Part shown: positions 1 through 37,130 of the stretch, piece after piece
Position numbering within the stretch: position 1 is the stretch's first letter
Layout: each line of letters opens with the position of its first letter
DNA from: a virus
Taxonomy: Duplodnaviria; Caudoviricetes
Reading direction: 5' to 3' (one strand)
IMG/VR virus record: IMGVR_UViG_3300020045_001508
Location: 1-37,130 of that record
Length of the DNA stretch: 37,130 nucleotides
The notes under the pieces: model-generated
Seen by the model: the letters and a program-made list of their open reading frames with translations, nothing else
Databases searched by the model: none
What the model was told of the DNA's origin: nothing
Translations under genes and position numbers: made by a program

Positions 1-121
1 ATGAAAGCAAGTGAAGAAGCAAAGAACGCTGGCCTTAAAAGCTTAAAAGAGCTAGCAGAAATATCAGGTTTAAATGCAGTAACTTTAATTAACTGGCTAA
101 GAAATAGACCTAAAGCATTTA
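1..121. repeat. Terminal direct repeat, identical to 37010..37130 (circular assembly overlap)
   Basis: The first 121 nt (atgaaagcaagtg...aaagcattta) recur exactly at the window end, and the repeat cuts through a gene. Confidence 0.95.
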
Positions 122-183
122 AGTGCTTGGTACTAGGCGCGGCTAAAGTAAAACGTGATTCAATTAACGAGGAAAACAAATGA
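1..183 (+). CDS. Small HTH DNA-binding protein
   Basis: 60 aa; SLKELAEISGLNAVTLINW is an HTH-like pattern; coupled (ATGA-type overlap) to the gene ending at 37013. Confidence 0.7.
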   Translation: MKASEEAKNAGLKSLKELAEISGLNAVTLINWLRNRPKAFKCLVLGAAKVKRDSINEENK

Positions 184-650
184 AATACTCAATTCTATTT
201 TTAGCATTATTATCAACAAATGCTTTTGCAACATACAAAGAACCGCAAGGATCAAGCGCGTTATCAAGCAGCAATTCTAGTTCGGTATCTGTGAGCGGTG
301 CATTGTCGCAATCAAACGCAGTGCAAAATAGTACCGTAAATGCGTATGGCGGGGCTGTAGACGCATCAAATGATGTCAACCTAAGTAATGATATTAGTCA
401 GGACACAAAAATGCCTGCTAGCTCGGCAATTGCACCTAGTGTAGCGACAATGGTAGACTGTGCAATTAGTAATCCGTCATCAAAAGCATTTAGTGTTTTA
501 ATTTTTAGTGTAAGCGGTACAACTGGCACGACAATGAACCCAATTTGCTTTGCATTAAAGACTGGCGATGTGGATGTTGCAAAACGGTTAATGTGTAGAG
601 AATCGAGCGATTACGCTAAGGCTAACAGTACATTTTGTGAGGTGAAATGA
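180..650 (+). CDS. Secreted/periplasmic protein with Ser-rich linker and Cys-containing C-terminal domain
   Basis: Sec signal peptide MKYSILFLALLSTNAFA (A-F-A cleavage site), Ser/Asn-rich stretch, 4 Cys after PASSAIAPS. Confidence 0.7.
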   Translation: MKYSILFLALLSTNAFATYKEPQGSSALSSSNSSSVSVSGALSQSNAVQNSTVNAYGGAVDASNDVNLSNDISQDTKMPASSAIAPSVATMVDCAISNPSSKAFSVLIFSVSGTTGTTMNPICFALKTGDVDVAKRLMCRESSDYAKANSTFCEVK

Positions 651-784
651 TGGATAGCTTAAAAGTAATGAGCGATTTAATAGAAATTGCTAACAATAAA
701 ATTGACACCCAAGCAGAAATAATTAAAGCATTAGAAGAGAAAATTGAATTGTTGCAAAAAATTATTGATAAGGCGCAATTATGA
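647..784 (+). CDS. Small coiled-coil hypothetical protein (45 aa, not in ORF track)
   Basis: MMDSLKVMSDLIEIANNKIDTQAEIIKALEEKIELLQKIIDKAQL; GAGGTG RBS; ATGA overlaps at both ends. Confidence 0.6.
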   Translation: MMDSLKVMSDLIEIANNKIDTQAEIIKALEEKIELLQKIIDKAQL

Positions 785-957
785 ATGATTTATCAGAAGC
801 AGCTTTAAAGGCTAATGTAATATTTTTTAAAGAGTTAGCAAAAAAGAATATTTTTTTAGCTGCAACATTTAATCATACAGCCAACCAATATATGGAGAAA
901 TTAAATGACAGAAGAACAGCTAAGACAGAGAGTAATCAGTCAGGACAAGATAATTGA
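781..957 (+). CDS. Hypothetical protein (58 aa)
   Basis: MNDLSEAALKANVIFFKELAKK...; ATGA overlap with the previous ORF. Confidence 0.45.
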   Translation: MNDLSEAALKANVIFFKELAKKNIFLAATFNHTANQYMEKLNDRRTAKTESNQSGQDN

Positions 958-1075
958 AGAATTGGTCGCAAAAAATACCGTTCAAAACGAAATGATAGAC
1001 CAACTTTTAGAATCAAACCGTGAGTATCAATTAGCACTTGCTCGTTATCAAATAGGCAGTAACGATGAGTCATGA
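905..1075 (+). CDS. Small coiled-coil hypothetical protein (56 aa)
   Basis: MTEEQLRQRVISQDKIIEEL...; GGAG RBS upstream. Confidence 0.55.
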   Translation: MTEEQLRQRVISQDKIIEELVAKNTVQNEMIDQLLESNREYQLALARYQIGSNDES

Positions 1076-1253
1076 ATGGGTTAAGAAATCACAATATACG
1101 GAACAATGTAATCATGGTGGCAGTGAGTTTATTTGTAGTGAGCTAGGCTACAATGGGCATAAGACTTACAGCTTATTTCAAGATGATGAATTGATTGCAG
1201 TGTTTAAATCAAAAGCTTTATTGAAGGACTATTTTATACGGAATTACTTATGA
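1065..1253 (+). CDS. Hypothetical protein
   Basis: ORF in a tightly packed early operon. Confidence 0.55.
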   Translation: MSHEWVKKSQYTEQCNHGGSEFICSELGYNGHKTYSLFQDDELIAVFKSKALLKDYFIRNYL

Positions 1254-1480
1254 GTTTATTTGATTTTTTAAAACCAAAAACAGCATGGTCTGATTTTAGA
1301 GAAAGAGCCCGATGTTTAAATTGTGAAGAGATTCATATCGCATCAAAGTTAACAATTTGCCCATTATGTGGGTTTAAACGTTTAAATCTTGTTATTGCTA
1401 GATATAAATATAATTATGGTCTAGTACCTTCTGATTATGCTCAGCCATTAGAATGGGAATTAGCAAAGGAAAATTTATGA
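1250..1480 (+). CDS. Zinc-ribbon protein
   Basis: CLNC...CPLC motif pair. Confidence 0.6.
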   Translation: MSLFDFLKPKTAWSDFRERARCLNCEEIHIASKLTICPLCGFKRLNLVIARYKYNYGLVPSDYAQPLEWELAKENL

Positions 1481-1791
1481 GTGACGGTATAACAGAAATG
1501 CAACATTTTAACGGTTCAACTATTAACGATTGGAATAAGCAAAACATTAACCATGCAACAGCAAGTGTTAGAGCAAGCATTGGTTCCTTAAATACTCAAG
1601 TTGATGGTAAACACTACAAGCATTTAAAAATTCAGCCTGTAGAATATATCCATGCAAATAACATACCGTTTATTGAAGGTAGCATTATAAAATATGCAAC
1701 AAGATGGCGTGATAAAGGCGGATTAAAAGACATTGAAAAAATTAAGCACTTTTGCGATTTATTAATTGAATTAGAAAATAAGAAAGAATAA
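1477..1791 (+). CDS. DUF3310-family protein (T7 gp1.7-like putative nucleotide kinase)
   Basis: QVDGKHY...QPVEYI...FIEGSIIKYATRWRDKGGLKDIEK signature; start at 1477 chosen from the AAGGA RBS and ATGA overlap. Confidence 0.8.
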   Translation: MSDGITEMQHFNGSTINDWNKQNINHATASVRASIGSLNTQVDGKHYKHLKIQPVEYIHANNIPFIEGSIIKYATRWRDKGGLKDIEKIKHFCDLLIELENKKE

Positions 1792-1804
1792 CTGGAGAAA
1801 AAAT

Positions 1805-2026
1805 ATGAAAGATTTAAATTTACATACAGTTGTTAGCGCTGCTTTAATATTAATAGTTTTAATGGTGTCAAGTTGCTCTGTAATAACTATTCACGAAAAA
1901 ATGAATGCTGCAAAAGAAATGCAAAAAAATGGCGCTGACCCATTAGACATACCATGCGCTACGGAGCAAGGAACAGAAAGATATTGCGAACTTCGTTCAG
2001 CATCAAGAAAAAATAAAGATAATTAA
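1805..2026 (+). CDS. Membrane-anchored protein, possibly a lipoprotein
   Basis: N-terminal hydrophobic helix ending VSSC; two further Cys; GGAG RBS. Confidence 0.6.
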   Translation: MKDLNLHTVVSAALILIVLMVSSCSVITIHEKMNAAKEMQKNGADPLDIPCATEQGTERYCELRSASRKNKDN

Positions 2027-2041
2027 TAAATTGAGATAAAA

Positions 2042-2563
2042 ATGCACGAACAACTATTAGAAGAAAATAAAAAATTTAATATCATATTTAAACGATTAGA
2101 GTTAATTGTTAAATATTGCAATGACTTTGTAGATGTGGAATCATTAGCAAAGATTATGTCAAACCATCCTGAATTAAAATACACGCATGTAACTACTATT
2201 CGCAAAGACTGTAAAACACTTTATGATTATGGGTTCTTGGAGTTTAAAAAAGATAAGTTAAAGTCAGGCGATTACGCGCATTTTTTTAAGTCAAGCGTAG
2301 AAAGACTTAAACCTGATGATTATGTGATAAAATATGATATAATTGGTAAACTAGAAAGACAAAAAGAACGGCAAGCAGAAGCTGTTAAAAACTTTCAAAA
2401 GTACAAAGTTAAAACATTAAGCGGATTAATTGAAGGCTCAAGAGTGTACAGCTTTGAAATACTTGAAGACCAGTTAAGAGATTCAGATAAGTTAAGACGT
2501 AAAGAAAAATCAAAGCAGCATGTAGGTCAGTTTATGGGTGAATCATCTTTGGCTAGATTTTAA
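2042..2563 (+). CDS. Hypothetical protein, possibly winged-helix DNA-binding
   Basis: 173 aa; VESLAKIM...TTIRKDCKTLYDYGFL resembles a wHTH; lies near the early/late boundary. Confidence 0.5.
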   Translation: MHEQLLEENKKFNIIFKRLELIVKYCNDFVDVESLAKIMSNHPELKYTHVTTIRKDCKTLYDYGFLEFKKDKLKSGDYAHFFKSSVERLKPDDYVIKYDIIGKLERQKERQAEAVKNFQKYKVKTLSGLIEGSRVYSFEILEDQLRDSDKLRRKEKSKQHVGQFMGESSLARF

Positions 2564-2728
2564 ATGGAAGATTCAGAAGACTACAGTAAAATTGAAGTGC
2601 CTAAGCTTAAGAAAGTAATTAGGCCACTTCATAATTGTAAGAACTGCGGTCAACTTACTGAAAACTATTATTGCGATAAGCATTGTAAAAAAGATTTTCA
2701 GGAAAGAAATTACCAATTAACTAAGTAA
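2564..2728 (+). CDS. Small zinc-finger protein (54 aa, not in track)
   Basis: MEDSEDYSKIEV...CKNCGQLTENYYCDKHCKKDF. Confidence 0.6.
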   Translation: MEDSEDYSKIEVPKLKKVIRPLHNCKNCGQLTENYYCDKHCKKDFQERNYQLTK

Positions 2729-2799
2729 TCACAGGCCGTAAAGAAATGCCATTGTTTTGTGGCTTTGCTTTAGTGATAAATGAACGGTTGCCACCGTTT

Positions 2800-2841
2800 A
2801 ATTAATGGGGTGCTGAGTAAAAATTAGCATCCCCATTAATT
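2800..2841 (+). terminator. Long hairpin (possible terminator or processing site) at the early/late boundary
   Basis: aattaatgggg-tgctga / ttagca-t-ccccattaatt; 11-bp perfect outer stem; no strong U-tract. Confidence 0.5.
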
Positions 2842-2895
2842 CTATAAATATAAATTACGAAATAATTAACTAAGGACTACTCCTAGTAGGTTAAT

Positions 2896-3138
2896 ATGAA
2901 AAAAATACCATCAACAAAAGAATCAGTAACAAAAGCCAAAGATTTACTAAATCAACAAGAGACATTATTAGCGTTATTTGAAAAACTAAATAATAATGAA
3001 TCTGAAAATAAAGAATATTTGGTATCAATTCACACCTTACCTACTTTCCATGTTAATTTAAATTATTCATTTCTAATAGAAGCAATAAATCAAAAGTTGC
3101 TAATGATTACAAATGAATTAAATGATTTGGCTGAATAG
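2896..3138 (+). CDS. Hypothetical protein
   Basis: AT-rich 80-aa ORF with AGGT RBS. Confidence 0.55.
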   Translation: MKKIPSTKESVTKAKDLLNQQETLLALFEKLNNNESENKEYLVSIHTLPTFHVNLNYSFLIEAINQKLLMITNELNDLAE

Positions 3139-3147
3139 GTTAATAAA

Positions 3148-3456
3148 ATGGCAGAGGTTACAGAAACAAATCCAAAGGGAGCAGGGGCGCCTGAAGGAAA
3201 CACAAATTCAAATAAAAACAATCGCTTATGGGCTGATACAATTAAACGCGCCGTTGTTCAATCTGATGGTGAAAGGTTAAGACGTATTGCAGAAGCGTTA
3301 CTAATGAAAGCAGAAGATGGCGACATGACAGCCATTAAGGAATTGGGTGACAGATTAGACGGTAAAGCTATGCAAGCCATTGAACATAGCGGTGATTCAG
3401 AGCATCCAATTCAACACCAAATCCAATACAATATCATTGACCCTAAAGATAAATGA
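3148..3456 (+). CDS. terS: Terminase small subunit
   Basis: GAPEGNTNS N-terminal motif, AIKELGDRLDGKAMQAIEHSG; upstream of terL. Confidence 0.75.
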   Translation: MAEVTETNPKGAGAPEGNTNSNKNNRLWADTIKRAVVQSDGERLRRIAEALLMKAEDGDMTAIKELGDRLDGKAMQAIEHSGDSEHPIQHQIQYNIIDPKDK

Positions 3457-3641
3457 AAATAACCGTATGGATTAAATTAAACAATGGCGTGTATGAGCAT
3501 AATCATATAGAAGAAGGCCATTCATTTAATCAAAAGCCAACGCCTAAGTTTGATAGCCAAAAATCATGGCTCAATAATCAGTGGTTAAAAAAGCATGCGT
3601 ATCTTGTAAATAACAAAATAGTGCAAAATGATAAATGTTGA
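3453..3641 (+). CDS. Hypothetical protein inserted between terS and terL
   Basis: 62 aa; overlaps both neighbours. Confidence 0.55.
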   Translation: MKITVWIKLNNGVYEHNHIEEGHSFNQKPTPKFDSQKSWLNNQWLKKHAYLVNNKIVQNDKC

Positions 3642-4974
3642 AGTCCCTCGCAAACTAAAGCCATTACTATACTCAAAGCGATACAAAGGATTATATGGGG
3701 GAAGAGGCGGTGCTAAGTCACACTTCTTTGCAGAACAAGTAATATTAAGAGCTTACATGGCTACTACACGCATAGTGTGTATCCGTGAAGTTCAAAACTC
3801 CATTAAAGATTCTGTTAAACAGTTGCTCGTTGACAAAATACAAAAATATTCATTAGATGCTTGGTTTGAAGTATTAGAATCAGAGATAAGATGCCCTAAC
3901 GGTTCAATCATTGTATTTAAGGGTATGCAGTCTTATAACGCGTCAAACATTAAATCACTTGAAGGCTATGACGTTGCATGGGTAGAAGAAGCTCAAACAC
4001 TTAGCCAACACTCACTAGACCTATTAAGACCTACATTACGTAAAGAAGGCTCAGAGCTTTGGTTTAGTTGGAATCCTCGATACAAGACTGACGCGGTAGA
4101 TATATTCTTTAGAAAGTCACCACCACCTGATGCTGTGAGTGTTTTAGTTAATTGGTACGATAACCCATGGTTCCCTGATGTTCTAAGACGTGAGATGCTT
4201 CATGACTTTGACGTTGATGCTGATAAGGCCGAGCATATTTGGAATGGGGCTTATGGTGCAAGTCAAGGCGCTATCCTTGCTCGATGGGTAGGAAGGGCAG
4301 AGCGTGATGAGCGTGTGCATAATGATGTGGTTTATGATGAAGACGGTTATACAATAGAGGTCTCAAGCGACTTAGGCTTTAGAGATACTGCGAGCTTTTG
4401 GTACTGGCAGAGAACTATGGGCGGATTTAGAGTTCTTAAGTACGAAGGCGATACTGGCCTTGACGCTGATGACTGGATACCACGTATATATAAAAGCGTA
4501 TTAGAGTTAGGATGTAAAAAGCCCCCTGTTATTTGGCTTCCACATGATGCAAGAGCTAAAACGTTTCAGTCTAAGCATACTACTATTGAAAAGTTTGCAG
4601 AACGGTTCGGAGCTGATAAAGTTCATATCGTGCCAATGAGTAAAAAGCTAGACCAAATTGAAGCGGCAAGAACTGTGATAAATCGTTGTGAATTTCACCG
4701 TGATTTGTGTGAAGATGGATTGGATGGTTTACGTGCATGGGAATTCAGTTATAATGATGAAACAGGCGTAATGAGTAGAGAGCCTTTGCACAACTGGGCA
4801 TCTCATCCTAGTGATGCTTTTGCTTATGGGTGTCAGGTTATGAGTGACATTGAGAAAAAGCCACAAGATGAGACTGCTAGATATCCTGTCACTGGCATTA
4901 GCTCAAGTTTGATACAAGTAGCGCCATTAGATGAACTGTGGAAGTCAACACCTAAAGGGAGTAATAGAATATGA
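3628..4974 (+). CDS. terL: Terminase large subunit (PBSX/Terminase_3 type, headful packaging)
   Basis: Walker A YGGRGGAKS, REVQNSIKDS, Walker B AWVEEAQ, SWNP, nuclease SSDLG and HPSDAFAY. Confidence 0.95.
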   Translation: MINVEVPRKLKPLLYSKRYKGLYGGRGGAKSHFFAEQVILRAYMATTRIVCIREVQNSIKDSVKQLLVDKIQKYSLDAWFEVLESEIRCPNGSIIVFKGMQSYNASNIKSLEGYDVAWVEEAQTLSQHSLDLLRPTLRKEGSELWFSWNPRYKTDAVDIFFRKSPPPDAVSVLVNWYDNPWFPDVLRREMLHDFDVDADKAEHIWNGAYGASQGAILARWVGRAERDERVHNDVVYDEDGYTIEVSSDLGFRDTASFWYWQRTMGGFRVLKYEGDTGLDADDWIPRIYKSVLELGCKKPPVIWLPHDARAKTFQSKHTTIEKFAERFGADKVHIVPMSKKLDQIEAARTVINRCEFHRDLCEDGLDGLRAWEFSYNDETGVMSREPLHNWASHPSDAFAYGCQVMSDIEKKPQDETARYPVTGISSSLIQVAPLDELWKSTPKGSNRI

Positions 4975-5192
4975 TTACAGTACAAGATGACGAGTATATG
5001 CTAGTAAGAATTAAAGATAATGCTGTTGTTATCAATAGATTATTTTTAACTGATACTGGCATAAGCCAAAGACCATGCCACGCTGAAAAAGAAAATGAAG
5101 AGCTTGCAAAGTGTGTAAATGGATGGCTTGAAAGAGAAAAAGCTGGGAGAGTTAGTTTTGGGAAGTATCTACATGACTACAAGCAAATATAA
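4971..5192 (+). CDS. Hypothetical protein
   Basis: ATGA overlap with terL. Confidence 0.55.
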   Translation: MITVQDDEYMLVRIKDNAVVINRLFLTDTGISQRPCHAEKENEELAKCVNGWLEREKAGRVSFGKYLHDYKQI

Positions 5193-5206
5193 TTATTTTT
5201 CTTTTA

Positions 5207-5215
5207 TGTTATAAT
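5207..5215 (+). promoter_or_regulatory. Extended -10 promoter element (TGnTATAAT)
   Basis: tgttataat in an AT-rich gap about 35 nt upstream of the 5250 start. Confidence 0.5.
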
Positions 5216-5249
5216 ATAGAATATTAATCTAACTCTGGGAAGAGCTGAT

Positions 5250-5768
5250 ATGTCACTTTCAATTTTAACAAATCGCGGATGGACAGATTCAAATGGCACG
5301 TTTGCTGCCAATACTGTTTATAGCTTACCTAATGCGGTATCTAACGTTTACGTTCAGCAAGGTCGAGCGCAATTCACCGATGCCCCTCCTTCTAACTTTG
5401 CAATGGCTGGCGACCCTTCTGCGACTAATGCGCCTGTGTTTGGTCAGACTAGCGGGATTTGGGGAGTTGAAACATTTAACACAACTCAAAGGCTGGATGC
5501 TACCAAGCCATTTGCAACATTAACTTTGACTGCAAGTATTACATCTTTGTCGTTAGTCGATAACGCTGGGTCTGCTCAAGTGCTGTATAGAGAGTTTATC
5601 CAAGGCGGAGCTGGTAACTTTACAGTTTCATTTAATACGGCTGTATTTGAAAAGTCAGGCGCTTCGTTTCCAGTATTAACTACAACAGCAGGCGCAAAAG
5701 ATGTGCTTACGTTTACACGCAGTTCTAACGGTAAATGGTTGGTAACAGCCGTGTTAAACGTGTCATGA
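5250..5768 (+). CDS. Putative virion fibre/decoration protein (beta-rich)
   Basis: Thr/Ser/Gly-rich; C-terminal IQGGAGNFTVSF...PVLTTTAGAKDVLTF resembles phage fibre domains. Confidence 0.55.
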   Translation: MSLSILTNRGWTDSNGTFAANTVYSLPNAVSNVYVQQGRAQFTDAPPSNFAMAGDPSATNAPVFGQTSGIWGVETFNTTQRLDATKPFATLTLTASITSLSLVDNAGSAQVLYREFIQGGAGNFTVSFNTAVFEKSGASFPVLTTTAGAKDVLTFTRSSNGKWLVTAVLNVS

Positions 5769-6646
5769 TTTTCCCTGCTAGTCATTTTCCTGCTTTTGGA
5801 CAGGTTGCTGAGAGTGGTAGCAGTTTTTTATTAGACACTTACTCAGGCGCTTTAGGTGCTTATTCAATTGCTAGGCGGTTGTCTACATCTTATACAGGCG
5901 CATTAATAAGAATTAGACGTTCTACTGATAACGTAGAGCAAGACATTGGATATGACGGAAGTGGTAATTTAGACACAGCGGCTATTACTACATTTATTGG
6001 TGCAAATAGTGCATTTTTAGTAACTCGTTACGACCAAAGCGGAAGTGGTAACCATCAAACGCAAGCAACAGCGGCAAGACAGCCAAGAATTGTAAATGCT
6101 GGAACATTGGAAACGCAAAATGGCAAACCTTCGGCAAACTATGCCCTCGGCATAGCTGGTTTAATTACAACAACAGGCAATTTCATGCCTAACAATACGC
6201 CTACTGCACATTTTTCTGTTCAATCGTCTAACGGAGCAATTGGGATTAGATACCCTACTGTTTTTGCCATTTCAACTGGGTCAACTAACGCTTATTCATG
6301 TGCGCAAAGAGTCTCTTCACTTTCTTGTACTCAAGGGCGCACAGGAGCGGCAGATGTGATTATGACTAACGTAACATTCTCTAGCGCTTTATCAGCACTA
6401 AGCATTACAACATTAGGCAACGTATCAGGAACAATTACATCGGTATCTCAATTAAATAATGGTACAAGCGGTACAGTTAGTTTGGGAAGTTATCCTACAC
6501 AGTTGGTAGGGATGCAATCAGGTTTTGAGCGCCTAGATGCTTGGTGGAATGGATTTATTTCAGAAGACATCCATTACACGCAGGACATGGTATCTGTAAG
6601 AACTGGGGTATCTTCAAATCAAATAGCATATTATGGAATCACATAA
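5765..6646 (+). CDS. Lectin-like (LamG/arabinofuranosidase-B-like fold) virion protein
   Basis: GAYSIARRLSTSYTGALIRIRRSTDNVEQDIG...YDQSGSGNH...QPRIV and GFISE...IAYYGI; start at 5765 from ATGA coupling. Confidence 0.7.
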   Translation: MIFPASHFPAFGQVAESGSSFLLDTYSGALGAYSIARRLSTSYTGALIRIRRSTDNVEQDIGYDGSGNLDTAAITTFIGANSAFLVTRYDQSGSGNHQTQATAARQPRIVNAGTLETQNGKPSANYALGIAGLITTTGNFMPNNTPTAHFSVQSSNGAIGIRYPTVFAISTGSTNAYSCAQRVSSLSCTQGRTGAADVIMTNVTFSSALSALSITTLGNVSGTITSVSQLNNGTSGTVSLGSYPTQLVGMQSGFERLDAWWNGFISEDIHYTQDMVSVRTGVSSNQIAYYGIT

Positions 6647-6647
6647 A

Positions 6648-7091
6648 ATGAAAACATATATATTTAACAATGAAAACATCACATACCACCAAGGAGTAGT
6701 CATTAACGACATTTGGCATCCAATGACAGCTGTAAAAATATGGCCATATGAGCGTTTAGAGGATTTTGGAATTACAGTTACAGAAACTATTGAAACCCAA
6801 TTTCAACCAAATCAAGAAGATTTGTTATTACAAGCAAGAGAGCAAGTAAGAAGCGCTTTACAAGAGGCTATCAATAAAAAAGCAAGGTCTTTTGGCTTCA
6901 GCGAAGGCAATGCTTTAATGTTGTATGCTGGATTTACTAATCCTTTTCAAGTAATGGCTAAAAAGTTTGCAATTTGGGAGGCTAGTGTTTGGGTAGAAGC
7001 TAATCAATACAAAGAGCAAGTATTGCTAGGCGCTAAACCAATGGTTAGCGGTGAAGAAGCAGTTGCAATGATGCCAACATACCCAAACTAA
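6648..7091 (+). CDS. Tail-fibre assembly/chaperone-like protein
   Basis: ALQEAINKKARSFGF...YAGFTNPF...WEASVW pattern typical of fibre-associated chaperones. Confidence 0.55.
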   Translation: MKTYIFNNENITYHQGVVINDIWHPMTAVKIWPYERLEDFGITVTETIETQFQPNQEDLLLQAREQVRSALQEAINKKARSFGFSEGNALMLYAGFTNPFQVMAKKFAIWEASVWVEANQYKEQVLLGAKPMVSGEEAVAMMPTYPN

Positions 7092-7315
7092 TGAATAGGT
7101 TTTATCAACTGCTAATCGCTTTTGACCAATGCTTTAATTGCTTAATTGGTAGCGGATATGCTGATGAAACCTTGAGCGCTTATTTTTACAGAAAAAAAGA
7201 CTGGCGAATGAAATTGGTTGATTTTATTTTTTGGTTTGACAAAAATCATTGTGAGAATAGTTATTACAGCGAATTTTTAAGAAAACACTATCCAAAAGAA
7301 TATAGGGGAATATAA
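7091..7315 (+). CDS. Conserved phage protein usually found after fibre genes
   Basis: LIAFDQCFN...DETLSA...VDFIFWFDKNHC signature. Confidence 0.65.
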   Translation: MNRFYQLLIAFDQCFNCLIGSGYADETLSAYFYRKKDWRMKLVDFIFWFDKNHCENSYYSEFLRKHYPKEYRGI

Positions 7316-7632
7316 TGGCAGGAATCAATAGTCCATATCGTTATCAGTATGAACGAGTAGCAGCGAGCCAAACCGCTCAAGTTTTGGGTGGCACAGGCGC
7401 TGTAGGTGATTACGTTCATAGATTAATTGTTACAGTTAATACATCAGCCACAAGCACGGTATCTCTAATTGATGGGGCAGGTACTGGCTTATTAACTTAT
7501 CCTATTATGCCAACCAATACGCCAATCGGTGTGTATTCAATTCAAATTGAAGCTGCTAGTCAAAACGGTTCATGGAAGTTAACAACAGGTGCAGGCGTTG
7601 ATGCTATGGCAGTTGGTGTGTTCTCAGCTTAA
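7315..7632 (+). CDS. Putative minor virion structural protein
   Basis: 105 aa, rich in Gly/Ala/Thr beta-strands; GGGG RBS; directly before portal. Confidence 0.6.
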   Translation: MAGINSPYRYQYERVAASQTAQVLGGTGAVGDYVHRLIVTVNTSATSTVSLIDGAGTGLLTYPIMPTNTPIGVYSIQIEAASQNGSWKLTTGAGVDAMAVGVFSA

Positions 7633-7640
7633 GGCTAAAA

Positions 7641-9689
7641 ATGGCAGAACAAAAAACAATCAGTAAAGAAGTTCAACAATATATTAACCATATTTCTGCT
7701 TATGAACGCGAGTTTGCAAAGTGGGAATCAAGGGTTACTAAAATATTGAAACGTTATCGAGACGATAGCAGAACTTCTCAAGATACAGGCTCAAGATTTA
7801 ATATTCTATGGTCTAATGTGCAGACGTTAAAATCTGCCACATTTTCACGCTTGCCAAAACCTGATGTATCTCGTAGATTTAGAGACAATGACGATATTGG
7901 GCGAGTTGCTTCTTTAATCTTAGAGCGTGCATTAGATTATGAGATTACTCATTATTCAGACTACCGAGAATCACTAACATCATCTATCTATGACAGATTC
8001 TTAGGCGGTCGCGGTGTTTCATGGGTGCGCTATGAGCCTAAATTCAAACCTGCCGAGCCTAACGAATTTCAAATCAGTGAAGACGATGAGGCAGAGTATG
8101 GCGAAGAGCTGGACTATGAGTGCGCCCCTACTGACTATGTTCACTGGAAAGATTTTGGACACAATGTAGCCAGAACTTGGGAAGAAATAACGATTGTATG
8201 GCGTCGTGTTTATATGTCGCGCGAAATGTTAATTGAACGGTTTGGTGAAGAAGAAGGCAAGAAAATACCTTTAGATTCTCAACCTGATGAGATGAAAAAC
8301 GCTACTAAAGAAGGGGTTGACAAAAGAGCATGCGTTTATGAAATATGGGATAAAGGACGCGGTGTTGCTGTTTGGTTATCTAAATCACAAGGTGAGATTT
8401 TAGACAGCCAAGAAGACCCATTAGGTTTAGATGGATTTTATCCATGCCCTAAACCTTTATATGCAACAATTACAAACGAATCATTGGTTCCTATTCCTGA
8501 TTTTGCTATCTATCAAGACCAAGCGAACGCCTTAGACACACTTTCAGACAGAATTGATGGTTTAGTCAAGGCTTTGCAAGTTAAAGGCGTCTATGATGCA
8601 GGAACGCCAGAATTGGCACGTTTATTCACTGAAGCAACGAACAACGATTTAATCCCTGTTAAAAACTGGATGGCATTTGCTGAAAAACAAGGTCTAAAAG
8701 GTGCAATTGACTTAATTGACATTCAACCCATTGCTACTGCTTTGAATAACGCTTACCAAGCATTTGAGCAAGTAAAATCACAGGTTTATGACATTACTGG
8801 CATTTCAGACATTGTTAGAGGTCAATCAGTCGCTAGCGAAACGGCAACGGCTCAACAAATTAAAGGTCAATACGCTAGTTTAAGACTAAAGGCGTATCAA
8901 GATGATGTTGCTAGGTTTGCAACTAATTTGATTCAGTTAAAAGCACAGATTATCTGCAAACATTTTGACCCACAAACAATTTTAATGATTAGCGCCGCCG
9001 ACCAATTAAGTGAAGAAGACAAAGCTTTAGTGCCGCAAGCGTTAGAGATACTTAAAAACGAGCCATTACGCTCATTCAGAATTGAAATCAGCACTGATTC
9101 AATGATTAACATTGACGAAATGCAGGAAAAGCAGAATAGAGTAGAGTTTTTAGGCGCTGTGAGCAGTTATTTAGAGAAAGCAGTACAAGCATCTCAAGCA
9201 GCACCACAAATCACGCCATTGTTGCTTGATTTGTTGAAATTCGGCGTGGTAGGGTTCAAAGTTGGTAAGTCAGTTGAAGGTCAAATCGACGCAACGGCTG
9301 AAAAACTTAAAGCCGAGCTTGAAGCACCTAAAGAACCACAGCCAGACCCTGAGCAAATTAAATCTCAAGCATTGCAACAAACTGAAATGATGAAACAGCA
9401 AGCAGAAATGCAACGTCATCAAATGGAAATGCAAATGCAAGCACAGCAAAACCAAATGCAATTACAACATGAGCAAGAATTGGCATTATTCCAATCTAAA
9501 ATAGATGCGGAATCAGAACAAAGGCAATTAATGCACGACCAAGCACTAAAAGCGCAAGAATTCGCATTCAATCAGTCATTAGAACAGTTTAAAGCAGAGG
9601 TTGAATTGATTAAAGCACAAATTAGCGCACAAACCACGTTAAGCGTTGAACAGGATAAAGCTGCGGAAGGTGCTGTCAATAATGGCTAG
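7641..9689 (+). CDS. Portal protein (P22-like, Gln-rich helical barrel)
   Basis: 682 aa; FNILWSNV, ITGISDIVRG...ETATAQQIK; Gln/Met coiled-coil C-terminus; position in head module. Confidence 0.9.
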   Translation: MAEQKTISKEVQQYINHISAYEREFAKWESRVTKILKRYRDDSRTSQDTGSRFNILWSNVQTLKSATFSRLPKPDVSRRFRDNDDIGRVASLILERALDYEITHYSDYRESLTSSIYDRFLGGRGVSWVRYEPKFKPAEPNEFQISEDDEAEYGEELDYECAPTDYVHWKDFGHNVARTWEEITIVWRRVYMSREMLIERFGEEEGKKIPLDSQPDEMKNATKEGVDKRACVYEIWDKGRGVAVWLSKSQGEILDSQEDPLGLDGFYPCPKPLYATITNESLVPIPDFAIYQDQANALDTLSDRIDGLVKALQVKGVYDAGTPELARLFTEATNNDLIPVKNWMAFAEKQGLKGAIDLIDIQPIATALNNAYQAFEQVKSQVYDITGISDIVRGQSVASETATAQQIKGQYASLRLKAYQDDVARFATNLIQLKAQIICKHFDPQTILMISAADQLSEEDKALVPQALEILKNEPLRSFRIEISTDSMINIDEMQEKQNRVEFLGAVSSYLEKAVQASQAAPQITPLLLDLLKFGVVGFKVGKSVEGQIDATAEKLKAELEAPKEPQPDPEQIKSQALQQTEMMKQQAEMQRHQMEMQMQAQQNQMQLQHEQELALFQSKIDAESEQRQLMHDQALKAQEFAFNQSLEQFKAEVELIKAQISAQTTLSVEQDKAAEGAVNNG

Positions 9690-9966
9690 AGTAACTTACA
9701 TACAACTGCCAGACGGCTCATTAGTTGACAAATCTACTTATTATCAGCCAGAAATTGATGCGCCAATGATTATGGGTGATATTCAGCCATATAAATCAAT
9801 GGTGACAGGTGAAATGATTATGGGCAGGTCACAACACAAAGCCCATTTAAAGCAGCATGGTTTGTTAGAAGTGGGCAATGAAACGCAATATTTAAAAAAT
9901 GAACACAAAGAAATGCGTGACATGAAACAAGATATTGCAAGACAGGTGTATAATAGACTTAAATAA
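9682..9966 (+). CDS. Conserved phage hypothetical protein
   Basis: MARVTYIQ...DIQPYKSMVTGEMIMGRSQHKAHLKQHG; ATG at 9682 overlaps the portal end. Confidence 0.7.
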   Translation: MARVTYIQLPDGSLVDKSTYYQPEIDAPMIMGDIQPYKSMVTGEMIMGRSQHKAHLKQHGLLEVGNETQYLKNEHKEMRDMKQDIARQVYNRLK

Positions 9967-9982
9967 ATTATGGAGAAATATT

Positions 9983-10339
9983 ATGGCATTAGCTAAAGAT
10001 TTAATGGGTGTAGGGTTTAGCGCTGGACAGGCTAAAGGATTAGCAGGCGGATTTCAAACATTAGCGGCGGCTGGTACTAACCAAGCTACAGGCGGTGTGA
10101 TTCGCTCAAGTAAAGTTACCGTGACAGGTGCAACTGGCTCAAACGCTGTTGTTTTACCTGCTGCTGAACTAGGAGATTCAGTATTAGTATATTCTAGCGC
10201 TGCAACGAACGCTTTATTAGTGTTCCCTCCAGTTGGTGGTAATATTAACGCGGCTGCGGCTAATGCTTCATTTAGTGCTACAGCGCAAACACCTTTTTAT
10301 TTTACTAAAGTATCAGCTACACAATGGTTGGCTAAATAG
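9983..10339 (+). CDS. Putative capsid decoration protein
   Basis: Ala/Gly-rich beta protein; RBS and start context identical to the major capsid gene. Confidence 0.55.
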   Translation: MALAKDLMGVGFSAGQAKGLAGGFQTLAAAGTNQATGGVIRSSKVTVTGATGSNAVVLPAAELGDSVLVYSSAATNALLVFPPVGGNINAAAANASFSATAQTPFYFTKVSATQWLAK

Positions 10340-10430
10340 TTTAGAAGCCGCCTATAGGCTTAACGCGAACGCTGTGAAGCGCCGCTTTGTAATGATGTAG
10401 GCTAGTTACAAAACTGACTTGGAGTAAAAG

Positions 10431-11423
10431 ATGCAAGAAGAAAATACGCAGATTACTTTGCGCGATACAATTCAAAATGCAATTAATGAACACGCCCCAC
10501 AGGATGAAGTTCAAGAAGTTTCAACAACCCGCGACGAATTAGGCAGATTCAAGCCTAAAGAAGAAGCTGTAACTAGTAACGTTACAGATAAAGCCACAAT
10601 TGAGGCACAAACGGAAACAGTTGAAGCACCACAAGTTAAACCGCGCCCATCTTCATGGAAAAAAGACTATGAGGAACACTGGACTAAACTAGACCCTACT
10701 TTACAAGACTATATTGCACAACGTGAGAGCGACTATGCAAAAGGCGTAAGTACTTATAAACAGAATTGGGAAACAGCGGCTCCTATTTATGAGGCAATGC
10801 AACCATTTTTACCATTGTTGCAACAACATAACTTACAACCGCAACAATGGATTAGCAATTTAGGAAACGCCCATAAAGTTTTAGCGTTAGGCTCAGAGCA
10901 AGAGAAATTACAAGCCTTTGCAAAACTAGCAACCGATTATGGCGTGCCTATTCAAGCATTGACTGGTCAAGGTTACGACCCACAGCAATCTTTGCTAATG
11001 CAAGAATTGAACCAAATTAAAAACCAATTCACTGAATTTAAGACAACACAACAACAACAAGAAGAAATTAAATTAAACAGTGAAATTGAAAGCTTTAAAA
11101 CAAGCGCACCATATTTTGATGATGTACGCGAAACAATGTCTCAGCTCTTACAGAGTGGCGTTGCAAGCGATTTAAAAACGGCTTATGACAAAGCTATTCG
11201 ATTGCATGATGATGTTTGGCAGAAAACCCAAGCGGAAGCCCTACAGGCTCAAGCTAAGGCTCAAGCAGAACAGAATCATCAAAAGGTAGTACAAGCAAAA
11301 GCTAAGGCTGTATCAACTCGCTCAAGCACCCCTACAGGGTTAATGAACAGTGGTAACGGTAAAAAAGACCTCAGAAGCATTATTGCCGAACAGGTTACAC
11401 AATACGCAAATGAGCGTGTTTAA
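10431..11423 (+). CDS. Scaffolding protein
   Basis: Acidic, helical, RDELGRF motif, PSSWKK; immediately before the capsid gene. Confidence 0.8.
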   Translation: MQEENTQITLRDTIQNAINEHAPQDEVQEVSTTRDELGRFKPKEEAVTSNVTDKATIEAQTETVEAPQVKPRPSSWKKDYEEHWTKLDPTLQDYIAQRESDYAKGVSTYKQNWETAAPIYEAMQPFLPLLQQHNLQPQQWISNLGNAHKVLALGSEQEKLQAFAKLATDYGVPIQALTGQGYDPQQSLLMQELNQIKNQFTEFKTTQQQQEEIKLNSEIESFKTSAPYFDDVRETMSQLLQSGVASDLKTAYDKAIRLHDDVWQKTQAEALQAQAKAQAEQNHQKVVQAKAKAVSTRSSTPTGLMNSGNGKKDLRSIIAEQVTQYANERV

Positions 11424-11445
11424 TTTTACTTAATGGAGAAATATT

Positions 11446-12441
11446 ATGGCATTCGCAAATAGCGCCGTATCTGATATTATCACCACCACGATTCAATCTC
11501 GTAGTGGTGAGTTAGCTGACAACGTAACACAAAATAACCCATTACTTGCACGTTTAAAAAAACGCGGTAATGTTCGCCCATTCTCAGGTGGTAACGTGAT
11601 TTTAGAAGAAATCATGTACAACGATTCAACAACTAATAACACTAACTCATACAGTGGTTATGAAGTGTTGAACATTGCACCTAACAGCCCTATTTCAGCG
11701 GCTCAATTCCCAATTGCTCAGTATGCAAGTGCTGTTACAATTTCAGGTCTTGAAATGTTGCAAAATAGTGGTCCAGAGCGCGTAATTGATTTGATTGAAG
11801 GTCGTGTACGCATTGCCGAAGCTCAATTAATGAACCGTATTGATACAGACTTGTATTTGGACGGCACTGGTAATGGTGGTAAAAACTTAATCGGTTTAGC
11901 TGCCGCTGTACCTGATGCACCTACTTCTGGCACTTATGGCGGTATTGACCGTGCTACATGGTCTTTCTGGCAAACTAAGAAATATTCAGGTGTAACTGAT
12001 GGCGGCGCTGCTGTATCTGCTGCTAACATTATCCAATACATGACTTCATTGTCATTACAATTGGTTCGTGGTAGCGATAAAGCTGACTTGATTATTGCTG
12101 ACAATAACTACTACTCTCTTTATGTTAACGCATTACAAGCAATTCAACGCGTTACAAGTGAAAATGAAGCTGGTTCAGGTTTCGCTTCATTAAAATTCTA
12201 TGGCGGCGGTACTTCTGCCGATGTGGTATTGGGTGGTGGTAACGGTTCTCATGCAACGGCAAATCACATGTGGTTCTTAAATACGAATTACATTAGCTTC
12301 CGCCCACATGCTGACCGCAACTTCGTTCCTATCGGTGGCGAGCGTCAAGCAGTAAACCAAGATGCTATTGTTAAATTAATCGGCTTTGCAGGAAACTTGA
12401 CTGTATCTAATTCAAGCTTGCAAGGTGTTTTAGTTGGTTAA
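11446..12441 (+). CDS. Major capsid protein
   Basis: 331 aa; ADNVTQNNPLL, YSGYEVL, LYLDGTGNGGK...GLAA, TYGGIDR; strong GGAG RBS and biased codons. Confidence 0.88.
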   Translation: MAFANSAVSDIITTTIQSRSGELADNVTQNNPLLARLKKRGNVRPFSGGNVILEEIMYNDSTTNNTNSYSGYEVLNIAPNSPISAAQFPIAQYASAVTISGLEMLQNSGPERVIDLIEGRVRIAEAQLMNRIDTDLYLDGTGNGGKNLIGLAAAVPDAPTSGTYGGIDRATWSFWQTKKYSGVTDGGAAVSAANIIQYMTSLSLQLVRGSDKADLIIADNNYYSLYVNALQAIQRVTSENEAGSGFASLKFYGGGTSADVVLGGGNGSHATANHMWFLNTNYISFRPHADRNFVPIGGERQAVNQDAIVKLIGFAGNLTVSNSSLQGVLVG

Positions 12442-12452
12442 GGGGAAATAAA

Positions 12453-12746
12453 ATGACATTTTCAGCAACTAGTACCGTTGGTATTGATACCGACAACACA
12501 ATCTTAGGTACAGACGTAACAGCAGGTCGTGCGTTTGTTCCTTTTGCATTGGGTCAACAAACTTGGGGTAACAATGGTAAATTGTACGTGTTCGCACGCG
12601 CAAATGCTACCATTGGTGCTTCTGACGCAGATTGCTCAGTAAGTGCAACCACATTCCTTGCTACTGCTTCAGGTGGGTCTTATTTAAGCCCTGCTGTTGC
12701 AATGGCTTCAGGTGATTACGGTTGGTTTAGTAAAGCTTCTGTATAG
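12453..12746 (+). CDS. Capsid cement/decoration protein
   Basis: 97 aa after the capsid gene; PFALGQ...YVFARA...GDYGWF. Confidence 0.6.
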   Translation: MTFSATSTVGIDTDNTILGTDVTAGRAFVPFALGQQTWGNNGKLYVFARANATIGASDADCSVSATTFLATASGGSYLSPAVAMASGDYGWFSKASV

Positions 12747-12752
12747 TTTAAT

Positions 12753-12775
12753 CCTGCTCAGAAATGGGCAGGTTT
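12753..12775 (+). terminator. Rho-independent terminator after the head genes
   Basis: cctgctca-gaaa-tgggcagg followed by a short ttt. Confidence 0.6.
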
Positions 12776-12833
12776 CTAGTGTGTATTTATTAAGTATGCA
12801 CTACAAACCTCTAACTACTTAGGGAATTAAATT

Positions 12834-13421
12834 ATGGCATTAGATTCAGATACAAATAGCATTTTACCGCACGTTCGATTTTATCAGCGTGAAGTTAAAG
12901 ACGAGTTTAAAAGTAAGCAAGAAAACAGGCCTATTTATTACATGGCGGATTTTGTGCGAATTGAAATAGCAGGGAACTCTTATTCAATCATTGACACATT
13001 TGCTAACGAAGGTCACAAACAAGCATATCCTGTTCAATGGGCGCGATATGAGAATGAAAAGAAAGAATTAGGCGACGATGATATTACTGGCACCGTTTTG
13101 GGTGACTGGTCTATTTTAACAGCCGCTCAAGTACGTGAATTAAAACATTACCATTTTTACACAGTTGAGCAAGTGGCGAACGCTTCTGATGCTGCAATTG
13201 AAAAAGTCACAATGGTTGTTGGCATGAGTGGGTTCTCATTTAGAGAAAAAGCTCAAAACTATTTAAAACGCGCCAAAGATTCAAGCGTATTAGATGCTCA
13301 AAATGAAGAATTACGCAAACGTGATTTAGAGATTGAAGCATTAAAAACACAAATGAATGAATTGATGGCCGCTCAAAGTGTTAATAAACAAGGCACTTTA
13401 GGCTTACCAAAGGGTAAATAA
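12834..13421 (+). CDS. Conserved podophage protein (HhH-like motif plus coiled coil)
   Basis: WSILTAAQVRELK...YTVEQVANASD. Confidence 0.65.
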   Translation: MALDSDTNSILPHVRFYQREVKDEFKSKQENRPIYYMADFVRIEIAGNSYSIIDTFANEGHKQAYPVQWARYENEKKELGDDDITGTVLGDWSILTAAQVRELKHYHFYTVEQVANASDAAIEKVTMVVGMSGFSFREKAQNYLKRAKDSSVLDAQNEELRKRDLEIEALKTQMNELMAAQSVNKQGTLGLPKGK

Positions 13422-14329
13422 TGGCTACACTCCTTGCTTTAGTTCAACAAGCTAGCGCTGAAATGGGATTACAAGTCCCTAACTCGGTTGCTGGAAGTAC
13501 CGACTTGCAAACGCAACAAATGTATTATTTGTTAAACGCGCTCGGTTCAGATTTAAGCAGGGAGTACCCTTGGGAAGCTTTAAACAGAGTTTATCGATTT
13601 ACCACTCAATACTTAATCACAACTGGCAACGTAACAGAAAACAGCCAAATAATCACAGGTATTCCAAGCACTGCTCAGTTATCGACTAACTACATGCTTT
13701 CAGGTGTAGGAATTAATCAAGATACTTACATTCAATCAGTTGATAGCGCAACTCAAGTAACCATATCTCAAGCAGCTAGCGCAAGCGGTACAGGCGTAAC
13801 GTTAAACTTTGGTCAAACAATTTACCCTTTACCTTCTGATTTTGATAGACAGATTGATAGAACGCACTATGATAAGTCTAAGCGCTGGGAGATGCTTGGT
13901 CCAGAAACAGCGCAACAATGGGAGTTTTTAAAATCCAGTTATATTTCTACTGGCCCACGCATGCGGTACCGTTTTATCGGCGGCAAATTTCAAATATGGC
14001 CTAACATTACAACAAACGAATATTTGGGTTATGAGTACGTATCAAACGCATGGGTAAATGATGCTACAGGCACGCCTAAGGCACTTTTTACCGCTGACAC
14101 TGATACTTGCATATTCCCTGACCGTTTGCTTGTCACAGGGCTTAAAATGAAGTTTTTTGAAGTCAAAGGATTTGATACTACAGGCTTCTATCGTGACTAC
14201 TTAAGGCAGCTAGAGTTAGCTAAACCTAATGATGGCGGCTCGTTAACTTTGAGCATGTCTCCTAAAGCATCAAGTGTTTTAATTGGGTTTGAAAACATCC
14301 CTGACGGTTCTATTTATGGACAAGGCTAA
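13421..14329 (+). CDS. Head-tail adaptor / tail tubular protein A-like
   Basis: Helical N-terminus, YPLPSDFDR, FQIWP motifs; position in tail module. Confidence 0.7.
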   Translation: MATLLALVQQASAEMGLQVPNSVAGSTDLQTQQMYYLLNALGSDLSREYPWEALNRVYRFTTQYLITTGNVTENSQIITGIPSTAQLSTNYMLSGVGINQDTYIQSVDSATQVTISQAASASGTGVTLNFGQTIYPLPSDFDRQIDRTHYDKSKRWEMLGPETAQQWEFLKSSYISTGPRMRYRFIGGKFQIWPNITTNEYLGYEYVSNAWVNDATGTPKALFTADTDTCIFPDRLLVTGLKMKFFEVKGFDTTGFYRDYLRQLELAKPNDGGSLTLSMSPKASSVLIGFENIPDGSIYGQG

Positions 14330-15867
14330 TGAGAGTAGCACAAAAGGCAAATTCAAAGGCTGTTAGCTTATCTGCTCCAGTTGGAGGGTGGAATGCTAGA
14401 AACTCATTAGCTGAAATGCCTATTTCAGATGCTTCTAGTATTGTTAATATGTTCCCTTTGACTACTGAAATTCAGCTTAGAAAAGGTTATACAAGACACG
14501 CAACTGGCTTTAGTGGTCAAGTTGAAAGTTTGATGACTTATTACGGCGGCGCAACTACAAAAATGTTTGCTATTTGTGCAGGCAGTTTTTTCGACGTATC
14601 TTTAACTGGCGCCATTGGCGCGGCTGTAGTTACTGGCAAAAGTAATTCTAGATGGAATTATACAAATATTGCTACCGCTGGCGGTAATTTTTTAATGTCT
14701 GCAAATGGCGTTGACAAGCCAATGTTATACGACGGTACAACTTGGACAGCCATTGATGGTGCATCTACCCCTGCAATTACAGGTGTGACGACGACAACGC
14801 TAGAAAATCCAACGTTATTCAAAACAAGATTATTTTTTATTCAAGCTAATACATTAAAAACTTGGTATTTGCCAGTCAATTCTGTAGGCGGCGCTGCCAG
14901 TGCCGTTGATGTATCTGCGATTGCTTCGAGAGGCGGTTATATTGTTGACCATGCAACTTGGACAATTGACGCAGGGCAAGGCGTTGACGATTATTATGTG
15001 ATGGTGACAAGTCAAGGCCAAGTTATTATCTACCAAGGAACTGACCCTTCAAGTGCTAGCACATGGGCATTAAAAGGCGTTTGGGATTTAGGCAATCCAG
15101 TAGGCAGTCGATGCTTGTATAAATTAGGCGGTGACGTTCTTTATATTTCGCAAGATGGGCTTGTACCACTTAGTGGCGCTTTACAGTCATCAAGAGTTAA
15201 CCCAAGAGTAGCAATTACTGACAAGATTCAATTTTCTGTTAGCTCAGCTGTGAGTTCATACGGCAGTAACTTTGGCTGGTCATTGCTTTATTACGCACCT
15301 GAAAACATGCTTATACTAAACGTACCTATTGGTGAAGGCGGAGGGCAAGAGCAGTATGTTATGAACACAATTAGCCAATCTTGGACTCGGTTTACAGGAT
15401 GGAATGCTAATTGCTGGGCGTTATATGGCGATTCGCCTTATTTTGGCGGCAATGGTTATGTAGGCAGAGCTTGGGACGGCAACTCTGACGACGGCTCAAA
15501 CATTCAAGCAGTTTGCATCCAAGCTTTTAGTAAGTTTGGCAATGCTGGAAAGTTAAAACGTTGGACAATGGCAAAGCCTATTTTTAGAGCTAATGGCAAT
15601 CCAAGCGTAGGCATGTCCATGAATGTGGACTTTGATTTGACAAATAGCACCAACTCACTTTCATTTACGCCTAGCAGTAGCGGTTTATGGGATGTGGGGA
15701 TGTGGGATAATTCAACGTGGGGCGGTGATTTTATTATTGTGCAAAACTGGCAAACATTTTCAGGAATTGGATATTATGGCGCGCCTCAGTTGAATATTGC
15801 TAGTCAAGGCGTTGATGTTAGATGGGTAAGTACAGACATTGTGTATGAAGTAGGTGCTATTCTTTGA
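14329..15867 (+). CDS. Tail hub/nozzle (P22 gp10 / tubular B-like beta-propeller)
   Basis: 512 aa; APVGGWN start, NGVDKP.LYDG, RLFF repeats. Confidence 0.75.
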   Translation: MRVAQKANSKAVSLSAPVGGWNARNSLAEMPISDASSIVNMFPLTTEIQLRKGYTRHATGFSGQVESLMTYYGGATTKMFAICAGSFFDVSLTGAIGAAVVTGKSNSRWNYTNIATAGGNFLMSANGVDKPMLYDGTTWTAIDGASTPAITGVTTTTLENPTLFKTRLFFIQANTLKTWYLPVNSVGGAASAVDVSAIASRGGYIVDHATWTIDAGQGVDDYYVMVTSQGQVIIYQGTDPSSASTWALKGVWDLGNPVGSRCLYKLGGDVLYISQDGLVPLSGALQSSRVNPRVAITDKIQFSVSSAVSSYGSNFGWSLLYYAPENMLILNVPIGEGGGQEQYVMNTISQSWTRFTGWNANCWALYGDSPYFGGNGYVGRAWDGNSDDGSNIQAVCIQAFSKFGNAGKLKRWTMAKPIFRANGNPSVGMSMNVDFDLTNSTNSLSFTPSSSGLWDVGMWDNSTWGGDFIIVQNWQTFSGIGYYGAPQLNIASQGVDVRWVSTDIVYEVGAIL

Positions 15868-16280
15868 TTACTTACAGCTTTGATGGTGAAAAAGTTGGTA
15901 TATGGGTAACAGAAAAAGCAGGCGGCGAGTATAAGCAAGGCAATACTGCAATAGGAATTGAATATAATGGTGCTTTAATTGGTGGCGTTATGTATGATGG
16001 GTTCACAGGCGGAACAATATTTATTCATAGCCGTATTGATGAGCCTAAAAAAATAACACGCACTTTTTATTTTATGATATTTGATTATCCGTTTAACCAA
16101 TTACAAATTAAGGCGTTACGTGGTATAGTTAACATAAATAATCTATGTGCAATAAAGTTAAATGAACACATAGGTTTTACACGCGAAGCAATGTTAAGGG
16201 ATTACTTCCTAGACGGCGATGCGATTGTCTATACTATGTTTAAAGACGATTGTCGTTTTCTAAGAGGTAAGTATGCTTAA
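15864..16280 (+). CDS. GNAT-fold acetyltransferase-like virion assembly protein
   Basis: IFDYPFNQL...NLCAIKLNEHIGFTREAMLR GNAT motif; position like P22 gp14/T7 gp13. Confidence 0.75.
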   Translation: MITYSFDGEKVGIWVTEKAGGEYKQGNTAIGIEYNGALIGGVMYDGFTGGTIFIHSRIDEPKKITRTFYFMIFDYPFNQLQIKALRGIVNINNLCAIKLNEHIGFTREAMLRDYFLDGDAIVYTMFKDDCRFLRGKYA

Positions 16281-17565
16281 CATTTTCAAAATATTCTTCA
16301 ACCCTGCATGGCTTTGTGAAAATGTGTTCACATTGTATGGCGGCGGTAAATCTAAAGCCCCAGCTGCGCCTGATTACACGGCGGCAGCCAACGCTACAGC
16401 GGCAGGTAATTTAGAAGCTGCAAGAGTGGCTGCAAAGGCTAATCGTGTTAGCCAATATACGCCATACGGTAATTTAGTCTACACTCAAGGCAACGGCACA
16501 TCCGCACCACAATTTAATCAAGTTGCTTATGATAAAGCATTATCTGATTATAATTCTCAACAATCTAAACTGCAATCAAGCATTACGGGCGGTGGATATT
16601 ATGACACAGCATCAGGGAGAATTGTATATCCAACTGCATCTGCATCAAATGCGAAAGCCCCCAATAGAGATGATTACTATTTTGGCGGCGGTAGTAATGA
16701 CCCTGATGTGTGGTCTGCTACTCAAACACTTAGCCCTGATGAGCAATCAAAATTAGATAAAAATAATGCTTTATCTTTAGGTCTTTTAGACACAGCGCAA
16801 TTTGGTCTTAATGATGTCAATAAACAATTGTCTAAAGGATTTGATTTTAGCTTATTGCCAGCCCAGCAAATTAACGCTGGACAAACTGCTCAAGATGCAA
16901 TCATGGCACGTTTAAATCCACAATATGACAGAAGACAACAATCATTAGAATCGCAATTAGCTAATCAAGGCATTGCACGCGGTACTGAGGCATGGAAAGC
17001 TGGTATGACTGATTTAGATAATGCACGTAATGATGCTTATATACAAGCTGGTTTACAAGGGATTAATACAGGGAACGCGGCTAGACAACAAGCTTTGCAA
17101 GAGCAACAGTTTGGGCGCACAGATAGCTTAAACATGATTAATGCTTTGCGGACAGGCAGCCAAGTGCAGCAACCTAATTTTATCAATGCACCACAACAGC
17201 AAACAACTGCTGGCGCTGATTTATTAGGTGCTGCCAATCAGCAATATGGCGCTAATTTAGGCGCTTATAATGCACAACAAGCAGGTGCTAATAATTTCAT
17301 GGGTGGTCTTATGGGATTGGGCGGTTCTGCATTTGGCGCGGCTGGCAACGCTGGTGGATTTAGCGCTTTATTCTCTGACGAGCGCCTAAAATCAAATATT
17401 AAACGTATTGGCACTCACGACGAATTAGGCGTAGGCATTTACTCATACGATAAGTTTGGTAAACCTGAAGTAGGTGTGATGGCACAAGAATTAAAAAAAG
17501 TTAAACCTGAAGCAGTATCTACTCATGAGAGTGGCTACTTAATGGTTGATTATAGTCAATTGTAG
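16273..17565 (+). CDS. Ejection (pilot) protein with C-terminal peptidase-S74-like chaperone domain
   Basis: Leader then GGGKSKAPAAPDY; Gln/Gly-rich; C-terminal SDERLKSNIKRIG...GVMAQE...VDY. Confidence 0.75.
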   Translation: MLNIFKIFFNPAWLCENVFTLYGGGKSKAPAAPDYTAAANATAAGNLEAARVAAKANRVSQYTPYGNLVYTQGNGTSAPQFNQVAYDKALSDYNSQQSKLQSSITGGGYYDTASGRIVYPTASASNAKAPNRDDYYFGGGSNDPDVWSATQTLSPDEQSKLDKNNALSLGLLDTAQFGLNDVNKQLSKGFDFSLLPAQQINAGQTAQDAIMARLNPQYDRRQQSLESQLANQGIARGTEAWKAGMTDLDNARNDAYIQAGLQGINTGNAARQQALQEQQFGRTDSLNMINALRTGSQVQQPNFINAPQQQTTAGADLLGAANQQYGANLGAYNAQQAGANNFMGGLMGLGGSAFGAAGNAGGFSALFSDERLKSNIKRIGTHDELGVGIYSYDKFGKPEVGVMAQELKKVKPEAVSTHESGYLMVDYSQL

Positions 17566-17574
17566 AGGTAAAAA

Positions 17575-18753
17575 ATGTCACTTATGCCAATGCAAGGCAA
17601 TCCAGCCGAATTACAACAAATAGCCAATCGCAGAAAGATGGCTGAGCAACTTATGCAGCAAGGTCAGGAACCATTGCAAGGGCAAATGGTATCTGGTCAC
17701 TATGTAGCTCCTAGCTGGACACAGCAACTTGCTAAAGGCTTAAATATGTACATGGGCGGCAAAGGTATGCGTGATGCTGACAACGCCCAAGGCGCTTTTG
17801 AAAAGAAAAAACAAAAAGCTATTGCAGACGCACTAAAAGGCGGAGATAGAGCCGCTATTTATGGTGCAGTTTCTCAATATGGCAAAGACCCATCATTGGA
17901 ATTAGCTTTGGGTGATTTGAACTATGGACGCGAACGTCAAGACCGTCAAGCCGACATTTTAGATACACGACAATACGAAGGCGTGACACATGAGCGCAAT
18001 CGTGGGGAGCAATTGCAAGACATGAAAAATACGCAAGAATTTCAACGCATCATGCAAAAAGAGCAGCAAGGCTTTCAATTAAGCACACAAGAAAAGCAAT
18101 TTGCACAACAAATGAAAATGCAAGCGCAATCGCAAAACTTCCAAGCTGCTCAAAACGCTCAAAATCAACAATTCCAAGCAGGGCAAAGCGATAAAAACAG
18201 AGCGCAACAATTAGAATTAAATAATGCTAGATTAGGCGTAAATGGCGTTAAAATGAGCCCTACTTTACAAAAAGAAATATTTGAGGCAGATGATTTAACG
18301 CAAAGGTCATCTAGCACTTTAGATATGCTTAAACAAGCTCAGCAATTAAACAAGAAAGCATATTCAGGTGTTGGTGCTAAACAACGTGCTGTTATTGCAA
18401 GTAATCTTGGATTTGGGTCTGGTGGGGCTGATGCAACAATAAATCTAGATAATTTAATGACAGGCCAAGCGCTTGAATCTTTAAAAACTACTTTTGGCGC
18501 TGCCCCAACTGATAGCGAACGTAAAATGTTGATTGAGTTACAAGCTAGCGCTGACAAAACGCCTAAACAACGTGAAGATATATTAAATAGGGCGGTTGAG
18601 CTTGCTAACAACCGCTTACAGTTTAATGCAAGTAAAGCTAAAAACTTAAGAACTGGTGAATATTTTAATGAAATGCCAGCATTACCACAAACAACCGCAC
18701 CAAAACAATTGCAACAAAGTCAAGGTGGCGTTAAATTTTTAGGGTTTGAATAA
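17575..18753 (+). CDS. Ejection / DNA transfer protein
   Basis: GQMVSGHYVAPSW..LA N-terminus, Gln-rich, FGAAPTDSE; position in tail module. Confidence 0.7.
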   Translation: MSLMPMQGNPAELQQIANRRKMAEQLMQQGQEPLQGQMVSGHYVAPSWTQQLAKGLNMYMGGKGMRDADNAQGAFEKKKQKAIADALKGGDRAAIYGAVSQYGKDPSLELALGDLNYGRERQDRQADILDTRQYEGVTHERNRGEQLQDMKNTQEFQRIMQKEQQGFQLSTQEKQFAQQMKMQAQSQNFQAAQNAQNQQFQAGQSDKNRAQQLELNNARLGVNGVKMSPTLQKEIFEADDLTQRSSSTLDMLKQAQQLNKKAYSGVGAKQRAVIASNLGFGSGGADATINLDNLMTGQALESLKTTFGAAPTDSERKMLIELQASADKTPKQREDILNRAVELANNRLQFNASKAKNLRTGEYFNEMPALPQTTAPKQLQQSQGGVKFLGFE

Positions 18754-20369
18754 TGCCTGTAGCTAAATTTCAAATGCCTGATGGTCGAATTGGACGGTTT
18801 GAAGTGCCTGAAGGTACTACACCTGAACAGGCTCAAGGTCTAATTACCAGTTATGTTTCACAATCAACGCCAGAACCACAAAAAGAAAGTGGCATAGGTC
18901 AAGATATAGGCAATTTAGCTGCGGGCGCTCTTAGAGGCGCTGGTAGCATTGGTGCTACATTACTAACGCCTTACGACTTGATTGCAGGCAATACGAAATC
19001 TATTGGCAATCCTGAGCGTCGCCAAGCCATGGACGAAGGTTTGCAAATGATGGGCGCTCAACCTGATAGCGGGTTGTATAAAACTGGCAAAATTGGCGGA
19101 GAAATAGCAGGGACTGCTGGTGTCGGCGGCATGCTTGGAAAAGGCGTAGCTGCATTATCACAATCGCCTAAAGCGGTTCAATTAGCTCAAGCATTGCAAT
19201 CAGGTGGATTAAGCGCTAACGGTGCAAATATGGCAACTCGCGTTGGTGCTGGCGCTGCTACAGGCGCGGCTAGCGCTGGGTTAGTTGACCCTGACCAAGC
19301 TATGACAGGTGCAGTTATTGGCGGGTCTTTACCTGCTGGCGTTGGTGCCATTAAAGGATTGGGTTCTTTAGGAATTAAAGCGCTTGGCGGAACTACAGGC
19401 GTTGGTGAAGAGGCTTTATTGCAAGCATTAAAATCAGGTAAAGAAGGTGGTAAGTCTGGACAATCTTTTGCAAGCGCTATGCGAGGCCAGTCAAACATGG
19501 ACGATGTTTTAAACTCAGCAAAACAAAACTTAAGCGTTATGGGGCAACAAAAGCAAGAAGCTTATAGAAAAGGGATGGCTGGAATTAAGTCAGATAAGGC
19601 TATTCTAAATTTAGATGGTGTTGATGATGCTTTAAAGAATGGCATGTCAATGGCAACCTATAAAGGTCAAGTTAAAAATGAAGCCGCTGCAACCGCATTA
19701 AGCAAAATTAATTCCGAAGTACAGAAATGGAAGTCATTAGACCCTGCGGAATTTCATACTCCTGAAGGTTTAGACGCTTTAAAACAACGCATAGGCGGAA
19801 TGATTGAAGACATCCCTTATGAACAAAAAACCGCTTTAAATGCTGCCAATGGCGTTTATAACGCTTTGAAGTCTGAAATTAACAAGCAAGCACCTGATTA
19901 TGCTAAAGTAATGAAAGGTTATTCTGAAGCAAGCGAGACAATATCAGAAATTGAGAAGGCCTTGTCTTTAGGTAAAAAAGCGTCCGCTGATACTTCTATG
20001 CGTAAATTGCAATCGTTAATGAGAAATAACGTTAACACTTCTTACGGCTACAGAACTAAATTAGCAGAACAATTGCAAAATGCAGGTGGTAATGAAATCA
20101 TGCCAGCGTTAGCAGGTCAATCACTTAATGAATTTTTACCTAGAGGCATACAAAGAGCAACTAGCGGAACTGGTGGCGCTGGTCTTGCTTTAACTGGCAA
20201 TATCCCTGCCGCTGTAGGTCTCGCTGCAGTTTCTTCCCCAAGGGTTGTAGGTGAGGCATTGTATGGGGCTGGTAAAGCTTCAGCAAAAGTTAGCCCTGCT
20301 TTAATAAAAGCATTGAAAAAAGCTTCGACAAATCTACCTGTCGTTGGTGCAAGTATCAATAATGAATGA
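18753..20369 (+). CDS. Large ejection / DNA transfer protein
   Basis: PDGR...VPEGTTPEQ start, Gly/Ala-rich hydrophobic segments, SSPRVVGE C-terminus. Confidence 0.7.
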   Translation: MPVAKFQMPDGRIGRFEVPEGTTPEQAQGLITSYVSQSTPEPQKESGIGQDIGNLAAGALRGAGSIGATLLTPYDLIAGNTKSIGNPERRQAMDEGLQMMGAQPDSGLYKTGKIGGEIAGTAGVGGMLGKGVAALSQSPKAVQLAQALQSGGLSANGANMATRVGAGAATGAASAGLVDPDQAMTGAVIGGSLPAGVGAIKGLGSLGIKALGGTTGVGEEALLQALKSGKEGGKSGQSFASAMRGQSNMDDVLNSAKQNLSVMGQQKQEAYRKGMAGIKSDKAILNLDGVDDALKNGMSMATYKGQVKNEAAATALSKINSEVQKWKSLDPAEFHTPEGLDALKQRIGGMIEDIPYEQKTALNAANGVYNALKSEINKQAPDYAKVMKGYSEASETISEIEKALSLGKKASADTSMRKLQSLMRNNVNTSYGYRTKLAEQLQNAGGNEIMPALAGQSLNEFLPRGIQRATSGTGGAGLALTGNIPAAVGLAAVSSPRVVGEALYGAGKASAKVSPALIKALKKASTNLPVVGASINNE

Positions 20370-20420
20370 TACGACCAAATAGACGAAATAGATAAAAAGA
20401 ATTGATTGTAAAATAGTCAT
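20334..20420 (-). CDS. Putative small antisense membrane peptide (28 aa; 33 aa from ATG at 20435)
   Basis: MTILQSILFIYFVYLVVSFIIDTCTNDR; single TM helix; TGn-TACTAT 5 nt upstream of the ATG. Confidence 0.45.
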   Translation of the reverse strand: MTILQSILFIYFVYLVVSFIIDTCTNDR

Positions 20421-20458
20421 AATTAATAGTAACATAAAATTAAACAGGAAAGCAAATC

Positions 20459-21937
20459 ATGAGTAGAAACGGCAGCGGTGTTTACAGCCTCCCAGCTGGA
20501 AATCCAGTAACCACAAACACGACTATATCAAGTTCATGGGCTAATTCTACCCTAAGTGACATAGCAACGGCTCTCACGCAATCTTTATCTAAAGATGGTC
20601 AAACAGTCCCAACTGGCAATTTGCCTATGGGCGGCAATAAATTAACAGGGCTAGGCGCGGCAACTGGCAATGGAGAATCTTTACGCTTTGAGCAGTTATT
20701 TTCGCAAGGTAACCCGATTGATGTTGCTGGGTCAGGAACTACTGACATCGGCTCTGTATCTAGTAACTTTTTAAACATTACAGGTTCAGCGACTATTACT
20801 TCATTTGGTACTAATTACAATGGACCTAAATACCTAAAATTCACAGGCTCAACAACTTTAACTTATAACGCTACAACTTTAGTCACTCCAGCAGCTGCAA
20901 ATATTGTAACTTTGGCTGGAGATACAGCTATTGCTGTTCCAAAATCTACTGCAAGCGGCATTCCTGACGGATGGGAAATTGTTTTTTATAGTGAATTTTA
21001 TGGTTCTGATGTTGCTTTTAAAAACCGCATTATTAACGGTGCAATGCAAATTGACCAAAGAAATAACGGCTCTACAACAACTGGAGAATGGTGTTGCGAT
21101 AGATGGTCAACTATTAATTCAAGCGGCGTTTTAACTAAACAACGTGTTCAAGATTCACCTCAAGGTTTTGGATATTCTCAAAAAGTAACAGTCACTTCTG
21201 CCGGCACTCGAAATTCTGGTGATTTTGCTGCAATAACCCAAAAAATTGAAGGATGCAATATTGCAGATTTAAATTTTGGCTCAGCTAATGCCAAAACAAT
21301 AAGCTTTTCGTTTTGGGTTAAATCTTCATTAACAGGTCTATTTAGTGGAGGATTTTCAAGCGGAAACAACAACAGATTTTATGGGTTCACTTACACAATC
21401 ACTACAGCAAACGTGTGGCAAAAAATAGTTGTACAAGGCGTGCTTGGTGACACTACTGGAGGGATTACAGAATACCCTACATCACAAGGTGGGGTAGCAG
21501 GACTTATCGTCAAATTAGATTTAGGTTCAGGTTCAACTTATCAAGGCACTGCAAATTCTTGGAATTCTCAAACTAATAGACTAGGATTAGCTGGCACAGT
21601 AGGTTTTGCTCAAACTTCTAGCGCTATTTTTCAAGTGACTGAGGTTCAATTGGAAAGAGGATTGTTGGCGACTGATTTTGATTTTCGTGATACTCAACAA
21701 GAATTATCTCGTTGCCAAAGATACTTCGAGCTGATTAACGGTGGTGTTGTTACTGCTTCAATACTAAAAGAATTTTATTACAAAGTTACAAAAGCAAAAT
21801 TACCAACTATTAGCAATATAACTATTAGTTCTGGCTCAGGTGCGACTTTTACAAATATATTCACTAGTCATGTTTACCAAGAAACTGTGAATTCGGTGAA
21901 TACACTGTTTTCTTTATGGGCAACAGCGGAGCTTTAA
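20459..21937 (+). CDS. Tail fibre / receptor-binding protein
   Basis: Anchor MSRNGSGVYSLP...DIATALT...DGQ..PTGNLPMGG; distal FKNRIINGAMQIDQR...ELSRCQRYF domain. Confidence 0.85.
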   Translation: MSRNGSGVYSLPAGNPVTTNTTISSSWANSTLSDIATALTQSLSKDGQTVPTGNLPMGGNKLTGLGAATGNGESLRFEQLFSQGNPIDVAGSGTTDIGSVSSNFLNITGSATITSFGTNYNGPKYLKFTGSTTLTYNATTLVTPAAANIVTLAGDTAIAVPKSTASGIPDGWEIVFYSEFYGSDVAFKNRIINGAMQIDQRNNGSTTTGEWCCDRWSTINSSGVLTKQRVQDSPQGFGYSQKVTVTSAGTRNSGDFAAITQKIEGCNIADLNFGSANAKTISFSFWVKSSLTGLFSGGFSSGNNNRFYGFTYTITTANVWQKIVVQGVLGDTTGGITEYPTSQGGVAGLIVKLDLGSGSTYQGTANSWNSQTNRLGLAGTVGFAQTSSAIFQVTEVQLERGLLATDFDFRDTQQELSRCQRYFELINGGVVTASILKEFYYKVTKAKLPTISNITISSGSGATFTNIFTSHVYQETVNSVNTLFSLWATAEL

Positions 21938-21938
21938 T

Positions 21939-22445
21939 ATGCAATATTTACTCTGGCTAATCTACTTCGTCCCTGCTTTAGCAGTTGAATTGCTTTGCTG
22001 GCTGACAAATCCAATAGCTTGTTTATTCGTAGTAAAACGTGAGCGCACAGATACAGTGAAACGCTTAGATAGGCGCATTGTGACGATGCAACGTGAGTAC
22101 CTATGGGGCGTTTTTAACCTATGGTCAACGCACGATAACGCAGTCGATGAAGGCTGGCATGGATTATATGAAATCCCATTTCTCAGTAGCACAACACAAT
22201 CAGACTATGACAACTCAGCATTAATTCGTTATTGGTGTCGCCTGTGGTGGCTTACTCGTAACACAGCTTATGGTTGGACATATCTTTTATTTAGCGTAAA
22301 TACTGAGAACGGCTGGCAGATTAAAAAAGACATTCCGCTATTTTTTGGATATTATAATTCTGTTAATATAGGCTGGAAGTCGCATAAATTAATGCCTCGC
22401 TTATTATACGCAAACAGGATTATTGGATTACGCAAATACAAATAA
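21939..22445 (+). CDS. Conserved phage membrane-associated protein
   Basis: Hydrophobic N-terminus; WSTHDN..D.G and WLTRNTAYG motifs. Confidence 0.65.
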   Translation: MQYLLWLIYFVPALAVELLCWLTNPIACLFVVKRERTDTVKRLDRRIVTMQREYLWGVFNLWSTHDNAVDEGWHGLYEIPFLSSTTQSDYDNSALIRYWCRLWWLTRNTAYGWTYLLFSVNTENGWQIKKDIPLFFGYYNSVNIGWKSHKLMPRLLYANRIIGLRKYK

Positions 22446-22448
22446 CAA

Positions 22449-22691
22449 ATGGAAAAATCTATGGTCGAACATACAATGACAGAAAAACTGGCAGAAAATG
22501 CCACAATTGGCGGCGGAATAACTGCGGTATTAGGTGGATTAACTAGCACTGATATTGCAGCTTTTGGCGGTTTAATTGTAGGTCTTATTGGTTTGGCTAT
22601 TAACTTGTATTACAAGATTGAAGCGAACGAACGTGCAAAAGAGTTACATAAGAGACGTTTGAAGAAGCTGGAGGAAGAGGACGAATTGTGA
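22449..22691 (+). CDS. Holin (putative)
   Basis: Two hydrophobic segments, GLIGLAINLYYK, charged tail; directly before endolysin. Confidence 0.7.
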   Translation: MEKSMVEHTMTEKLAENATIGGGITAVLGGLTSTDIAAFGGLIVGLIGLAINLYYKIEANERAKELHKRRLKKLEEEDEL

Positions 22692-23131
22692 TTACTTCAG
22701 AAAATGGAATTAAATTAATCGAGAAGTTTGAAGGTTTTAGAGAAAAGCCTTATTTGTGTAGCGCTGGCGTTCCTACCATTGGCATAGGTTCAACACGTTA
22801 CGCAAACGGCGCTAATGTAAAACTTACTGACTATCCTATTACTTTGGTGCAAGCAAAAATGCTGCTAGCTCAAACAATTAAGCCATTTGAAAACGCCGTT
22901 AATCGTTATGTCCAAGTTAAGATTAATCAAAATCAGTTTGATGCGCTAGTATGTTTTGCTTACAACGTCGGATGGCAAGCATTAAGAACTAGCACTTTAC
23001 TTAAAAAATTAAATTCTGGCGATATTGTCGGCGCGTCAAACGAATTTGAAAAATGGAATAAAGCAGGTGGTAGGAAAATACAAGGATTGGTTAATCGCAG
23101 GTTAGCTGAAAAAGCATTATTCCTATCATGA
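22688..23131 (+). CDS. Endolysin (GH24 lysozyme)
   Basis: FEG...YLCSAGVPTIGIG, QNQFDAL..F.YNVG, GLVNRRLAE. Confidence 0.93.
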   Translation: MITSENGIKLIEKFEGFREKPYLCSAGVPTIGIGSTRYANGANVKLTDYPITLVQAKMLLAQTIKPFENAVNRYVQVKINQNQFDALVCFAYNVGWQALRTSTLLKKLNSGDIVGASNEFEKWNKAGGRKIQGLVNRRLAEKALFLS

Positions 23132-23250
23132 AAAGACGAAACAACGACATTAACAAGATAGCACTATTCATTGTATTTTCAGTCATGTTCATGATGGCAT
23201 ATGGTTTGGTATCATTTATTTTACAGTGTATTGATGTTGCATTTGCTTAA
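23128..23250 (+). CDS. Small membrane protein (40 aa, not in track)
   Basis: MKRRNNDINKIALFIVFSVMFMMAYGLVSFILQCIDVAFA; ATGA overlap with endolysin. Confidence 0.5.
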   Translation: MKRRNNDINKIALFIVFSVMFMMAYGLVSFILQCIDVAFA

Positions 23251-23293
23251 AAGTGTTATATAATACAATTACTTACAACAAATAGGCGATTGT

Positions 23294-24274
23294 ATGGCAA
23301 AGTATAACCAAGCAGACTTAGACGCATGGCGTAGCTATGCAACAGTGAGGCAATTAGAATATATAAGAGCAGTAGAAGATAGCAATTATACAGGCATGGA
23401 AGCCGCAAAAAAATTAGGTTTAAATGCTAGCACTATCAACAGAAGTTTAAACGCACTCAAATACAAGTATGATAAAAATGTTAAAAAGATATCATACACT
23501 AGTAAAAAAATAGAATACAAAACATCAACAATTAAGCATTTTATCATACCTGACGTCCAAGCAAAAAAAGGTCATGATTTTGAATATTTAAAAGCCACTG
23601 GCAATTACATTGTAGAAAAAAAGCCAAATGTGATTGTATGTATTGGTGACTTTGCTGACATGGAATCTTTAAGCTCTTACGACAAGGGTTTAAAGTCATT
23701 TGAAGGTAGAAGCTACAACAATGACTTATGGGCTGCTAGAGACGCTATGGACGCTCTATTAACGCCATTATTTGACTACAACAAAACAGCAAAAACGCAA
23801 TATAAGCCAAGAATGGTTTTAACGCTCGGCAATCATGAAAACAGAATCAATAGAGTGATTAACGAAGATAGAAAGCTAGAAGGCTTAATTTCTATTGCTG
23901 ATTTACCTTATCAAGATTGGGAAGTACACGACTTTTTAGACGTTGTGACAATAGACGGTATTGCTTACTCTCACTATTTTACAAGCGGCGTAATGGGAAG
24001 GCCAATAACAAGTTCCAATATGATTTTAAACAAAAAGCACATGAGTTGCTTTGCAGGGCATCAACAAGGTAGACAAATATCTTACGGACGCAGGGCTGAC
24101 GGCAAAGAAATGACTGCTATTATTAGCGGTTCTTTTTATGAGCATAATGAGGACTATTTAGGCTCTCAAGGTAATCAACATTGGCGCGGATGTTATATGT
24201 TTAATGATGTAGATGATGGGGCTTTTGATGAAATGGCTTTAAGTATAAAATACCTTAAAGCTAATTATTTGTAG
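23294..24274 (+). CDS. Calcineurin-like metallophosphoesterase with N-terminal HTH
   Basis: PDVQ, IGDFAD, GNHE, YSH, GHQQ motifs; EAAKKLGLNASTINRSL HTH. Confidence 0.85.
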   Translation: MAKYNQADLDAWRSYATVRQLEYIRAVEDSNYTGMEAAKKLGLNASTINRSLNALKYKYDKNVKKISYTSKKIEYKTSTIKHFIIPDVQAKKGHDFEYLKATGNYIVEKKPNVIVCIGDFADMESLSSYDKGLKSFEGRSYNNDLWAARDAMDALLTPLFDYNKTAKTQYKPRMVLTLGNHENRINRVINEDRKLEGLISIADLPYQDWEVHDFLDVVTIDGIAYSHYFTSGVMGRPITSSNMILNKKHMSCFAGHQQGRQISYGRRADGKEMTAIISGSFYEHNEDYLGSQGNQHWRGCYMFNDVDDGAFDEMALSIKYLKANYL

Positions 24275-24299
24275 TATAATGTAATTTTAGGAGAAATGT

Positions 24300-24506
24300 A
24301 TGGACATTATCGCTGTCATTGTAGGTTTAATTCCTGCTGATTTGTTTGAAACACTTGGTAAATTGTTCGCTTGGGTATCTGCTATTGTTACTGGCGCTTC
24401 AGCTATTGTAGCACTTACACCGACACCTAAGGACGATACAATTTTAGCAACTGTTCGCCATTGGGTAGATATTCTTGCTTTAAACGTATTTAACGCTAAA
24501 AAATAA
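24300..24506 (+). CDS. Small membrane protein (TPTPKDD type, holin-like)
   Basis: ASAIVALTPTPKDD...LALNV; hydrophobic; AGGAG RBS. Confidence 0.6.
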   Translation: MDIIAVIVGLIPADLFETLGKLFAWVSAIVTGASAIVALTPTPKDDTILATVRHWVDILALNVFNAKK

Positions 24507-24585
24507 ACGCATCGCGCCTCTGTCTTGATTGATACGCGCGGTCTTTCTTAATTTAATGGTTTCTAGGACGCCTTTAAATTAATAT

Positions 24586-24616
24586 AGTGAGGCTAAGGTA
24601 TTAGTCTCACTTTTTT
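24586..24616 (+). terminator. Rho-independent terminator
   Basis: agtgaggctaa-ggta-ttagtctcact followed by a T-run. Confidence 0.7.
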
Positions 24617-24631
24617 ATCAAGTGAGAGAAT

Positions 24632-24835
24632 ATGTCGTTTTTACAGATATTTAAGTTATTTGCTACTATTTTAGTTAAACTTTCTGAATATCTGAAAGAA
24701 CGTAAAATTCGTGAACAAATAGCAAAAGAGGCGCAAGATGAAATTGATAAAAAAGTTGTTATTGCTAATCAAGAAAGAAATGATGCTAAAAATTATTCAG
24801 AAGATATAGATAAAAATAATAGAGATATGTTATAA
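24632..24835 (+). CDS. Putative i-spanin (Rz-like)
   Basis: Hydrophobic N-terminus plus coiled coil; lies upstream of a lipoprotein gene. Confidence 0.5.
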   Translation: MSFLQIFKLFATILVKLSEYLKERKIREQIAKEAQDEIDKKVVIANQERNDAKNYSEDIDKNNRDML

Positions 24836-24902
24836 TTAACGAGCTGACAAAGTGCTTCAACACTAAGCCAGCTCTAATCAATTCACCTTACTGGAGGTTA
24901 GT
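24828..24902 (+). promoter_or_regulatory. Extended -10 promoter plus structured leader of HNH gene
   Basis: TGt-TATAAT at 24828-36; gagctg...agtg[cttcaa]cact...cagctc hairpin; loop pairs with SD tggag. Confidence 0.6.
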
Positions 24903-25382
24903 ATGACTAAAGCTATTATAACTCAAGAAGAATTAAAATCACAACTACATTACGACCAAAATACTGGTATATTTACTTGGAAAGAAAAAAAGCAAGGAAG
25001 AACCGCTAATTTAAGCATAACTCCTAAGAGATATTTAAGAATTAAAGTGTTAAATACTGTATATTTAGCTCACAGACTAGCTTGGCTTTATGTATATGGT
25101 GAATTCCCGAAAATCTATATAGACCATATAAATAGAAACCCATCAGATAATAGAATATCTAATTTGAGAGAAACTACTGCAATGCAAAATTCTCAAAACA
25201 TGACTAAAAGCAACAAGCCATTGAATAAGGTAGGTGTTCATTCTTTAAGAAATGGAGGATATAGTTCATCAATCAAAGTAAATAGTAAAACCAAATGGTT
25301 AGGAACTTTTAAAACTGAGGAAGAAGCGCATCAAGCATACTTAATTGCAAAAAGAGAGTTACATGCGTATTGTACTATTTAG
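24903..25382 (+). CDS. HNH homing endonuclease with C-terminal AP2-like domain
   Basis: AHRLAWLYVYG, IDHINRNPSDNRISNLR, WLGTFKTEEEA. Confidence 0.9.
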   Translation: MTKAIITQEELKSQLHYDQNTGIFTWKEKKQGRTANLSITPKRYLRIKVLNTVYLAHRLAWLYVYGEFPKIYIDHINRNPSDNRISNLRETTAMQNSQNMTKSNKPLNKVGVHSLRNGGYSSSIKVNSKTKWLGTFKTEEEAHQAYLIAKRELHAYCTI

Positions 25383-25557
25383 TATTTTATTTTTACTTTC
25401 TAGCTGTTCAACCAATCAGCAAAATATAAAAATATATAAATCAATCCCATGCGCCGCATTAAAGCCTATTAGCTATTCATCAAAAAACGATACGCAAATA
25501 ACTAAAGACCAGATTAAAGAATTTAACGCTGTGTATCAGAAACTTTGCGAATATTAA
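25363..25557 (+). CDS. Putative o-spanin (Rz1-like lipoprotein)
   Basis: MRIVLFSILFLLSS-C lipobox; C..LKPISYS..DT..T..QI...N...C. Confidence 0.7.
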   Translation: MRIVLFSILFLLSSCSTNQQNIKIYKSIPCAALKPISYSSKNDTQITKDQIKEFNAVYQKLCEY

Positions 25558-25759
25558 TACAATAACTAAACGCTTTCTCAAAACCATCTTGCCGTGTATC
25601 AGAAGTATAACCTATCGTAACACTTTGCTTACCAACTTCTGACATTTTACTAATCGACTTTTCAAATAGTTCTTGCGAGCTGTAAAGCGTTTTCATTTCA
25701 TAGCCGATTGTAGCAAGATAGGCTACGTTAGCGCAAGCTTCATTTAGGCTGATTGGCAT
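25523..25759 (-). CDS. Hypothetical protein
   Basis: Likely start MPISLNEA at 25759; last gene of the leftward arm, overlapping the Rz1-like 3' end. Confidence 0.5.
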   Translation of the reverse strand: MPISLNEACANVAYLATIGYEMKTLYSSQELFEKSISKMSEVGKQSVTIGYTSDTRQDGFEKAFSYCINIRKVSDTQR

Positions 25760-25874
25760 CTGATAGACCTTTTTGGTATGCAATCCAAACACTTTTTAAG
25801 AAGGCTGCATCTAGCGAGCCTGTTTCTTTAAGCTTGGCGTTAAATATTTCTTTTAGTTCTTGGGCGTTAATCAT
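25740..25874 (-). CDS. Hypothetical protein (44 aa, not in track)
   Basis: MINAQELKEIFNAKLKETGSLDAAFLKSVWIAYQKG...; GGAG RBS and ATGA overlap. Confidence 0.55.
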   Translation of the reverse strand: MINAQELKEIFNAKLKETGSLDAAFLKSVWIAYQKGLSDANQPK

Positions 25875-26071
25875 TCGTTCACTCCAAAATAATCATTCTC
25901 AGTCCAAACACCACCCAACTCATTAAACGTCTTATTAGCTATCCCAAAACTAGGCTCAATTGGAGACCACACTTTGGAGTGCTTCCAACAATGTTGTGCG
26001 TTGATGCTAGCTAGAGGTGTGTTGCGTAGTATATGTTCGTGTGGTAAATCGTTAAGTATTGTATTTATCAT
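25871..26071 (-). CDS. Hypothetical protein
   Basis: Probable start MINTILND just after the HNH stop. Confidence 0.5.
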   Translation of the reverse strand: MINTILNDLPHEHILRNTPLASINAQHCWKHSKVWSPIEPSFGIANKTFNELGGVWTENDYFGVNE

Positions 26072-26075
26072 ATTT

Positions 26076-26579
26076 TTACTTATAACTTGATGGTTCTTTA
26101 TAAAATTCTCCATGAACTAATTTAGCCCATTGATGATAAGCATCACTTGCATCTTCTGCAGTGTCAAAAAGACCTAAGTGTTTTTGTTTTCCATTTAACC
26201 TAAAATAAGATTGCCATTTACATTTATCTTTATTCCATGTAACACATCGAAATCCACTAGTGTTGTTAATGTGAACACTCCTGTTTCTCATGTTTTCTGT
26301 CCATGTCGCTTCTCGCAAATTAACAATACGATTATCATTGCGAATGCCATTAACATGGTCAATAAACTCTTTTGGCCATGTTCCATATACATAAAGCCAT
26401 GCTAGTCGGTGAGATTTGTAAATCTTGCCATTTATGCCTATTACTATGTATCCTTTTTTATCAAGTGAACCAGCAACATCGCCAACTTTAATGCGTTTAC
26501 TTGTAGAATAAATCCTAGTAAAAACACCAGTATCATGGTCATAGTGCAATAATTCTTTTAATCTTTCTTGTGTAATCAT
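26076..26579 (-). CDS. HNH homing endonuclease with AP2 domain
   Basis: MITQERLKELLHYD, SHRLAWLY, IDHVNGIRNDNRIVNLR, HLGLFDTAEDA. Confidence 0.92.
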   Translation of the reverse strand: MITQERLKELLHYDHDTGVFTRIYSTSKRIKVGDVAGSLDKKGYIVIGINGKIYKSHRLAWLYVYGTWPKEFIDHVNGIRNDNRIVNLREATWTENMRNRSVHINNTSGFRCVTWNKDKCKWQSYFRLNGKQKHLGLFDTAEDASDAYHQWAKLVHGEFYKEPSSYK

Positions 26580-26887
26580 TTCGCTCTCCCGATTACTGGC
26601 AAATTCACAGGTGGCAATGTAAAGTCTTCAAGTTGGATTGATGGCTCATAAAACCTTTTATTTATAAAATATTTAAACTCAGATTCACCATCAACTAACT
26701 CCATTTTTTTATTCCTGTAACATAGCGATATGTAACAAACTGCACTCTCAGGCCATACTCCTATCGTAAAATCATTGTATGTTTTAATAGGAGGGTCAAA
26801 CATTTGTGCGACATCCACCTCAAGTTTATTTTGGTATTTTGATATAAAGCTATCAAAGTCTTCTTTAGATACGCTAATCCATTCCAT
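26576..26887 (-). CDS. Hypothetical protein
   Basis: MEWISV start; coupled to neighbours. Confidence 0.6.
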   Translation of the reverse strand: MEWISVSKEDFDSFISKYQNKLEVDVAQMFDPPIKTYNDFTIGVWPESAVCYISLCYRNKKMELVDGESEFKYFINKRFYEPSIQLEDFTLPPVNLPVIGRAK

Positions 26888-27263
26888 TATTCGCTCACTT
26901 TAATATTTAACGCTCTGCGTATTACTGATTGCACAGCTAATGTTGAATGTTTTGCACAATGTTTTAATGCGGCTCTTTGCTCGGTTACTTGCATTTTCAA
27001 AGCCTCATTCTCCGCCTTCACCTCTTTAGCTACGTTTGCCAACTCAGAAAGCATCGGCTTTTCATTTACACCAAGTGCTATACGAATATCAGCTATTACA
27101 CCAAGTAAAATATAGTTTTCTTGCTCTGCGTAAGATTCGGCAAAGGCTTGGAGTTGTGGCTCAATATCAATCCACGAACCGTTAGAATGTTTAACAATTA
27201 AACCGCCAAAAATTGGGTGGGGATTAAAACCACACTCAACCGCCAATTTTTCAATATCCATCA
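26887..27263 (-). CDS. Hypothetical modular (Ea/Eae-region type) protein
   Basis: MMDIEKLAVECGF...LQAFAE; coiled-coil C-terminus; start approximate. Confidence 0.55.
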
Positions 27264-27330
27264 TCGCTCCCTGCACCAGCACATCCAATTACTATAACTA
27301 TGCCAATAATTATGCAAAATGTTAAAAAAC

Positions 27331-27606
27331 TCATACCTCAACCTCCAATAAAGCTTTAAGCACCGCAACAATAACAGCCTGTTCGCGTGTGGGGTGGTTG
27401 GAATATGTTTCATTAATTGCAATATATTCATTAGTTTTATAGATTGATGCTTTGACAAGACTTCCTAAATTCTCAATGTCAACCATATGCTCAATCGCCA
27501 AGCGCATTACGGTTGCAAGTATCTTGCTTGATGTGAACATACATATATCAATGCCAAACTTCTCAGCAACACGCTGGCTTAACTCTTGCAATTCTTGGTT
27601 AGTCAT
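27331..27606 (-). CDS. Hypothetical phage protein
   Basis: ORF in coupled leftward operon. Confidence 0.55.
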   Translation of the reverse strand: MTNQELQELSQRVAEKFGIDICMFTSSKILATVMRLAIEHMVDIENLGSLVKASIYKTNEYIAINETYSNHPTREQAVIVAVLKALLEVEV

Positions 27607-27812
27607 TTTTCACCTCGTATTCTCTTAATTGCTTCACTGTAATATTCGTTTTGCTCGTGGTATCTACGTTTACCTTCTGCCCAACTGATATTTTTTTGGG
27701 CGTATTTGATTGCATCCTCTGCAACCTTCAAGCGCTCCTCTAAATCAGCATTCTTTGATTTTAAAATGTCAATTTGCTCACCAGTTACAATGAGACTATG
27801 TGGGTTTATCAT
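27603..27812 (-). CDS. Hypothetical protein (EERLKVAEDA module)
   Basis: Coupled ORF; shares 29 bp with the next gene. Confidence 0.6.
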   Translation of the reverse strand: MINPHSLIVTGEQIDILKSKNADLEERLKVAEDAIKYAQKNISWAEGKRRYHEQNEYYSEAIKRIRGEK

Positions 27813-27922
27813 TGCATGCCTCGCATTTTGCTAAGTGCTTCAAGCGCTACAAAGCCATATCCAGCATTAGTTTGCTTTGCGTAGTATTTCAAAGCATCCT
27901 CTGCAACCTTCAAGCGCTCCTC
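27712..27922. repeat. 29-bp exact direct repeat (27712-27740 and 27894-27922)
   Basis: gcatcctctgcaaccttcaagcgctcctc occurs twice. Confidence 0.9.
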
Positions 27923-28033
27923 GTATTGGGCGGCGCAAGCTTGCCAAATCTCAAAGGGCTTACACTCCAAATCTATTTCCCATTTATTTTTCCACCAAGC
28001 TTCAAATCTATCGCGCTCAGTCATATCATTCAC
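27809..28033 (-). CDS. Hypothetical protein (ERDRFEAWW...WQA plus EERLKVAEDA module)
   Basis: Motif common in lambdoid accessory genes. Confidence 0.6.
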   Translation of the reverse strand: MNDMTERDRFEAWWKNKWEIDLECKPFEIWQACAAQYEERLKVAEDALKYYAKQTNAGYGFVALEALSKMRGMQ

Positions 28034-28613
28034 CTTTATTCATTTCAGCTAAAACACAGCTAATTAAATCTTCATTGTCAAAATTTTCTTGCGTACTTCC
28101 TTCATCGCTTGTCAATCTATTAACAGATGTTTGAGCCGACTTTAACGCTTCAATCAGCCTTTGCTTGCCTGCTTCAAGCCCATCAACCTTCCCCTGTAAC
28201 TGCACGTTAATCCGTTTAAGCTCACCTAGTTTTAGGTCATCAGTGAATTTTAATTTTGCTTCAAGCTCGGCAATTTTGGCTTGGGCATCGGGTGGCGTTG
28301 TGTAGAGTGGTTCGTTTGGTATTTGCTCAAATACTCTATCCAAAGCACATTCCCAACCGTAAAGCATCGCTTCGTATCTATTTGTTATATTTCTATCTTC
28401 AAGACCACACCCCATAGCTTCGCTATTGTAGTTAGGAGCCTCAATAGTAAGAGGCTCACACACAACTTGTGGCGCTAATTGCGGTTTAATGTAAAGTTTA
28501 GTCCCCGCTGGTAAATCCTCTGTAAGTTTTGGATTCCACTCTACAGACATATCGTATTGAACTCTTGCAACGTCTTCACATGGCACTTCGGTTGATATTT
28601 TGTAATTTGTCAT
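28026..28613 (-). CDS. Eaa/Ea22-region-like modular protein
   Basis: GTKLY..P and EPLYTTPP motifs plus coiled coil. Confidence 0.6.
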   Translation of the reverse strand: MTNYKISTEVPCEDVARVQYDMSVEWNPKLTEDLPAGTKLYIKPQLAPQVVCEPLTIEAPNYNSEAMGCGLEDRNITNRYEAMLYGWECALDRVFEQIPNEPLYTTPPDAQAKIAELEAKLKFTDDLKLGELKRINVQLQGKVDGLEAGKQRLIEALKSAQTSVNRLTSDEGSTQENFDNEDLISCVLAEMNKGE

Positions 28614-28617
28614 AATG

Positions 28618-28875
28618 TTAATCCTTATTTAGCGCACGAATTTCGTTTGCTATTTCAATTATCGTTAATTTACGAGCAGAGCATTTATCCATAGAGGAAT
28701 CCCAGTCATCTACGTTTTCTGTCAATTTTTCTGCAATCTTTGCGCACTCCTCACGCACAGCCTTAACATACTCGACAACGTCTGAGTATTTGACGTAATC
28801 GCCTTTTTCATCTTGTCGCATAATATAGCCGTCTCTCATGCTGATAACTTGGACATATCTTTGAATTTTCATCAT
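28618..28875 (-). CDS. Hypothetical protein
   Basis: GDYVKYSD, REECAKIAE, ANEIRA motifs typical of phage accessory proteins. Confidence 0.6.
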   Translation of the reverse strand: MMKIQRYVQVISMRDGYIMRQDEKGDYVKYSDVVEYVKAVREECAKIAEKLTENVDDWDSSMDKCSARKLTIIEIANEIRALNKD

Positions 28876-29246
28876 TCTTCCACCATTTCAACGGTTTCTT
28901 CTACAAAGCGGATAAATTGATAGCGTGGCAAAATAACTTTAAAGTGTGATTTAGTGTATTTGATACTTGTACATTCAAATTTACCTGATGGATGTTTATA
29001 TACTACATGCCCTTTCTCCACCAACTTCTTAGGCTTTTGGTAAGCGTGGGCAGGGATGTCGAATGGTTGCCAGAAGAGTGTTGTATATGCGTGACATTCA
29101 AGAGCTTTACCATTTGTCATATAACTATTAAATTTGGTTTTAATAGGATAAGTATGGTCATTACGTATTTCAATAATTTCACATCCGCCATGTCTGTTGT
29201 CCCAAACCTTATCGCCAACCTCAATATCATGTCCGTGTAGTTTCAT
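28872..29246 (-). CDS. Hypothetical phage protein
   Basis: VGDKVWD...YPI...Y..NG motif. Confidence 0.6.
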   Translation of the reverse strand: MKLHGHDIEVGDKVWDNRHGGCEIIEIRNDHTYPIKTKFNSYMTNGKALECHAYTTLFWQPFDIPAHAYQKPKKLVEKGHVVYKHPSGKFECTSIKYTKSHFKVILPRYQFIRFVEETVEMVEE

Positions 29247-29257
29247 TTTTTTAGTCC

Positions 29258-29476
29258 TTAAATAGGCTCTCTGTTTTTAATTAACAAATCCCATTTATCA
29301 AAAGCTCTTTGCCATGATTGGTAGATTGTTAGTGGCATTTTTATCTTTTTTAATTTCTTAATAAATCCAAACCAAGTTGTTTCTATGGTCAAAATAAATA
29401 TGACTTCTTCAGAATTTAATGCGGAGTACTCACTTTCACGCTCATAACTTAATAATCTGCTTATTTTTAGTTTCAT
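29258..29476 (-). CDS. Hypothetical protein
   Basis: Likely start MKLKISRLL after a GGAG RBS. Confidence 0.5.
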   Translation of the reverse strand: MKLKISRLLSYERESEYSALNSEEVIFILTIETTWFGFIKKLKKIKMPLTIYQSWQRAFDKWDLLIKNREPI

Positions 29477-29571
29477 CTCACACTCCAATCTCTCAAAACA
29501 CACCATCCTGCAATCACAAACGCAAGTAGGATAATTAGTAGGGTTAGGTCTTCTAGGTTGGTTTGTTTCAT
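29473..29571 (-). CDS. Small membrane peptide (32 aa, not in track)
   Basis: MKQTNLEDLTLLIILLAFVIAGWCVLRDWSVR; GAGG RBS right after the tRNA. Confidence 0.5.
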   Translation of the reverse strand: MKQTNLEDLTLLIILLAFVIAGWCVLRDWSVR

Positions 29572-29585
29572 AATTTCCTCAATTC

Positions 29586-29660
29586 TGGTGCGCCTTCTGG
29601 AATCGAACCCTGTCCTGACGGTTATGAGCCGACTGCTCTTACCAAATGAGCTAAAGGCGC
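29586..29660 (-). tRNA. tRNA with CAU anticodon, Ile2-like, with an imperfect T-stem
   Basis: GCGCCTT/AAGGCGC acceptor stem plus ACCA, D-arm GCTC/GAGC, anticodon loop CTCATAA, TTCGATT loop; C4:G69 and C5:G68 as in Ile2. Confidence 0.75.
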
Positions 29661-29677
29661 TTTAATGTTAAATTCAT

Positions 29678-29793
29678 AATCCAATACGCGCTGAGAGCCA
29701 GAACTTTAAACTCATAGGAATGCTCGCGTATCAGGTTAGAAACTCGTAACTGCGATTAGCCATTTAAAGGCTATTTCTAACTACCTTGCAAGG
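29678..29793 (-). ncRNA. Putative structured RNA upstream of the tRNA
   Basis: Three-way junction closed by gttagaaa/tttctaac, plus an atacgcg/cgcgtat stem; non-coding. Confidence 0.4.
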
Positions 29794-29797
29794 ATTC

Positions 29798-29926
29798 TTA
29801 ACCAATCACAAAATAACCAATAATTAATATAATACAGCCAACGTAAGCCAATGTACAAAGCAATTCTTCTTTACTTGGCATTTCGTCTTCTACTCGGTTG
29901 TTTTTCATGTCTTTGTCAAGCATCAT
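29798..29926 (-). CDS. Small membrane peptide (42 aa, not in track)
   Basis: MMLDKDMKNNRVEDEMPSKEELLCTLAYVGCIILIIGYFVIG; AGGAG RBS. Confidence 0.55.
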   Translation of the reverse strand: MMLDKDMKNNRVEDEMPSKEELLCTLAYVGCIILIIGYFVIG

Positions 29927-29932
29927 AATCTC

Positions 29933-30163
29933 CTAAAATAATCTCACACCTGTGGCGTCACTTCCGAAAATAGCATCAAACTTTTTGTTCATGCGCTTTT
30001 TAGCTTCAAAGCTTAATCTTGCCATTGTTTCTTGAGTGATTTCAATGCCTTCGTTTTCAGCCAACTCAATCACACTATCAACGTTTTGATATTGCCAGCT
30101 ACGTGCGATTTCCATTGCTTGTTTATATTCTTCCGTCATGTCAATCATTTTAAACTCCTTCAA
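29933..30163 (-). CDS. Hypothetical protein
   Basis: ORF in leftward operon; true start probably MIDMT at about 30148. Confidence 0.55.
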   Translation of the reverse strand: MKEFKMIDMTEEYKQAMEIARSWQYQNVDSVIELAENEGIEITQETMARLSFEAKKRMNKKFDAIFGSDATGVRLF

Positions 30164-30332
30164 TTAAAGTTAAGCCAAGATTATCACAATGCTTTCTAGC
30201 TGTTTCATCGTTGCAATAGATAGTTAATTCAAATTTATCTCTGCCAACATGATATTTAAACTTTTGATGACGCGCTTTGTCTGTTCTATATGTTGTTTTT
30301 AAATAATCTTTTAACTCAATAAACGCTTCCAT
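30150..30332 (-). CDS. Hypothetical protein
   Basis: AAGGAG RBS; first gene after the promoter at 30355-30391. Confidence 0.6.
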   Translation of the reverse strand: MEAFIELKDYLKTTYRTDKARHQKFKYHVGRDKFELTIYCNDETARKHCDNLGLTLIEGV

Positions 30333-30354
30333 GTAAAACTCCTTGTTAGTTAAT

Positions 30355-30391
30355 GTTTAATAATATTAAATCAATTTATTGCAAATGTAAA
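30355..30391 (-). promoter_or_regulatory. Leftward sigma70-type promoter with palindrome over -10
   Basis: TTTACA-17-TAATAT; near-copy of 33330-33366. Confidence 0.65.
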
Positions 30392-30400
30392 CAATTATTT

Positions 30401-30646
30401 TCAATAAAAACAATATTCACCAAATTCAAATATTATTTTATACGCTCTTAATTGTTTTTCACAAGTAACATAAATATCATTTTGTAAAACTTGGGCAATC
30501 CATATTGGTTTTACACATTGCGCATCAATCATTAACACATATCTATTTTTATTTGTATGAAACTCATATTTTTTATTTTGGCGATATGTAAAAATCCAAT
30601 CTTTTTTGCCTAATCTTTTTACTGTTGCAATCACAATATTCTCCAT
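30401..30646 (-). CDS. Hypothetical protein
   Basis: Likely start MENIVIAT; very AT-rich. Confidence 0.5.
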   Translation of the reverse strand: MENIVIATVKRLGKKDWIFTYRQNKKYEFHTNKNRYVLMIDAQCVKPIWIAQVLQNDIYVTCEKQLRAYKIIFEFGEYCFY

Positions 30647-30647
30647 T

Positions 30648-30818
30648 TTAAAACACAGTTTCAACAATTTGCAAAGTTCCAATTACGCCACTTTTGCTTG
30701 ACAATATCTTAGTAAATGAATCTGTGCGGTTTGCTAAGTATTGGATTGTTGCGCGGTTAAGCTCTGAGTATGACAGGCCGACTGTGAACGGTAACTTGAA
30801 AGGATAGTGGCTACGCAT
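30648..30818 (-). CDS. Hypothetical protein (56 aa, not in track)
   Basis: MRSHYPFKLPFTVGLSYSELNR...; fills the gap between coupled ORFs. Confidence 0.45.
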   Translation of the reverse strand: MRSHYPFKLPFTVGLSYSELNRATIQYLANRTDSFTKILSSKSGVIGTLQIVETVF

Positions 30819-31026
30819 AAGTATCAAAATATCCTGTTCTACATAATTCTGTTATTGCTGGCACATCATTTTCTAAAAATGGCATTAAGTTAGTTGTATC
30901 AGTTGTTAGTTCAATCGAATCAATCTCAATTCCCCAGTAACTAGGCTCTTCACGCGTTGCTTTTTCGTGAGTAACAGTGCCGTAAACGTCTAACTTAATG
31001 CCTAAATATTCTACTGTTAAGACCAT
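30811..31026 (-). CDS. Hypothetical phage protein
   Basis: Start MVLTVEYLG after AAAGGA RBS; EKATREEP...IEIDSI motif. Confidence 0.6.
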   Translation of the reverse strand: MVLTVEYLGIKLDVYGTVTHEKATREEPSYWGIEIDSIELTTDTTNLMPFLENDVPAITELCRTGYFDTYA

Positions 31027-31038
31027 TATGTTTCCTTT

Positions 31039-31093
31039 CGTTTGCGTTGTTGATGTAGTTATAATATCACAATAAAAACAAAAGTAAACACTT
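31039..31093 (-). promoter_or_regulatory. Leftward promoter cassette sharing 28 bp with 36744-36771
   Basis: aagtgTTTACT-16-TATTAT (extended TG) followed by aactacatcaacaacgcaaacg. Confidence 0.7.
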
Positions 31094-31107
31094 TTCTGCA
31101 AAATAAT

Positions 31108-31290
31108 TTAAATATTTTCTTTTAATTTAAATTTAAGCAACTCAAGCTTAGACGTTGGAATATCTCTTGATGACGCACAGCGCCAAATCCTAACGGTCAT
31201 TTTTGAAACATTTAAAAGATTTGCCACGTTCCATGCTGTGATATTGTATTTTTCCATTAGGGTTAAAAGTTCTTGTCGATTAGTTTTCAT
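31108..31290 (-). CDS. Small HTH DNA-binding protein
   Basis: TAWNVANLLNVSKMTVRIWR...IP. Confidence 0.75.
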   Translation of the reverse strand: MKTNRQELLTLMEKYNITAWNVANLLNVSKMTVRIWRCASSRDIPTSKLELLKFKLKENI

Positions 31291-31350
31291 TTATATATCA
31301 CCCATCCTTTTAACGGTTTTTTAGTTTTTTTGCTAATTTTTCCATTTTCT

Positions 31351-31587
31351 TTATAGCATTGAACACTCATACTTTTTGCATTTAACTTGTTGCTTACATA
31401 GCGCGATAAATTCATAGCAAAATTGAGGCGCGTCAAAGTTTTGGCTGCATGGCTTTGCCTTCATCTTTTTGTAATAATATTCGATGCCTTCTTTTTCTTC
31501 AAATTCTGTTTTACCAGCCAAATAATCTTGCTTATATTTAAATTTTGCCATTTCTTCAGTAACGCCTATTACTCTAAATGCTCCCAT
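31351..31587 (-). CDS. Hypothetical protein (possibly 3'-truncated)
   Basis: GGAGG RBS; the frame stays open for 21 codons after the TAA. Confidence 0.55.
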   Translation of the reverse strand: MGAFRVIGVTEEMAKFKYKQDYLAGKTEFEEKEGIEYYYKKMKAKPCSQNFDAPQFCYEFIALCKQQVKCKKYECSML

Positions 31588-31663
31588 TTTAGCCTCCGTT
31601 AATTTTATAAATATTCCACTCTTCGCGCCATCTTTTCATTAAATGCAGGCTTTTTATTTTAAA

Positions 31664-32113
31664 TCAGAAGGGGATGTCTTGAGATAGTCCGTCCATAGCA
31701 TCAAAATCACTATCAGGCGTCATTTCTTGAGCCTTAGACGCATTATTTTTGCTATCTGATGTGCTAGTATCACTTTGAGTATTTTTACTGCCTAGCATCT
31801 GCATAACGTCACATAAAGCCTCAGTTGTATATCGTTCTTGACTTTCTTTGGTTTGCCACTTTCTAGTTTGCAATCGACCTTCTAAATATACGGAACTGCC
31901 TTTTTTAAGGTATTCTCCAGCAATCTCAGCAAGTTTGCGATACATAACGATGTTATGCCATTCAGTTTTTTCTTGTTTTGCTCCGCTTTTATCTTTCCAT
32001 GTCTCAGTCGTTGCTATGCTAAAATTTGCAACTGCTTCTCCGTTTTGCATATAACGAATTTCTGGGTCTTTTCCTAAATTTCCTAATAGAATTACTTTGT
32101 TTACTGATGCCAT
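31664..32113 (-). CDS. ssb: Single-stranded DNA-binding protein
   Basis: [18 protein letters not shown]...EWH...DIPF. Confidence 0.97.
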
Positions 32114-32125
32114 TTGTTTATTCTC

Positions 32126-32755
32126 CTAAAATTTATGTGTGTTACCAATTAAGTCAACTACTTCATTAAAATACTTTTGCGCTGCTTCAACTTTTTGCAC
32201 GATTTTTGCTTCAATATCCATATCACGCTCGTAAGGTACAATTGTTAATCGCATCGCTTCGTCAATATGGTCAACTTGGTGCAATTCTGGCTGTTCATAG
32301 CGCATTAAGTCTTCAGGTGTTGAAAGCATAACATAAGCATTTTCAAAAAAATCCATATTATAAAGCATCATGTACGCACGGCCTTGATATTCATAATCTT
32401 TGCTAATTCCATCCTCTGAAATCGCTGGGAAGGTCGCTAAAGACCACGAGCATTTAATATCAATAATCTTATCCATAGTTAAAATGTCGCATGTACCTAT
32501 AAGCCAATCATTTTCCTTTGTCCACTGATTTTTTTTGCAATTTGTAAACATTACACGATTATACAATTCAATTGCCTCATCTTCTAGCTGGATGCCTTTA
32601 TCCATGTATTTTGATGTAATTTGCTCACGGTAGCCGTAGACAAATTCTTTCGCCAATTTCTTAACATAAGTCTTGGCTCCTTCTGACAATGTTTCTGTTT
32701 TTAACTTAGGCTCAGTCATAATTTTACCTAAGCTTGATGGGTGTATTTTTAACAT
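32126..32755 (-). CDS. Lambda-exonuclease/YqaJ-like PD-(D/E)XK nuclease
   Basis: KGIQLEDEAI, GTCDI...IDIKCSW, YEYQGRAYM. Confidence 0.85.
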   Translation of the reverse strand: MLKIHPSSLGKIMTEPKLKTETLSEGAKTYVKKLAKEFVYGYREQITSKYMDKGIQLEDEAIELYNRVMFTNCKKNQWTKENDWLIGTCDILTMDKIIDIKCSWSLATFPAISEDGISKDYEYQGRAYMMLYNMDFFENAYVMLSTPEDLMRYEQPELHQVDHIDEAMRLTIVPYERDMDIEAKIVQKVEAAQKYFNEVVDLIGNTHKF

Positions 32756-32758
32756 AAT

Positions 32759-33307
32759 TTATCCTAAAATTGACTCTAAAACTGTTTTATCTTGCTCAGG
32801 TGTTAAATCAAAGTTTTCTGCTAATTGCTCAATCGTATATTCTTTAGCTTTAATTTTTACAATTGCAGCTTTCAATCTTTCATCTGTAATCTTTTGCTTT
32901 TCTTTAGGCTTGATGCTTAACTTAACATTTTGATGCTCATCTGTATCGGCATCTTTTGTGTCATCAATAGCAAATAAACCGTTCAAAGCATATTTTCGAG
33001 CGTATGATGAGGCCGTGCCAGTAATTTGGCTTGCGTCCATTCCCTTTTTATTTTCTTCTTCACGAGCAAAAGCTGTAGATGAAGCGATGATTTTTTCATC
33101 TGAATAAACAATCACAGTAGCTTTAACATAAACCCTATCAAGAACTGCTACAACTTCGTCAAACATATTCAAATAGTAATTGTATTTCATAAGCACTGGC
33201 TTAACAGCTTCTACAATATCTTCACATGAACGATATTTGTATTTTCCAAAAGAATTAAACTGCCCTTTAGGGGCTTTAAGCTCAGCTTGAATTTTTTGCA
33301 TACTCAT
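32759..33307 (-). CDS. erf: ERF-family single-strand annealing recombinase
   Basis: LKAPKGQFNSFGKYKYRSCEDI, QITGTASSYARKYALNGLFAIDDTKDAD. Confidence 0.92.
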   Translation of the reverse strand: MSMQKIQAELKAPKGQFNSFGKYKYRSCEDIVEAVKPVLMKYNYYLNMFDEVVAVLDRVYVKATVIVYSDEKIIASSTAFAREEENKKGMDASQITGTASSYARKYALNGLFAIDDTKDADTDEHQNVKLSIKPKEKQKITDERLKAAIVKIKAKEYTIEQLAENFDLTPEQDKTVLESILG

Positions 33308-33329
33308 TTTGCTTCCTTTCTTTGTTAAA

Positions 33330-33366
33330 GTTTAACAATATTAAACCATTTATTTTTAATTGTAAA
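33330..33366 (-). promoter_or_regulatory. Main leftward promoter with palindromic putative operator
   Basis: TTTACA-17-TAATAT; GTTTAA-N5-TTAAAC palindrome at 33330-33346. Confidence 0.65.
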
Positions 33367-33431
33367 CATTTATTTTTGATTTATCTGAAATATTTTTTAA
33401 TTTTATATGTTGTTTTAGTAACATAGTGGTG

Positions 33432-33561
33432 TATAATTATTTTTAGTGACGTTAGTAATAGTGTGAGTCAGACACTTATATTGCTAACCTCATTGAGGCT
33501 AAGCCACGTTTTTTCGATACTGACTCTATCGGGATACGTGGCTTTTTTATGGAGAAAACAA
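33432..33561 (+). promoter_or_regulatory. Rightward -10 box and structured kissing-loop leader of the rep gene
   Basis: TATAAT at 33432-37; hairpins 33451-88 and 33501-44 with complementary loops; T-run follows the second hairpin. Confidence 0.65.
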
Positions 33562-34308
33562 ATGGCGGAAAGAAGAATGTTTGCCAAATCAATTATTGAT
33601 AGTGATGCATTTTTAGATATGCCACTATCAACTCAAGCATTATATTTTCATCTTTCTATGAGAGCTGATGACGAAGGATTTATAAATAATGCAAAAAAAA
33701 TACAAAGAATGATTGGTTCAAATGATGATGATTTAAAAGTTTTAGGTGCTAAAAAGTTTATTATTCCATTTGAAACTGGCGTCGTTGTAATTAAGCATTG
33801 GAAAATTCACAATTATATTCGTGGCGATAGAATTCAATTAACAAACTACAAAGATGAGAAAAGTAAACTAGATATTAAAGAAAATGGCGCATATACCGTC
33901 ATGTCTGTCACTTGTCAGTCAGATGTCAGTCAAATGTCAGCACAGGATAGTATAGGTAAGGATAGTATAGGTAAGGATAGTATAGATATATATAAGGAAA
34001 AAAACGTTCCTTATGATGAGATTATCAATTTATTTTCTGTAACTTTACCAATGTTATCAAAACCATCTAAGTTATCTGAAAGTAGAAAGAGACTTATTAA
34101 AGCAAGGTGGTTTGAAGATGTTAAGCATCAAAGTTTGCAATTTTGGTCAAGTTTATTCTTATACATAGCCGAATCTGATTTTTTAACAGGTCGTTTTTCT
34201 AAATGGCAATGTGATTTTGATTGGATTTTAAAAGCAGATAATTTTTTAAAGATTACTGAAGGAAAATATATAAACCGCACTAATATTGATGAAGGAGCGC
34301 CGTTTTGA
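33562..34308 (+). CDS. Replication initiator (replisome organizer)
   Basis: MAERRMFAKSIIDSDAFLDMPLSTQALYFHL N-domain; DFDWIL..NF.KI.EGKY C-domain; internal iterons; GGAG RBS. Confidence 0.88.
   Translation: MAERRMFAKSIIDSDAFLDMPLSTQALYFHLSMRADDEGFINNAKKIQRMIGSNDDDLKVLGAKKFIIPFETGVVVIKHWKIHNYIRGDRIQLTNYKDEKSKLDIKENGAYTVMSVTCQSDVSQMSAQDSIGKDSIGKDSIDIYKEKNVPYDEIINLFSVTLPMLSKPSKLSESRKRLIKARWFEDVKHQSLQFWSSLFLYIAESDFLTGRFSKWQCDFDWILKADNFLKITEGKYINRTNIDEGAPF
33901..33985. repeat. Putative replication origin iterons
   Basis: Four imperfect 11-mers (atgtcagtcaa-like, 33901-33944), then about 2.8 copies of aggatagtataggta (33944-33985). Confidence 0.8.
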
Positions 34309-34721
34309 TTTATCCAGATGATGCAAAAGAGTTTTCAAGATTAATGATTGTTTTATGGCAAAGCAATGGCAGAAACGCTCCAACAAGAGAATTGATGGCT
34401 GATTGGTTTGATAAACTTAAACAACATGATATTGATTATGTAAAAAAAGTATTTGACACTGTTATTAAAAATTCATATGAGTTACCAACTTTTAAAGTTA
34501 TTAATGACGCTTTAAGGCCTAAAGAAGAGTTTTACAAAGCCTTGCCGCGTCCAGTTGCTAATGAAATATCAAAACAACAATCTGAAAAAATAGTCGAGTT
34601 AGTGAACGCGACAAAACCAAAAAGAGATATGAAAAGTTGGATTTATCCAATCTTAGAAAATCCAAAAAACTATCCAACTATTGCTGTAAAATCTGCACAA
34701 GAAGTAAAAAATGCATTATAA
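34305..34721 (+). CDS. Putative helicase loader/inhibitor-type replication protein
   Basis: Directly after rep; WFDKLK..DIDYV...LPT pattern. Confidence 0.55.
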   Translation: MIYPDDAKEFSRLMIVLWQSNGRNAPTRELMADWFDKLKQHDIDYVKKVFDTVIKNSYELPTFKVINDALRPKEEFYKALPRPVANEISKQQSEKIVELVNATKPKRDMKSWIYPILENPKNYPTIAVKSAQEVKNAL

Positions 34722-34814
34722 TTATATTGTCAGTTGCTGGAGAGCACGAATAGCGGATAGTGCCTAACCACTTGAAGGCTGACACACTCACTCAATCTGT
34801 TAGGAGAATATCAC
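34717..34814 (+). promoter_or_regulatory. -10 box plus structured leader of HNH gene
   Basis: TATAAT at 34717-22; tgtcagt/gctgaca closing stem; agtg[cctaac]cact loop complementary to gttagg at the SD. Confidence 0.6.
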
Positions 34815-35294
34815 ATGCTTACACAAGCAGAATTAAAATCATTGCTACATTACAATCAAGAAACAGGAATTTTTACTTGGCTAAAACATAATTCAGGAGT
34901 TTCAATTTTAAAAGCTGGTACAAATAAAGGTAATGGGTATATACAAATTTCTTTAAAAAGAAAAAGATATTTAGCCCACAGATTAGCATGGCTTTATGTT
35001 TATGGAGAATGGCCTAAACAACAAATAGACCATATTAACGGTATTAGAGATGACAATAGGATAGTTAATTTAAGAGACGTTTCTAGGTCTAAAAATCTCC
35101 TTAATCAAAATCACAGTAATATAAATAAAAGAAATAAAAGCGGCGTAGTAGGTGTTTCATATTTTCCAAGAGACAATAATTGGGTTGCACAATTTATGGT
35201 AAATGGTGTTACAAAGTATTTAGGAAGATATGCAACGGTAGAAGAAGCAAAAAAAGTTCTTTTTGATGCAAAAGAGGCGCTAAATGCAGACTGA
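34815..35294 (+). CDS. HNH homing endonuclease with AP2-like domain
   Basis: AHRLAWLYVYG, IDHINGIRDDNRIVNLR, YLGRYATVEEA. Confidence 0.92.
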   Translation: MLTQAELKSLLHYNQETGIFTWLKHNSGVSILKAGTNKGNGYIQISLKRKRYLAHRLAWLYVYGEWPKQQIDHINGIRDDNRIVNLRDVSRSKNLLNQNHSNINKRNKSGVVGVSYFPRDNNWVAQFMVNGVTKYLGRYATVEEAKKVLFDAKEALNAD

Positions 35295-35475
35295 CTTCAA
35301 ACAACTATTAATTGACTTAAACAAAGTTTATAAATCTTACCCAAGGTTATCTAAAGTTTTAAACGTACCTTTAGGCACTATGAAAAAAATTTTGTACATG
35401 GGAACAAAAGAGATTTATTATTCAACTGCAATGAAAATTATTAATTTGCACAAAAGGCACTTTGATGAAAAATAA
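35284..35475 (+). CDS. Small HTH-like protein
   Basis: SYPRLSKVLNVPLGTMKKI. Confidence 0.55.
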   Translation: MQTDFKQLLIDLNKVYKSYPRLSKVLNVPLGTMKKILYMGTKEIYYSTAMKIINLHKRHFDEK

Positions 35476-35662
35476 AGAAAAATCATGCAGTGAGTGGCTA
35501 AAAGAAATGGCTAAAGAAGGCTTCACTGGTAAATTCAAAGCTACTAATGGCGAGCAAACTTATACAGGTGAAATAACCAAAGACGGTGAGATTAAATCAA
35601 AAAGAATAACTACGCAAAGCGAATCAATGGCTAAAATAAGAGGCATGCTAAATGGAGATTAA
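35462..35662 (+). CDS. Hypothetical protein
   Basis: Coupled ORF. Confidence 0.55.
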   Translation: MMKNKEKSCSEWLKEMAKEGFTGKFKATNGEQTYTGEITKDGEIKSKRITTQSESMAKIRGMLNGD

Positions 35663-36020
35663 ACAATTCAATCTATCTAAGCAAAACTTACCTTACTTTA
35701 TTGCAAAGCTTGAGAATTTTGATTTTAGTTTAGGTTATGTTGCGGATGTTTATCTGAAGAAAACAAAACGCACGTTGGACCAAAACGCTTTATATTGGAA
35801 ATTATTGACTGAGTTTGGCAATTATCTAGGCTATCACTGTGAAGAACTACACGACATTATGCGTAGAAAATATTTGTTTAAAGTGATATTTTTTGATGGA
35901 AAAGAAGAAGTCATTTTATTATCGACAACAAAACAAGATACCAAAGCAATGGCAGAATATTATAGTAAATGTTTAGACTTTGCAGCTAATCATGGATTTA
36001 TTTTTGAGGAAAACTTATGA
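35652..36020 (+). CDS. ninB: NinB/Orf-family recombination protein
   Basis: KRTLDQNALYW...LHD...STT....M..Y. Confidence 0.75.
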   Translation: MEIKQFNLSKQNLPYFIAKLENFDFSLGYVADVYLKKTKRTLDQNALYWKLLTEFGNYLGYHCEELHDIMRRKYLFKVIFFDGKEEVILLSTTKQDTKAMAEYYSKCLDFAANHGFIFEENL

Positions 36021-36172
36021 AAGTTGTAGAGTTTAGCGGTAACAAAAAAGACCTTGTGAAAGTTGCTGATGAGCTTATGCAAATTATTTATTCTCAAGAC
36101 CCGCCATTGACATTAATTGAAATTTTTGGATTGCTTGAAGTTATCAAATTTGAGATTATTGAGGACTTATGA
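36017..36172 (+). CDS. Hypothetical protein (51 aa, not in track)
   Basis: MKVVEFSG...IFGLLEVIKFEI; GAGG RBS and ATGA overlaps. Confidence 0.55.
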   Translation: MKVVEFSGNKKDLVKVADELMQIIYSQDPPLTLIEIFGLLEVIKFEIIEDL

Positions 36173-36711
36173 GTAAAAAGTGTAAGGTTTGCAAAACGCA
36201 ATTTAATCCAATCAATTCATTACAACAAGCATGCGGATGGGAATGTGCACTTGTACTAGGCAAGCAGAAGACTGTTAAAGACCAAGCAAAGCAATTAAAA
36301 GCCGAACGGTCAAAAGTTAAGCAAAGAAAAGAAGCAATAAAGTCGTTGACTGAATTAGCCAATGAGGCACAAGTTTATGTTAATCGCTATATCCGTTACC
36401 GTGACAAACATTTACCATGTATTTCATGCGGTAAGTTTAGGCAATCAGTTCATTGTGGGCATTATCGCTCACGTAAAGCCGCGCCTCATTTAAGATTTAA
36501 CGAAAAAAATATGCACTCACAATGTGCGGAATGTAACACCCATCTATCAGGCAATCAAATTGAGTACAGAATTAACCTAGTTAAGAAAATAGGCATTGAA
36601 TCCGTTGAAGCATTAGAAAACGATAACCGTACACACAAATACACACGCGATGAATTAATCGAGATTAAGAAAGAGTATCAAAATAAATGCAAATTATTTG
36701 AAAATAATTGA
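36169..36711 (+). CDS. ninG: NinG/Rap-family recombination endonuclease
   Basis: CKVC...CGWEC, YIRYRD..LPCISCG, CGHYRS..AAPHLRFNE.N.HSQC..CN.HLSGN. Confidence 0.92.
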   Translation: MSKKCKVCKTQFNPINSLQQACGWECALVLGKQKTVKDQAKQLKAERSKVKQRKEAIKSLTELANEAQVYVNRYIRYRDKHLPCISCGKFRQSVHCGHYRSRKAAPHLRFNEKNMHSQCAECNTHLSGNQIEYRINLVKKIGIESVEALENDNRTHKYTRDELIEIKKEYQNKCKLFENN

Positions 36712-36715
36712 AAAT

Positions 36716-36771
36716 AAGTGTTTACAAATAAAATTAGATGAATTATTATAACTACATCAACAACGCAAACG
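36716..36771 (+). promoter_or_regulatory. Rightward promoter cassette sharing 28 bp with 31039-31066
   Basis: aagtgTTTACA-17-TATTAT followed by aactacatcaacaacgcaaacg. Confidence 0.7.
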
Positions 36772-36782
36772 GATTAAATAAA

Positions 36783-37013
36783 ATGATTACTGTGATTGAA
36801 GCTCAAATGTACAGCATGAAAAATGAAATGGCTTACCAAGTTACATATTCAGACAATACAACTTTAAGAGTAATTGAATCTACAGATAAAATTATTCGTA
36901 GTGAATTTAAAAAAGATGGTGAATGGATTAAAAGTAAAGCATATGTTGTAAAAAGCAATAAAAACAGACAAAACGAAAAAATTAAGCAAAGAGTTATGGA
37001 GTTTTTAAAATGA
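36783..37013 (+). CDS. Hypothetical protein
   Basis: Start MITVIEAQ downstream of the promoter; the track's 36738 start lies within the promoter. Confidence 0.6.
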   Translation: MITVIEAQMYSMKNEMAYQVTYSDNTTLRVIESTDKIIRSEFKKDGEWIKSKAYVVKSNKNRQNEKIKQRVMEFLK

Positions 37014-37130
37014 AAGCAAGTGAAGAAGCAAAGAACGCTGGCCTTAAAAGCTTAAAAGAGCTAGCAGAAATATCAGGTTTAAATGCAGTAACTTTAATTA
37101 ACTGGCTAAGAAATAGACCTAAAGCATTTA
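37010..37130. repeat. Second copy of the 121-bp terminal repeat
   Basis: Exact match to 1..121. Confidence 0.95.

Follow-up and report, generated by a model that had tools for sequence, protein, structure and literature searches.

The replication initiator gene rep of the phage analysed here is preceded by an RNA leader of ~105 nt (33445-33548), which lies between a TATAAT box and the rep ATG and whose two hairpins carry complementary loops. The window, i.e. the whole stretch of DNA that was analysed, is the complete phage record of 37,130 bases, with terminal repeats present. At the level of sequence, comparison with related leaders establishes the two hairpins, a covarying loop match, a U-run, a location at the operon start, and the swapping of entire leaders for other regulatory cassettes. 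The reading we prefer, to which we assign a probability of about 0.4, is that the leader would be a self-contained attenuator in which a loop-loop kiss competes with a terminator and the terminated RNA feeds back on the replication operon.

Anatomy of the leader in the early region

The leader sits in a 254-bp gap between erf (33307, minus strand) and rep. The leftward operon beside this gap contains erf, an exonuclease gene, and ssb, and the rightward operon contains rep as its first gene, then an unknown gene and the HNH, NinB, and NinG genes. Relatives of rep are annotated as replisome organizer or replication initiation protein. The features of the region are as follows.

32759..33366, minus strand: divergent promoter for leftward transcription (-35 at 33366), and erf, which heads the recombination operon (predicted)
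33410..33437, plus strand: sigma-70 promoter of the replication operon (predicted from sequence, score 9)
33445..33494, plus strand: hairpin 1, a 14-bp bulged upper stem on a 5-bp base (AGTGA/TCATT), 19 pairs (by folding)
33465..33471, plus strand: loop 1, GAGUCAG (unpaired probability 0.89)
33488..33498, plus strand: small hairpin CCTC-ATT-GAGG, an alternative pairing exclusive with the base of hairpin 1
33501..33548, plus strand: hairpin 3, terminator-shaped, with an 8-bp upper stem, an internal loop, a 9-bp lower stem, and six U (about -24 kcal/mol)
33520..33526, plus strand: loop 2, CUGACUC, the exact complement of loop 1 (by sequence)
33551..33554, plus strand: ribosome-binding site GGAG, outside the stem (leader-pairing probability 0.01)
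33562..34308, plus strand: rep, 248 aa, replisome-organiser or DnaD-like replication initiator (phrog_5708, E 6e-75)

The coordinates that the sequence-only reading had given for the TATAAT box, hairpins, loops, T-run, GGAG, and ATG all matched. The stem arms of hairpin 1 span 33451-64/33472-88, the predicted transcript start is A33445, and AGTG at the base of this hairpin was invariant in 9/9 aligned A1 leaders. The loop 1 7-mer occurs as a single plus-strand copy in the whole genome, where the leader itself is the sole matching partner for the leader loop and no second target was found. The loop-loop duplex of the window was calculated at -9.2 kcal/mol, with no extension into the flanks. The small hairpin, which had been described as part of the leader, was present as sequence but absent from the minimum-energy fold; forcing it costs 4.1 kcal/mol, and the best fold pairs its 5′ strand with AGTGA (33445-49), at the predicted 5′ end. 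Small-hairpin equivalents with other letters were found in 4/4 A1 relatives tested, at 4.5-7.8 kcal/mol above the minimum.

Hairpin 3 (arms 33501-19/33527-44, six T at 33543-48) had been taken for an intrinsic terminator. Its shape and U-run agree with this, and the best fold without the terminator was 14.7 kcal/mol worse in the window leader; however, a terminator scanner found none, hairpin 3 being absent from its list. We read this miss as a consequence of the internal loop that breaks the stem. The label "terminator" therefore rests on the shape and on the U-run in relatives. The rep ATG is at 33562, and an in-frame GTG at 33463 was set aside as not conserved.

The replication-operon promoter has a perfect -10 box (TATAAT, 33432-37) and a weak -35 box (TTGTTT, 33410-15; 3/6), and it was absent from the list of a promoter scanner; relatives carry TTGACA-17-TAt/aaT boxes at the equivalent place. 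The earlier statement that this interval contains no cI or cro holds for the 254-bp gap, which none would fit, while two small HTH genes lie elsewhere in the genome, away from the gap, at 31111-31290 (minus strand; phrog_14341, E 1.6e-10) and 35284-35475 (plus strand; a weak HTH, below the cut-off). The two proteins could be repressors. As separate observations, the left operon has three similar leftward promoter blocks (GTTTAC...TATT/AAT; 31040-31110, 30340-30410, and 33330-33400, minus strand) and a tRNA-Met(CAT) gene (29586-29660, minus strand) with ~150 nt of non-coding sequence before it. Three HNH endonuclease genes of one family (phrog_99) were found at 24903-25382 (plus), 26076-26579 (minus), and 34815-35294 (plus).

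The fold exceeded chance expectation. The leader region had a folding z of -3.3, with 0/200 shuffles equally stable, and among 3000 dinucleotide shuffles of 33445-33550, none folded as well and none placed two hairpin loops that pair over at least 6 bases. The exact reverse complementarity noted for the 7-nt loops was confirmed. A permissive search for complementary 7-nt loops on short stems returned other AT-rich matches in the window and 0-2 per shuffled genome; because this search is less selective, the case rests on stem strength and covariation.

Covarying loops in related leaders

Leaders of relatives were collected by a rep protein scan (80 loci) and by pattern scans (78, 37, and 4 loci) in which a T-run had to precede the ribosome-binding site, so the set is enriched for terminators. 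The collection comprised 113 distinct leaders in 84 clusters. After three cloverleaf clusters were set aside, 23 clusters with a single-loop terminator-like hairpin were left, and in this T-run-enriched set a loop match of 6-7 bp was present in 16/23 and absent in 7. Thirteen of the matching clusters were detected automatically and three by eye (L177, L182, and L193). From these 16 clusters, a set of 20 leaders was hand-picked by eye for the loop match. These 20 hand-picked leaders had 20 different loop pairs, and only 2/380 non-cognate loop combinations among them reached 6 bp. Other structured, terminator-ending leaders that belong to neither class stand upstream of rep in L084, L133, L169, L188, and L192.

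In an alignment of the window with its eight nearest leaders, 4/7 loop pairs and 3/5 pairs of the inner stem of hairpin 1 changed on both sides, counts that refer to related sequences and not to independent events. The covariation score of this alignment, in which L047 with its 6-nt loop was misaligned, was reached by 0/500 shuffles. No loop position was invariant, the commonest base holding in at most 12/16 seven-letter loops.

An erf-based scan yielded a second leader family (family F), unrelated to the first but built alike, present at 46/80 loci, with 23 distinct leaders, of which 22 were aligned. Family F leaders precede other rep types. They (L210-L274, e.g. L216:4048-4147) have no ribosome-binding site and several different first genes. 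Compensatory changes were again seen, in 5/7 loop pairs against 5/19 stem pairs, and loop pairing was kept in 153/154 cells with no G-U. The one mismatched kiss (L217, 1/22 leaders) is possibly that of a recombinant. Pairwise identity was 0.60 in the loops, 0.88 in the stems, and 0.99 in the linker, which is 17 nt long and nearly invariant, and six loop codes occurred among phages whose Erf proteins are at least 93% identical. Loops diverged faster than stems (p = 0.013, in a test that counts related sequences and lower-bound changes).

Judged on these comparisons of sequence, the leader is a real, selected RNA element. A chance structure, or an inverted repeat acting as DNA (an operator, or a likeness to the repeats inside rep), would draw on GTGAGTCAGA, which is one base away from being identical to a repeat within rep. 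In L004 this repeat is also present although the loop is different, the other three leaders tested had no match, and the G-U-rich stems, the 0/3000 shuffles, and the compensatory changes also speak against this reading; as covariation already contradicts it, we consider it extremely improbable. The likeness of loop 1 to the origin repeats was set aside as coincidental. The repeats themselves lie at 33905-33990 within rep, with short direct repeats TGTCAGTCA at 33913 and 33924 followed by GGATAGTATAG repeats, and are likely a replication origin.

Where rep is preceded by other, inserted genes (L016, L017, and in family F), the leader keeps its place at the start of the operon, and it would therefore act on transcription of the operon and not on translation of rep. 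A forward promoter score of at least 10 was found in 11/20 leaders. Pairing of the ribosome-binding site exceeded 0.3 in 3/20, and the rep frame was open through the leader in 3/20, so that there is no conserved in-frame leader peptide. No base-paired antiterminator was found within 13 kcal/mol in 20/20 leaders, and no second downstream target for the loop within 300 nt (0/20).

These features bear on the analogy, drawn in the sequence-only reading, to loop-loop control of rep in IncI/IncB plasmids. As in pT181/pIP501 and IncI/IncB, going by the portion of PMC5415839 used here, an RNA leader stands before a replication initiator and loop-loop recognition is involved, and the place before rep together with the loop variation recalls incompatibility determinants. 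An antisense RNA from a convergent promoter could thus bind loop 1 and either trigger termination (pT181/pIP501) or block an activator pseudoknot (IncI/IncB), and a U-rich run does follow the hairpin 1 complement in family F. In the window, however, this complement is followed by A, not U; the best antisense promoter scores averaged 7.9 against a background of 8.07 over the 20 leaders (weak or non-sigma-70 promoters escape such scoring); and the plus strand folded better than its complement in 20/20. The plasmid analogy fits poorly, since antisense promoters were at background, an in-frame leader peptide was open in 3/20, and the ribosome-binding site was mostly unpaired; in contrast to the plasmid systems, no base-paired antiterminator, conserved in-frame leader peptide, or sequestered ribosome-binding site was found in the leader, and antisense promoters, scored by consensus, stayed at background. 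We give a countertranscript little credence.

Closer copies of the leader were also sought. An exact-pattern scan of viral contigs for the loop pair of the window gave 0 matches and no close leader copy, and, in a search for cultured carriers, blastn of the window leader gave 4 records with a match limited to the U-run, ribosome-binding site, and rep start, and blastn of the family F leader gave 0 records. In most of 7 tblastn matches examined, rep was an internal gene of an operon; upstream regions were folded for 3, and none showed a two-hairpin leader. A GTDB pattern scan returned 4 loci, one of them with a two-hairpin leader (L278).

Proposed mechanism and competing readings

In the self-contained attenuator that we prefer, pairing of loop 1 with loop 2 while the RNA is being made would impede the closing of the terminator. 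Terminated RNA, which is short, would then build up, compete for loop 1, and turn the replication operon down. The parts of this proposal differ in strength. The element very probably sets read-through into the replication operon. That kissing favours read-through is somewhat more probable than the reverse, because the terminator folds unaided and no base-paired rival was found. We suggest tentatively that the terminated RNA, by way of its free loop 2, acts in trans, which would give Cro-like negative feedback with exclusion of same-loop phages as a by-product; for efficient action in trans, a contact of 7 bp is short.

Geometry bears on this step. By a rough estimate for the window, the stacked helix measures 115 Å against a linker of 53 Å, so that the kiss and the complete terminator would be exclusive and loop 2 would be left free in the short RNA. 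By the same crude steric estimate, 6 of 23 leaders were clearly exclusive, 8 were borderline, and 9 permitted kiss and terminator together, including all 3 family F leaders tested. This coexistence in 9/23 would suit a reading in which the ~105-nt terminated RNA is itself the product that matters (a compact small RNA, a decoy, or a dimer), with the kiss having a structural role or stabilising termination and rep being expressed by leak. Such an RNA would have its own promoter and a strong terminator, and the nearly invariant 17-nt linker of family F could bind a protein. The wider set, however, has no conserved letters, the element heads an essential operon, and no second target was found in the genome or up to 300 nt downstream (0/20), and we regard this reading as rather improbable.

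A second feature was found in 11/20 leaders, in which hairpin 1 is refolded by a near-copy of the 3′ arm located distally, so that loop 1 becomes buried and loop 2 remains open. The distal refolding helix was more stable than nearly all spacer shuffles, and 3/15 of its pairs changed on both sides. Either refolding or steric exclusion was found in 15/20 leaders, and the refolding switch was absent in 9/20. In the window leader, loop 1 is unburied in the full-length fold (unpaired probability 0.88 to 0.89), and the argument from refolding therefore does not cover this leader. In the 11 switching leaders, refolding energy tracked kiss energy (Spearman 0.76, p 0.006, with kinship and GC uncontrolled), as might be expected of an attenuator that works in cis only, where the competition between kiss and terminator closure sets a leak that is fixed or depends on elongation speed, with no action in trans. 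Such a device accounts for the covariation, the position, and the missing rival helix in fewer steps; it leaves unexplained why loop letters turn over faster than stems and why the leader is exchanged with Cro-like genes and CI-like cloverleaves. We hold it to be a lesser possibility, worth about one chance in a few.

Precedent for the kiss comes from guanidine-IV riboswitches (GGAM-1 or mepA motif), where, according to excerpts of PMC11611296 and PMC7736828, kissing of an upstream loop with a terminator loop causes read-through, proposedly via linker strain. Like our leader, these riboswitches pair an upstream loop with the loop of an intrinsic terminator and have no overlapping base-paired antiterminator, steric exclusion being proposed, as far as the same excerpts describe (PMC7736828, PMC11611296). 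Perfect Watson-Crick kisses generally form without ligand (PMC10907184, in part), which implies that something must switch the kiss off. In principle, the kiss could be controlled by a protein or small molecule, either as in a riboswitch or through a phage or host RNA-binding factor; the topology is the same as in guanidine-IV, and the two small HTH genes are present in the genome. Yet the guanidine-IV loop bases are 97%-conserved and required, going by the part of PMC7736828 used, whereas no loop position was invariant here (at most 12/16) and the kiss has no bulge. With no fixed loop letters and perfect pairing, a competing RNA is the more likely modulator than a ligand, and control by a protein or ligand seems improbable. 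The leader further differs from guanidine-IV in that it lacks conserved ligand-pocket bases, its loops vary freely, it has no Rfam match, and it is followed by rep or by genes inserted before rep and not by guanidine exporters of the sugE/mepA type.

Known RNAs, cassette exchange, and carrier phages

The earlier remark that the leader was not recognised as a named family agrees with Rfam. At the gathering cut-off, Rfam 15 matched only tRNA in the whole window; at E<=10, the best relevant match of the leader was freshwater-2, at 17.5 of 49.9 bits and mostly at the U-run and ribosome-binding-site end; and 58 scans of related loci yielded int-alpA on L042, a different leader, alone. A phi29-type pRNA was rejected, there being no Rfam match and the phage having a large-terminase gene.

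P4 CI and P1 C4 are cloverleaf RNAs with two pairing segments. The suggested analogy to them fits in logic but not in anatomy. As in P4 CI (seqA/seqB/seqC) and P1/P7 C4, an upstream target (seqA or a1b1) is complementary to a downstream part of the leader, and the proposed logic is the same, a leader-derived RNA that would prematurely terminate transcription of replication genes. In contrast, our leader consists of two plain hairpins with an unbranched hairpin 3, a single 7-bp contact, and no cloverleaf; a downstream second target (seqC or a2b2) was found within 300 nt in 0/20 leaders and nowhere in the window genome; and carriers of the leader mostly lack integrase. P4 CI, an RNA that comes from the leader of the replication operon, terminates transcription of that same operon (PMC4825925, in part), and C4 RNA, Rfam RF01695, is listed with its consensus in PMC2864571. 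By membership tests, the leader is outside the guanidine-IV, CI/C4, and plasmid antisense classes, and it likely works, by analogy, like a blend of guanidine-IV and CI/C4.

No published description of this leader element was found, mainly in open-access literature and in the portion of the Weinberg 2017 main text covered. Fremin et al. 2023 (PMC10690425) report, in the sections considered, structured candidates from freshwater and gut phages that lie no more than 25 nt before rep-type genes. Their candidates DNAVirus_187, 1270, 4674, 4859, and 4653 are all marked "no terminator" and are 49-124 nt long (same sections of PMC10690425), and, compared by description only, they differ from our leader in that no loop-loop pairing or mechanism is given for them there. 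Parts of two-hairpin leaders may thus already be catalogued without a mechanism (Fremin 2023, Weinberg 2017).

The slot before rep also holds other cassettes. L019 and L021 are ~91% identical over the region and have promoter and rep start in common; the stretch in which they differ is exactly the one from the -10 box to the U-run, with a two-hairpin leader in one and a cloverleaf terminator in the other. The upstream loop of this cloverleaf leader matches its own junction. Cloverleaf terminator leaders, which we take to resemble P4 CI and P1 C4, stand before the same rep family at the following loci.

L019:1880-1985, L028, L038, L069, L087, L100, L102, L127
L132, L153, L160, L179, L186; also L029, L157, L158

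At least 13 of the cloverleaf leaders keep the loop-junction match, with six different loop sequences (TTGGCGG, TTGCAGG, TTGGAAG, TTGGAGG, TTGACGG, and TTCGCGG) and a second short match. Those of the cloverleaf leaders that were scanned against Rfam gave no match. At L042:1903-1984, an int-alpA RNA (RF02996, 44 bits) lies directly upstream of a rep homologue, and a Cro-like gene occupies the leader slot in L001, L018, and L057. The occurrence of a two-hairpin leader, a cloverleaf, an int-alpA RNA, and a Cro-like gene in one slot points, by arrangement of the sequences, to RNA cassettes that would do a repressor's job.

Among 26 records with a two-hairpin leader, none had a tyrosine integrase and one had a serine recombinase. 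An integrase was present in 1/17 carriers that are at least 90% complete against 15/20 controls, which had the same rep without a structured leader and were picked by eye, so that lineage confounds this contrast. A CI-type peptidase was found in 0/26 carriers against 8/33 controls, and ParA in 0/17 near-complete carriers. Without integrase, CI, or ParA, the carriers look virulent, and lasting immunity has no obvious home in them. HTH_3 genes occurred in 5/26 carriers; with the two small HTH genes of the window, these leave room for protein repressors.

It is conceivable, if rather doubtful, that the element replaces Cro in many phages as a module that needs no protein. In that case, a leader of ~100 nt would keep count of phage transcription by means of its terminated transcript, which would shut off the replication operon through a loop code of 7 letters. 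A lambda-like early region combined with the lack of integrase and CI is common among small uncultured phages. If the Cro-substitute reading is true, integrase-less phages would time replication and exclude competitors of the same code by RNA alone, and the natural loop series would be ready orthogonal transcription switches. Kissing-loop antitermination is known from one riboswitch class, and the leader would extend it to a phage switch that needs no ligand.
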